Positions 1-57,143 of a stretch of 57,143 bases of DNA are shown piece after piece. Positions within the stretch are counted from its first letter, which is position 1, and the number at the start of each line of letters is the position of its first letter. The position numbers and the translations under genes were made by a program. The DNA comes from Alphaproteobacteria bacterium MarineAlpha3_Bin6 (lineage in GTDB: Bacteria > Pseudomonadota > Alphaproteobacteria > Rhodospirillales > UBA2165). Under the pieces are notes generated by a model, which was not told the origin of the DNA, did not search any database, and was given only the letters and a program-made list of their open reading frames with translations. The stretch is taken from positions 1 through 57,143 of the forward strand of contig PTLH01000002.1 of the NCBI GenBank assembly GCA_002938035.1, given 5' to 3'.

Positions 1-43
1 TATTCCCAACAACCTTTACCTAAACGGCGGGACGAGAAAAGTC

Positions 44-1297
44 ATGGATGAAACGGTCACTTTGGAACTGACAGTTAACGGCATCAACTACCGACGGCCA
101 CGGAAACCGATCGTAGTGGTTTGCGTGGATGGCGGCGACGCAACCTATTACGAACAAGGTCTCAAGGACGGCATTCTCCCTAACCTCCGTCGCTTCATGG
201 ATAATGGGTTCTCGGATCTTGCGGATGGCGTCGTGCCGAGCTTCACCAACCCCAACAACCTGTCGATCGTCACCGGCACGCCACCGGCTATCCATGGGAT
301 CTCAGGAAATTTTTTTCTGGAACCGAAAAGCGGCAAAGCTGTAATGATGAATAATCCGGACTTTTTACGTGTGGAAACATTGTTCGCCGCTTATTCACGG
401 ATCGGAGGTCAAGTTGTTGTCATTACTGCCAAGGACAAGCTGCGCTTGCTGCTGGGGAAGGGAATGAGGAACGGCATCTGTTTTTCTTCAGAAAAAGCTG
501 ACACCTGTACATTAAGAGAGCACGGTATTGAGGATGTCCTCGAGTTGGTGGGGTGGCCGTTACCGGATGTCTATTCCGCCGAGTTGTCGCTGTTTGCAAT
601 GGAGGCCGGCATCAAACTCCTTGAGCGTGACAAGCCGGACCTAATGTATCTCTCACTCACGGACTATATCCAGCACACCTACGCACCCGGATCGCAGGAA
701 GCCAACCAATTTTATTCCTGTCTTGATGACGCCTTTGGGCGATTGGAGGCCCTTGGAGCATTAGTCGCGATTACCGCCGACCATGGTATGAACGACAAAT
801 CAAGGGACGATAACACACCTAATGTCATTTATCTCCAGGATCATCTGGACAACATGCTGGGCGTTGGCACCACCCGGGTAATCCTTCCCATCACCGACCC
901 ATACGTTGCACATCACGGCGCCCTTGGTGGTTTTGCCCGTATTTATTGCCTCGATGGATTTTCCCCCGTGACCGTAATTGAATCCGTCCTTACCTTAAGA
1001 GGCATTGAGGGTGTTTACGATCGCAATGAAGTTTGTGAGATTTTTGATCTTCCACCCGACATTGAGGGCGATGTAGCAGTAATTTCAGATGCACGGACTG
1101 TTATAGGTTCCTCGGAATCTAAACACGATTTATCTCAACTCAAGGGGAAGAGGCTTCGTTCCCACGGTGGCGTTTCTGAACGCCGGGTACCATTCATTAT
1201 GTCGGAACCTCTGAATGAAACCTATAAAAAGAGAGCCGAATTAGGCACCCTTAGAAATTTTGATATATTCGATTTTGCAGTTAACGGAACGGTGTAG
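44..1297 (+). CDS. phnA: phosphonoacetate hydrolase (alkaline phosphatase / nucleotide pyrophosphatase superfamily)
   Basis: 417-aa ORF. Motifs: VVCVDGGD (metal-binding Asp region), PSFTNPNNLSIVTG (nucleophile Thr region), ITADHGMN, RSHGGVSE. Near full-length colinearity with characterised PhnA as I recall it. Confidence 0.85.
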   Translation: MDETVTLELTVNGINYRRPRKPIVVVCVDGGDATYYEQGLKDGILPNLRRFMDNGFSDLADGVVPSFTNPNNLSIVTGTPPAIHGISGNFFLEPKSGKAVMMNNPDFLRVETLFAAYSRIGGQVVVITAKDKLRLLLGKGMRNGICFSSEKADTCTLREHGIEDVLELVGWPLPDVYSAELSLFAMEAGIKLLERDKPDLMYLSLTDYIQHTYAPGSQEANQFYSCLDDAFGRLEALGALVAITADHGMNDKSRDDNTPNVIYLQDHLDNMLGVGTTRVILPITDPYVAHHGALGGFARIYCLDGFSPVTVIESVLTLRGIEGVYDRNEVCEIFDLPPDIEGDVAVISDARTVIGSSESKHDLSQLKGKRLRSHGGVSERRVPFIMSEPLNETYKKRAELGTLRNFDIFDFAVNGTV

Positions 1298-1309
1298 GAC
1301 TGCCAACCG

Positions 1310-2212
1310 CTATTGAGAACGAAGCTTAGGATCAAGAACATCGCGTAAGGCGTCTCCAAATAAATTAAAACCGAAGACTGCGAGGCTGATAGCGAGCCCC
1401 GGAAAGATCGCCATCCACGGAGCACTTTCAGCGTACTCTTCGGCTCCTCCTTGTAGCATTAATCCCCAAGCAGGTGTTGGTTCCTGTACACCGAGACCGA
1501 GAAACGTAAGTGACGCCTCAAGAAGAATAGCCTGTCCGACAAACGCCGTAATCATGATCAAATATGGGGCCATCACGTTGGGCACCATATGGCGTAGAAT
1601 GATCCGTCGATGGTTAAATCCCAGCGCACGGGCCGCATCGACGTAAGGAATTTCACGAATAGAAAGGGCGCTTGAACGAACAACCCGAGCACACCTTGGA
1701 ATAAACGGAATGGTAATGGCAATGATCAAGTTTTCAACACCTGTACCAAATATAGATACGACGGCTAATGCCAGGATGATAAGCGGAAAGGCCATGAATA
1801 CATCCATAACCCGTTGAAAAATTAAATCGAACAGACCACCGAAATAGGCGCTGCTAACTCCAAGAACCAAACCCGCTGTAGCACCAATAAACGCGGATAC
1901 AAATCCGACGACAAGCGCGGTTCGTGCGCCGTATATTAACCGCGATAAGACATCCCGACCAAATTGGTCAGTCCCCAACCAGTGCGTCCCATCAGGGGGA
2001 ATGTGCATGGATCCATAATCATTAACTATAGGATCAAACGGGGCAACGAGATTAGCAAATACGGCTAAAAAAACCATGATAATCACAATAAAGGCGCCTG
2101 CCGCACCTAGCGGCTGCTGCCGGATCAAATCGAATAAGGAAACCAGCCACGGCTTACTTGCCGCAGGTTCTTCGATTTCTTTTCCAGGTATGGTTTGAGA
2201 AACGGCGTCCAT
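1310..2212 (-). CDS. ABC transporter permease, peptide/opine/nickel family (DppC/OppC-like)
   Basis: 300 aa, multi-pass hydrophobic. Has the N-terminal OppC-type extension and an EAA-like loop (SSALSIREIPYVDAARALG). Last gene of a 5-gene minus-strand operon. Confidence 0.85.
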   Translation of the reverse strand: MDAVSQTIPGKEIEEPAASKPWLVSLFDLIRQQPLGAAGAFIVIIMVFLAVFANLVAPFDPIVNDYGSMHIPPDGTHWLGTDQFGRDVLSRLIYGARTALVVGFVSAFIGATAGLVLGVSSAYFGGLFDLIFQRVMDVFMAFPLIILALAVVSIFGTGVENLIIAITIPFIPRCARVVRSSALSIREIPYVDAARALGFNHRRIILRHMVPNVMAPYLIMITAFVGQAILLEASLTFLGLGVQEPTPAWGLMLQGGAEEYAESAPWMAIFPGLAISLAVFGFNLFGDALRDVLDPKLRSQ

Positions 2213-2223
2213 ATTCGACTCTC

Positions 2224-3195
2224 TTAGCTATAGCGAATGCGCGGATCAAGCCACGCATAGAAAATATCGACAATTAAATTGGTGAACACAAATATGGTCA
2301 CCACAACCATGACCAATGCCTGCGTCAGGGTGAAGTCATGATGATCCACAGCTTCCACGAATAATTTACCTAACCCATTCAAGTTAAACACCTGCTCGGT
2401 AACTACCAATCCACCCATAAGGAAGGCGAACTCTATACCGATGACTGTGACCACTGGTAGCATTGCATTTTTCAAGGCGTGGCGGTTGATAATCACTTTT
2501 TCCAGCAATCCCTTTGCCCGGGCAGTGCGGACATAATCTTCGCGCAGAACTTCAAGAAGGGTCGAACGGGTCATACGTGTTGCCACCGCTGAATAACGGT
2601 AGCCCGTTGCGATTGCCGGCCATAGCAACTGACTGAGATTGTGCATGGGGTCCTCCCAGATCGGTTTAAATTGAATGGGTGGCATCCACGGGGTTCCGGA
2701 AAAATATTGCGTGGTGATCAGAAGTCCAAGAATTATGATAATACCCAGCCAAAATGAAGGTATGGCGATGCCGGCGATGCTGAAAGCGCGGACAAAATAA
2801 TCTATCCATGTGTTTTGTTTGATGGCGGAGATTGTACCGAGAGGAATAGAAATGACGATTGCGGAGAGTGTCGCCATGATTGCCACCTGCAGCGATAGGT
2901 GAAAGCGGAGACCGATTTCGTAGCTGATAGGTTGCCCTGTCCACATGGATATCCCTAAATCAAACCTGATAAACCCCCAAATGAAATCTACAAACTGCAG
3001 CCAGAGGGATTTGTCGATGCCCATGATGGCACGGCAGGTATTAAGGGTTTCTTCGTCGACGAGGCCACCTTCGCCAGCTAGGCGCATATCGCATATATCA
3101 CCCGGGATTAACCGCAGCAGAAGGAATACGAGGACTGCTGCCCCAAACAGGGTTGGTATCACGAGCAAAAGGCGCTTGATGATGTATTGATACAT
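2224..3195 (-). CDS. ABC transporter permease, peptide/opine/nickel family (DppB/OppB-like)
   Basis: 323 aa. Starts MYQYIIKRLLLVIPTLFG, typical of DppB/OppB, and has an EAA loop (DYVRTARAKGL). Lies 11 nt upstream of the second permease. Confidence 0.85.
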   Translation of the reverse strand: MYQYIIKRLLLVIPTLFGAAVLVFLLLRLIPGDICDMRLAGEGGLVDEETLNTCRAIMGIDKSLWLQFVDFIWGFIRFDLGISMWTGQPISYEIGLRFHLSLQVAIMATLSAIVISIPLGTISAIKQNTWIDYFVRAFSIAGIAIPSFWLGIIIILGLLITTQYFSGTPWMPPIQFKPIWEDPMHNLSQLLWPAIATGYRYSAVATRMTRSTLLEVLREDYVRTARAKGLLEKVIINRHALKNAMLPVVTVIGIEFAFLMGGLVVTEQVFNLNGLGKLFVEAVDHHDFTLTQALVMVVVTIFVFTNLIVDIFYAWLDPRIRYS

Positions 3196-3326
3196 AGGGA
3201 GCTCGACTGTTTCTTTTTACGTCGTCGCGATTAGAACCAACGACAGCCGTCGGGGTGGTGGAAATTGTACTGCGCTCCCCCTTCCGCTCTTAACGGGTGA
3301 GGGAACGCAGTACCAGTACTCAAACG

Positions 3327-4937
3327 CTATTCGTCAAGCCAGACATTGGCGAGATCGAGATTGAGATAGTGGCTGGGCGATATTTTCCAGCCTTTGACCT
3401 TTGCGTGGTGTGGAATGATCCGGTACCACCAGAGGGTCGGCAGGGCCCAAGCTTTCTCGTCGAGAACCCTTGTTTCGTAAGCACGCATGATCTTGCGCTG
3501 TTCGACAGGATCGCCGGAGCGGTTCATTTTGTTGAACATCTCATCCACTTCCCGATCCACATACTGGCCATTACTGGACCCACTGACATCGGAGGACAAG
3601 TACTTGGAAACGTCCAGCAGCGGGTTCACAATCGACTGGCAGTTGAAGTCCATCGAAACATCGAAGTCCTTCTTCTTTCGGAGGGTCGCGTAGAAAGGTC
3701 CTGACGGCTGCACCCTCTGCTTGACCTTGAGCCCAACCTGACGCCATTGATCAATCAGCCACGTACCCACGATCTTATAGGGCTGATCGACGCCGCGATT
3801 ATGGAACTCAAACTCAAAGCCTTCGGGAACACCAGCCTCTTTCAGCAGGCGCTTCGCTTCTGCACGCGATTGTTTGATATCCGGCCAAAATCCAGGAATT
3901 TTTTGCAATTCTTCCTTGGTTGCTGCCAACGGATGACCGGGGAAGACAACGCCGCCAACCGTTTTTACGATGGCGATTTTTGACAAGTACTTTGAACCAC
4001 CCCAACGGTCAATGGCCAGAGATAACGCCCGACGGACGCGGGCGTCGTCGAACGGCTTGCGCTTGGAGTTGGGGGTGACCATCAGGACACAGTTCCAATC
4101 GCTTTCCTGGACAGTGAGTTTATCACCGAGGGCTTTCTTCAGGTCATCCCGACTTTTGGGCGGAAAACCTCGGAACTGAATATATGCGCGGCCCCCGCGG
4201 ATAGCCTGAACATTGATCGACTGCTTTTTGGCAAAGATGGCTTCTGTACCGTCCAGATACGGCTGTCCCTTGCGGTAATAATTGGGGTTACGCTTGCCCT
4301 TGATAAAGGCACCGGGCTGCCATTCGACGAACATGAAAGGACCCGAACCCATTACGTTCTTCTCGTAATAGTGCTGGTCTTTGTCCAGGAGTTTTTTTGC
4401 GTATATAAAATTGTAGGGCATGGCTACCGCCGGTATGAACGCGCCCGAAGGGTATTTAAGATCGAAAACAATAGTCGTGTCGTCTGGTGCAGAAATACTG
4501 TCGACCATAAGGAAATAGGCCTTACGTGCACTCAAAACGCCTTTTGGTGGGTTAACGATCCGGTCGAAGCTAGCCTTGATGTCCTTGGCAGTGAGCTTGG
4601 AGCCATCATGAAATTTGACGTCGTCACGGATTTTGAAAGTAAATCTCTTGCCGTAATTTGTTGCCTTCGGGACATCGCCGACACAGAGATCGCATCTGAA
4701 GTCGGTGGTTGATGCCGGATTGGAGGGATTGATCCGGATCAGAACGCTATAGTATTGCGCAAACGGATGTATAGTCCCGAAAGTTGTTTCCCGGTGTCCG
4801 TCGGCACTCGGCGGATTGCTGGGGATTATATACTTGAGAATGCCGCCGCGTTTTTGCGCCATGGCGCCGCCGGTAGAAATACCGATAGCCACGCAAGTTG
4901 CAATGGCGAACGACATAAGTCGATTAATTCGTTTCAT
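3327..4937 (-). CDS. ABC transporter substrate-binding protein, family 5 (peptide/opine/nickel type)
   Basis: Start refined to ATG 4937 (MKRINRLMSFAIATCVAIGISTGGAMAQ is a signal peptide), preceded by GGGAAGGAAAGA. The longer ORF-track start at 5063 would overlap the upstream ATPase gene. Confidence 0.85.
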   Translation of the reverse strand: MKRINRLMSFAIATCVAIGISTGGAMAQKRGGILKYIIPSNPPSADGHRETTFGTIHPFAQYYSVLIRINPSNPASTTDFRCDLCVGDVPKATNYGKRFTFKIRDDVKFHDGSKLTAKDIKASFDRIVNPPKGVLSARKAYFLMVDSISAPDDTTIVFDLKYPSGAFIPAVAMPYNFIYAKKLLDKDQHYYEKNVMGSGPFMFVEWQPGAFIKGKRNPNYYRKGQPYLDGTEAIFAKKQSINVQAIRGGRAYIQFRGFPPKSRDDLKKALGDKLTVQESDWNCVLMVTPNSKRKPFDDARVRRALSLAIDRWGGSKYLSKIAIVKTVGGVVFPGHPLAATKEELQKIPGFWPDIKQSRAEAKRLLKEAGVPEGFEFEFHNRGVDQPYKIVGTWLIDQWRQVGLKVKQRVQPSGPFYATLRKKKDFDVSMDFNCQSIVNPLLDVSKYLSSDVSGSSNGQYVDREVDEMFNKMNRSGDPVEQRKIMRAYETRVLDEKAWALPTLWWYRIIPHHAKVKGWKISPSHYLNLDLANVWLDE

Positions 4938-5047
4938 TGCTCTTTCCTTCCCTGTAGTTTGGGATGTTAAACCATCCCGGTTAATTGCTGTCGCACCGCG
5001 CCAGCAAAAGCATACTAACCTATTTTTTACACTTCTGTACCTAAATT

Positions 5048-6079
5048 TTATACTTCTGTACAAGCCACCCAGTGTCCTGGCTTAATTTCGCGTAATCCAG
5101 GTATTTCCTCTTTACAATTATCCACCGCTTTCGGGCATCTTGGATGAAAGACGCAACCGGATGGTGGGTTCATCGGACTTGGCACTTCTCCCTGTATCAC
5201 ACGGTGTTCACGCTGCCGCTCTATCTCTGGATCAGGGATAGGGACCGATCCAAGTAAAGCCTGCGTATACGGATTTAATGGATTGTCGAACAATTCATCG
5301 CATTCGGCAAGCTCAACGAGTTTGCCCAGATACATCACCGCTACCCGATGGCATAGGTGTCGAACCACGCTTAAGTCGTGGGCTATAAATAGGTAGGTTA
5401 GATCAAACTCGTCACGGAGATCTTCAAGTAAATTTATCACCTGGGCCTGAATAGATACGTCGAGGGCAGATACGGCCTCATCACATACGATGAACTCAGG
5501 ATTTAGAGAGAGAGCCCTCGCAATTCCAATTCTTTGCCGCTGACCGCCACTCATTTCGTGGGGATAGCGATCCGCCATCTTTGGGGATAGACCGCACACG
5601 GAAAGGAGTTCATTGACCCGTTTATTCCTTGTTGCCGGGTCAGGTTCAATCCCGTGGACACGCATCGGCTCTGAAATAATTTGGCCAATTTTCATGCGGG
5701 GATTTAGCGAGCTATAGGGATCCTGGAAAATGACCTGAATACGTTGCCGTAATTTGTTAAGTTCCCGTCTATCGACGGTATCCATATCGGTTCCATCATA
5801 AATGATCTGTCCCGATGTGGGGCGCTCCAGCTGAAGAATGCAGCGTCCAGTCGTTGTTTTGCCGCACCCCGATTCTCCCACTAGACCGAGAGTTTCTCCT
5901 TTGAGTATTTTGAAGCTAATATCATCAATCGCCTTAACGTCAGCTACCTTTTTTTGGATGACTATGCCCTCGGTTACCGGAAAATATTTTTTGAGGTTCT
6001 TTATCTCGACGAGAGGCTTGGTAGTGTCAGTTTGTGCCATACGTTGCCTAGTCTCTTGTTTCACCATTTCTGCACTCAT
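5048..6079 (-). CDS. ABC transporter ATP-binding protein (DppF/OppF-like)
   Basis: Walker [10 protein letters not shown], signature MSGGQRQR, Walker [14 protein letters not shown]-terminal oligopeptide-type extension carrying Cys residues. ATGA overlap with the upstream ATPase. Confidence 0.9.
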
Positions 6080-7074
6080 GACACCATTCTCTCTTCTTCA
6101 ACGATAGCGTCTCGTTCCCAGCATGCCGCATGGTGACCTTCTTCCACTAATTCCAAAGGCGGAATTTCGGTTTGACATCGTTCGGTGGCAAATCGACACC
6201 GTGGTCTGAATGCACATCCATCGTCAAGCCGTGTTAGGTCAGGTGGTTGCTTCGGAATTGGGACAAGACGCTCCGTTCTCGGCAGGTCGAGCCTAGGTAC
6301 AGACTGAAGAAGTCCCAGCGTATAGGGATGGCGTGCACGATGATAAATATCGGCGGCACTTCCACTCTCCACTATTTTACCCGCATACATTACGTTGACC
6401 CGATCGGCGTATCGGGCAACCACACCAAGATTATGAGTAATGATAATCAAGGCAACACCCAACCGTTTGGTCAGGCTTTTCATGAGTTCGAGGATTTGAG
6501 CTTGAATGGTGACGTCAAGTGCGGTGGTTGGTTCATCTGCAATTATCAGCTTAGGCTCACAACTGAGTGCCATTGCAATCATGACGCGTTGGCGCATGCC
6601 TCCACTAAAATGATGAGGATACTGTTTGAGACGGTGTTCAGCGTCTGAGATGCCTACTAATTCCAAAAGCTCTACCGCACGTCCTCGGGCCGTTTCCAGA
6701 CTTGCCGAGAGGTGATGCATGATGGTTTCGGTGAGTTGCCGTTCGATGGTGAGAACAGGGTTAAGGGATGTCATCGGTTCCTGAAAAACCATGGTAATGT
6801 CTCGCCCTCGGACATTACGTATTTCGTTGTCGCTTAACTCCAAAAGATTTTTACCGGAAAAATTAATACTGCCACCAACAATGCGGCCAGGTGGTTCAGG
6901 GATTAGCCGCAAAACAGATAGAGCACTTACCGATTTACCACATCCCGACTCGCCAACTATGGCAACAGTTTCTCCTTCGTCAACTGTATATGATATCCCG
7001 TCTACCGCCTTCACAGTGCCGGCGGACGTAAAAAATTGAGTTCGCAAGTCATCGATTTCTAGGAGGACAGTCAA
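6076..7074 (-). CDS. ABC transporter ATP-binding protein (DppD/OppD-like)
   Basis: Walker A GESGCGKS, signature FSGGMRQR, Walker [13 protein letters not shown]. The only available start is TTG at 7074. First gene of the transporter operon. Confidence 0.9.
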
Positions 7075-7299
7075 AAAGGTTCCACCCCATGTTTTAGCAA
7101 TCGCTTATTACCGATCGCATCAATTGGTCTTACGGTATGCAACGTCTAACAAAATGTCAATTGGCAACAAATCACTATAAAAACTTCTGAACTGGCGGGA
7201 AAAATTGATGCCCGTTTAGGGTCTATTCGTCTACCGACTTTGGTATGCGACAATTGATCTTATAGCGTCGGTATTGAGGATCCCCAGTGATGGGTTTCT

Positions 7300-8469
7300 T
7301 TAGTGGTTTTCTTGTAAATAGTTCATCGCCACAGCGACGCCTCCCTTTTGAAACTCCACGCCAGATAGATTGAGCGCCATTTCCACACCAGTCAAAGTTC
7401 CGGTCAACATGAGGTCGTTGAAATCACCCATGTGGCCAATGCGAAATGCTTTCTTCGATAGTTTCCCCAGGCCGGTACCAAGCGAAATATTAAATTTTTC
7501 CAACGCTAAACGGCGGACTTCGTCAGCGTCAACACCATCAGGCAAGAGTAAAGCTGTGAGCGAATTGCTATGGTTTTCAGGCTGCCTGCAAACGGTTTCC
7601 AATCCCCACGCCTGGGCAGCAGCTCGTGTCGCCGCGCCGTATCTCGCATGCCGCGCGTAAACTTGTGTCATCCCCTCATCAAAAAGGAGTTTCTGTGCCT
7701 CGGCTAACCCATACAACAAGTTAGTTGGCGGCGTATAGGGAAAAAAACCGTTGCCATTTGCATCTATGATAGCCTCCCAGTTCCAGTAGGCTTTTGGTAA
7801 GCTTGCCGACTTTGCAGCTTTACGGGCCTTGTTACTGACTACGTTGAGCCCAAGACCTGGTGGCAACATCAGCCCTTTCTGTGATCCACCGACAGTAACG
7901 TCAACGCCCCATTCTTTATGATGGTAGGGAAGAGACGCTAGAGACGATACGGTATCCACAAGCAGAAGAGCGGGATGATTTGCGGCATCCATCGCCTGTC
8001 GAATTGAACCTATATCGCTGGTTACGGCCGTCGATGTTTCATTGTGAACGATGCAGACTGCCTTAATATTGGCTGATGTATCCTCTCTGAGGATAGTCTC
8101 CAGGCGATCGGGATCAACCGCCGAACGCCAATCTCCCTGTTCAAACATTACATCCAGTCCTAATTCCAATGCTATGACTTTCCACAGTGTGGCAAATTGA
8201 CCTGTTTCAAAGGCTAGCACTTTTTCCCCTGGTGACAGGCAGTTGATAAGCGCTGCTACCCAAGCACCGGTCCCCGATGAAGGGTACATGACTACCGGGT
8301 CCTGGAAATCAAACAATGACTCAAACCCATTTAAGATCGCTTTTGTCAGAACTTGAAACTCTGGTCCGCGATGATCAATCGTCGCCCTGGCCATGGCAAG
8401 GAGGACCGTTTCGGGAACATTGCTGGGTCCGGGAACTTGCAGAAAGTGGTGTCCCGTCAACTTTTTCAT
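7300..8469 (-). CDS. class V (AGXT / serine-glyoxylate type) PLP-dependent aminotransferase
   Basis: 389 aa. N-terminus HFLQVPGPSNVPETVL and PLP-lysine context GGSQKGLMLPPGLG are typical of the alanine/serine-glyoxylate aminotransferase family. AAGGAGAA lies 7 nt before the ATG, and the gene starts 27 nt after the upstream oxidase stop. Confidence 0.8.
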   Translation of the reverse strand: MKKLTGHHFLQVPGPSNVPETVLLAMARATIDHRGPEFQVLTKAILNGFESLFDFQDPVVMYPSSGTGAWVAALINCLSPGEKVLAFETGQFATLWKVIALELGLDVMFEQGDWRSAVDPDRLETILREDTSANIKAVCIVHNETSTAVTSDIGSIRQAMDAANHPALLLVDTVSSLASLPYHHKEWGVDVTVGGSQKGLMLPPGLGLNVVSNKARKAAKSASLPKAYWNWEAIIDANGNGFFPYTPPTNLLYGLAEAQKLLFDEGMTQVYARHARYGAATRAAAQAWGLETVCRQPENHSNSLTALLLPDGVDADEVRRLALEKFNISLGTGLGKLSKKAFRIGHMGDFNDLMLTGTLTGVEMALNLSGVEFQKGGVAVAMNYLQENH

Positions 8470-8496
8470 AAATGGTTCTCCTTAGGTCTGGGAGGC

Positions 8497-11412
8497 TCAC
8501 AATGCCGTGTCGACAATCTGTGACAGATGAACTGCCTTCTTTCCAGCAAGATCATTAAACTGATGTCGGCAGCTCGTGCCATTAGCAACAATAACAACGT
8601 TTTTGCTGGCACCTCGAATATGAGGTAAGGGACCAACATTGCCAATTTTTTTGGACATCTCGTAATGTTCCGCCTCATAACCGAATGAACCGGCCATACC
8701 ACAGCAGCCGCCGGGAACTGGTTTAACCTCTATCCCTGGAATTTTTTCGAGAACACGTTCAATGTCGGAGGTCAGGCCAAATGCCTTCTCGTGGCAATGC
8801 CCATGATACATTACTTGGTCAAACTTTAGGTCTCGCGGTTGCAACGAATTAGGTTTCTCATCCAAATTATTAGCTATGAATTCATGGAACATAAGAGCTG
8901 ATTGTTCGAGCCCGCTGATTTCGTCTTTAGAAAACAATACCTTAAACTCGTCACGAAGGGTCAACAAACAAGATGGCTCCAAGCCGATGATCGGAAGGTG
9001 TAATTGCAGTGCCGGTCGGATCGCTTCGATAAGCCTCTTAGCCTCTTTTCGAGCCTCTTCAATCATGCCCACGGAAAGGAAAGTACGTCCACAACATAGA
9101 GGTCGTTGATCATCTGGAAGAGAGAGATCAATTACTTCGTATTCGAGTTTTTTCAGGACGCTTTCAGCTGCACGCGCATTCTCCGGTTCGAACCATCGAT
9201 TGAAGCAATCTACAAATAGATAAGCTGACCGTTCTGTCGGAACGTTTGGTGTCTTTAATCCAAAATACGGTTTTCTATGCCAATGCGGGAGGGAACGGTG
9301 ACGGCTAAATCCAGTGATAGCCTCCCGAATGAAGCCGGTTCCCGGAATGCGCTCAAAGCCGTTCAATACTTGCCCAAATTTTGAAGCGGTGGGAGCGTAG
9401 CGGGGTAGATGGGCGATCAGCTTGTTGCGCAAAGATTGGCCATGACGAGAATTGTAGTGATGGAGAAATTCAAGTTTGAGCCGCGACATATCAACGCCTG
9501 TAGGACATTCCCGTCGGCACCCCTTGCAGCTGACGCAAAGGTCCATTGTTTCCTTCATCATGTCAGAGACAAGGGCGTCTTTTCCCAATTGGCCAGACAA
9601 CGCTAGTCGCAGGGTATTTGCACGACCGCGGGTTAGGTGTACCTCGTCACGGGTGGCCCGGTAAGACGGACACATCACCCCTACCTCCGATTTTCGGCAA
9701 TGACCGTTGTTATTACACATTTCAGAAGCTCTCAGAAATCCGCCAAATTCAGACCAGTCTAAAGCTTCAACAAGGCTCCCGGGTTTGTAATCCGGCCCAA
9801 ACCGAAAGAGGGAACGTTCATCCATTCTCGGGGGATCAACGATTTTTCCGGGATTTAACATGTGGTCGGGATCAAATGCCTCTTTGATTTCTTTAAACGC
9901 CTGGGTGAGCCTCGGACCATAAAATTTTTCTATAAATTCAGATCGAACCAATCCATCGCCATGCTCTCCCGAGAAGGCACCCTTTAATTCTTTAACCGTG
10001 GCACAAGCAACCTCAGCGATCTCGCGCATTTTTATGGCATGTTTGGGGTCTTTCATATTGAGCACAGGTCGGACGTGAAGCGTTCCGACCGACGCGTGTG
10101 CATACCACGTCCCCTGTACCCCATGCCGATCAAATTCCTCGTTAAGGCGGTCCGTGTAGTCCGCCAAATGTTCCAAGGGTACTGCGCAATCCTCGATAAA
10201 TGATACGGGCTTACCATCTCCTCTCATTGCCATGAGGATATTGAGACCCGATTTTCGGACTTCCCATACCTCTGCTTGGAACCCAGGGTCTAGGGCATTG
10301 ATAATCTCGACGGAGGAATTTAAGTCTCTCAATAATTCGTGCAAATGGGTGAGTTTTTCGAGGAGAGGTTGTTCTTCGTCACCGGAGAATTCCACTAGTA
10401 ATATTGCTGCCGGATTTCCTTTCAAAAATTGGTCGATAGCCGGGCGAAAGACCGGGTTCTCGTTGGCAAGGTCTATCATTGTTCTGTCTACCAGTTCGAC
10501 AGCCGACGCATCCAGTTGGACTATGCCGGGTACGGTTTCCATAGCGGAGCGGAGCGTTGGAAAAAGGCAAATACCCAGAACGCGGTGTAATGGAATAGAT
10601 TGTAGGGGTAATTTAATTTTTTGAAAATATGCAAGGGTGCCCTCCGATCCGACCAGCAGTTGGGCTAAATTGTGCCCCTCAGGTTTGATAGTGTTGATAT
10701 TGTAACCACCGACATTGCGAAGTAAGTTGGGGTATCTGTAGTCAATCTCCTCACTTTCACGAGCCGCAATTTTCCTCAATGTACCGATAATATCGAGATA
10801 GGATCTCGGACCACCAATGTCTTCCAAGTTTCCCGAAACTTGACCGAAATGAGCCTTTGTTCCATCTGCCAGAATTGCGTCTATCTCCAGCACATTGTGA
10901 ACCATATTTCCGTAGCGGATGGAGCGAGACCCACAAGCGTTGTTACCCGCCATGCCCCCGATTGTAGCTCGACTACCGGTTGAGATATCGACGGGGAAAA
11001 AAAGTTTATGAGGCTTCAGCATTCTATTAAGGTCATCGAGTACGACCCCAGGTTCCACCTCGATGGTCTTAGTTTCCGCGTCAAATTCAAGAATTCTGTT
11101 AAGCTGTTTGCTGGTATCAATGATTAATGCCTCGCCAAGAACTTGGCCGCATTGAGATGTGCCACCACCTCTAGGCAGGATAGGAATACCTTCATCTTTA
11201 GCTATGTTGATTGTCCGTTCGACATCAGCATTGGACATCGGAACAACAGTACCGATTGGCTCTATTTGATAGATCGACGCGTCGGTAGAATACCGCCCCC
11301 GGCTGAATTTATCGAACAAGACATTTCCTTCGAGTTCTTTATTCAACCTGGCGGCAAGCTTGGGATCTCCAACACGTATTTTGCCATCTGTTCTTAGGGA
11401 GTGTTTTCGCAA
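8497..11412 (-). CDS. FAD-binding (GlcD-like) plus Fe-S/CCG-domain (GlcF-like) fusion oxidoreductase, YdiJ-like 2-hydroxyacid dehydrogenase family
   Basis: 971 aa. N-terminal FAD-binding PCMH domain (PRGGGTSQCGQ). Central 4Fe-4S motifs CNNNGHCRKSEVGVMCPS and CVSCKGCRRECPTG. C-terminal Cys-rich CCG-type region (PLCCGR, GGCCGMAG). TTG start with GGAG 5 nt upstream. Confidence 0.85.
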   Translation of the reverse strand: MRKHSLRTDGKIRVGDPKLAARLNKELEGNVLFDKFSRGRYSTDASIYQIEPIGTVVPMSNADVERTINIAKDEGIPILPRGGGTSQCGQVLGEALIIDTSKQLNRILEFDAETKTIEVEPGVVLDDLNRMLKPHKLFFPVDISTGSRATIGGMAGNNACGSRSIRYGNMVHNVLEIDAILADGTKAHFGQVSGNLEDIGGPRSYLDIIGTLRKIAARESEEIDYRYPNLLRNVGGYNINTIKPEGHNLAQLLVGSEGTLAYFQKIKLPLQSIPLHRVLGICLFPTLRSAMETVPGIVQLDASAVELVDRTMIDLANENPVFRPAIDQFLKGNPAAILLVEFSGDEEQPLLEKLTHLHELLRDLNSSVEIINALDPGFQAEVWEVRKSGLNILMAMRGDGKPVSFIEDCAVPLEHLADYTDRLNEEFDRHGVQGTWYAHASVGTLHVRPVLNMKDPKHAIKMREIAEVACATVKELKGAFSGEHGDGLVRSEFIEKFYGPRLTQAFKEIKEAFDPDHMLNPGKIVDPPRMDERSLFRFGPDYKPGSLVEALDWSEFGGFLRASEMCNNNGHCRKSEVGVMCPSYRATRDEVHLTRGRANTLRLALSGQLGKDALVSDMMKETMDLCVSCKGCRRECPTGVDMSRLKLEFLHHYNSRHGQSLRNKLIAHLPRYAPTASKFGQVLNGFERIPGTGFIREAITGFSRHRSLPHWHRKPYFGLKTPNVPTERSAYLFVDCFNRWFEPENARAAESVLKKLEYEVIDLSLPDDQRPLCCGRTFLSVGMIEEARKEAKRLIEAIRPALQLHLPIIGLEPSCLLTLRDEFKVLFSKDEISGLEQSALMFHEFIANNLDEKPNSLQPRDLKFDQVMYHGHCHEKAFGLTSDIERVLEKIPGIEVKPVPGGCCGMAGSFGYEAEHYEMSKKIGNVGPLPHIRGASKNVVIVANGTSCRHQFNDLAGKKAVHLSQIVDTAL

Positions 11413-11589
11413 ATGCGCTCCAATTTAACTAGGTGCCAGGGAGTGCTGTATTTCATGATACGTTTGAAACAAAAATAAGACCAAATTAACCTGCCCCAGT
11501 TATTAGTCCAACATTATTGATAGAGGTTGAAGCAATCGAGGGTGTTTCTAATAAAACTCATGATGATTGACTGCAGGTAGCGTCACTAT

Positions 11590-12636
11590 CTACTTCACGT
11601 TTATGTGGGGGACACCTTTTTCCAAATTTCCGATGATGGCGGCGTATTCATACTTCTGTTCGTGGAATAGGGAGAGTATCTTGTCCGCTTGATTTGGGGG
11701 GCAGCTGACGAGCAAACCGCCCGATGTCTGTGGGTCAGTAATTAGGTTTTTCTGCCACTCTTCTAAAACGTTGGTTAAAGTGACGTCATCGCCAAAGCTA
11801 TCCCAGTTTCGATTACCTGCACCTGTACTGAAACCTCTTTGTGCGTAGTTAATAGCACTCGGGAGGATAGGAAGTTGATCCCAATATAGGGTGGCAGATA
11901 GGTTCGATCCGCTGCAGACTTCCAGTAAATGCCCAACGAGACCGAAGCCCGTAACGTCGGTAACTGCGTGAACACCCGGGATTTCAGAGAGTTCATTTCC
12001 TATTGAATTGAGCTTAACTGCACTCTTTATTAACTCCCCGTAGCCGATATTATCTAATTGGTCATTATTTAAAGCTGCCCCCAGAATTCCTACACCGAGA
12101 CCCTTTCCCAGGATCAAAACGTCGCCGTCTTTGGCGGCGTTATTTCGTTTTATCTTATCCGGGTGCACAAGACCGACTACAGCAAGGCCATAAATTGGTT
12201 CAGGAGCATCGATCGTGTGTCCTCCGGCTATAGGCACACCGGCGTCAGCACAGACCTGGTTTCCTCCGGCTAGTGTATTCTGTACTTGTTCGACAGTCAT
12301 TTTATCCATGGGGAAGCCGGCAATTGCCAGAGCCATAATCGGCTTACCTCCAATAGCGTAAACATCAGACAGGGCATTAGCGGCGGCAATACGACCGTAG
12401 TCAAAAGGGTCATCGACGATTGGCATAAAGAAGTCTGTCGTCGCGATTACACCTTGTTCCCCATTAATCTTATATACTGCGGCGTCATCGCCCGTTTCAT
12501 ATCCGACTAACAATGAAGGGTTCGCCGCTTGAGCCGGCAGTTTTGATAATAATTCAGTTAGCACCGACGGTGCTATTTTACACCCTCAACCGCCGCCATG
12601 TGACAGTTGGGTTAATCGAACCGGTTTCTTTTTCAT
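11590..12636 (-). CDS. selD: selenide, water dikinase (selenophosphate synthetase), selenocysteine-containing form (Sec17 encoded by in-frame TGA)
   Basis: The ORF track gives only 11590..12564 (GTG start, MLTELLSK...). Same-frame reading from ATG 12636 gives [34 protein letters not shown]. This restores the conserved SelD N-terminal motif LTxxSHGxG(C/U)GCK. GGAAGAGG lies 5 nt upstream of ATG 12636. The body carries AIR-synthase-like SelD motifs (GDDAAVY, DFFMPIVDDPFDYGRIAAANALSDVYAIGGKP). Confidence 0.85.
12559..12575 (-). promoter_or_regulatory. candidate bacterial SECIS stem-loop
   Basis: Minus strand reads UAGCACC-GUC-GGUGCUA, a perfect 7-bp stem (or 6 bp with loop CGUCG). It starts after a 10-nt spacer downstream of the UGA, and the apical loop contains GU. 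Confidence 0.6.
12586..12588 (-). other. in-frame UGA recoded as selenocysteine (codon 17 of selD)
   Basis: Plus-strand tca at 12586..12588 is TGA on the minus strand, in the selD frame. It sits exactly where SelD homologues carry the catalytic Cys or Sec. Confidence 0.8.
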
Positions 12637-12708
12637 TAAACCTCTTCCTGTTTCCTTAGCTTCTAGAAGTATATAGCTTGTTTTAGAAACCAGATAAAAT
12701 ATTTTGCT

Positions 12709-13761
12709 CTACTTAATTTGCGGCATGACCTTATTGGAAAAAAGCCGCATGGAGTTTTCGGCGTCTCTTACATTGATGTCGTTGAAGTTAACCTGCAGGG
12801 AGGCGATGTCAAAACCTCCGGTAGCTTCCTGGTATTCATTGATCTGCTCCACTAATCGCTCAGGCGAGCCGATGAAGGCGGCCGATTTCTCAATTTGGCT
12901 GTCAGCTGTTTCCTTGGATAGAGTTTCAATAATTTTGTCATAACCTGGATAATCATGGGAACTGCTGCCTGTTAGCCACATCGATGCAGCGTTCACCAAA
13001 GATTTCAGATACCGATTTAGTGGTTCTCTGGCGATTTCCAGGGCGGTGTCATGAACCTCATGACAAAACATGTGGTGGGCTAACATTACCTTACCGCGAC
13101 CTTCATGGCCCGCATTTTTCCAGGCTTCTCGATAGATCTTGATAAGTTCGTTCATCTTGCCGCCGGGAAGCGGAATTGCCATCAAATTGAAGCCGCTCTT
13201 ACCTGCAAACTCGAAACTTTCCGGGGTGATAAGTGCGGCAACCCAAAAAGGCGGCCGTGGTTTTTGAGTGGGGCGCGGTAAAGCTGTGACATTACTAAAA
13301 CTGTGGAACTCCCCTTTGTTTGTAACGTTCTCATTCTCGAGTAGCTGTCGAACTTGTTCCATTCCCTCAAAAAAACGTGCCTTTGATTCATCTAAACTGC
13401 GGTCGAACGCTTGAAACTCAACAGGCAGGAAAGCGCGGGCAAATCCGCATTCAAGACGTCCCTCTGAAATTGCGTCAAGCATGCCGATCTCACCTGCGAT
13501 TTTCAAAGGGTGATTGAAAATAGGTAGAACGGCCCCTGTAATCAGTCGGGCCTTTTGGCAGCGCATGGCTGCGGCTGTTAAAAATATATGAGGAGCTGGA
13601 GAGTATCCCCCGTAGACCTGAAAGTGATGTTCTACCGTACGAATGTGGGTATATTCCAGCTCATCTGCGAGGGCCGTTAGTTGGAGACATTCTCGCCAAT
13701 AGACGTCGGCGGCCTTGATTTCCGGCCCTATGTCCGGGAAAAATTGTAAACCGAATTCCAT
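12709..13761 (-). CDS. LLM-class (luciferase-like) flavin-dependent oxidoreductase
   Basis: 350 aa. N-terminus MEFGLQFFP and overall bacterial-luciferase-family layout (TIM barrel, GRLECGFARAF). Lies 72 nt upstream of selD on the same strand. Confidence 0.8.
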   Translation of the reverse strand: MEFGLQFFPDIGPEIKAADVYWRECLQLTALADELEYTHIRTVEHHFQVYGGYSPAPHIFLTAAAMRCQKARLITGAVLPIFNHPLKIAGEIGMLDAISEGRLECGFARAFLPVEFQAFDRSLDESKARFFEGMEQVRQLLENENVTNKGEFHSFSNVTALPRPTQKPRPPFWVAALITPESFEFAGKSGFNLMAIPLPGGKMNELIKIYREAWKNAGHEGRGKVMLAHHMFCHEVHDTALEIAREPLNRYLKSLVNAASMWLTGSSSHDYPGYDKIIETLSKETADSQIEKSAAFIGSPERLVEQINEYQEATGGFDIASLQVNFNDINVRDAENSMRLFSNKVMPQIK

Positions 13762-13909
13762 GTTACATTCTGGCTCAATGCTTTATGTTCTAATAAAAAT
13801 TAGACATATATTCGAACAACAGGGCCTGCAAGCATCATCTTGAGAAACCCAAACATAGAGTTCAAATTATGAAAGTTAAGTTTTCAATTTATACGTGGAG
13901 TAAGACAAC

Positions 13910-14926
13910 ATGAAAGCCATGGTATTGGAACGGCCAAACCTGATGGCATTAAAGATGGTAGAGGATCTCCACCCAAAAGTAGGGGAAGTTTTGATAAAAA
14001 CTACTCACGCGGGGATTTGTGGAACAGATACTAAAATTTATGAAGGTAAAATTCCGGCAAACTATCCCCTGGTAATGGGTCACGAAATTGTAGGTGAGGT
14101 TATCGATGGTGATACAAATGGTTTTGCAAAACCAGGGGCTAGAGTATTAGTGGACCCAGTCCTCTATTGCGGAACATGCTTTCATTGTAAACAGGGTGAT
14201 ACTAACCTTTGTCCTAATGGTGGCATTATGGGAAGAGAGGTTAATGGAGGGTTTGCCGATTACTGTATTGCTAAAACTTCCCACATTTATCCGTTACCAG
14301 ACGAACTAGACAGTAAGACGGGTGCTGCCATTCAGGTCCTCACTACCGTCCTGCATGCCCAAAATAAAGGCAACTTGGCGAAAGGGGATGCCGTCATCGT
14401 TTCTGGTTTAGGTGTAACTGGCCTAATGCACATACAATTGGCCAAAGCACGCGGTGCTAAAGTGGTGGTTGGTACTTCCCGTAATGCGCATAAGCGTGAA
14501 ATGGCTCTAGCATTGGGGGCTGATTATGCCGTTGGCCACGGGGAAGAGGCAAAAAAGACCATACTAGAAGCGACAAAAGGCATTGGCGCCGACATGGTAA
14601 TCGAATGCGTCGGTAATTTATCGATGTTAGCTGAGGCAGTAGATTTGGCTCGGTTGGGAGGTAAGATTGTTCCCTTTGGGATTTATCCCTCGGGACAGGC
14701 AGAGCTACCATTCTATGACTTCTACTTTAAAGAGTTACAAATCATTAATGTACGAGCGGCAAAAGGCCACGACTTTAGTGCATGTATAGATCTGGTCAGT
14801 AGGGGTGAGGTTGATTTGGCACCTCTCATAACGCACACTCTCCCCTACACAGAGCTCAACAGTGCTATCCGCATGTTAATGGAGCCTAGTGACGAGCGGA
14901 TTAAAGTAATTCTTGAAGCCGCTTAG
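13910..14926 (+). CDS. zinc-dependent alcohol/polyol dehydrogenase (MDR family, threonine/sorbitol dehydrogenase-like)
   Basis: Catalytic Zn motif GICGTD...GHEIVGEV, structural Zn cysteines CGTCFHCKQGDTNLC, Rossmann motif SGLGVTG. Confidence 0.85.
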   Translation: MKAMVLERPNLMALKMVEDLHPKVGEVLIKTTHAGICGTDTKIYEGKIPANYPLVMGHEIVGEVIDGDTNGFAKPGARVLVDPVLYCGTCFHCKQGDTNLCPNGGIMGREVNGGFADYCIAKTSHIYPLPDELDSKTGAAIQVLTTVLHAQNKGNLAKGDAVIVSGLGVTGLMHIQLAKARGAKVVVGTSRNAHKREMALALGADYAVGHGEEAKKTILEATKGIGADMVIECVGNLSMLAEAVDLARLGGKIVPFGIYPSGQAELPFYDFYFKELQIINVRAAKGHDFSACIDLVSRGEVDLAPLITHTLPYTELNSAIRMLMEPSDERIKVILEAA

Positions 14927-14934
14927 GCCTAAAT

Positions 14935-15966
14935 TTACTGAATGAGTATAGCTGCTCTTCCGGTTACTTCACCGTTCTCTACACGTTCATGAATTGCTTC
15001 GGCTTCTTCCATCGGGCGAATATCGGTGACGATGGGCCATAACTCGCCGCGTGCGACCAGGTCATATGTTTCAAGAATCTCTATCCTGGTTGCATATCTG
15101 CTACCAAGTAAATCTTGCTCTTTAAGTAACATTTCAAGTGCGTTGGCTTGAAAGGTTCCGCCTGCGCCACCCAATGTTACCATTCTACCGTGGCGACCCA
15201 ATGATGCAGCGGCAGCTTCTAAAGTGGTAGATGAGGAAACGTAATCAATAGCTACATCGACGCCTTTACCATTAGTAAAATCCATCAGGGCCTCTACCAC
15301 GTCGCTTTCTTGAGGGTTGATTACCTCTTCTGCGCCGGCATCCCTACACGCCTGAAACTTGCTTTTAGCTATGTCAACTGCAATCACTCGGGCATTAGCC
15401 CATTTTGCTAACATCAGTTGATGAATTCCAACGCCCCCTCCGGCACCAAATACAGCGACCGTTTCACCAGGCCGAACCCTTGCTCGCTTTAGCACTTTGT
15501 ACGGGGTTGTAAGTGCGTCCATAGTGACCCCCATCTCGGCTGGATGGTTCCTATAATCAATGGCGTCGGGGAACTTAACAAATAAATGCGCGGGTAGTTT
15601 AATATACTCAGCATATCCGCCATCACATTCGCGTCCTACATTTCCCAGGCAGTTTTCGCATAAAGGTTCGAAGCCCGATAGGCACCAACGACAGTGGCCA
15701 CAATTGATGTAATAGTAAGATGTTACACCATCACCGATTTCTAGTCCGGACACGCCAGAACCCACTTCAACAATTTCCGCAGATATTTCGTGCCCAATTA
15801 TGCGGGGAAAATCGGCTGACATACGGCCAGCTTTGACGTGCTGGATTGTTAGACCTGAACCACAAGCAAATACCTTTGCTATTGCCTCTCCTGGTCCGGC
15901 AATTGGATCTGGTATCTCGGTAATTTCAAATGGTTGGTCGGGGCCGTTGAGCACCAATGCTTTCAT
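14935..15966 (-). CDS. zinc-binding alcohol dehydrogenase family protein (MDR)
   Basis: GHEISAEIVEVG, structural Zn site CGHCRWCLSGFEPLCENC, Rossmann motif FGAGGGVG. Confidence 0.85.
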   Translation of the reverse strand: MKALVLNGPDQPFEITEIPDPIAGPGEAIAKVFACGSGLTIQHVKAGRMSADFPRIIGHEISAEIVEVGSGVSGLEIGDGVTSYYYINCGHCRWCLSGFEPLCENCLGNVGRECDGGYAEYIKLPAHLFVKFPDAIDYRNHPAEMGVTMDALTTPYKVLKRARVRPGETVAVFGAGGGVGIHQLMLAKWANARVIAVDIAKSKFQACRDAGAEEVINPQESDVVEALMDFTNGKGVDVAIDYVSSSTTLEAAAASLGRHGRMVTLGGAGGTFQANALEMLLKEQDLLGSRYATRIEILETYDLVARGELWPIVTDIRPMEEAEAIHERVENGEVTGRAAILIQ

Positions 15967-15975
15967 AAAACATCC

Positions 15976-17172
15976 TCATTCATAGTCTGGCATACCGTAC
16001 ATAAAATTCGCGGCTTTTAAAAATAAAGTTCTGTTAACACCATCGGAATGGAGAAAAGCGGCGGCATCTCTGACGAGCTTTTCCACACCAAATTCCTTCA
16101 TGTAACCGTGACCACCATGTATCTCCAGCGTCCATGTTGCGATCTTCCAGGCGGCTTGTGATGCCATCGCTTTGGGGAGAGCACCTAGGGTTTCATCCCA
16201 ACCGTGTTCTTGGTTATCGGCAAGCCAGCAGGCGCGATGAATGTATGAACGGGATGCATCTATTAGCATGCGCATTTCTGCAAGTTGAGCCCGGATCCCA
16301 TCGTGTTCAATTAAAGGTTTTCCGCCCTGCACTCGAATTTTGGCCCATTCCTCGGCCTTTGCATAGCAGGCTTCAGCGACGCCAGTTATGCTAGCCCCTG
16401 CATAGGCGTTGGATTGTGGGAAGAATTTTGCGAGGACGCTAAATCCTTTTCCAACTTCACCTACAACGTTTTCATCTGGAATAAAACAATCTTGAAAAAC
16501 TAATTCTGCATTATTGGCGAGGCGTTCACCCATTTTGTCATGTACATGACCAATCGTAAATCCATCGCGGTCTCGTTCCAATAGGAAGCAGGTGCTACCC
16601 TCTGCCAAGCCCACGCCTTTTTCTGTTTGTACGAATAAAAGATAAAAGCCTGATCTGTTGCCATTTGAGATGAAGTGCTTCATGCCGTTGACGATCCAAC
16701 CACCTTCGCTTTTTTCGGCGGTTGTACGGAAAGGCGACGGGTAGGGAAGAAAATAATTGGAGGCGTTATCCGGTTCTGTAATACCAATGGCAAGGCAGCA
16801 TCGAGGGTCACCGATAAATTTATCTAAAACTCGTTCTTTTTGCTCATCATTCAGTGCTTTCTCCATAATTTGAGCCAATTTCAAGGTTTGTGCTAATACA
16901 ACTGAAATCCCCAGATCTCCTTTAGCAAGCTCTTCTACTACCATTGCGGTTGTCAAAGAATCGGCTCCCAAACCTCCGTAGTCCTCTGATAAGGTCATCG
17001 TCCGTAAGCCAAGCTTATCGGCCGCTTCAATTATCTCCCAGGAAAAACTTTCTTCGGGGTCTTGATTGGCATCCAGTTCTGCAGAACGGGGTCGTATTTC
17101 GTCATCTACAAAGCGACTCACCGTGTCAAGAATGGCTCGCTGTTCCTCTGTTTGGATGAATATTTCATGCAT
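15976..17172 (-). CDS. acyl-CoA dehydrogenase family protein
   Basis: 398 aa with the three-domain ACAD layout (TEPDNASN, WIVNGMKHFISNG, C-terminal helical domain with GGHGYM). Lies 9 nt upstream of the ADH on the same strand. Confidence 0.85.
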   Translation of the reverse strand: MHEIFIQTEEQRAILDTVSRFVDDEIRPRSAELDANQDPEESFSWEIIEAADKLGLRTMTLSEDYGGLGADSLTTAMVVEELAKGDLGISVVLAQTLKLAQIMEKALNDEQKERVLDKFIGDPRCCLAIGITEPDNASNYFLPYPSPFRTTAEKSEGGWIVNGMKHFISNGNRSGFYLLFVQTEKGVGLAEGSTCFLLERDRDGFTIGHVHDKMGERLANNAELVFQDCFIPDENVVGEVGKGFSVLAKFFPQSNAYAGASITGVAEACYAKAEEWAKIRVQGGKPLIEHDGIRAQLAEMRMLIDASRSYIHRACWLADNQEHGWDETLGALPKAMASQAAWKIATWTLEIHGGHGYMKEFGVEKLVRDAAAFLHSDGVNRTLFLKAANFMYGMPDYE

Positions 17173-17299
17173 ATGTTCAGTTCCACTGATGCGTCAATTT
17201 TCTGTTCTATAGCGTTTTGTTTTACCTTATCGAAAAATATTGGGCGTCTGGCTTCGATTCTTAATAGAGTGCGGGGTCATGATCAAATTCAGAGTTTTT

Positions 17300-17959
17300 T
17301 TACCTACTCTGGGCTGCTTCCTTGTGAAAATCACCTCCAGCACCTCTAATGTAATCTGGCTTATACAACTTCTTAAAAGTGGCAAGTATTAATTCAAAGG
17401 GGACATCTGAAAAAAACCCACGATCCTGTAAATACTCCATATGCTTATTGCCCATTTGGTCAAACTCATGGAACAGGGAATCGTTTTTTCCATCAAATTC
17501 TAGTGGCTTTAGGCCAAACTTATCGCACAATGACAAATTAAAAGCAGGTGTGGCTTTGACCCACTTACCATCAATATAGATGTCGCAATATGAATGCCAT
17601 GCAAAAGTGTCAGTGCCTAATAGAGCTAATAACCTTTCAGTGGCCAAGTGATTTCTAACATCTGCATAACCTGGGCGAGCTGGAATGCCGTATATGCGGC
17701 AGCATGCTGCTAAAAGTGCGGCTTTTGGTACGCACCATCCGCGCTTGGTGACTACAGCATCGCTTGCCCTGTAGCTGGCGGGGTTAGCAATGGGCATATA
17801 TGGGTCGTAACGAATAGTATCTCTAATTGTATAATAAAAATTTAGAACCCTTTGGCGAACCGTTTGAGCTTCTCCCGCATTTTCGTGAGCATAGGAAACG
17901 ACTGCCGGGTGGTTTGAGTCGATATATTTTCCAGGCTCTAAATATTTTTGATCCACCAT
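17300..17959 (-). CDS. transglutaminase-like cysteine peptidase superfamily protein
   Basis: Nucleophile context RGWCVPKAALLAACCR, with downstream His/Asp (WHSYCDIYIDGKW). I prefer ATG 17959 over the ORF-track TTG at 17974. Confidence 0.7.
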   Translation of the reverse strand: MVDQKYLEPGKYIDSNHPAVVSYAHENAGEAQTVRQRVLNFYYTIRDTIRYDPYMPIANPASYRASDAVVTKRGWCVPKAALLAACCRIYGIPARPGYADVRNHLATERLLALLGTDTFAWHSYCDIYIDGKWVKATPAFNLSLCDKFGLKPLEFDGKNDSLFHEFDQMGNKHMEYLQDRGFFSDVPFELILATFKKLYKPDYIRGAGGDFHKEAAQSR

Positions 17960-18218
17960 AACAGGTTGCCGCAATCATATTAGAATGTTCTCAAAGCCGA
18001 TTATAAGCACTTGAAAATCCAGTGTAAAACCTTGGATGAATATAGGTTTATTTATTTATAATTTTGTTGGCTTGCCTTGATCTTGGCAGCATGGCAAAGG
18101 GTAGATCTAGATCACAATTCCCGACTTTTCTAAACCAATTAACCATTCGGAGATTAGAAAATCACATGTCTATGATTGGCGAGAAAGTATCAGGGATCAT
18201 TTTAGAGGATGGCGTTAC

Positions 18219-18845
18219 GTGTTAGACAACCTTTTCGATATCGCCCAGATCGTTTTTGCTGATATTATTATGTCGGGCGATAATGCCCTTATCATCGGCA
18301 TGGCGGCGGCAGGATTACCACCGGAATTGCGCAAGAAAGCGATTTTCTGGGGCATGACAATGGCCGCTGGTTTTCGGGTGCTCTTTGCTGTTATTGCCAG
18401 TTTCTTGATCAGCATTCCCGGGATCTTGTTTGTTGGAGGGTTGATGTTGTCCTGGGTTTGTTGGCGTTTTTTTAAGGAAATACGCAAAAAGAAGGTCGCC
18501 GAAAACTCCGATATAGAAGGCGCAGACGACGGCGAGGCCGAGACGGCAAGATCGCTTTGGGGGGCCCTGCTGACAATCACTATCGCAGATGTCTCGATGT
18601 CCATTGATAATGTCTTTGCGGTGGCGGCAATCGCCCGTGAAAACACCTCATTGCTGGTATTCGGCTTGGTGCTGGCAATTATATTCATGGCCTTTTTTGC
18701 CACGGTGATTATGAAAGTTCTTACACAGCACCCATGGCTTTGCTGGGCTGGTTTGTTGTTTCTGATTTATCTGTCGTTCGAATTACTGTATGATGGTTGG
18801 CCGTCTTTCGCCCCTCTCATCGGTTTGGGAGGCCCGCCTGTATAG
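18219..18845 (+). CDS. TerC/YjbE-family integral membrane protein (putative metal/redox-related transporter)
   Basis: 208 aa. Carries the duplicated TerC-type motif (SGDNALIIGMAA and SIDNVFAVAAIA) and multiple TM helices. GTG start. Confidence 0.75.
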   Translation: MLDNLFDIAQIVFADIIMSGDNALIIGMAAAGLPPELRKKAIFWGMTMAAGFRVLFAVIASFLISIPGILFVGGLMLSWVCWRFFKEIRKKKVAENSDIEGADDGEAETARSLWGALLTITIADVSMSIDNVFAVAAIARENTSLLVFGLVLAIIFMAFFATVIMKVLTQHPWLCWAGLLFLIYLSFELLYDGWPSFAPLIGLGGPPV

Positions 18846-19160
18846 GTTGGTTGAGTGGTTCTAATGCATGCAAACACGCCACCCCTTTCGTCTTTGTGGG
18901 TTCGGTTTGATAAACCGTCTGTGTCGGCAAAAGCCTGCCTTCGCGAAGAGGAAGTCAATGAAATAACGGCTATACCTCAAACCTAATATTTGTAATTTTT
19001 TTGTTTTTTAAAAGGATAGTTGTTGGGCGGGCTAGTGCTGGGTTGTACCCCTCGGGTTATTTAGCTTATACCACAGTTATTACTTATGGTATTGAGAGCT
19101 TAACGCCCTTTTAAACTTGTTTTATTGCATCTGGACTGTTCCCGTGCCGAATTTAGTAAA

Positions 19161-19931
19161 ATGAAAGACAATTCAAAAAACATAGTTTTGGTAACAGGGG
19201 CTGCGGCTAGGATAGGGCAAAGCATAGCACTTAGCCTTTCCGAATTAGGTTGGATTGTAGCGGTTCATTATGGCACATCTGCCGCCGCTGCTAGAGAGAC
19301 TAAGGAAGAGATTATATCGGGAGGTGGTGAAGCAGAAGTATTTCCGGCAGACCTAAGAGATGAATACGCGGTAAAGAAATTGGTAGCAGTAGTTAAGGAA
19401 AACCTTGGCCCAGTAACTTGCCTCATTAATAACGCTTCGGTTTTTGAAAACGACAGCATCGGGTCTGCTACTCGTGAAACGTGGGATGCTCACATGGAAG
19501 TCAACCTTAGGGCGCCATTTGTGCTTAGCCAGGCGTTGGCGAACAACCTAACCGGAACAGAAACTGCAAATATTATTAATATAATCGATCAGCGAGTAAT
19601 TAATCTGACACCGCATTTCTCCTCGTATACAATTAGCAAATCAGCTCTCTGGACATTGACGCAAACATTGGCTAGTGCTTTGGCTCCTAAAATTAGGGTT
19701 AATGCTGTGGGGCCCGGGCCCACTCTCCCTTCCAGTCACCAGAGCGATGGCGACTTCCGGCGTCAGTACAATTCTGTGCCACTAGAACGACCTGTTAATG
19801 TAATGGAAATTTGCTCGGCCGTTAAATTTATCCTTGGGTCACCGTCGATGACAGGTCAGTTGATTACTATTGATGCTGGCCAGCATTTAGGATGGGCTCA
19901 ACCTGGCCAGCAGATTTCTGATGAAGAGTGA
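19161..19931 (+). CDS. SDR-family oxidoreductase, pteridine reductase / FolM-like
   Basis: VTGAAARIG, NNASVF, YTISKSAL (YxxxK). Lies immediately upstream of folB. ATG 19161 is preferred over TTG 19125. Confidence 0.7.
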   Translation: MKDNSKNIVLVTGAAARIGQSIALSLSELGWIVAVHYGTSAAAARETKEEIISGGGEAEVFPADLRDEYAVKKLVAVVKENLGPVTCLINNASVFENDSIGSATRETWDAHMEVNLRAPFVLSQALANNLTGTETANIINIIDQRVINLTPHFSSYTISKSALWTLTQTLASALAPKIRVNAVGPGPTLPSSHQSDGDFRRQYNSVPLERPVNVMEICSAVKFILGSPSMTGQLITIDAGQHLGWAQPGQQISDEE

Positions 19932-19972
19932 TCATTCTTGCTCGAAAAACATGCCCATGGAGTTGAGTTCAA

Positions 19973-20398
19973 ATGAATACTTCTAATTCAAATGTCGTTC
20001 ACGCTTTTAGGATTGCTGATGCAGCAAAAGAAGTTCGGCATGTATTTATACGCGATTTAATACTCACATGCCTTATAGGTGTTCATAAGCATGAGCGAAA
20101 GAAACCACAGCGTATCCGCGTAAATCTTGATCTCGCCGTGACTGAACAGTCAGTTATTTCAACCGACCGGCTCGCTGACGTAGTGTGCTACGAGGATGTA
20201 GCCGACGGAATTCGTTCGATTGTTAACAATGGTCACGTTAATTTAGTTGAGACCCTCGCTGAAAAAATTGCCAGTAAGTGCTTAGAAGATAGGCGAATCA
20301 AGGCGACGCGTGTCAGAATAGAAAAACTTGACGTGTTTAAAGATGCAGCGAGCGCTGGTGTTGAAATTGAAAGATTTAGTTCTCTTGAAAGTATTTAA
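19973..20398 (+). CDS. folB: dihydroneopterin aldolase
   Basis: 141 aa. FolB-type core LTCLIGVHKHERKKPQRIRVNLDL ... YEDVADGI ... LVETLAEKIA. Confidence 0.8.
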   Translation: MNTSNSNVVHAFRIADAAKEVRHVFIRDLILTCLIGVHKHERKKPQRIRVNLDLAVTEQSVISTDRLADVVCYEDVADGIRSIVNNGHVNLVETLAEKIASKCLEDRRIKATRVRIEKLDVFKDAASAGVEIERFSSLESI

Positions 20399-20787
20399 CT
20401 TTGTTGATTAAATTAAATGCGGCAACCTATTGCTATTACGACATTTATTCTGCCAGCAGTAGTTTTACACAGGTTTGTCAGCTTACATTAATCATAGATT
20501 TTCCTTAGTTAAAACATGATAGTAGCTACATGTCGATAACAAATATAATAAATATACTTATATATCAGTTAGTTAGGACGAACGTTGGAGTATATCTACA
20601 TAATTTTCACGGGTATTCAATCTTCATTTGAACTTTGACTGAGTTTGAGTTTTCAACAAAGTTATTCACAGTCTTAATTGATAGCTAAGGTATTAAAATT
20701 TCTATCTTTTGACCTAAAAATTAAGGTGATTACCTATTGTACACTAAAGTCATTTTACGTCTAATGTGAATCAAAAAGGTCACCGTT

Positions 20788-22674
20788 TTGTCAGAATACC
20801 AACAAGAAAAATCATCCGGAAGCTTGGGCGTGGCAGTTATAAAGGAGTGCCTGAAGGCTTTGCCCACATGCCCCGGGGTTTATCGCATGATAAATCATGA
20901 TCATGATGTTCTTTATGTAGGTAAGGCCAAGAACCTTAAAAAACGGGTTTCCAGTTATACTAACTTACAACGTCAGACCCTTCGCATTAGGCGGATGGTT
21001 GGCCAGACCCAATACATGGAATTTATAGCCACACATACGGAAGGTGAGGCCCTGTTATTGGAAGCAAATTTGATAAAAAAATATTCTCCTCGCTATAACA
21101 TTTTGCTGAGGGATGACAAAAGTTTCCCCTACATTCTTATTACTGGTGATCACGACTTTCCCCAGATATTAAAGTATAGGGGGTCACAAAAAAGGAAGGG
21201 GGAATTTTATGGTCCCTTTGCTTCGGTCAATTCAGTTAATCAAACATTGGCAATTCTTGAGCACGCTTTCTTGTTGCGCTCATGTAAGGATTCCGTATTT
21301 TCTTCTCGCACCCGTCCGTGTCTTCTCTATCAAATTAAACGATGTTCGGCGCCTTGTGTTGGCTTAATCAGCAAGAAATCTTACGCAAATTTAGTGGCTC
21401 AGGCGCGCGTATTTCTATCTGGCCAGTCTCAGAAAATACAAAAACAAATGGCCGAAGAAATGCAGGAATTGAGCAATAAACTCCAATTTGAACGAGCTTC
21501 TGTCCTTAGAGATCGCATCCGTGCCCTTACTAAAATTCAGTCTCGGCATGACATCAATGCGCCGGGTATAGAAGAAGCGGATATTGTTGCGGTACATCAA
21601 ACAGCAGGACGCGCGTGTGTGCAGGTATTTATTCTGAGGTCGGGGACTAACTATGGAAATCGTGCTTATTTTCCTAGCCATACTAATGGTGCGAGCTACG
21701 AACAAATCATTAATGCGTTCCTGGGTCAGTTTTACACAAATAAAGTCCCACCGTGCTTAATCCTTCTCAGTCACAACGCAACTGAACTGAAGGCCATGGA
21801 GGGAGCTCTATCTGGGCGTGCAGGTAAAAAGGTTCGACTACAGGTTCCAATCCGTGGGTCTAAATACAATCTTGTGAAACTTGCCCGAGAAAATGCAAAA
21901 TTAGCAATTAGACGTCGATTATCGGAATCTTCTTCTCAAAGGGAGTTGCTAGAAAAATTATCCGAATGCCTGGCTTTAGATCAGGTTCCTGAACGGATCG
22001 AAGTATTTGATAATTCTCATATATCAGGGACAAATGCAGTCGGTGCTATGATTGTATGTGGACCAGACGGGTTTTTGAAAAAGGCCTATAGAAAGTTCAA
22101 CATTAGAAGCGTTGGAAAGGAAGCGGACAATTCCCCTGGCGATGATTATGCTATGATGACCGAGGTGATGACACGTCGCTTTTTGAGAGCTCAAGACGAA
22201 GATCCCGACCATTCTAAGGGTCAATGGCCAGATTTGGTGCTGATAGATGGTGGTGCTGGCCACTTGAGTGCAACGATGGCGGTGTTTAAAAGCTTGGGGA
22301 TTCCAAGTTTAAGCGTGGCTGCAATTGCCAAAGGACAAAAACGGAATGCAGGGCGGGAAAAGATTTTTTTACCTGGTCGTCCATCATTTACCTTGGACAG
22401 CCATGATCCAGTCTTGTACTTTGTTCAAAGGCTTAGGGATGAAGCTCATCGTTTTGCAATTGGGACACATCGGTCGAGACGGTCAAGTAGTTTGGTACGT
22501 TCAGCGCTTGACGAAATTCAAGGGGTTGGTGCAGTCCGCAAGCGGGCGCTGCTTCATCATTTTGGTTCAGCGCGTGAAATATCTCAGGCGGGTCTGAACG
22601 ATTTAGAGGCAGTCGAGGGGATAAGCAAGTTTATTGCCTCGCGTATTTACGATTGGTTTCATCCCGAGGATTAG
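20788..22674 (+). CDS. uvrC: excinuclease ABC subunit C
   Basis: 628 aa. GIY-YIG domain (PGVYRMINHDHDVLYVGKAKNLKKRV), UVR domain, RNase H-like endonuclease domain and C-terminal (HhH)2. A TTG start is required, because the next in-frame ATG lies inside GIY-YIG. Confidence 0.95.
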   Translation: MSEYQQEKSSGSLGVAVIKECLKALPTCPGVYRMINHDHDVLYVGKAKNLKKRVSSYTNLQRQTLRIRRMVGQTQYMEFIATHTEGEALLLEANLIKKYSPRYNILLRDDKSFPYILITGDHDFPQILKYRGSQKRKGEFYGPFASVNSVNQTLAILEHAFLLRSCKDSVFSSRTRPCLLYQIKRCSAPCVGLISKKSYANLVAQARVFLSGQSQKIQKQMAEEMQELSNKLQFERASVLRDRIRALTKIQSRHDINAPGIEEADIVAVHQTAGRACVQVFILRSGTNYGNRAYFPSHTNGASYEQIINAFLGQFYTNKVPPCLILLSHNATELKAMEGALSGRAGKKVRLQVPIRGSKYNLVKLARENAKLAIRRRLSESSSQRELLEKLSECLALDQVPERIEVFDNSHISGTNAVGAMIVCGPDGFLKKAYRKFNIRSVGKEADNSPGDDYAMMTEVMTRRFLRAQDEDPDHSKGQWPDLVLIDGGAGHLSATMAVFKSLGIPSLSVAAIAKGQKRNAGREKIFLPGRPSFTLDSHDPVLYFVQRLRDEAHRFAIGTHRSRRSSSLVRSALDEIQGVGAVRKRALLHHFGSAREISQAGLNDLEAVEGISKFIASRIYDWFHPED

Positions 22675-22698
22675 AAGCAAAGCTTGGAATGTAGGCGA

Positions 22699-23322
22699 AT
22701 GTTGACCAGTTTTCCTAATATGCTGACACTGTCCAGGATTGGGGCAATACCATTGATCATTGCGACATTTTATATTGAGTCCCACCTTGGCAATTGGATT
22801 GGGTTGGCAGTACTTGTATATGCTGGTGCAACGGATTTTTTTGATGGTTTTGTGGCTCGCGTCATGGCCCAACAATCGGCCCTTGGAAAATTTTTGGACC
22901 CGATTGCAGATAAGCTTTTGGTAGGTTCTTTACTCGTGATGCTGGTTGCCTTTGATCGTATCCCCGGGATCGCTGTTTTACCTGCTATTGTTATTCTTTG
23001 TAGAGAAATTTTAGTTTCCGGTCTTCGGGAATTTCTTGCTGGAGTGAAAATTAGTATGCCCGTTAGCCGACTTTCACAATGGAAGACTGGGCTACAGATG
23101 ACCGTGTTGGGAATTTTGTTGGTTGGTCCGGCGGGGCCAATGTTTGGAAGGTTTTCCACCACCGAAATTGGTGTGGCAGGTCTTTGGATAGCGGCACTTT
23201 TAACGCTAATAACGGGTTATGATTATTTGCGGGCGGGATTACGCTATGTCGAAGTAATTGATGCGGATGCATTAGTATCAAAGCCGGAGGCAGCGAAACC
23301 AACCTCTGATGATATAGGATAA
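22699..23322 (+). CDS. pgsA: CDP-diacylglycerol--glycerol-3-phosphate 3-phosphatidyltransferase
   Basis: CDP-alcohol phosphotransferase motif DFFDGFVARVMAQQSALGKFLDPIADK. ATG 22699 preferred. Confidence 0.85.
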   Translation: MLTSFPNMLTLSRIGAIPLIIATFYIESHLGNWIGLAVLVYAGATDFFDGFVARVMAQQSALGKFLDPIADKLLVGSLLVMLVAFDRIPGIAVLPAIVILCREILVSGLREFLAGVKISMPVSRLSQWKTGLQMTVLGILLVGPAGPMFGRFSTTEIGVAGLWIAALLTLITGYDYLRAGLRYVEVIDADALVSKPEAAKPTSDDIG

Positions 23323-23333
23323 GAATGTAATTC

Positions 23334-23846
23334 ATGAAAGTTTTTGGGTTAGCAGGTTGGAGCGGTAGTGGTAAAACAACCGTAATGGTTAACCTCCTGC
23401 CTGAACTTATTCAACGGGGTTTTAGTGTTTCAACCGTCAAGCACGCCCATCACAAATTTGATATTGATAGGCCAGGGAAAGACTCATACGAACACCGCAG
23501 AGCTGGGGCAACCGAGGTTATGATCAGCTCTATCAACCGCTGGGCTTTAATGCATGAACTGAGTGACAACAACGATTTACCGCTTACTGAATTAATGGAG
23601 CATATGTCGCCTGTCGATTTGTTAATTGTAGAAGGTTTTAAGTGGGAGCCACATCCAAAACTAGAGATCCATCGCCCTTCACTTGGTAAGCCTCTATTGC
23701 AGCCAGACGATAGGAATATTGTTGCAGTGGCAAGTGATAAGAAGCTTCATAGTCTTGACGTGCCAGTTTTGCCACTCAGTAATATATTAGGCATTGCAGA
23801 CTTTATCGTTGATGCTCTGAGTTTAAAACCCTCGTGTGCGGAGTGA
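23334..23846 (+). CDS. mobB: molybdopterin-guanine dinucleotide biosynthesis protein B
   Basis: 170 aa. P-loop GWSGSGKTT and VSTVKHAHHKFDIDRPGKDS. Confidence 0.85.
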   Translation: MKVFGLAGWSGSGKTTVMVNLLPELIQRGFSVSTVKHAHHKFDIDRPGKDSYEHRRAGATEVMISSINRWALMHELSDNNDLPLTELMEHMSPVDLLIVEGFKWEPHPKLEIHRPSLGKPLLQPDDRNIVAVASDKKLHSLDVPVLPLSNILGIADFIVDALSLKPSCAE

Positions 23847-23849
23847 GCT

Positions 23850-25130
23850 ATGAACAATCTCAATGATTGTTTTGCCTCGGTAAGTGGTAGATTGACTATG
23901 GCAGAGGCGGTGGGTCGTTTCGTGAACGGTATTTTACCGGTTGTTGGAAAGGAAAATATACCTCTCGCAAAGGCTCCAGGTCGTATTCTTTCCGCAGATC
24001 TTACCGCTAGAATTACTGTACCGCCGCGCGATAATTCTGCTGTGGATGGGTACTTGGTGTATTTTGATGACTTAGCCGCTGATACTGCCACGACCTTGCC
24101 TTTGACAGGTCGCATTTCTGCTGGTCATTCCTTGTCGAGGCTTGCTCGAAAAGGGGAGGCTCTCAGTATTTTCACTGGTGCTCAAATTCCGTTAGGAGAG
24201 GACGGAGATAATCCAGACACCATCTTTATGCTTGAAGATGGAACTCGGGAAGGAAACAGCGTTTCGCTGCCCAGCGGGCAAGAGAGAGGTGCCAATCTCC
24301 GCAAAGCAGGCGAAGATGTTATGACGGGTGATGTGGTGCTCAAAGAAGGGCGGCGATTGCGCCCGCAGGATATAGGTATGGCTGCAGCGCTTGGGTGTGC
24401 AAAAATCAGCGTAAGAAAACGACTCAAAGTTGCGATTTTTTCAACTGGTGACGAAATTTGTGACCCCGGAAAGAGATTAAAAAATTCCACAATATACGAT
24501 ATCAATCGATATACCCTGCTGTCTTTGCTCCAAAACCTTGGTTGTAAAATCACTGATATTGGAATTCTTCCTGATAATCTCGGTGATATCCGCCAGGGAC
24601 TCATTGAAGCGGCAAAGAACAACGATTTGCTGATCACCTCTGGAGGAGTTTCGAAGGGGGAAGAGGATCATGTGCGTCCTGCTGTTGAGAGTTTGGGTGC
24701 GTTACATACCTGGAATCTTTTAATCAAGCCTGGGCGGCCAATTGCTCTGGGGCACGTCTTGGATGGTGGACGACAGGTTCCATTAGTCGGCTTGCCAGGA
24801 AATCCGGTAGCAGTTTTGGTAACTTTTATACGCATTGCTCGACCAATTATTCTTTTACTTGCAGGTTCAACACAGATCGAACCGACAACCTATAGTGTTC
24901 CCTCCGGTTTTAGTTTTGAGAAGAAACCTGGGCGGAGAGAGTGGTTACGAGTTCGCCTTCAACGTGATCGCAATAGCGTTCTGAATGCGATAAAGTATCC
25001 TTTGGATGGTTCCGGTATTCTGACGTCTATGGTCGCTTCAGATGGATTGGCGGAGCTGAGTGAGGAGACCACACAGGTTTCAGAGGGGGATATGATCGAT
25101 TATTTGCCATTTAGCGAGTTAATGAGATGA
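23850..25130 (+). CDS. moeA: molybdopterin molybdotransferase
   Basis: 426 aa with the MoeA/gephyrin-E layout (SAVDGY, TGDE, TSGGVSKGEEDH, GLPGNPVA). Confidence 0.9.
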   Translation: MNNLNDCFASVSGRLTMAEAVGRFVNGILPVVGKENIPLAKAPGRILSADLTARITVPPRDNSAVDGYLVYFDDLAADTATTLPLTGRISAGHSLSRLARKGEALSIFTGAQIPLGEDGDNPDTIFMLEDGTREGNSVSLPSGQERGANLRKAGEDVMTGDVVLKEGRRLRPQDIGMAAALGCAKISVRKRLKVAIFSTGDEICDPGKRLKNSTIYDINRYTLLSLLQNLGCKITDIGILPDNLGDIRQGLIEAAKNNDLLITSGGVSKGEEDHVRPAVESLGALHTWNLLIKPGRPIALGHVLDGGRQVPLVGLPGNPVAVLVTFIRIARPIILLLAGSTQIEPTTYSVPSGFSFEKKPGRREWLRVRLQRDRNSVLNAIKYPLDGSGILTSMVASDGLAELSEETTQVSEGDMIDYLPFSELMR

Positions 25131-25384
25131 AAATACTCTACTTTGCTTGGGTTAGAGATAAGATAGGTCTTGATTCGGAAGAATTTGACTTACCGTCAGA
25201 AATTGTGACAGCAGGAGAATTTATAGAGTGGTTCAAAACACGCGGCGATACTTATGCGGAGGTAATAGGCGCTTCTGATACCGTAAAAATGGCGATTAAC
25301 CAGGAATATGCGGGACCGGAGAATGCTATAAGTAACGAAGATGAAGTGGCCCTGTTTCCGCCGGTGACTGGAGGTAAATATTGA
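25127..25384 (+). CDS. moaD: molybdopterin synthase sulfur-carrier subunit
   Basis: 85 aa, ubiquitin-like, ending PPVTGG-KY. ATGA overlap with moeA and overlap with the moaE start. Confidence 0.8.
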   Translation: MKILYFAWVRDKIGLDSEEFDLPSEIVTAGEFIEWFKTRGDTYAEVIGASDTVKMAINQEYAGPENAISNEDEVALFPPVTGGKY

Positions 25385-25830
25385 TCATAGTCCAACGAGA
25401 GGATTTTGAGGTCGGTATAGAGCTAAAACGCCTGACAGAGGGTAACAATGAGATCGGAGGGGTGTGCAGCTTCATCGGTCTTGTACGAGATTCTCCCGAA
25501 AAGGAATCGCTCGAAGCCATGACCCTACAACATTACCCTGGGATGACGGAAAAGGAACTAAACAGGATAGATGATGAAGCCCACAGCCGTTGGCCACTTG
25601 AAGCAAGTTTGATAATCCATCGGTATGGTCGGCTTCAACCGGGAGAGCAAATAGTCTTGGTTGCGACGGCTTCTGCGCATCGTAAAGCGGCCTTTGAAGG
25701 CTGCGAATTTTTGATCGATTTTTTGAAGACCCGCGCACCGTTTTGGAAGAAAGAAGATTACGGGTTGGTGACAGAATGGGTGGGGTCGCTTGAGGCTGAC
25801 AATCGAGCAACAGAAAAATGGTATGAATAA
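25381..25830 (+). CDS. moaE: molybdopterin synthase catalytic subunit
   Basis: 149 aa. MoaE core GGVCSFIGLVRD ... LEAMTLQHYPGM ... APFWKKE. TTG start, with the moaD Gly-Gly codons (GGAGGT) acting as the SD. Confidence 0.85.
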   Translation: MIIVQREDFEVGIELKRLTEGNNEIGGVCSFIGLVRDSPEKESLEAMTLQHYPGMTEKELNRIDDEAHSRWPLEASLIIHRYGRLQPGEQIVLVATASAHRKAAFEGCEFLIDFLKTRAPFWKKEDYGLVTEWVGSLEADNRATEKWYE

Positions 25831-25867
25831 AAACCAATCTAATTTAACTTAGTGCCAATTCTATTCG

Positions 25868-26209
25868 TCAGATTACAACTTCATCAAGTTTAAATAGTCC
25901 TTTCATATCTTCAACTTCAATAACCCAAATATCGGGATCAATTTGTTTTTGCTTTGCGATGTATGTGTCGGCTTCGGACTCTAAAACAGGCACTCCGTTA
26001 GTGGACCAGGTTTGCCATGCAGGTTCACCGTTTGGTCTCACGATTTGTGAGAAAACCTTGCACCTACCATCAAGTAGATTAATTTTAATGATAACCACTC
26101 CGGCATCGAGGTCGCCTTTCTCTAAAATGTAGATAGGCAGATTATTACGTTCACAGTAACGTTGTTGGATCTGCACCCAAATATAGGTTTTTAGGCGGTG
26201 TGCCCGCAT
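25868..26209 (-). CDS. DUF1491 family protein
   Basis: 113 aa. The pattern LKTYIWVQIQQRYC ... GDLDAGVVIIKINLLDG resembles the alphaproteobacterial DUF1491 family as I recall it. Confidence 0.55.
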   Translation of the reverse strand: MRAHRLKTYIWVQIQQRYCERNNLPIYILEKGDLDAGVVIIKINLLDGRCKVFSQIVRPNGEPAWQTWSTNGVPVLESEADTYIAKQKQIDPDIWVIEVEDMKGLFKLDEVVI

Positions 26210-26284
26210 GATTTTAAGTTCGATACTGACGTCACAACTCCGGCGTTTGAAAATAACTAGGAACTGGTTTCGAATATAAAAAGT

Positions 26285-27187
26285 TTATGCTGCAGACGCC
26301 GTGTCTCCCAGTTTTTTACCTACAAGCTTATCATATTCGGTCATAAGGATTTTTGTGACCTCGCCCACCGAAATTACGAGGCCATCTATTTCACCAACGG
26401 GGGTAACTTCAGCAGCGGTTCCAGTCACAAAAATTTCGCGAGCATCAGAGATTTCTGCGGGCTTTATATGCCGTTCGATTATCTCGTAACCTTTTTTCTT
26501 TGCTAAATCGATGACGCTCTGGCGGGTAATACCGTTCAGGAAGCAGTCGGGTGGTGGTGTATGTAATTTTCCATCCGCCATTACCAAAAATATGTTGGCA
26601 CCAGTACCTTCAGCGACGTAACCGCGCCAATCTAACATCAACGCGTCATCGTATCCTTCGGCTTCCGCCTCGTGCTTTGACATGGTGCAAATCATATACA
26701 AACCTGATGCCTTTGCGTGAACCGGTGCTGATTCTGGCGGCGGGCGACGCCATTTAGAAGTTTTAAGTCGAATACCTTTCAATCTTGCTTCGGGAGAAAA
26801 ATATGACGGCCAAGGCCAAACGGCTATGGCAAGATGAATTTTAGTATTTTGTGATGATACACCCATGGATTCACTTCCGCGCCAAGCGACGGGTCGTACG
26901 TAGCCATCTATAATGCCATTGGCTTCACAAGTTTGAATACAGGCACCGTCAATCTCGTCTATACTATAAGGAATTTGAAAGCCTAAAATACTAGCTGACT
27001 TAACCAACCGTTTCGTGTGTTCCCTAAGTTTGAAGATTACGCTGCTATAAACTCGTTCCCCTTCAAATACGCAAGAAGCATAATGAAGGGCATGAGTAAG
27101 GACATGAAGATTAGCCTGCCGCCATTCAACCATCTTGCCATCGTACCAAATTAAACCATCTTGATTATCAAAACTTTCTGATTCCAT
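26285..27187 (-). CDS. ilvE: branched-chain amino acid aminotransferase (class IV)
   Basis: 300 aa. Fold-type IV motifs (YASCVFEGERVY, EGTGANIF, LNGITRQSVI, VTGTAAEVTPV). Confidence 0.9.
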   Translation of the reverse strand: MESESFDNQDGLIWYDGKMVEWRQANLHVLTHALHYASCVFEGERVYSSVIFKLREHTKRLVKSASILGFQIPYSIDEIDGACIQTCEANGIIDGYVRPVAWRGSESMGVSSQNTKIHLAIAVWPWPSYFSPEARLKGIRLKTSKWRRPPPESAPVHAKASGLYMICTMSKHEAEAEGYDDALMLDWRGYVAEGTGANIFLVMADGKLHTPPPDCFLNGITRQSVIDLAKKKGYEIIERHIKPAEISDAREIFVTGTAAEVTPVGEIDGLVISVGEVTKILMTEYDKLVGKKLGDTASAA

Positions 27188-27650
27188 GTAGTTTTATTTC
27201 CTTTATCCCCTGTTGTACGAAATTATATTGCATCCCCAATTAAGGGTGGTTATTTATGTCAATAAGACTGGTAGATATCAAGCAAACTACATAGATTATG
27301 GCTTCAGACCGGGGAGTGGGACTTCTATTTTTATTCTATCAAAGAATTATTGGAGCTCTCGTAATTTTCCAAAAACAATTATTTATACGGCGGGGCCTAT
27401 AATTGGGTAATCCACTTGTTGTTAAAAATCTGGGGGTTACGGTTAGCTATTTATTGTGTATCCTCTGTATCAGGTACCGTCTTTAATAACGGGATTTTTT
27501 CTGTTGGTCAGCGTGAGCACGCAGTATCAAACTTAGGAAGTTGTTGTTATTAAATTAACTCTGCTTAACGTAACAAAGAAGGGTATGAAGCATCAGGTTT
27601 GTGTTTCCAGAAGGAACGTAACCTTATTTTTTATCGCCCGTCGCAATTCC

Positions 27651-27681
27651 TGCCGAACCTTTGCAAAGGTTTTTGTCGGCA
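27651..27681. promoter_or_regulatory. compound palindrome / hairpin upstream of the two-component operon
   Basis: TGCCGA-ACCTTTGCAAAGGT-TTTTG-TCGGCA. The 16-nt perfect palindrome AACCTTTGCAAAGGTT (27656..27671) is nested in the 6-bp outer arms TGCCGA/TCGGCA. It lies 74 nt before ATG 27755. Confidence 0.35.
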
Positions 27682-27754
27682 TAATCAGTGATCAACCTGA
27701 ACTAATGATTTTGTTACAGCATAATGCCCATAGATTTGGGTGAAACGTAGAAAC

Positions 27755-28453
27755 ATGATTTTGGATGGTCCGCATATTCTGCTTATTGACGATGATATTC
27801 GTCTACGCGAGCTTCTTCACAAATACTTAAGCGAAAATAATTTTCGTGTAACTGCCGCAGATAATGCAATTGTGGCGCGGGGACAGATGAAGCGAGTTTA
27901 CTTTGACCTGTTAGTTCTAGATCTGATGATGCCGGGGGAAAATGGTCTCGAATTCGCTAAATCCATCCGAAGCATGAACAATCTCTCACGAGATGTTCCA
28001 ATTTTAATGTTGACGGCGATGGGGGAGACTGAAGACCGAATTGGTGGCCTTGAGGTTGGGGGTGACGATTACATGATAAAGCCTTTCGAGCCACGTGAAC
28101 TCCTTCTTCGTATCAAAAGTATTTTGAGGAGGGTACCTAGGGAAGATAATTTAGCGCTGGGGAAAGCTAACCTGGGTGCCATGGTTTTTGATCCAGCTAG
28201 GCAGGAGTTGAGCCAAGGAGAAAAAATCGTGGGACTTACTTCAGGTGAATCAAACTTGTTAAAAATATTAGCCGAACGGCCAGGTGTAGTGGTTAGTAGG
28301 GAAGATTTGAGCAATTATTTGGCTCTGGATAGCGGGGAAAGGGCAATAGATGTTCAAGTAAACCGGTTGCGACAAAAAATTGAATTAGATCCAAAATCTC
28401 CGAGATATCTTCAAACCGTGCGCGGTCGTGGTTATATTCTGCGTCCAGATTAA
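27755..28453 (+). CDS. OmpR-family DNA-binding response regulator
   Basis: Receiver domain (ILLIDDD, DLLVLDLMMPG, phospho-acceptor Asp) plus a winged-helix C-terminus (YLQTVRGRGYIL). An alternative GTG start lies at 27740. Confidence 0.9.
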   Translation: MILDGPHILLIDDDIRLRELLHKYLSENNFRVTAADNAIVARGQMKRVYFDLLVLDLMMPGENGLEFAKSIRSMNNLSRDVPILMLTAMGETEDRIGGLEVGGDDYMIKPFEPRELLLRIKSILRRVPREDNLALGKANLGAMVFDPARQELSQGEKIVGLTSGESNLLKILAERPGVVVSREDLSNYLALDSGERAIDVQVNRLRQKIELDPKSPRYLQTVRGRGYILRPD

Positions 28454-28475
28454 AGGGCTGCAATAGTTTATAGCT

Positions 28476-29783
28476 ATGATAAAAAAAATACTGCCAAGAA
28501 GCCTTCTCGGAAGGACCCTTTTAATAATTGTAACACCACTTGTTCTTTTACAGCTTGTTTCGGCGACAGTGTTTTACGAATCTCATTGGACTAAGGTAAG
28601 CCGGAGTATGGCTCGTAGCCTAGCGGGAGATATTTCTGCACTTATTGAGCTTTTACATCAGGATCATTCACCGCAAGGTATTACAGCTATTCGTGAACTG
28701 GCAGCTAATAATATGGGCCTTGTTGTAACACTTGAAAAAAACAAAATACTTGCAAACGTTCCTGAAAAGAAATCCGTAAGTATTGTAGATAAAATGTTTG
28801 TTCGTTCTCTAAAGAATTCGGTTCAACGGCCTTTTAAGATTGACAATAAGAGCCTGGATAATCACTTGATTGTTTCAATCCAGCTCCAGGAAGGAGTATT
28901 TGAAGTAATCCTAAATCGAAAACGCTTATTTAGTTCCACTACATATATTTTTGTTCTTTGGATGGTTGGAACGTCTATGATCCTATTTGGGGTTGCCACC
29001 ATTTTTATGCGCAACCAAGTAAAACCGATTCGACGCTTAGCCGCGGCGGCAAATGAGCTTGGTAAAGGGCGAGATGCTCCAAAATTAAAACCAGAAGGTG
29101 CAAGAGAAATAAGGCAGGCGTCGGCAGCATTTATTGCTATGCGTGACCGAATTCAGCGTCAAATTACCCAACGAACTGATATGCTGGCGGGAGTGTCCCA
29201 TGATCTCCGTACACCACTCACTCGCATGAAACTACAATTAGAGATGGTGAAAGACAGTTCAGACACGGCGGCTCTCAAAGATGATGTTGCCGAAATGGAG
29301 CACATGGTAGAGGGCTATTTGGCTTTTGCGCGAGGGGAAGGATTTGAAACCCCTAAGCCAACCAACATTGCCCATGTACTTGGAGATGTGGTGGTTTCGG
29401 CTAAACGTAGGGGTACCGAAGTTGATCTCCATACAGAAGGCCAATTTGTGGTGCCGGTCCGCCAAAACGCTTTTAAACGCTGTATCAACAATTTATTGGA
29501 TAACGCTGACCGTTACGCAACACACGTGTCCATAATAACCAGTAAGCGTGGAGATGCCATTGAGATCACAGTGGACGATGATGGCCCAGGAATACCCGAA
29601 CATTTGAGAGACGAAGCTTTCAAACCCTTTTTTCGGCTTGACGAATCTCGAAACCCAGAGACTGGTGGAGTAGGTTTGGGATTAACAATAGCCAGAGACA
29701 TAATCAGGGGACATGGTGGCGATATTATCCTTGGTGACTCTCCGTCAGGCGGGTTACGAGCACGCCTAACTCTACCAATCTAA
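28476..29783 (+). CDS. sensor histidine kinase (EnvZ-like, HAMP + HisKA + HATPase_c)
   Basis: Two TM segments, H-box SHDLRTPLT, N-box NLLDNADRY, G-boxes DDDGPGIP and GGVGLGLTIA. Lies 22 nt after the response regulator. Confidence 0.9.
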   Translation: MIKKILPRSLLGRTLLIIVTPLVLLQLVSATVFYESHWTKVSRSMARSLAGDISALIELLHQDHSPQGITAIRELAANNMGLVVTLEKNKILANVPEKKSVSIVDKMFVRSLKNSVQRPFKIDNKSLDNHLIVSIQLQEGVFEVILNRKRLFSSTTYIFVLWMVGTSMILFGVATIFMRNQVKPIRRLAAAANELGKGRDAPKLKPEGAREIRQASAAFIAMRDRIQRQITQRTDMLAGVSHDLRTPLTRMKLQLEMVKDSSDTAALKDDVAEMEHMVEGYLAFARGEGFETPKPTNIAHVLGDVVVSAKRRGTEVDLHTEGQFVVPVRQNAFKRCINNLLDNADRYATHVSIITSKRGDAIEITVDDDGPGIPEHLRDEAFKPFFRLDESRNPETGGVGLGLTIARDIIRGHGGDIILGDSPSGGLRARLTLPI

Positions 29784-29784
29784 T

Positions 29785-30132
29785 TTAAAAAAGCTTACCA
29801 CCGTTAGGAACTTTTTGGTCAGTAGTTATCAGCGTAACCTCACCCGATCTATCCGGAAAGCCCAAGACTAAACAGTCAGACATGAAGGGTCCAACTTGTT
29901 TTGGAGAAAAATTTATTACGGCGGCTAGTTGTTTGCCAACAAGACTACTCGGACTGTAGTTTTTGGTGACTTGTGCCGAAGTTTTTAATTCGCCGAATTC
30001 CGGACCAAAATCTAACCAAAGTTTAAAGGCCGGTATACGAGCTTCGGGAAATTCTTCTGCTCTTATGACAGTGCCCACGCGGATATCCACTTTTTCAAAA
30101 TCATCATAGTTAATAGTGCAATTGGGTCTCAT
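29785..30132 (-). CDS. csaA: tRNA-binding domain protein (CsaA-like)
   Basis: 115 aa. FEKVDIRVGTV, LWLDFG and VGKQLAAVINF are typical of the CsaA/EMAP-II-like OB fold. Confidence 0.75.
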   Translation of the reverse strand: MRPNCTINYDDFEKVDIRVGTVIRAEEFPEARIPAFKLWLDFGPEFGELKTSAQVTKNYSPSSLVGKQLAAVINFSPKQVGPFMSDCLVLGFPDRSGEVTLITTDQKVPNGGKLF

Positions 30133-30168
30133 TTAAATTATTTTTGCCCCTAAACATTGTTCCTACGT

Positions 30169-30807
30169 TTATTTATTTAATTTTGAAGTATCTATTTTAA
30201 AATTCTTAAAAGGTAAGCTGTATAAAAAGGCTTCGGCGCGAGCTAGACCTTTGTCTAAGTCAGCCATAGTCTTAGTAAGGTCGGGAGTATCGTCTTTTAG
30301 CCAAGTGCAAATAGTATTCATATAAACCGCGAGCAAACCGTTCACCTTTAACTGACCAAGAGGGGTCTTTGTTGAAATACCTGCAGCCTCCATAGTAATT
30401 CTCATTGATGCTTTTGAGTTTTTTAGGCCTATAAAGCTCGCGATAGGGTCCCGGCTAATGGTACAGCATATAATTCTCGTTATTGCCTCCTTTTCCCGAG
30501 TAAGTGCATCGAACCTGAGCATGAGAAGCTCGAATAATTGGTCTCGTATAGTTCCATTTGACGAAACAGTCGCGGCATTCGCCAGTACCTCAGTGTCCAT
30601 TTGTTGGTTTAACGCTTTCAAAATAGCGTTTTTCGAGTGGAATAATTTGCGTACCTCAATTAATGGTATATTTGCCGATTTTGCAATTTCGCCTAGGCTA
30701 ACTTCATTCCAATTCCTTTCCAGCGCTAATTTTAGGCTTGCTAAAATTACTCTTCTCTGAGGGTCTTTAAGATGATTGGAGCTATCTTCTTTTATGCGTT
30801 TGGCCAT
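30169..30807 (-). CDS. TetR-family transcriptional regulator (putative)
   Basis: N-terminal HTH-like region ILASLKLALERNWNEVSLGEIAKSANIPLIEVRKLF, helical C-terminus. ATG 30807 has GAGG 8 nt upstream. Divergent from rpoH. Confidence 0.55.
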   Translation of the reverse strand: MAKRIKEDSSNHLKDPQRRVILASLKLALERNWNEVSLGEIAKSANIPLIEVRKLFHSKNAILKALNQQMDTEVLANAATVSSNGTIRDQLFELLMLRFDALTREKEAITRIICCTISRDPIASFIGLKNSKASMRITMEAAGISTKTPLGQLKVNGLLAVYMNTICTWLKDDTPDLTKTMADLDKGLARAEAFLYSLPFKNFKIDTSKLNK

Positions 30808-30996
30808 ATACGGGACCTCAACTATGTTATGCAAAACGTAATTACTTTAACTTTAGTTAAAACGTATTGAAAGGACGCTACGGTAAATTAAAGATTATAA
30901 CCTCCGCGCTCTAAAAAATTACTTGCAATTAATCAAAAATTCTTATGGGTAATCAGAAAATCTGTTCTATGATAGGGAGGAAAGATATTTAAGAGT

Positions 30997-31845
30997 ATGG
31001 CTGATAATAGCATAGTAAAAGGTGTTTTGTTGAAAGCAAACTCCATTCTCGGAAAAGAAGAAGAGAGGGCCTTGGCACGTCGAGCAATCGAAGGTGACGA
31101 AACGGCTGAGGAACAACTCATTAATAGCCACTTAGGGTTTGTCATGAAAGTGGCCAAAGGCTACAAACGATCGGGCGTTCCTATGAGTGACCTCATTCAG
31201 GAGGGCATAGTAGGCCTTATCAAAGCGGTCAGGCGGTTCAATCCTGATTTTGATGCTCGTCTTTCAACATACGCTAAATGGTGGATTAGGGCGTCGATAC
31301 AAGATCATATTGTGAAATCTTGGTCATTGGTGCGCCTCAGTACGACGAGCGCACAAAAGTCCTTGTTCTTAAACCTCAGGCGAAAAACATTTGAGCTAAT
31401 CGAAGGGGCAGACGCTCTGAGCGAAAATATTGTTACCCAGCTCGCTGAACGTTTTGAAACCACGGCAGTTGACGTCCGGAATTTGGCTCGTCGGGTTACA
31501 CTGCGGGATCAGTCACTTGATGCACCAATATCTGATGAACATGGCGAGACCTGGCTAGACCAATTGAAAAGTGATGCCGAGACACCAGAAGAATGTATCG
31601 CGCAAGAGAGCGAAAAGACAATACTTAGTGAATTGATGGAACGAGCCCTTCAAAAATTGCCTGCGAGGGAACAATTCATCATTAAGAACCGATATTTTGT
31701 TGAGGCCAAGCAGACATTTGCTTCAATTGGACGGGAATTGAACCTATCCAAGGACCGGGTTAGGCAGCTGGAAAACCGCGCTTTGCAAACTCTTAAAGAA
31801 CTTACAGAACCCGGCCTCATCGACAGCCAAATCATAATAAAATAA
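30997..31845 (+). CDS. rpoH: RNA polymerase sigma-32 (heat-shock) factor
   Basis: 282 aa sigma-70 family protein with an RpoH-box-like SAQKSLFLNLRRK, plus regions 2 and 4 (DLIQEGIVGLIKAVRRF, SKDRVRQLENRAL). Confidence 0.85.
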   Translation: MADNSIVKGVLLKANSILGKEEERALARRAIEGDETAEEQLINSHLGFVMKVAKGYKRSGVPMSDLIQEGIVGLIKAVRRFNPDFDARLSTYAKWWIRASIQDHIVKSWSLVRLSTTSAQKSLFLNLRRKTFELIEGADALSENIVTQLAERFETTAVDVRNLARRVTLRDQSLDAPISDEHGETWLDQLKSDAETPEECIAQESEKTILSELMERALQKLPAREQFIIKNRYFVEAKQTFASIGRELNLSKDRVRQLENRALQTLKELTEPGLIDSQIIIK

Positions 31846-31861
31846 TATTCAGATTGAGGTT

Positions 31862-32668
31862 TTAATGGGCAAGCTCTTTAGAACGCTTAAACGCCTTTTG
31901 TATCGCATCGTATAATAATGTCTCAAGGCGGTCATCGCTCATAAGTAATGAAAGGGCCGCTTCGGTAGTGCCACCCGAGCTGGTTACATTTTGACGCAGG
32001 GTTACAACATCTTCTGTAGATTGGTGCAGAAGTTCACCTGAACCGGAAATAGTTACTCGTCCCAATCGTTCTGCCAGATTTTTTGAAAGACCAAGCTTTA
32101 TTCCGGCCTTAGCTAAACACTCAGACAGCAAGAATACATAAGCGGGACCACTACCAGAAACAGCAGTAACTGCATCAATCTGACTTTCACTCTCCAACCA
32201 GTGAAACTCGCCTACAGCCTCTATGAGTTCATTACATATTTCCCGCTGGGTACTACTGACATTATTGTTAGCAAATGCACATGAAATGCCTCGACTTACA
32301 GCTGCTGGAGTATTTGGCATTACCCGCACGATGGCCGCGTCAATACCTAAGATGGTTTCTAGGTACTCAATAGTCCTGCCGGCAGCTATTGAGGCGAACA
32401 TGGTGGTGCTCGCAAATCTTGCGTAAGAGGGTACGACTTCATCCATAACTTGAGGCTTCACAGCAAATATGATTACGTTGGGTGTGTCTTCGGGGGGCAA
32501 TTGATCTGGGGCTAAATAAAATCTCACACCTTTGGCAATTAATTTACGGGCTGATTTTTGATTTGGTTCTACAACCCATATACCTGCGGGATCACGACCT
32601 TGGTTCAGCCAACCATTTGCTAAAGCCTCGCCCATCCTGCCACATCCGACAAGCAAGATCTTCAACAT
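31862..32668 (-). CDS. proC: pyrroline-5-carboxylate reductase
   Basis: 268 aa. N-terminal Rossmann LLVGCGRMGEAL and C-terminal SSGGTTEAAL motif. Confidence 0.9.
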   Translation of the reverse strand: MLKILLVGCGRMGEALANGWLNQGRDPAGIWVVEPNQKSARKLIAKGVRFYLAPDQLPPEDTPNVIIFAVKPQVMDEVVPSYARFASTTMFASIAAGRTIEYLETILGIDAAIVRVMPNTPAAVSRGISCAFANNNVSSTQREICNELIEAVGEFHWLESESQIDAVTAVSGSGPAYVFLLSECLAKAGIKLGLSKNLAERLGRVTISGSGELLHQSTEDVVTLRQNVTSSGGTTEAALSLLMSDDRLETLLYDAIQKAFKRSKELAH

Positions 32669-32674
32669 ACAGGA

Positions 32675-33175
32675 TTAAGCCTCTCCCACCGGATCGATAA
32701 TAGCAGCATTTAGGGCTTCTTCCGGTGGTTTACCACCCCACACCACATACTGAAAAGTAGGATAAAAGCGCTCGCATTCTGCCAAGGAAATATCCAATAA
32801 ATCCTCAATTTGTTCTGACGACATGCTGGTCCCACGTAATGGCAGAGAATGCCGGTACATTGGCAATCCCTCATCCTGCCATAGGATGAAATGCCCCAGC
32901 CACAATCTGTCATTTACCAAAGCCAATAGCTGATAAACAGAATCCCGTTTTTCCTTCGGTATACGAACGTCAAATGCACATGTAAAATGAAACGCACTAA
33001 CCTCATTGGACCACGCAAAATGAAGGGAATAATCACACCATTTGCCGTGATACTCCGCCGCCATTTCATCATCATGAACGCGTTTGAATTTCCAGCCATG
33101 GTCACGAATAACCTGTTCCACCAAATCCATAGGTGGTCCCTGTTCATAATTACTTTGCAGGTTGAGAATGGCCAT
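32675..33175 (-). CDS. YbjN domain-containing protein
   Basis: 166 aa. Sits directly upstream of proC, a common alphaproteobacterial arrangement. The call rests on remembered family pattern and synteny only. Confidence 0.5.
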   Translation of the reverse strand: MAILNLQSNYEQGPPMDLVEQVIRDHGWKFKRVHDDEMAAEYHGKWCDYSLHFAWSNEVSAFHFTCAFDVRIPKEKRDSVYQLLALVNDRLWLGHFILWQDEGLPMYRHSLPLRGTSMSSEQIEDLLDISLAECERFYPTFQYVVWGGKPPEEALNAAIIDPVGEA

Positions 33176-33408
33176 AGCTCTTTTTCAAATCCAAACACAC
33201 TGACATCATCAATGCACTCGCGTCACCGACATGTAGTGATTAATACAAGATATAGGGACATTGATAAGATCAAACACAAGTTGTAGCCTCACAGATTCTA
33301 AGCTAACGTGCAAGACTGAAACATTAAATTTGTATAAATTACTTGTGGATAAAAATTAGTTTACAACAACTTATTCAAGAATGGTCAACTTCATTATGGT
33401 TAACACGA

Positions 33409-33717
33409 CTATATTTTTGATTGTTGCTTCTTGGTCGTAGCCTTTTTTCTTGGTTGGGACCGTTTTACGGGTTTGTTTATTTTGGCTTCAAGTTGCTTAA
33501 CTTTTGCTTCAAGACGTTCTTGTTCGCTACGTGACTTGGCAACCATTGCTTTGACGGCGTTAAATTCATCGCGATTTACCATGTTCATATCCGCCATAAG
33601 GCTTTCGACGCGATGTCGTATCAGGTTTTCAATTTCCTCCTTCACGCCGGCAAAGGTGCCAGCAGCACTGTTGGCTACTTTGGCGATATCATCTAAGAGC
33701 CGATTTCTTGTCTGCAT
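33409..33717 (-). CDS. ubiK: accessory factor UbiK / BMFP (YqiC) family coiled-coil protein
   Basis: About 102 aa. MQTRNRLLDDIAKVANSAAG ... MVNRDEFNAVKAMVAKSR ... coiled-coil ... basic tail. ATG 33717 preferred, with AAGGA upstream. Confidence 0.7.
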   Translation of the reverse strand: MQTRNRLLDDIAKVANSAAGTFAGVKEEIENLIRHRVESLMADMNMVNRDEFNAVKAMVAKSRSEQERLEAKVKQLEAKINKPVKRSQPRKKATTKKQQSKI

Positions 33718-33865
33718 TAGATCCAATCCTTTGTAAAATTCCGATAGGATGGAATTAATATGGTATGATTTGGGTCAACCTGCAATGTGTTCCCGAATCA
33801 GTTAGATCTACTTGCTGCAATTCTTTCTCAGTTCTATAAAAGATTATTTAAAATATTTTAGAGTA

Positions 33866-34855
33866 ATGAAAATGAAGGTAGTCACTGGTGCTGCCGGTTT
33901 TATTGGTTCCAACTTAGTTGCTGCCCTTGAGCAAACGGGTGATGAAATCGCCGTTTGTGATTGGCTAGAAGACCCGGCAAAGATGTGCAATCTGGCTAAG
34001 CGGACAATTTCACATGAAATCCGTCCCGAAAAGCTATTTGATTTTCTTGGAAACTATCCCGATCAAGTTGATACAGTGTTCCTCCTAGGGGCAATTTCTT
34101 CAACCACGGCAACCAATGTGCCCTTGATCACCAAGGTGAACGTTGAACTTCCCATTCAAATCTGGAATTGGTGCCGCGATAATGATGTCAGACTAATCTA
34201 TGCATCTTCGGCCGCCACTTACGGTGATGGATCACAAGGTTTTGTGGATAATTTCTCTGTTGAAGAATTAAGGAGCCTTCGACCTCTTAACGCCTACGGT
34301 AGGAGCAAAAACCAGTTTGACAATTGGGTTGCAAAGCAAATCAGTGATGGTGCCGCAACACCACCACAATGGGCTGGCCTGAAATTTTTTAACGTCTATG
34401 GCCCAAACGAATATCATAAGGGTGAACAAATGAGCTTAGTGCCACAACTCTATGAGCAGATCGTTGAGGGCGGTCGGGCGCGTCTTTTTAAATCGCACCA
34501 CCCCAAATATAAGGATGGCGGCCAGCTGCGAGACTTTATTTGGATCGGTGATTGTATAAGTGTTATGAAATGGCTGGATAAGCACCCAAATGTTTCTGGA
34601 TTGTTCAATTGCGGTACGGGAGAGGCAAGAACATTTTTGGACCTAGCAAAATCGATTTTCACCGCTATGGGTAAAGAAATTGTTATAGACTTTATTCCAA
34701 CACCGAAAAATATACGAGGAAAATACCAATATTTTACCCAAGCTAGTATGGAAAATCTTAAATTGTCTGGTTACTCTGAAGAATTTACGAAGTTGGAGGA
34801 TGGAGTGACACTTTATGTGTCAGATTATTTGATGTCCGAAGACAGGTATGTTTAA
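33866..34855 (+). CDS. hldD: ADP-glyceromanno-heptose 6-epimerase
   Basis: VVTGAAGFIGSN, catalytic YGRSKNQFD, extended-SDR layout typical of HldD/RfaD. Start at ATG 33866 or 33872. Confidence 0.8.
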   Translation: MKMKVVTGAAGFIGSNLVAALEQTGDEIAVCDWLEDPAKMCNLAKRTISHEIRPEKLFDFLGNYPDQVDTVFLLGAISSTTATNVPLITKVNVELPIQIWNWCRDNDVRLIYASSAATYGDGSQGFVDNFSVEELRSLRPLNAYGRSKNQFDNWVAKQISDGAATPPQWAGLKFFNVYGPNEYHKGEQMSLVPQLYEQIVEGGRARLFKSHHPKYKDGGQLRDFIWIGDCISVMKWLDKHPNVSGLFNCGTGEARTFLDLAKSIFTAMGKEIVIDFIPTPKNIRGKYQYFTQASMENLKLSGYSEEFTKLEDGVTLYVSDYLMSEDRYV

Positions 34856-35218
34856 ATTACCTAAATAATTAGCCCAACCCTGAAACAATTATCTCTATTT
34901 TACTTTTATATATTAACACCAATATAAAAGATTATTTGGATAGAATTTAAACAAATCCCGAATGACAAATTAGTTTTCAAAAAAACCATCTCCTGATTGT
35001 AATTCAACTCACAAAGTGATCTGCAATTGATAATCACCAAGCCTAGACGCGGCTGCTTAAAATGTATCCGAGTCGTTCAGGTCAGAAATGTACCCTATTA
35101 CCTTCCACACCATTAACCTTAGAGATGACCCACAACCAGAATATTTTGATATTAAATTTAGCCGCTCAAACGATGGTTAATTGTTGATTATAAATTATAA
35201 ATTCGGATATATGGTCCC

Positions 35219-36016
35219 ATGATCTTTGTCCTGCCATTTCCCAATATTGATCCAGTACTAATCCAGTTTGGTCAGGTAGGGAACTTTCCAATTGCTATCA
35301 GATGGTATGGGGTTCTTTGGATGACTGGCTGCCTCCTAGCTTGGTGGAATGCGGTCAAATTTTTTGAGCGATCTTCAGAAAAGGTGGCCCAAAAACATGT
35401 CGATGATTTTTTGGTCTGGGGCGTGCTTGGAACTGTGATTGGAGGGCGAATAGGCTATGGTATATTTTACTCTAACGAATATTTTAGTTTTTTTCAGGTT
35501 TGGCAAGGAGGTCTATCGTTTCATGGAGGATTGTCTGGCGTCATAATTGCTGCAGTAGTATTTACAAAATTCCGGGCTATTCCGTTTTGGCAGTTTAGTG
35601 ATGCTATTGCGTGTTCTGCACCAATAGGATTGTTATTGGTTCGGGTTGCTAATTTCATTAATGGAGAACTCTATGGAAGAGTGACAAATATGCCATGGGG
35701 TATGGTCTTTCCTTCAGGAGGTAGTGAACCGCGCCATCCTAGTCAATTGTATGAGGCCTTTTTGGAAGGTGTCGTATTGTTTGTGGTTTTGTATGTACTC
35801 TCCCGAAACGAAAAAATCTGCAAGCAAGCTGGCCTACTTACTGGTATATTTATGGTCGGTTATGCTGTTGCACGAGGTGCCGTCGAACTTGTTCGACAAC
35901 CCGACCCTCATCTCGGAATACTTACCGGAGGGTTGACTATGGGACAATGGCTTTCAATCCCAGTCTTTCTATTCGGCTTGTATCTAATCCTTCGGCCCAA
36001 TAAAAGAGCCATGTGA
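35219..36016 (+). CDS. lgt: prolipoprotein diacylglyceryl transferase
   Basis: 265 aa, polytopic. Lgt signature RHPSQLYEAFLEG and GGRIGY. Confidence 0.9.
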   Translation: MIFVLPFPNIDPVLIQFGQVGNFPIAIRWYGVLWMTGCLLAWWNAVKFFERSSEKVAQKHVDDFLVWGVLGTVIGGRIGYGIFYSNEYFSFFQVWQGGLSFHGGLSGVIIAAVVFTKFRAIPFWQFSDAIACSAPIGLLLVRVANFINGELYGRVTNMPWGMVFPSGGSEPRHPSQLYEAFLEGVVLFVVLYVLSRNEKICKQAGLLTGIFMVGYAVARGAVELVRQPDPHLGILTGGLTMGQWLSIPVFLFGLYLILRPNKRAM

Positions 36017-37116
36017 CAAAGCTCTTCGATTACCTGAAGTTGCGTATTGAATCCGAAGGTTCAATAACCTTAGCGGATTATATGGCTGAAAGCTTAGGGC
36101 ATTCAGAATTTGGCTACTACAATAGTACTGTCCCACTTGGTAAAAGCGGAGATTTTATTACGTCTCCAGAGGTCAGTCAGATGTTCGGCGAGCTTATTGG
36201 TCTTTGGTCTGCTGTTTGCTGGCAGCAGTTGGGCACTCCTAACAAATTTAACTTTATTGAATTAGGTCCGGGCCGAGGCACACTACTTATGGATGCAATT
36301 CGGGCGGCTAAGGTTGCCCCAGGTTACTTGGATTCGATAGAACTTCATTTGGTTGAAACTAGTCCAATTTTAGCTAAGCTCCAAAAGGAGAGTTTGTCGA
36401 CTTTGAAAAATAGTTGCCTGTGGTATAAAAAATTTGAACAGGTACCAGATGGCCCATTCTTTCTCATTGGTAACGAATTCATTGATACCCTGCCTATCCG
36501 GCAATATATCGGAGCCGGTGGTGAATGGTACGAGCAGCTCGTTGGACTTAACAAATTTAGCACTGCCCTCTGCCGAATTACCTCACCTACCCCAAGTGAT
36601 GGAGAGTTTATAGTTCCTCTTGGCCTTAGTGGTTGGAACGATGGAATAATCTGGGAGATTTGTCATGAAGCGCAGAAGATCATTTCTTCCATTTCATCCG
36701 CCCTTCTAGAAAGGGGTGGGGTCGCCATATTTATTGACTATGGTTACGTCAAACAAACCGGCGGCGATACATTTCAAGCCGTTAGGAACCACGAATATTC
36801 TGATCCACTGGAGGCTCCTGGATTAACCGATCTAACGGCACATGTGGACTTTGAGGCTATAAAACAGGTTGCGGAAAAAAAAGGCGTTAGGGTAAGTGGT
36901 CCCGTTACCCAAGGAGCATTCCTCCGCAGAATAGGTATTGAGAAACGTGCGGAAAAGTTAATGAATGTAGCAACACCGCGCCAAAAAAGGGATATTGAAA
37001 CTAGCGTAAAAAGGCTCATTGATGATAATGAAATGGGAAGACTATTCAAAGTAATGGCGTTAAGCTATCCCGAAACTTTTCAGCTTGAAGGGTTTTGTAA
37101 TGCAGAATGCGATTAA
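36013..37116 (+). CDS. class I SAM-dependent methyltransferase, MidA/NDUFAF7-like (DUF185)
   Basis: 367 aa. FITSPEVSQMFGELIG and ELGPGRGTLMMDA are typical of the family. GTG start overlaps the lgt stop. Confidence 0.75.
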   Translation: MTKLFDYLKLRIESEGSITLADYMAESLGHSEFGYYNSTVPLGKSGDFITSPEVSQMFGELIGLWSAVCWQQLGTPNKFNFIELGPGRGTLLMDAIRAAKVAPGYLDSIELHLVETSPILAKLQKESLSTLKNSCLWYKKFEQVPDGPFFLIGNEFIDTLPIRQYIGAGGEWYEQLVGLNKFSTALCRITSPTPSDGEFIVPLGLSGWNDGIIWEICHEAQKIISSISSALLERGGVAIFIDYGYVKQTGGDTFQAVRNHEYSDPLEAPGLTDLTAHVDFEAIKQVAEKKGVRVSGPVTQGAFLRRIGIEKRAEKLMNVATPRQKRDIETSVKRLIDDNEMGRLFKVMALSYPETFQLEGFCNAECD

Positions 37117-37906
37117 AAATGTGAAAGCACTTGGGTCGCCCTTGCTAGATGAAGCGCATGGCATTACCTACGCATTTTGTACCCGACATGGAGGTGTCAG
37201 TGGAGGATTGTACTGTTCTTTAAATTGCGGGTTCGGATCGTCTGATGATCCTGCTAATGTAAGATATAATAGGGCACTTGCTTTGGCTCAACTGGGGAGT
37301 TCACGTGCTAAATTAGTGACCTGCCGTCAGGCACATACCGCTAATGTGGAGTTTGTTACTAGACCGTGGACTAATGCCCATACACCTGTAGCTGATAGTA
37401 TGGTTACCAACTGCCCTAATTTGGCCTTGGCTGTTTTGACAGCCGACTGCGCACCAGTTCTTCTGGCTGATCCAGTTTCCAAGATCATTGGAGCAGTTCA
37501 TGCTGGTTGGCGCGGGGCAATCGCTGGTGTCATTGATAAAACGCTCATGTTGATGTCGGAAAAAGGGGCTGATATTTCGAGCATTATAGCAGCTATAGGA
37601 CCATGCATCAGACAAGCATCCTATGAGGTTGATACAGAATTTAAGAATAGATTCGTTAAAAATGATTCTATAAATGAACGATTTTTCTTCGGTGGCAAGG
37701 GAATTGGCAGGCATCATTTCGATTTGTCAGCTTACGTTCGATATCAGCTAGAGCGTGGAGGCGTTGAACATATCTCGCAGTTGGACGGCGATACCTTTGC
37801 TGATGATGATAAGTTTTTTAGCTATCGTCGCTCCGTATTGAATGGTGAAGACAATTATGGCCGAGGAATTTCAATGATCGCTCTTGGTCAACTTGATGAC
37901 CCGTGA
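37100..37906 (+). CDS. pgeF: peptidoglycan editing factor PgeF (YfiH/DUF152, laccase-domain protein)
   Basis: TADCAPVLL and HAGWRG motifs. The lgt-midA-pgeF synteny is typical of alphaproteobacteria. ATG 37100 preferred. Confidence 0.8.
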   Translation: MQNAIKNVKALGSPLLDEAHGITYAFCTRHGGVSGGLYCSLNCGFGSSDDPANVRYNRALALAQLGSSRAKLVTCRQAHTANVEFVTRPWTNAHTPVADSMVTNCPNLALAVLTADCAPVLLADPVSKIIGAVHAGWRGAIAGVIDKTLMLMSEKGADISSIIAAIGPCIRQASYEVDTEFKNRFVKNDSINERFFFGGKGIGRHHFDLSAYVRYQLERGGVEHISQLDGDTFADDDKFFSYRRSVLNGEDNYGRGISMIALGQLDDP

Positions 37907-37970
37907 TTGATTGCTATGCCCTATATGATCTTGCTCGTCCTATTTAGTTTAATGCTTCTCCTTTTTAGTT

Positions 37971-38891
37971 GTGTTTTTTGAAGTGCGAAAAGGCTTCGCC
38001 ATCCTGCTGGGTGCAATTGTTTTGACAGCTTGTACAGTTCTTCCTAAGCCTTTTGAACACACCAATCAGAAAGAGCGGAATAGTTTAGCAGCATTAATAG
38101 ATGGCGGTGCTATACGCGTTGAGGTTGACCAAAACCTTCCGGAATTCATCTCAAAGCCTTTGTCATTGGAAGCTGTAAAGGCATTGGTTGGCGCAAATAT
38201 TCCTGCCAGTGCAGACCCAAATTTTCTTGGTAAATATGTTTTAAAAGGTTTTGTAATTGTTGAGCGGCCAAACGATTTTGATCCTGAGAAAGCAACCTTT
38301 GTATGGAACCTGGTGACCAAGGGTGGTAGTGAAATTGTATTATTTAAGCAAACAATCCAGGGAGACGAAAACGGTTGGTTAAAATCTGATCCGGAATTAT
38401 TTGCAATTATTGCTAAAGATGCCGCCCACCAGATTGCTAAACATATTCAAAATAGTCGAAGTTTGACTAAACTTACAATGGATTCTGTGGAAATATCAGG
38501 GCAACGTGACAATATAAGAGGTCTATCGTCCAGATTCTATTTGTCTGATATTTCAGGAACGCCCGGTGATGGCAATCGAGCAATATTAAGATCACTAAAG
38601 TTTTTGTTGAATCGTGAATTAGGCCCCACGGTTTCTAATAAAGCAGAGGCAACATACTTGGTGAGGGGAACTGCTAATGTTAGTCCGCCTCTTAAAGGTA
38701 GAAGCGATGTAGCTATCACTTGGTTAGTGTTTTCTGCTGCTGGGAAGGAATTGGGCAAAGTTACACAAAACAACAACGTAGCTGCGGGATCACTGGATGC
38801 GCGTTGGGGCCTGGTGGCTTTTGCTGTCGCAAAAGGGGCGCTGCAGGGCATCAGGAAAATTGTTAGTGGCAATAATGACACGCAGAATTAA
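37971..38891 (+). CDS. hypothetical lipoprotein with internal two-domain duplication
   Basis: 306 aa. Signal peptide plus lipobox (AILLGAIVLTAC). Two halves share the pattern Y-[LV]-[LV]-[KR]-G ... W-[NL]-[LV]-[VF] ... G-x-E-[IL] ... A-x-x-A-K-x-A-x-x-x-I-x-K-I. GTG start. Confidence 0.55.
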   Translation: MFFEVRKGFAILLGAIVLTACTVLPKPFEHTNQKERNSLAALIDGGAIRVEVDQNLPEFISKPLSLEAVKALVGANIPASADPNFLGKYVLKGFVIVERPNDFDPEKATFVWNLVTKGGSEIVLFKQTIQGDENGWLKSDPELFAIIAKDAAHQIAKHIQNSRSLTKLTMDSVEISGQRDNIRGLSSRFYLSDISGTPGDGNRAILRSLKFLLNRELGPTVSNKAEATYLVRGTANVSPPLKGRSDVAITWLVFSAAGKELGKVTQNNNVAAGSLDARWGLVAFAVAKGALQGIRKIVSGNNDTQN

Positions 38892-39063
38892 CTTTATAAA
38901 TCAAATGAATTTAAACATACCGGTTTTTAAAAATATTAAATCTTGAACGTTTACAGAATCCCTCCCGATTGATAAATAAAACCAGCAAGTTGTTTAGGAT
39001 TATTGTCCTATACTTTTTAGTGAGCGGTTGGCAACCCGCATCGTTCAAGGAGGCATGAGTTGG

Positions 39064-39996
39064 ATGAAAGTCCTTACTTGTAACAGTAATCGTCCCATTG
39101 CGGAGGCAATTTCAGCTTACCTAAGTTTGCCTCTGACGAGCGCTAGTATTCGAAGGTTCTCAGATATGGAGGTTTTTGTTGAAATCAATGAGAATGTCCG
39201 AGGGGAAGACGTATTCGTGATCCAGTCGACTTCCTATCCTGCAAATGACAATCTTATGGAGCTACTTGTCACTATGGATGCCCTCCGCCGTGGCTCAGCA
39301 AGAAGAATTACGGCTGTAATACCCTATTTTGGGTACGCCCGGCAGGATCGTAAATCAAGTCCGCGTTCACCGATTTCTGCTAAGTTGGTAGCTAATCTAA
39401 TTACTCAAGCAGGTGCCGATAGAGTACTTACACTCGATCTTCATGCAGGACAAATTCAAGGTTTTTTTGACATTCCTGTTGATAATCTTTTTGCTTCCCC
39501 TGGCTTCAGCAAGGATATTAAGGAGCGTTATGATGGCGATAATATTATCATGGTGTCACCGGATGTTGGTGGTGTTGTCAGAGCTCGGGCCATCGCGAAG
39601 CGACTGGATACCAATTTGGCCATAATAGATAAGCGCCGTGAGCGAGCTGGTGAATCAGAAGTTATGAATGTTATTGGAGATGTAAAGAACTGCCGTTGTA
39701 TTCTAATCGATGATATTGTTGATTCGGCTGGTACATTGTGTAATGCCGCGGAGGCTCTGATTGAGTCTGGTGCTAAATCTGTTTCTGCTTACGTGACCCA
39801 TGGCGTCTTATCCGGTGGTGCAGTGGCCCGTGTAACCGCATCCCCTCTGGAGAACTTAGTTACTACCGATAGCATAATGGCAACAGAGGCTGTTAGAGTT
39901 GCGCGCAATATCAACCAGCTTACAATCGCACCGCTGATCGGAGAGGCAATGCTCCGCATCAGTCTAGAGAATTCGGTCTCAAGTTTGTTTGACTAA
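39064..39996 (+). CDS. prs: ribose-phosphate pyrophosphokinase
   Basis: [11 protein letters not shown] and [13 protein letters not shown], with the PRPP-binding loop [15 protein letters not shown] 39064 lies 10 nt after AAGGAGG. Confidence 0.95.
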
Positions 39997-40080
39997 AGAA
40001 CTTTTTCCCTTTAAATCCTCGCTTTTTGTGGTGTCAGTATCCTCAGAGGCCAGTGTCTTTTCACCAACTGGAGATATAAA

Positions 40081-40785
40081 ATGGTTGAAGCTGTTACTGT
40101 TTCGGTAGAGGTGCGCGAGCGGACCGGCAAGGGGGCGGCTCGAGCTCAAAGGAGAGCTGGCCGAATTCCGGCGGTGATTTATGGTGACAAACAGGATCCA
40201 ATAACAATTTCCGTTGACGATCGGGAATTAACCAAGCTGTTCCATAGTCCAAGGTTTTTTACCCAAATATTTGAGTTGAATCTAGATGGCGAAAAACACC
40301 AAGTCCTCGCACGGGATCTTCAGGTGCACCCAGTTACCGACGGCCCACTCCATGTCGATTTTATGCGGTTTAACCAGGAGACCCGAATTGTCCTATTGAT
40401 TCCGGCGACATTTATCAATGATGAACTAAGCCCCGGCCTCAAACGCGGTGGGGTGTTAAATATCGTTCGCCGGGAAGTAGAACTATTGTGTTCGCCATTG
40501 AATATTCCTGGCGAGTTGGTATTCGACTTAGAAGGGTTAGATATTGGTGATGCTATTCACATTGGGGCAACGGAGTTGCCGGAGGATGTTGCCACGACTA
40601 CGGATCGTGATTTTACAGTTGCGACCATCTCTGCCCCAACTCTGATGCCATCGGACGAAGAAGAAGCTGAGCCTGAAGAAGGTGAAGAAGGTATGGATGG
40701 TGAAGAAGGGGTTGATGGCGAGGTGGTTTCCGAAGATACAGCGATACCTGACCCCAGTGATGATGGGGCTAATTCGAACGATTAA
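40081..40785 (+). CDS. rplY: 50S ribosomal protein L25 / general stress protein Ctc
   Basis: 234 aa. N-terminus RERTGKGAARAQRRAGRIPAVIYG, Ctc-type C-domain, and an acidic low-complexity tail. Confidence 0.9.
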   Translation: MVEAVTVSVEVRERTGKGAARAQRRAGRIPAVIYGDKQDPITISVDDRELTKLFHSPRFFTQIFELNLDGEKHQVLARDLQVHPVTDGPLHVDFMRFNQETRIVLLIPATFINDELSPGLKRGGVLNIVRREVELLCSPLNIPGELVFDLEGLDIGDAIHIGATELPEDVATTTDRDFTVATISAPTLMPSDEEEAEPEEGEEGMDGEEGVDGEVVSEDTAIPDPSDDGANSND

Positions 40786-40845
40786 AATAAAGATCTCTTT
40801 CGCCCTTAAAGCCGTTGTAAGGGAACGTTTTTGCGGGGTTCAAAA

Positions 40846-41478
40846 ATGAACCTTTTGGTTGGCCTTGGTAACCCGGGATTGGTGTATTCGGAAAACCGCC
40901 ATAATTTAGGCTTCATGGTGGTGGATGAAATACATCGGCGTTACGATTTTGCGCCCTATCGCTTGAAATTTGATGGCGAGTTATCAGAAGGCGAATTAGG
41001 AACTGCGAAAGTGCTCCTATTAAAGCCGACCACATTCATGAATGAATCCGGAAAATGTGTTGGGGCTGCGGCCAGGTTTTACAAGATCGCACCGGATAAA
41101 CTCATTGTACTGCATGATGAGATTGACCTGGCACCAGGAAAAGTTCGGGTTAAGATCGGTGGAGGCATGGCCGGTCACAATGGTCTTAAAAGCATAGGTC
41201 AGCATTTTGGCCAGGAATTTTGGCGTGTCCGAATTGGTATTGGACATCCAGGTGAAAAAGATCTGGTGACGGGTCATGTGCTTCGAGATTTTGCACCGAC
41301 GGATCGGAACTGGGTATCAAAGATCATTGATGTAATAGCAGACGCGATTCCTTTATTGATTTTGGGCAGGGATACCGAGTTTATGGCAAAAGTAGGACTA
41401 GCCTCTGGTTTATTACAAAAGGTAGATACAAAAGAGAAAGACTGGGCCAGCAATCGTCAAAAAGAGAGCCCAAAATAA
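40846..41478 (+). CDS. pth: peptidyl-tRNA hydrolase
   Basis: LLVGLGNPG, HNLGF, MNESG, GHNGLKSI. Confidence 0.9.
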   Translation: MNLLVGLGNPGLVYSENRHNLGFMVVDEIHRRYDFAPYRLKFDGELSEGELGTAKVLLLKPTTFMNESGKCVGAAARFYKIAPDKLIVLHDEIDLAPGKVRVKIGGGMAGHNGLKSIGQHFGQEFWRVRIGIGHPGEKDLVTGHVLRDFAPTDRNWVSKIIDVIADAIPLLILGRDTEFMAKVGLASGLLQKVDTKEKDWASNRQKESPK

Positions 41479-42579
41479 ATGGGGTTTAATTGTGGAATTA
41501 TTGGATTGCCTAATGTCGGTAAATCGACACTCTTTAATGCCCTTACCTCGACGGCGCAGGCCGAAACAGCTAACTACCCATTTTGCACAATCGAATCCAA
41601 TACTGGACGGGTGAGGGTGCCTGATTGTAGATTGGGTATTCTTGCCGAAATTGCCAATTCTACTAAAATCAGTCCTACGTACCTTGAGTTTGTAGATATT
41701 GCCGGCTTGGTAAAGGGTGCGAGTAAAGGGGAAGGCCTGGGTAATCAATTCCTGGCAAATATTCGGGAAGTGGATGCTATTATCCATGTGCTGCGTTGTT
41801 TTACCGATGACAACATTACCCACGTGGGTAATACCTTGGATCCAGTTAGGGACGCAGAGATCGTCGAAACAGAACTTATGTTAGCGGACCTTTCAGGACT
41901 AGAAAGACGTGCCGAACTACTCATGAAGAAGCTTAAGGCTGGCGAAAAGGATGTAGGTGAGGATTTAAATTTGGTGGAGCGACTTCTCCAATCCCTTCGC
42001 GCAGGAAGTCCCGCTCGCGATGTAGTTCTAAAAGATGGAGAAGAGCAGCAATTGCATATGATGAATTTATTGACCTCAAAACCTGTACTTTACCTCTGCA
42101 ATGTTGAGGAAGAATTTGCATCTACGGGGAATGAAATGTCTAAAAGAGTTGCTGTTTATGCTGAAAATCAGGGAGCTAAAATCTTGTGTATCTCGGCTCA
42201 AATTGAGGCAGAGGTCTCCCAATTAGAAAATGAAGTTGAAAAAGCAGAATTTCTTGAAACGATTGGGCTTAAGGAGACAGGTTTAGCTCGTCTAATACGA
42301 GCGGGCTATTCATTGCTTAATTTGATTACCTACTTCACTGTTGGTCCAAACGAAGCACGTGCCTGGACCTTGGCTCACGGAACCAAAGCATTAAGAGCAG
42401 CTGGTCGCATACATACGGATTTTGAGCGGGGTTTTATTTGCGCTGAAACTATTTCTTTTGCGGATTACAAGAATTTGGGTGGTGAACAGGCTGCTAAGGT
42501 CGCTGGTAAAATGCGCCAAGAAGGCAGTGAGTACCCTGTCCAAGAAGGTGACGTTATTTTGTATCGTTTTAATGTCTGA
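41479..42579 (+). CDS. ychF: redox-regulated ATPase YchF
   Basis: 366 aa. GLPNVGKSTLFNALT, DIAGLVKGAS, and a C-terminal TGS-like domain ending DVILYRFNV. Confidence 0.95.
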   Translation: MGFNCGIIGLPNVGKSTLFNALTSTAQAETANYPFCTIESNTGRVRVPDCRLGILAEIANSTKISPTYLEFVDIAGLVKGASKGEGLGNQFLANIREVDAIIHVLRCFTDDNITHVGNTLDPVRDAEIVETELMLADLSGLERRAELLMKKLKAGEKDVGEDLNLVERLLQSLRAGSPARDVVLKDGEEQQLHMMNLLTSKPVLYLCNVEEEFASTGNEMSKRVAVYAENQGAKILCISAQIEAEVSQLENEVEKAEFLETIGLKETGLARLIRAGYSLLNLITYFTVGPNEARAWTLAHGTKALRAAGRIHTDFERGFICAETISFADYKNLGGEQAAKVAGKMRQEGSEYPVQEGDVILYRFNV

Positions 42580-42753
42580 TTTAAATTCGTGTTTTATGTT
42601 GCTAGTTTTTGAATCGTAAATTTAAAGAATGAATGGATTGAGTATAGTTTTAAAGCAAGAGGGTATAGACAATTAAGCACATATCTTGATCTAACAAATG
42701 AAACACTCTGATATTTCTGTAGAGTGGTAGGCATAATTTTAAGGGCCAACACA

Positions 42754-43572
42754 ATGGTTTTTCTGGATTTGGGTCTGAACGAAGATCATCTCGTTCTAGT
42801 GGAGAGAGATGAGTGTGTCGTGACAGTGGTCTTGAACAGGCCGGAAAAACTTAACGCATTAAATCGAGCTATGTGGGTGCGAGTTGGTGAAGTTTTTAGG
42901 AAATTAGATCGTGAAGAAGACCTGCGGTGCATCATTTTGCGAGGCGCTGGAGATAAAGCATTTGGTCCTGGTGCAGATATTTCTGAGTTTAAAACTTACA
43001 GAAAGAATAGTAACCAGGCCCGCCAGTACGGTGTTCTTATGCATGAAGCTATGCGGGCTATCCAGAGTTGTCGCCACCCAATAGTGGCTCGTATAAAAGG
43101 TTTATGCGTGGGAGGGGCTTTAGAATTAGCTTTAGTTTGTGATCTTAGAATTGCCGGGATGTCATCCCAATTTGGTATACCAATTAATAAGTTGGGTCTT
43201 GTGATGGCTTACCCTGAGGTGAAGGCGTTGGTAAATTTGGTGGGGTCAAGCATAGCATTGGAGATTCTCTTTGAAGGCCGAGTGTTTGGGGCGTCAGAAG
43301 CTAGGGAAAAAGGTTTAATCAATAAAGTTATTTCAGATGAAGAAGTGGATTCTGCCGTTGAGGAGGTTGTACAAAATATCTCTAATGGTGCTCCACTTGT
43401 TAATAGATGGCATAAAAAGTTTGTCTGCCGAGTAGTTGATGGGGTAGGGGAGAATAAACCATTGACTGAGGACGAGGAGGCTGAAGGCTACCAGTGCTTC
43501 GACACAGAGGATTATAATGAAGGTGTGAAAGCTTTTCTCAATAAGAAACCCCCAGACTTTAAAGGGAGATAG
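42754..43572 (+). CDS. enoyl-CoA hydratase/isomerase (crotonase) family protein
   Basis: VLNRPEKLNAL, GAGDKAFGPGADI, CVGGALELALVCDLRIA. Confidence 0.85.
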   Translation: MVFLDLGLNEDHLVLVERDECVVTVVLNRPEKLNALNRAMWVRVGEVFRKLDREEDLRCIILRGAGDKAFGPGADISEFKTYRKNSNQARQYGVLMHEAMRAIQSCRHPIVARIKGLCVGGALELALVCDLRIAGMSSQFGIPINKLGLVMAYPEVKALVNLVGSSIALEILFEGRVFGASEAREKGLINKVISDEEVDSAVEEVVQNISNGAPLVNRWHKKFVCRVVDGVGENKPLTEDEEAEGYQCFDTEDYNEGVKAFLNKKPPDFKGR

Positions 43573-43744
43573 TGTTACTCCGTCTTCTTGGCGTCATAGG
43601 GTTTAACTTGCTGATGGCTGCTCCCGCCTAAGGTCTCATGCTCTACAAAGTAGCTATAAGTTAGGAATTCATAAAATGTAACGGCATGCGTTGAATAGTA
43701 AGGTTGAAGTATGCGTGGGAAAGTTTTGGGGGACAATTCGTGTA

Positions 43745-44374
43745 TTACGAATTGTTATTTGATTCTAGTAGATGAAATATGGATCTGGTTTTTTCGGTGA
43801 AATCGCGGATTTTAATCGACCAGCCGCTGCTTCTTAAGATTTCTTCCCAAGCCTCCACGGTATAATTCTTATAGCCAATTTCCCACTGGTGTCCTCCTTT
43901 TAGCTCGCGGTTAAACTCTTTAAAGTTACAGAATTTTTTCATGGAAAAATAATTCTTGAATTCAAAGCGGTTGAAATAGAAATCAAATGTGCATTGAAAA
44001 CCCATGTAGGGAACGGAAATAATTAGATGTTGTGCTCCACTCTGATGGAATTTTCGTAAAATGTTGGGGACTTTGTCCCAATCGATATGCTCCAATGTTT
44101 CACAGCATATGATAGCGTCGTTGGATTTTATTTGAGATGGATCTAGGGTTAGCAAATCCTGTTGTATATGTGGTGTTTCGGGATATTTGAAGTCTTTCGG
44201 TAGTATGTCGAGGGTCGTGACGATGTAATCTGCATTAACAAGCATCGCTGTTACACCACCTAACGCTGGACCGATTTCAAGAACACTCTTGGCATCTGTT
44301 TCTCCGAGCAGGCTAAGCTGCAACCATTGCTGTGTAATTCTCTTTTTAGAATAATAATTAAGCCATTTTGTCAT
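43745..44374 (-). CDS. class I SAM-dependent methyltransferase (orphan, AT-rich)
   Basis: 209 aa. Motif I VLEIGPALGG and post-I/II elements (DAIICCETLEHI). Visibly lower GC than its neighbours, and flanked by 172-nt and 435-nt non-coding gaps. Confidence 0.65.
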   Translation of the reverse strand: MTKWLNYYSKKRITQQWLQLSLLGETDAKSVLEIGPALGGVTAMLVNADYIVTTLDILPKDFKYPETPHIQQDLLTLDPSQIKSNDAIICCETLEHIDWDKVPNILRKFHQSGAQHLIISVPYMGFQCTFDFYFNRFEFKNYFSMKKFCNFKEFNRELKGGHQWEIGYKNYTVEAWEEILRSSGWSIKIRDFTEKTRSIFHLLESNNNS

Positions 44375-44809
44375 TAATTTTCCTGGGTAAATAAAACCAA
44401 ATTAAAAATAGATCACTTCGCATGCTTTCCATAACTTCAATAAAAATTAAACCTGGCGCATGGTTAATCAAATGCGGTATCACATAGATTGAAATGATTG
44501 GTCCCGATCACAACTCTAACCTTTTTTCCAAGCATAAATACAAAATGATCTGACGAGATCGATTGCACCTGTTTAACCTCGTTCAAATTTTTTCCAATAT
44601 CACTGCACAAATTACCGTTGGTGGGTGAGCAGATAAATCCGAGGCGACAAACTATTTACCGTTCCATTGTTTTTCTGACCTCGAAAGCCAATTCAGCGGC
44701 GTTTAGAGACGTTTAGAACAAGTTAGCGCTTTCAATTAGTTTTAGTCATAGCAACCCTATTAAAGTGCTCACTACAGAATATAAATAGTATTCAAACTTA
44801 TGTATGGAT

Positions 44810-45379
44810 TTATTTTCCTGCTGTAAAAGTAAGACCGGTTTTTTCAAATTCCTTAACGAGACCAGGCTGAATAGCTTCGATGCGTTCACCGCAAATCGTT
44901 GCAAAATCGATATCATTCAGATCGTGGACGCCGCCAGAAATAATCACCTGTAAAATCCCATCGTCGTTTGATATATTAGTGAAACCCCTACAAACTCTGG
45001 GAGGCACGGATATCGTGTCATAAAGATCAAGTTCCACGCGATTTTCACCATTGTCGTTCCAGTAAACTTCGAACCGACCCTTCATTACTGTAAATGTCTC
45101 GTAGGTTTGTTGGTGCGCGTGTAGTGAGGGTCCGGTACCAGGCGGGCATTGGGCTAGGGTCACCGTGATGCCGGCAGCCCCTTTAATAGGTGCTGCAGAG
45201 TTGATGGGTGTGGGCAGGCCTTCTTCCAAGCCAATAACACTTAAAAGCTGACGTGACCAAACAATGTCGGCAGCTTCAAGAGGCACATTCATGTTTTTCT
45301 GCGCTTCCATAGGTTCAAGATTATCGTAACGAGCTACACGCTTTTCCATTTCTGCTCGGGAAATTTCAATGGTACGCAT
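44810..45379 (-). CDS. cupin domain-containing protein
   Basis: 189 aa. Cupin metal motif GPSLHAHQQTYETFTVMKG plus a second motif region VPPRVCRGF. Confidence 0.7.
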   Translation of the reverse strand: MRTIEISRAEMEKRVARYDNLEPMEAQKNMNVPLEAADIVWSRQLLSVIGLEEGLPTPINSAAPIKGAAGITVTLAQCPPGTGPSLHAHQQTYETFTVMKGRFEVYWNDNGENRVELDLYDTISVPPRVCRGFTNISNDDGILQVIISGGVHDLNDIDFATICGERIEAIQPGLVKEFEKTGLTFTAGK

Positions 45380-45485
45380 ATCAAAAGCCTCCTGTATTGA
45401 ATGATCTACAATTAATTATCCAACCTTTTATTTCAGCGTATACGTAAACAGCAAATAGTTTGTGAACTTAGAGCTAATTTATGAT

Positions 45486-45526
45486 TTATTTAGGTGCTAA
45501 AATAGTTATATCACTTATTTTAGGTG
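45486..45526. promoter_or_regulatory. candidate operator in the cupin/decarboxylase divergent promoter
   Basis: Direct repeat TTATTTAGGTG / TTATTTTAGGTG, with palindromic arms CTAAAATA (45497..45504) and TATTTTAG (45516..45523). Confidence 0.3.
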
Positions 45527-45639
45527 ATTGCAGAAGCAGTATCGGCAAGTGTGGATGAATAGTCTAACGTCGATGGGGCATATGCGTAAATAAATGTTGT
45601 TTTGAAGTGTATCGCATTTAGATGAGGAAGGAGAGAGTG

Positions 45640-46620
45640 ATGAAGGGTAAAATCGGACTAGAAGAACATTTCGCCACTGAAGCGACGATTATGGATTCCC
45701 ATGGATATTTAGCAGAAAAAATATGGCCGGAATTAAAATCGCGCCTTTTAGACATCCAAGAAAAACGATTAGCTTTTATGGATAAATTTGGGGTTGAAAT
45801 GATGATTTTATCGCTTAATGCTCCAGCGATCCAGGCAATACCGAATACTAAACTAGCCATTGAAACAGCCCAGAAGTCGAACGATTTTCTAGCTGATGAA
45901 ATTCACAAGAGACCAGATAGATTTGCTGGCCTGGCTGCGCTTCCCATGCAAGATACAGATGCGGCTATTAGGGAACTGGAACGTTGCGCGAGGGAACTAG
46001 GCTTTGTGGGTATTTTGGTGAATGGTTTCTCACAAATTGGTGAACCGGATACAGCCGTTTATCTTGATGAAAAGATGTACCGCCCTTTCTGGGAGACTGT
46101 AGAAAAACTGAATATGCCATTTTATCTGCATCCACGAAATCCCTTACAAAAGCATGCGCAAATTTATGAGGGACACCCTTGGCTATTAGGTCCGACATGG
46201 GCATTTGGTCAAGAAACGGCCGTCCACGCTTTGCGGTTAATGTGTAGTGGTTTATTTGACGTATATCCAAAACTCAAAATTATTCTTGGCCATATGGGAG
46301 AAGGTTTACCATTTAGCATGTGGCGGGTAGATAACCGCAATGCATGGGTCAATGAACCACCGGACTACCCGGCAAAAAATTTAATATCGGACTACTTTCT
46401 CAAGAATTTTTACATTACCACTTCTGGCAATTTTCGCACACAAGCCTTGATTAATACTATGTTAGAGATCGGATCTGACCGAATTCTTTTTTCTGCGGAT
46501 TATCCATTTGAGGATGTAGGACATGCATCTCAGTGGTTTGATAAAGCTGAAATTTCGGAAAATGATCGTCAAAAAATTGGGCGCACTAATGCGCTAAATT
46601 TATTTCAAATTGGACGTTAA
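45640..46620 (+). CDS. amidohydrolase-2 family non-oxidative decarboxylase (gamma-resorcylate / 2,3-dihydroxybenzoate decarboxylase-like)
   Basis: MKGKIGLEEHF, MILSLNAPAIQAI, FYLHPRNP, GHPWLLGPTWAFGQETAVHALRL, ILGHMGEGLP, TTSGNFRT, FSADYPFE. Near end-to-end colinearity with gamma-resorcylate decarboxylase as I recall it. AGGAAGGAGAG precedes ATG 45640. Confidence 0.85.
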   Translation: MKGKIGLEEHFATEATIMDSHGYLAEKIWPELKSRLLDIQEKRLAFMDKFGVEMMILSLNAPAIQAIPNTKLAIETAQKSNDFLADEIHKRPDRFAGLAALPMQDTDAAIRELERCARELGFVGILVNGFSQIGEPDTAVYLDEKMYRPFWETVEKLNMPFYLHPRNPLQKHAQIYEGHPWLLGPTWAFGQETAVHALRLMCSGLFDVYPKLKIILGHMGEGLPFSMWRVDNRNAWVNEPPDYPAKNLISDYFLKNFYITTSGNFRTQALINTMLEIGSDRILFSADYPFEDVGHASQWFDKAEISENDRQKIGRTNALNLFQIGR

Positions 46621-46828
46621 TACTGCCAAGTTGAGTCCTGTGAATATTATTTTGGTTCGCTAACAACTATTATCCAGCCGTTTCTTACCCTTGGTGTAAG
46701 TGTGCTGCAACCAGAATGCAACGTTGTTTTACGTTAGTCTATAATAATCCAAGGTGTAAATGCCTAGCGTGACAAAATGAGAAACTTGCCACTAAAGTCA
46801 CATAACATTAATTAGTTCAGGGCCACCA

Positions 46829-47557
46829 TTAAAACGTTTTAGCTCGTTTGGATTTGGCCTGTTCTTCACTAAAAATCTTCTTTTTGAAATTTTCCCAATC
46901 GGCTCTTAGATGTGCCAAAATTATCATTGGCATTGCTACGGCAATGTCCCAAAGGGCGTCCCAACCACCGCGCAACACTGTTGGGATCATGATCCACGGT
47001 GCAGCCGTAATTATCTGAACATGATCATCTGTATGGATTTGATCACGGTTCTGTAGCACCTTTTCTACTTTCTTGGGAAAAGACCAGTCGCAGCGATAAA
47101 TTACTTTTCCTTCTGGATTAATGACGTAAACCATGTTCGGTAGTGCGCCATACAGGTGGTGCATAGTTCCATTTAAATCATCTACTAACACCCGACGTGG
47201 ATCCGCATAAATATCTTTCATATCCAGTGACATCTTACGTTTTTGTTTGTCACTTATGTGGGCCCCAAGACGGGAACCCGGATGGGCCTCGCGCACATAT
47301 ACGAGCAAAAATTCTACGTCCGGGTATTTTTGACGAAGCTTGGCAAAACCTCCAACATTCTTGACGTACATTGAACATGTGATCGAACCAGTCTCAATCA
47401 CAACCCATTTCCCTTTATAGTCTTCAAGTTTTACTTCCTTGCCATCAGGTGTGCTCAAGGTAAAGTCGACCGCCGGTTCTCCCGCTTTTGGACCCGGAAA
47501 CTTGCCAAGATCATATTCCGACATTTTGTATCGTACATAATTATATGTCTTAGCCAT
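46829..47557 (-). CDS. iodothyronine deiodinase-family (thioredoxin-fold) protein, Cys homologue, with C-terminal hydrophobic segment
   Basis: VVIETGSITCSMY aligns to deiodinase FGSCTUPSF. FLLVYVREAHPGS aligns to FLVIYIEEAHASDGW. LYGALPNMVYVINPEGKVIYR aligns to [21 protein letters not shown]. Cys61 is TGT at 47377..47375. The C-terminus has a hydrophobic stretch AAPWIMIPTVL...IAVAMPMIILAHL. Confidence 0.75.
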   Translation of the reverse strand: MAKTYNYVRYKMSEYDLGKFPGPKAGEPAVDFTLSTPDGKEVKLEDYKGKWVVIETGSITCSMYVKNVGGFAKLRQKYPDVEFLLVYVREAHPGSRLGAHISDKQKRKMSLDMKDIYADPRRVLVDDLNGTMHHLYGALPNMVYVINPEGKVIYRCDWSFPKKVEKVLQNRDQIHTDDHVQIITAAPWIMIPTVLRGGWDALWDIAVAMPMIILAHLRADWENFKKKIFSEEQAKSKRAKTF

Positions 47558-47688
47558 CTGCTAAATTCCTCATTTTGAGTTGCGAAAATGGAGTATATTG
47601 CTCAGATTGTATTCCGAGTTATAAACATTTAATTTTTATTTTGGGCAATTGATCAAGCCAGAACATTCACAGCATTAGTTCGGTTTTT

Positions 47689-49320
47689 TTAACTGTCATG
47701 GATGGGAGCACGAAATTCTGAAAAAAAATCATTACCTTTATCGTCAACCACCATGAAAGCTGGAAAGTCTTTAACATCAATTTGCCAAATTGCCTCCATG
47801 CCAAGCTCTGGGTACTCCAAAACTTGGACTTTCTCGATGCAATCTTGTGCAAGCCGCGCTGCTGGTCCTCCAATTGAGCCCAAATAGAAACCGCCATGTT
47901 TTTTACAAGCATCCGTAACAGATTGTGATCGATTCCCTTTCGCGAGCATAATCATGGAGCCACCATTGGCTTGCAAAAGATCAACATACGAGTCCATGCG
48001 ACCGGCGGTGGTGGGGCCAAATGATCCCGAAGCAAAGCCATCTGGTGTTTTGGCTGGACCCGCATAATAAACGGCATTTTCCTTCACATAATCTGGTAGG
48101 TCTTCTCCTTTGTCTAGTCTCTCTTTCAGTTTTGCATGTGCAATGTCTCGGGCGACAATCATGGAGCCTGAAAGGGACAGACGTGTTTTTATTGGATATC
48201 TGGAGAGTTCAGCTCTTATCTCAACCATGGGACGATTGAGGTCGATGTTAATGACGTCACCATCTAATTCCTCACCGATTACTTCGGGTAGGAAACGGGC
48301 TGGATTTTTTTCCAAGCGCTCTAAGAATAATCCATCCCTTGTGATTTTACCCATTATTTGCCGGTCAGCAGAGCAGGAGACACCGATGCCCACAGGGCAT
48401 GAAGCACCATGTCTCGGCAAACGGATTACTCTCACATCATGGCAAAAGTATTTGCCGCCAAATTGTGCACCAATACCCAAATTTTGGGTAAATTTGTGAA
48501 CTTTTTCTTCCAATTCAATATCACGAAAAGCTTGGCCGTGTTCATTCCCACGAATGGGTAGATTATCCAAATAATGTGTTGAAGCCATTTTAACGGTTTT
48601 AAGATTGAATTCTGCAGACGTCCCGCCAATAACAATGGCTAGGTGGTAAGGTGGACAAGCTGCCGTACCCAAGTTTCTAATTTCCTTGTCCAGAAAAGAC
48701 ATCAAAGAACTAGGGTTCAATAGCGCTTTAGTCTTTTGGTAAAGGAAGGTCTTATTTGCCGATCCACCTCCTTTTGCAATAAACAAAAATTTATATGAGT
48801 TACCTTTCTCAGAATAGATATCAATTTGTGCCGGGAGGTTGTTACCAGTATTTTTCTCTGTATACATGTCAATTGGTGCTAGCTGGCTGTATCTTAAATT
48901 ATCAGTCTCGTAGGTACGTTTTATTCCATCTGTAATGGCGGCTTCGTCATCACCTTCCACCCACACATTCTCTCCTTTCTTGCCCATAACGATTGCGGTG
49001 CCCGTATCCTGGCACATGGGCAATATCCTACCGGCAGAAATATTAGCGTTTTTTAACAAATCTAATGCCACAAAACGGTCATTTTCAGAGGCTTCTGGAT
49101 CATCCAGTATATTACTTAGCTGTTGGAGGTGTGATGTCCGCAAAAGGTGGGAAGTATCCGAGAACCCCTCGGCAGTTAAGTGGGCGATGCCCTCTGGATC
49201 GATTTTAAGAACCTCCCGATCGCCAGTGAAAACTGTTTCGACAAAGTCGTCGGTAATTAGACGGTATTCCGTCGTGTCATCAAAATTGGGAATTAGAGGA
49301 TGAAAACTATTGTCACTCAT
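47689..49320 (-). CDS. class I (Fe-S) fumarate hydratase
   Basis: 543 aa. FumA/FumB-type two-domain layout ([18 protein letters not shown]-terminal beta-domain [14 protein letters not shown]). Confidence 0.9.
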
Positions 49321-49474
49321 AATTATAGCCTTAATAAATTTATTATTTTTAGCAAATTTTATTCTTATATCAATCAGATAGCTTTTGTTATTGAACTGAC
49401 GGGTTGTTGGCTTAGCCGACGAGGTTTTTGAATTTTTGCAAAAGATTAAATGAAAAGCTTATACCAAATTTTGC

Positions 49475-50047
49475 TCACTTCTTGCGAAACGCCTCTATAT
49501 TGATGACCTCCGCTCCATCTATTCGGTGCTTTAATTCTCTTTTTGGGTCAATGTTATTTACGCCGTCAGAGCCTTCAGGTGAAATGATAGAATGCTGGCG
49601 TTTCGACAAAATGCCTTCGATTTTGTCATCTCTTGAATTTTTATTATCTATACCCAATTTAGAATATTCATCGGTGTTGGTGCTTTTGCTAACTTCAGAT
49701 TTTATTTGAATACCAAAGTTCACGGATGGATCTGCGAATGAAGTTACCACATCAAATGGAATGTATAGTCTCTGGTTTTGCCCTCCAAAGGAGAGGGTTA
49801 CCTCGAACCCACTGTCATCCAAATATAAATCTTGGAATTGATGTTGAAGAACAATGGTGATTTCGTCTGGATATTGGGCTTTCAAGAAATCTGGAACGCT
49901 GACATTATCACCGTTGGTTTCGAAGTTTATGTACAAGTGGTGTTGTCCTGGATCTTCACCACACGTGAGTTTTTTCAATGCACGTCGCAGCACATTCCTC
50001 ATAGCATCGGTGACCCACTCGTCATAAGGGAAATTAACTTCGTTCAT
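49475..50047 (-). CDS. sspB: ClpXP adaptor SspB (alphaproteobacterial type)
   Basis: 190 aa. ITIVLQHQFQDL, FEVTLSF and FADPSVNFGIQ closely parallel Caulobacter SspB-alpha as I recall it. Disordered linker and basic C-terminal tail. Confidence 0.8.
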   Translation of the reverse strand: MNEVNFPYDEWVTDAMRNVLRRALKKLTCGEDPGQHHLYINFETNGDNVSVPDFLKAQYPDEITIVLQHQFQDLYLDDSGFEVTLSFGGQNQRLYIPFDVVTSFADPSVNFGIQIKSEVSKSTNTDEYSKLGIDNKNSRDDKIEGILSKRQHSIISPEGSDGVNNIDPKRELKHRIDGAEVINIEAFRKK

Positions 50048-50127
50048 TTAATTCAAATTATCTCCTACGCTTATTCCTAATTCTATAACGACTTGTTGCA
50101 CAAGTTAACAAGTGTTAGGTGCTCTTT

Positions 50128-50440
50128 AGTGGGGGGCTTCTGTTGCCAGGTGCCCCCCGAACCCCGTGGTAAACCGGTTATTAAGCGGCTACCGCAAATG
50201 CTTCATTATCGTTAGCATTTGTAAAATTGGCCCGATAACGGTGGTACCATGCCGAGCGAAAATTGTGCCTTTACCACGCACGTCGATCCTGTTTCGCCCC
50301 CAAAGATTCTTACGAGTAAATTGGTGGAGGCGCCGGGCACTGCCCCCGGGTCCGTTACGCTTATTCTACAAAACGTTTATCGCCATAGTTGGTTTCCCAA
50401 CCCTGCTAATATAGCCCTATCTCGCAGGCAATGAAAGAGT
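50128..50440 (-). ncRNA. ssrA: two-piece (circularly permuted) tmRNA gene; outer boundaries approximate
   Basis: Minus-strand reading. The acceptor piece ends UGUAGAAUAAGCGUAACGGAC-CCGGG-GGCAGUG-CCCGG-CGCCUCC-ACCA, with the CCA ending at 50322. A 20-nt spacer follows. The coding piece then starts 5'-GGGGGCGAAACAGGAUCGACG at 50301 and pairs with CGCCUCC to give G3:U. Tag ORF is GCU AAC GAU AAU GAA GCA UUU GCG GUA GCC GCU UAA UAA, i.e. ANDNEAFAVAA (50216..50184, stops to 50178). A terminal 7-bp GC hairpin spans 50158..50131. Confidence 0.85.
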
Positions 50441-50546
50441 GCGAGGTGCTGTATCCAGGTAACGGATGTTTTTGCGAAAGGGGATGCAACACGTTAAAGT
50501 GAAATGTTCTTAATGCTATAAATAACCTCAAGGACTAGCCTCGCTC

Positions 50547-51485
50547 ATGGAGTTAACCAAAGAACAAAAGGCTGAGATTGAAATTGCGCGCTCGTCCAGC
50601 TTGAAAACCCGACGCCCTACTGTCCCAATGTTGGAGGAGATATTATTTGAACCTATCCCCGTTCTTGATCACGGATTTGTTCGTGTTATTGATTATATGG
50701 GCGACGATGCTGCAGTGGTACAGGCGGCGCGAGTGTCATATGGCAAGGGAACAAAGAAGATATCCGACGATGCGGGGCTAATTAACTACCTCTTGCGGCA
50801 TCGTCACACTACACCCTTTGAAATGTGTGAAATTAAATACCACGTTAAATTACCAATATTTGTTGCCCGGCAATGGATTAGACACCGCACCGCAAACGTG
50901 AACGAATATTCTGCCCGGTATTCTGTTTTGGATTGCGAGTTTTATGTGCCGGAAGAAGACGATCTTGCGGCTCAGTCAAGTTCTAACCGTCAAGGGCGCG
51001 GCAATATATTGTCAGGAAAGGAAGCAAAAAGGGTTTTAGAAATTTTACGAGAAGATGCGCAAATGACTTACGATCATTACATTGAAATGCTGAACGAGAG
51101 TGAAGAGGGTAATATAATTGATGTCTCAAAAGAGGGTCTTGCTCGTGAACTTGCTCGGATGAACCTCACCCTAAGCACTTACACACAATGGTATTGGAAA
51201 ACGGATCTGCACAATTTGTTAAATTTTTTAAGTTTGCGTGCAGACACGCATGCCCAGTATGAAATACGTGTTTATGCAGATGCAATGATGGAAACACTTC
51301 GGCGTTGGTGTCCTATAACGTTTCAATCGTTCAGTGATCATCGGGTTGAGGGTGTAACATTCTCAGGTAAGGCTATCAAAGTCGTAAAAAAGTTGATTTC
51401 TGGTGTTCATATAAACCAGGAAGAAAGTGGTATGTCTAAGCGAGAATGGCGTGAACTCATGGAGGTCATTGGCTGCTCAGAGTAA
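50547..51485 (+). CDS. thyX: FAD-dependent thymidylate synthase
   Basis: 312 aa. ThyX signature [15 protein letters not shown], preceded by [11 protein letters not shown]. Confidence 0.9.
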
Positions 51486-51735
51486 ATTAGATTAGAGAAA
51501 TAATTTTCTCTAAAGTATTGGAGTGGGGTTGCTACATACGTTGAACCGGCCTATCTACCGTAAGACGGATGTTTGCCAACAAACTGCGTTGTGCTTCCTA
51601 ATTAGTCCGGTAAAATAGGCACTCGTCGGATAGGTGAAGAAGCTGTCATATAAACACAGAGTTCTTATTACATACGGGTTTGTTTATTAGTAGATTTTGG
51701 CTTTCATTAGACGTTCTTCGAAAAGGATACTCTTA

Positions 51736-52857
51736 ATGGTTTGGAAAATACAGCGTGGCGGGCCGTGGGGTGGTAACGGTGGTGGAAGTGGTCAAGGTTC
51801 ATGGGGCGGCGGCAGTGGTCCCAAAGGGGGATCGCAACCACCGGATATCGAGGACATTCTGCGCCGTAGTCAAGAAAAATTCAAGAAATTTTTTCCTGGT
51901 CGTGGAAAGGGTGGTAAGCGGTTATCCTTATTAATTGGGGTTCTCGTGCTTTTCTGGCTGGCAACCGGTTTTTACAGAGTTCAGCCCGGAGAAGAAGGTA
52001 TTGAGTTGATGTTCGGTGAGTTTGTGAAACGGACTACGCCGGGTCTCAACTACTGGTTTCCCACTCCAATTGGTCAGGTTTATACACCGAATGTTGAAAA
52101 CACGAATATTACAACGGTTGGCTTCCGAGAGTTTGGTCAGAGCGGAACCCGCAATACCACGGTAAGAGATGTGGCTGAGGAAAGTCTAATGCTAACGGGT
52201 GATCAGAATATTATCGACATCGATTATGTGGTTCAGTGGCGTATAAAAGATGCTGCCGACTTTCTTTTCAACATCCGCAACCCTGAGGCAACTGTCAAAT
52301 TGGCTTCAGAAAGTGCTATCCGCGAGGTCGTGGGGCAGACGACACTGGAAGATGCACTGGCTCGAAAAAGAACACTAGTGGAAACCAGCACTGTTGACGT
52401 CCTTCAAAAAATTTTAGACCATTATAAAGCCGGTGTCTTCATTACTTCAATTAAGCTCCAGAAAGTGGAACCGCCTCAGCAAGTTATTGACGCCTTTAAT
52501 GATGTGCAGCGTGCTCGCCAGGATAAGGAACGCCAGCAGAATGAGGCGTACGCGTACCGTAATGATATTGTTCCGAAAGCCAAAGGTGAAGCCGCACGAA
52601 TGATCCAGGAAGCTACGGGTTATAAAGAGCGTATGGTGCTGGAGGCGGAAGGTGAGGCGAAGCGCTTTCTGTCGGTCTTTGAAGCCTACAAGGGCAACAA
52701 AGCCGTGACCCGTTCACGTCTATATCTAGAGCGCATGCAGCAAGTATTTAAGGATTCTGAAAAGGTGATTATTGATTCTGGTAAAGGGGCCACCGGTGTG
52801 CTGCCATATTTACCGTTGCCAGAACTTCGTAAAAGATCATCGGGAGCGGACAAATGA
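51736..52857 (+). CDS. hflK: FtsH protease activity modulator HflK
   Basis: Gly-rich N-terminus, one TM segment, SPFH/band-7 domain. ATGA overlap with hflC. ATG 51736 preferred over TTG 51697. Confidence 0.9.
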   Translation: MVWKIQRGGPWGGNGGGSGQGSWGGGSGPKGGSQPPDIEDILRRSQEKFKKFFPGRGKGGKRLSLLIGVLVLFWLATGFYRVQPGEEGIELMFGEFVKRTTPGLNYWFPTPIGQVYTPNVENTNITTVGFREFGQSGTRNTTVRDVAEESLMLTGDQNIIDIDYVVQWRIKDAADFLFNIRNPEATVKLASESAIREVVGQTTLEDALARKRTLVETSTVDVLQKILDHYKAGVFITSIKLQKVEPPQQVIDAFNDVQRARQDKERQQNEAYAYRNDIVPKAKGEAARMIQEATGYKERMVLEAEGEAKRFLSVFEAYKGNKAVTRSRLYLERMQQVFKDSEKVIIDSGKGATGVLPYLPLPELRKRSSGADK

Positions 52858-53726
52858 ATAAGATCTTTCTTGCTGTCATCGGTGTAATTGTGGTTGTCGC
52901 AGGTATTGTAGCCTTTAGCGCATTGTATACTGTTCACCAAACTCAACAGGCATTGGTTCTACAATTCGGTAATCCGGTTAAGGTGGATAGAGACCCGGGT
53001 CTTAAGTTTAAGGTGCCGTTTATCCAGAATGTAATTTTCTTTGACCGACGTATTCTTGACTTGGATCCACCGGCTCAGGAAGTCATTCTTAGTGACCAAA
53101 AGCGCATAAATGTCGACTCGTTCATACGGTATCGCATTGTGGATGCTTTGGAATTTCGTAAAAAGGCAATTACAGACAACAACTTCCGCCAAATTTTTGG
53201 CGCACGTCTTAATGCGGTTGTGCGTGCGGAAGTTGGCACCGTCTTTCTAGCCGATATGCTATCCGGAAAACGAGATGACGTAATGTTGGCCATAACCAAT
53301 ACCCTGAAGAAGGAAGCCCCGGAATTTGGTGTCGAGGTAATTGATGTCCGAATTGGCAGAACTGATTTACCTGATGAAACGTCACAGGCAGTATATAACA
53401 GGATGCGCTCCGATCGGATTGCCGAGGCTGCCAAACTTCGATCTGAAGGTGCGGAGATCAAAGCTAAAATTCAGGCGAAGGCGGATAAAGATCGTACCGT
53501 CTTATTGGCTGATGCAGAAAAATCGTCCCAAATTTTGAGAGGTCAAGGCGAAGGTACCCGCACAAATATATTGAATTCAGCTTTCGGTCAGGACGCTGAG
53601 TTTTTCGAGTTTTATCGAACAATGGAGGCATATGACAATGCGTTTGGTGAAGGGACAACCATGATTTTGAATCCAAAGTCGGATTTTTTTAGATTTTTTG
53701 GCGATATTTCAGGTAAGGCCAAATAG
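52854..53726 (+). CDS. hflC: FtsH protease activity modulator HflC
   Basis: 290 aa. N-terminal TM segment plus SPFH domain. Directly follows hflK. Confidence 0.9.
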   Translation: MNKIFLAVIGVIVVVAGIVAFSALYTVHQTQQALVLQFGNPVKVDRDPGLKFKVPFIQNVIFFDRRILDLDPPAQEVILSDQKRINVDSFIRYRIVDALEFRKKAITDNNFRQIFGARLNAVVRAEVGTVFLADMLSGKRDDVMLAITNTLKKEAPEFGVEVIDVRIGRTDLPDETSQAVYNRMRSDRIAEAAKLRSEGAEIKAKIQAKADKDRTVLLADAEKSSQILRGQGEGTRTNILNSAFGQDAEFFEFYRTMEAYDNAFGEGTTMILNPKSDFFRFFGDISGKAK

Positions 53727-53791
53727 AAACCTAAGCAATGGCTTCTGTCTCTGATTAGTGTCAGTGGCGACTTTTCGAAGACAACCTTGGA

Positions 53792-53983
53792 ATGAGTGAA
53801 CTTCTGACAGCCTTGGCCTTAGCAGTAGCACTGGAGGGTGTGATTTATGCTCTGTTTCCTGAAAGTATGAGGCGTTTTATGCTCCATGTTTTAGAGATGT
53901 CGGACAACTCTCTCCGTGTTGCGGGTATGTTTGCAGCCGTTGTCGGAGTTGCTGCTATAGCCGTTTTACGCCTGAGTTTTTAA
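53792..53983 (+). CDS. DUF2065 (YjeT-like) small membrane protein
   Basis: 63 aa with two hydrophobic helices (ALALAVALEGVIYALFP ... GMFAAVVGVAAIAVL). Conserved position after hflC. Confidence 0.65.
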   Translation: MSELLTALALAVALEGVIYALFPESMRRFMLHVLEMSDNSLRVAGMFAAVVGVAAIAVLRLSF

Positions 53984-54164
53984 TCGGGTATGGTACAGAA
54001 CACTGGTAAATTATGGCAAGGTGAAACCTCTTTGCCCTTTTTCTCTACAATACGCCACCCATATACCTAATTGATACCATCAGAAAAACACATTGTGGGC
54101 ATCTAATTTGAGCAAGATTACGTATAAATTAGCATTGAAATAAATTATTTAAAACATACACACA

Positions 54165-55694
54165 GTGTCTGAATTAACGACACAAATGAGGATAACATTA
54201 ATGCGGTATATTTTTACTTGGCCTTTAATAATTGCGGCTTCATTAGTTCTGAGATGGCGCGGAACCATAGGCCGAATACCTCTATTTATTCTAATGGGTT
54301 TTTTGCTGATGACTTCATCGGCGCATTCCCGTGTAGCGGGAGAAAGTTTTGCAGATTTGGCACAAAAGCTTCTTCCATCGGTGGTGACTATATCGACAAC
54401 TAGTGTCATAAAGGACCCCAGCGTTTCACCTCAATTTCCTCCTGGATCACCATTTGAGGAATTTTTTCGCGAATTCCGTGAACGAAATAGACCACAGGAG
54501 CAAAGAAGATCAACGTCGGTGGGGTCAGGGTTTATCATTGAAAAATCAGGTGTTGTTATTACGAACGAACACGTCATTCGAGATGCTCAGGAAATCAAAG
54601 TCATACTGCAAGATAACACGACCTTGACGGCAAAATTGATTGGTCGAGATCCCAAGACCGACATTGCTGTTTTGCAAGTTAATTCGGAAAAGGATTTGCC
54701 TTCGGTTTCATTCGGTGACTCTGATCAACTTAGGGTTGGGGATTGGGTGGTAGCCATTGGCAATCCCTGGGGTTTGGGCGGTTCGGTCACAGCTGGGATC
54801 GTTTCGGCGAGAGGTCGGAACATTGGTTCCGGACCCTACGATGACTTTATTCAGACAGATGCATCCATTAATAAGGGTAATTCAGGTGGGCCATTGTTCA
54901 ATATGCGTGGTGAGGTTGTTGGTATTAACTCCAACATCCTCTCACCTACGGGTGGTAGTGTTGGCTTAGGATTTTCAATTCCCTCATCAACTGCAAAAGG
55001 GGTTATTGATCAGTTGCGACGCTATGGACGAACCCGTCGGGGATGGCTTGGCGTCCGTATCCAACAGGTGACTGATGAAATTGGAGAAAGTCTGGGTCTG
55101 AAAAAAGCTAGCGGGGCGTTGGTTGCCGAGATAACGGCGGGGAGCCCCGCGGAAAAAGGAAAGATACAGAAAGGAGATGTGATTCTTTCATTTAATGATC
55201 AAGTGGTAAATGAGATGCGTAATCTTCCCCGTATAGTTGCCAGCACCGAAATTGGACAAAAGGTACCTATAGTGGTCTGGCGAAAGGGAAAAAAGAAGTC
55301 GCTAAGCGTCGCTGTTGGGGAATTGGATGAAAAACAAGCATTACTTATTGAACCAGGGCAACAAAAAGATACAAAATCTACTAAAGAAAGTAAGCTTCCG
55401 TCACTTGGGTTGACGTTGGCTTTTATAAACGATGCCGTACGTAAACAGTTCAAGCTTAAAAAATCTTCGAGGGGTGCTGTGATTACATTTGTTGATCCCG
55501 GTGGAACAGCGGCGGAACAAGGTCTTAAAAAAGGAGATATAATAATTGAGGCTGGCCAAACAGCAATTAATAGCCTTAGGGATGTTAAAGATAAAATTGA
55601 GAAAGCCCGTAGAGAGGGTAGAAAATCCATTCTATTATTAATGGAAAGGCAAAGCGGAATAGGTTTTATAGCTATACGTATTGGCCAAGGTTAA
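54165..55694 (+). CDS. Do/DegP/HtrA-family periplasmic serine endoprotease with two PDZ domains
   Basis: Catalytic triad contexts TNEHV, DIAVLQ, GNSGGPLF, plus two PDZ regions. Start is uncertain: GTG 54165, ATG 54186 or ATG 54201. Confidence 0.9.
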   Translation: MSELTTQMRITLMRYIFTWPLIIAASLVLRWRGTIGRIPLFILMGFLLMTSSAHSRVAGESFADLAQKLLPSVVTISTTSVIKDPSVSPQFPPGSPFEEFFREFRERNRPQEQRRSTSVGSGFIIEKSGVVITNEHVIRDAQEIKVILQDNTTLTAKLIGRDPKTDIAVLQVNSEKDLPSVSFGDSDQLRVGDWVVAIGNPWGLGGSVTAGIVSARGRNIGSGPYDDFIQTDASINKGNSGGPLFNMRGEVVGINSNILSPTGGSVGLGFSIPSSTAKGVIDQLRRYGRTRRGWLGVRIQQVTDEIGESLGLKKASGALVAEITAGSPAEKGKIQKGDVILSFNDQVVNEMRNLPRIVASTEIGQKVPIVVWRKGKKKSLSVAVGELDEKQALLIEPGQQKDTKSTKESKLPSLGLTLAFINDAVRKQFKLKKSSRGAVITFVDPGGTAAEQGLKKGDIIIEAGQTAINSLRDVKDKIEKARREGRKSILLLMERQSGIGFIAIRIGQG

Positions 55695-55855
55695 ATTTGG
55701 AAAATCTAATTAACTACCAACTTCAATATATTTAAAACAAGATTCCGTTTGCTGCTGATATGGATCCAGAACCCAAGAGGATATTGTCCTGTGCAGCTAG
55801 AATTGCATCGAGCCACTCAAACTAATTTCTCTGTACCACACGCAGGATAAATTGG

Positions 55856-57103
55856 TTGAGTAAGCCCATACTTCAACCCTTCGCTGCCCTTAGGCCGGTT
55901 CCTGAATACGCCCAGATTGTAGCTGCGCCTCCTTATGATGTCATGAGTACCGCGGAGGCTAGGGAACTAGCAAAAGACAATCCCTGGAGCTTCCTTCACA
56001 TCTCAAGACCAGAGATAGACCTACCTCAAGGCATTAATCCGTTTTCCAGCGAGGTTTATTCGAAAGGCGCTGAAAACATGGCACGTATGTTGAGTGAAGG
56101 CATTCTATGCCGCGATGACGCACCTGGTTATTATATTTACAGGGTTCAGACGGATGATCACGTGCAGACTGGTATCGTAGGGGTTGGGTCAGTCGAGGCT
56201 TATGAAAATAATCTCATTCGTCGACATGAACTTACCCGTCCCGACAAAGAAACTGACCGAGTGAAACAAATTCTGGCAGTTAAAGCTCAGACAGGTCCAG
56301 TTTTTGCTACACACAAAAATGATAATGATCTCTCAACTCTGATGGAAGAGTTAACCTTAGGTGAGCCAGCTTACTCTATAATCGGTGACGGCGGATCTAT
56401 TCACACCTTGTGGGTTGTCATGGCGAAAAAAGTTATTAATCGGATCGCTGAAAGATTTGAGAAGCTTGGTGCGATTTACATAGCAGACGGGCATCACAGA
56501 TCGGCTGCTGCATCTCGGGTGGCGGCAGAGCTAAAAAGAACTAATCCAGCGCATAATGGATCCGAGCCTTACAATTCAATTTTGGTGGTTAGTTTCCCGG
56601 AAACAGAGGTCCAAATACTAGATTACAATAGGGTCGTTAAAGACATCAATGGATTGAGCGCCTCCATGCTCTTGGATCGCATCGAAGAATATTTTGAAGT
56701 TTTTTCAAGCGACTTACCTGCACAACCCGAGAGTGCCGGGTCTTTCGGCATGTATTTAGCGGGAGGGTGGTATATTCTTCGTTTTAAGGGTGATTTAGTT
56801 TCCAATAATACGATCAAGGATGATTTAGACGTTAGTATCCTTAGCGACAAAATTCTGTCGCCCGTATTGGGAATAGGTGACCACAGAACAGACCCCCGTA
56901 TAGGATTTGTTGGAGGAATTCGGGGGATGTCTGAGCTCGAAAGACAGGTGGACTCGGGTGATTGGGAGGTTGCTTTTGCGCTTTTTCCTATCACCGTTAG
57001 CCAGATCATGACGTTGGCAGATGCTCAGAAAACAACGCCACCCAAGACTACTTGGTTCGAACCTAAATTAGCCGATGGCCTGGTATCCCTTGCCTTGGAT
57101 TGA
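55856..57103 (+). CDS. DUF1015 domain-containing protein
   Basis: 415 aa. N-terminus ILQPFAALRPVPEYAQIVAAPPYDV and IADGHHR are typical of DUF1015. TTG start. Confidence 0.75.
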   Translation: MSKPILQPFAALRPVPEYAQIVAAPPYDVMSTAEARELAKDNPWSFLHISRPEIDLPQGINPFSSEVYSKGAENMARMLSEGILCRDDAPGYYIYRVQTDDHVQTGIVGVGSVEAYENNLIRRHELTRPDKETDRVKQILAVKAQTGPVFATHKNDNDLSTLMEELTLGEPAYSIIGDGGSIHTLWVVMAKKVINRIAERFEKLGAIYIADGHHRSAAASRVAAELKRTNPAHNGSEPYNSILVVSFPETEVQILDYNRVVKDINGLSASMLLDRIEEYFEVFSSDLPAQPESAGSFGMYLAGGWYILRFKGDLVSNNTIKDDLDVSILSDKILSPVLGIGDHRTDPRIGFVGGIRGMSELERQVDSGDWEVAFALFPITVSQIMTLADAQKTTPPKTTWFEPKLADGLVSLALD

Positions 57104-57143
57104 ACAAGTCATTCGCGATCCACACCTATTGATAAAATTTTTT

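Follow-up and report, generated by a model that had tools for sequence, protein, structure and literature searches.

Selenocysteine-containing SelD proteins, and the dependence of such an enzyme on its own product, are already well documented (PMC4561486, PMC2398784, PMC13188914). In a survey of 223 reference prokaryotic genomes, 19% of the SelD genes were found to encode selenocysteine (Sec), always at the equivalent of position 17, bacterial SECIS elements were recovered from the Sec-type SelD genes, and the presence of SelD tracked the other markers of selenium utilisation (PMC4561486). No selenoproteins were more widespread in the GOS marine metagenomes than SelD and SelW-like proteins (PMC2398784), and for the ocean it has been proposed that the Sec trait may be kept in place by SelD itself and not by formate dehydrogenase (PMC13188914).

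The window used in this study is an entire MAG contig of 57,143 bp with a G+C content of 44.9%. Our reading, to which we assign a probability of roughly nine in ten, is that its minus strand carries an intact selD gene (selenide, water dikinase, i.e. selenophosphate synthetase) of the selenocysteine type. The features on which the argument turns are the following.

11590..12636, minus strand: full-length selD coding sequence, 348 codons plus TAG, with the predicted Sec (UGA) as codon 17
12648..12641, minus strand: Shine-Dalgarno-like run GGAAGAGG, with a spacer of 4 nt (TTTA) to the ATG, the same in six independent contigs
12636..12634, minus strand: start codon ATG of selD, 16 codons 5' of the TGA in 9/9 alphaproteobacterial Sec-type genes
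12577..12618, minus strand: glycine-rich N-terminal loop, codons 7-20, carrying the predicted catalytic Sec17 and Lys20
12588..12586, minus strand: in-frame TGA, predicted Sec codon 17, aligned with Cys17 of E. coli SelD and TGC/TGT in 59 loci
12559..12575, minus strand: bacterial SECIS-type hairpin, with 5' arm (U)AGCACC at 12575..12569, loop GUC at 12568..12566 and 3' arm GGUGCU(A) at 12565..12559
12562..12564, minus strand: GTG taken as the start by ORF finders, equivalent to Val25 and lying within the 3' arm of the hairpin
11592..11590, minus strand: stop codon TAG of selD, read from the sequence

An earlier note on this DNA had placed the start at ATG 12636 on the minus strand and the in-frame TGA at 12588..12586, with a product of 348 aa, and we find all three as it described them. 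It had also reported that the ORF track begins SelD at GTG 12564, and the mechanical list indeed gives a protein of 324 aa from there. Its description of a Shine-Dalgarno sequence was right as to the presence of the GGAAGAGG run, the spacer to the ATG being 4 nt and not 5.

With U written as C, the 348-aa product matches the NCBIfam equivalog NF002098 at 495.7 bits (cut-off 299) over residues 2-340 of 348, a span that therefore includes the part upstream of the TGA, and it matches TIGR00476 at 411.6 bits against a cut-off of 125. The PurM-like domains PF00586 (AIRS) and PF02769 (AIRS_C) are listed for the 324-aa product on loci L001-L006 and for all homologues. E. coli SelD (PDB 3U0O) is collinear with the window product from residue 2 (E = 3.8e-92), and the motifs SHGGG-U-GCK of the window and SHGAG-C-GCK of 3U0O carry identical residue numbers. 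This residue-for-residue alignment, which the earlier note had proposed, puts U17 on Cys17 of the E. coli enzyme and the following Lys on Lys20; the assignment of the TGA to the catalytic position that is either Sec or Cys was thus borne out.

ORF finders and public gene calls nevertheless report a different gene, one that starts at GTG 12564 and encodes a 324-aa SelD, which would leave the upstream 72 nt as a leader or as a mini-ORF of 16 codons. This is difficult to reconcile with the behaviour of that segment in the nine alphaproteobacterial Sec-type selD genes, which are 64-68% identical in DNA and all have 348 codons with ATG as codon 1 and TGA as codon 17. Codons 7-9 and 11-16 (RLT and LSHGGG) keep their amino acids in all nine genes while using two to four synonymous codons each, those for Ser12 being AGC, TCA, TCC and TCG; codon 10 is variable, encoding A, E or Q. 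Since the amino acids are kept despite synonymous change, the segment before the UGA is translated in frame and is under purifying selection. The earlier note had raised the prospect of relatives that start at the GTG with the upstream 72 nt unconserved, and what we find instead is that the orthologues have no start at the GTG and that the upstream 72 nt are conserved. The family model and E. coli SelD also align from residue 2, as described above, and no purine run comparable to the Shine-Dalgarno sequence lies 5' of GTG 12564. The GTG itself is not a start codon because it is Val25 and sits inside the 3' arm of the conserved stem; in relatives of other peptide classes this GTG is absent and the called lengths differ. 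A protein truncated in this way would also be without the positions of Cys17 and Lys20, both of which are reportedly essential in E. coli SelD from the mutagenesis of Kim, Veres and Stadtman. We regard a start at the GTG as scarcely credible, and the 324-aa ORF is an artefact of the UGA being treated as a stop.

The earlier note had expected automatic annotation to truncate the gene, and 324-aa calls are present in ENA, Logan and NCBI, with 'SelD, partial' in GenBank, where HIM20640.1, a 99% identical SelD, is entered as 'MAG TPA: SelD, partial [Rhodospirillales bacterium]'. The exact 324-aa product of the window belongs to a protein cluster of 297 members from marine assemblies. Of the ~100 clusters closest to the query in a large protein collection (65-98% identity), nearly all are called at 320-325 aa and cover 92-93% of it, and the full-coverage SelD matches of 346-358 aa are more distant (60-67% identity). 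Short near relatives and full-length distant ones are what a stop codon produces when it is kept at a single place throughout a clade. The SelD calls of the relatives range from 312 to 329 aa, mostly 320-325, and because these lengths vary they have no single alternative start in common.

It might be argued that the TGA arose as an error of sequencing or assembly, or is a mutation that has made selD a pseudogene, although nothing beyond the presence of the stop codon speaks for it. Six independent metagenome assemblies agree exactly or almost exactly over the 181 nt that surround the start and the TGA, and 6/6 have the TGA; the rest of the gene is unbroken and of full length. When species-representative genomes were scanned for selD, 80 loci were obtained. 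The active-site column is TGA in 21 loci, the window included, and TGC/TGT in 59, locus L075 being left unclassified at this column. The loci with TGA are the window, 8 alphaproteobacterial MAGs (L007-L014, whose SelD proteins share 68-76% identity with that of the window), 9 betaproteobacterial MAGs and 3 MAGs of Clostridia/Tissierellia, so that besides the window 20 genomes from three bacterial classes keep a TGA, always at the same single position. Three complete chromosomes of relatives, OZ245815.1, OZ245851.1 and CBDDIB010000002.1, have the same TGA and the same hairpin. The gene thus has an in-frame UGA that aligns with Cys in homologues, with coding sequence conserved on both sides, and the scattered phylogenetic pattern of Sec-type selD is seen in alpha, beta and Clostridia. 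The probability that the TGA is an error or an inactivating mutation is practically negligible.

The bacterial SECIS (bSECIS) model (PMC13188914) describes a loop of 3-9 nt, a stem of 4-16 bp, a distance of 16-37 nt from the UGA to the loop and an energy <= -7.5 kcal/mol, with a G in the first two loop positions according to the pattern N1-G-[G/U]-N-N2. In the region that the earlier note had named as a candidate for a SECIS element, we found a conserved hairpin that fits this model. Its sequence is AGCACC-GUC-GGUGCU, with core arms at 12574..12569 and 12565..12560; it begins 11 nt after the UGA, and its loop lies 17 nt after the UGA. A U-A pair between 12575 and 12559 can lengthen the stem from 6 to 7 bp, and the energy is -8.5 kcal/mol with this closing pair and -7.2 without it. 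The loop GUC (C-GUC-G with its closing pair), the stem of 6-7 bp, the spacing of 17 nt and the energy of -8.5 kcal/mol all agree with the model. Rfam found no SECIS or tRNA-Sec family, either in a gathering scan of the whole window or in an E-value scan of 12400-12760; an STnc220 match on the opposite strand (E = 1.9) is weak and was set aside as chance.

The hairpin sequence is invariant in 9/9 alphaproteobacterial Sec-type genes, and its codons GCA-CCG-TCG-GTG (Ala-Pro-Ser-Val) show zero synonymous variation in the nine. Among the 121 columns in which the amino acid is conserved and at least four-fold degenerate across these genes, only 7 have an invariant codon, and 4 of the 7 are the consecutive codons of the hairpin; a run of four invariant codons anywhere in the gene has a permutation P of 0.00075. 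Nowhere else in the gene are synonymous sites as constrained as in the stretch directly after the UGA, which also argues against the TGA being an error or the mark of a pseudogene. In Cys-type relatives the peptide A-P-x-V-L is encoded with other codons and there is no common hairpin. The hairpin is thus constrained at the RNA level and restricted to Sec-type genes.

A wider sample came from a metagenome scan anchored solely on H-G-G-G-U-G-C-K, which returned 70 selD 5' ends, 60 of them distinct. The stems of Sec-type selD genes fall into classes that match the peptide after GCK, as listed here.

Peptide APSVL: hairpin AGCACC-GUC-GGUGCU, loop 17 nt after the UGA
Peptide GPxDL: hairpin GGGUCC-GGN-GGACCU, loop 17 nt after the UGA
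Peptide TPALL: hairpin CGCCAGC-GUU-GCUG(A)GCG, loop 20 nt after the UGA
Peptide PPALL: hairpin CCGCCGGC-GUU-GCUGGCGG, loop 20 nt after the UGA

Taking the best perfect hairpin of each sequence, we obtain a triloop at a distance of 17 or 20 nt from the UGA in 59/80 distinct Sec-type sequences, compared with 4/54 Cys-type sequences, and the stability of the hairpins differs between the two types (Mann-Whitney P = 6e-5). When the APSVL and GPxDL classes are aligned, 99.2% of cells are paired, as against 27-47% after the 3' partner has been shifted along, this alignment having been chosen partly on pairing. Between these two classes, 2/6 pairs differ in both partners (from C-G to G-C or G-U, and from A-U to U-A), which represents one or two independent events. 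The hairpin is invariant within the alphaproteobacterial clade, so the covariation rests on two sequence classes only, and because of these alignment caveats we give more weight to the contrast between Sec-type and Cys-type genes and to the freeze at synonymous sites.

Folding of the window's sequence as free RNA, taken singly, favours a competing hairpin between GGUGU (12584..12580) and GCACC (12573..12569), with a pair probability of ~0.8 compared with 0.18 for the SECIS-type hairpin. The codons GGG-UGU that permit this fold are found in the window's lineage alone, and we rejected it as a functional element since the GGC-UGC of the relatives cannot form it. The competing hairpin includes bases that would presumably be covered, and its pairs melted, once the UGA is in the ribosomal A site; if the folding model keeps the ~13 nt that follow the UGA unpaired, the SECIS-type hairpin is the minimum-energy fold.

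Upstream of selD lies a gene for a luciferase-like monooxygenase (12709-13761) and downstream one for a YdiJ-like FAD/Fe-S oxidoreductase (8497-11412), both without a link to selenium. No terminator was found in the 72-nt gap between the monooxygenase gene and selD, and a promoter and terminator scan of 11300-13900 gave nothing above shuffled expectation. The contig also carries a two-piece alphaproteobacterial tmRNA.

TGA terminates 13/51 other long ORFs in the window, and as an ordinary stop in these genes it indicates that the genetic code is standard. A genome-wide reassignment of UGA (tables 4 or 25) was rejected on the grounds that TGA is common as a stop and that no other real gene reads through it, and on the same two grounds the recoding is specific to the selD site. 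Read-through scans of the long ORFs and the intergenic gaps detected no second selenoprotein gene in the window: the other read-through ORFs are same-frame neighbouring genes or antisense artefacts, a MoaD-like ORF simply ends at its TGA, and a Dio-like/AhpC-TSA gene has Cys at the redox site.

The genes required for selenocysteine insertion were sought on the contig and around related selD genes. There is no selA, selB or selC (tRNA-Sec) on the 57-kb contig, nor any tRNA gene along its 57,143 bp, and the Pfam/NCBIfam annotation of most of its other long ORFs lists no selA, selB, selU or selenium-transport gene. We used tblastn with E. coli and Roseomonas proteins, together with ARAGORN, to look for selA, selB and tRNA-Sec over 160+ loci. 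None of the three lies within 10 kb of selD in eight related alphaproteobacterial loci, and in the whole set of 160+ loci they were found near selD solely at L035 (Comamonas, Cys-type), L083 and L136. The last two are Sec-type and do not belong to the Alphaproteobacteria; selD is linked to selA and selB in L083 and to selA, selB and tRNA-Sec in L136. A profile built from four SelB proteins was searched against a large protein collection, and its best 120 matches were saturated with Rhizobiales, Paracoccus and Acetobacteraceae. An exact-protein look-up past the contig ends returned shorter contigs or no record.

That no Sec machinery is tied to the clade, either on the contig or in the flanks of the related loci, is what one would expect if the UGA were read through without selenocysteine, by a near-cognate Trp or Cys tRNA aided by the hairpin, in a lineage that lacks such machinery. 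A mechanism of this kind has been proposed for the homologous UGA of the insect SPS1-UGA genes, which in Hymenoptera are without a SECIS element (PMC4561486). The hairpin of the window, however, fits the consensus of the SelB-type bacterial SECIS in the G-U at the start of its loop and in its spacing, and the same architecture is found in the Sec-type selD genes that stand beside selA, selB and tRNA-Sec in L136 and L083. Moreover, SelA and/or ybbB are present in 93% of the surveyed prokaryote species that bear SelD (PMC4561486), and it is not obvious what purpose an enzyme for selenophosphate synthesis would serve here without selA or selU, no selU having been seen in the window. We consider Sec-independent read-through of this kind very unlikely. 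It is extremely unlikely that the clade as a whole lacks selA, selB and selC and that the UGA and hairpin drive either such read-through or a selenium-independent regulatory pause. If it were true, a Sec-independent read-through SelD would be the bacterial counterpart of the insect SPS1-UGA genes.

In the selenocysteine reading that we prefer, translation would start at ATG 12636, and UGA-17 would be read as selenocysteine by Sec-tRNA(Sec) brought by the elongation factor SelB. SelB would in turn be recruited by the AGCACC-GUC-GGUGCU hairpin 11 nt downstream, whose apical loop opens with G-U, and the product would be a 348-aa enzyme whose N-terminal glycine-rich loop contains Sec17 and Lys20. 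This implies a genome that encodes SelA, SelB and tRNA-Sec, and actual insertion of Sec at UGA-17, and we infer the participation of all three from the known pathway and from the linkage of selD to these genes in L136 and L083. The earlier note had stressed that the enzyme would depend on its own product; this dependence is real, but it holds for all Sec-type SelD/SPS2 and was known before.

The main value of these observations is the correction of an annotation for a known kind of gene, and not a discovery. In the databases, about 100 related clusters appear as 'partial' SelD or as SelD cut short at the N-terminus, without the catalytic loop, and this truncation hides a widespread marine Rhodospirillales-like lineage that very probably uses selenocysteine. 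The gene also marks its genome as one in which other genes with in-frame UGA should be expected, and it agrees with the published view of SelD as a possible keeper of the Sec trait in the ocean (PMC13188914).

Among the known systems, E. coli SelD (3U0O) resembles the window's product in family, length, the motif LTQxSHGxG-[C/U]-GCK, the reactive residue 17 and Lys 20, but it has Cys (UGC) at position 17 and no recoding hairpin, in contrast to the UGA and SECIS-type hairpin of the window. The SelD of Aquifex aeolicus is reportedly Sec-containing in its native form and was crystallised as a Cys mutant. It is a homologous bacterial SelD with a solved structure (2YYE, 2ZOD; E = 5.4e-51), yet a more distant one, with SSG-C-AAK in the crystallised chain where the window has GGG-U-GCK. 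The fdhF-type or consensus bSECIS (PMC13188914) shares with our hairpin a stem-loop 11 nt after the UGA and a small apical loop starting with G, U; the E. coli fdhF element, however, is a two-part structure of ~40 nt, whereas the window has a stem of 6-7 bp and a triloop, and no bulged U was identified in it. SelD from the Sargasso Sea and GOS metagenomes comes from the same habitat and belongs to the same protein family, but the GOS reads were not assigned to genomes, whereas the window's gene lies on a 57-kb MAG contig with known neighbours; the CxxU variant seen in ~5.6% of the GOS Sec-type SelDs is absent from the window, where GGG precedes the U (PMC2398784). The closest likeness is to the Sec-type bacterial SelD genes described previously, for example those of Pasteurellales, which have the same UGA position, a SECIS element that lies within the coding sequence shortly after it, and Cys-type homologues in lineages nearby (PMC4561486). 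There is no difference from these in mechanism, and what is particular to the window's gene is only its lineage, that of an uncultured marine Rhodospirillales-like MAG, and the exact sequence of its stem.

The codons that follow the in-frame UGA of the window's Sec-type selD are GGG-UGU, and they allow a second structure to form against the SECIS-type stem (AGCACC-GUC-GGUGCU):

12569-12584, minus strand, competing hairpin GGUGU/GCACC

In free RNA this hairpin is predicted to tie up the 5′ arm of that stem, with a pair probability of about 0.8. Relatives read GGC-UGC at these codons, and the competing hairpin can form in the window's own lineage only. Among Sec-type selD 5′ ends more widely (loci L007-L027 and L090-L169), at least four classes of hairpin can be told apart by stem sequence, and each class goes with its own encoded peptide (APSVL, GPxDL, TPALL or PPALL). 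Only two fixed registers occur in these classes, with the triloop 17 or 20 nt past the UGA, and the first loop base is always G.

A candidate second selenoprotein in the window was considered and rejected:

46829-47557, minus strand, Dio-like ORF matching the iodothyronine-deiodinase and AhpC/TSA folds

Sec forms of this family occur in marine metagenomes; the redox site here, however, reads GSITCSMY, so the ORF is a Cys form and not a selenoprotein.

Several other window genes were identified:

23334-25830, plus strand, molybdenum-cofactor cluster mobB-moeA-moaD-moaE
25127-25387 (including the TGA stop), plus strand, MoaD/ThiS-like ORF within that cluster
49475-50047, minus strand, SspB-family gene with the tmRNA immediately upstream
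50128-50440, minus strand, two-piece (permuted) alphaproteobacterial tmRNA, tag ANDNEAFAVAA
50547-51485, ThyX, flavin-dependent thymidylate synthase

The MoaD/ThiS-like ORF overlaps the start of moaE and ends in PPVTGG-KY, two residues beyond the usual C-terminal Gly-Gly. SspB serves ClpXP as the adaptor for proteins that bear the ssrA tag, so a tag RNA and its adaptor adjoin in the window. No tRNA genes were found by ARAGORN across its 57 kb (1-57143).

Several freshwater selD-bearing MAGs (L018, L020, L021, L032, L034, L037 and L053) carry the record title 'MAG: Bordetella parapertussis'. Their source in lake and stream bins, together with the divergence of their sequences, suggests that they have been mislabelled and belong to uncultured Burkholderiales.

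Two Sec-type loci belong to lineages outside Alphaproteobacteria:

L136, about 3090-5390, selD directly adjoining selA, selB and tRNA-Sec
L083, about 6200-10530, selD directly adjoining selA and selB

The selenium genes of both form a compact cassette, of which tRNA-Sec is a member in L136; in the alphaproteobacterial clade selD is solitary.
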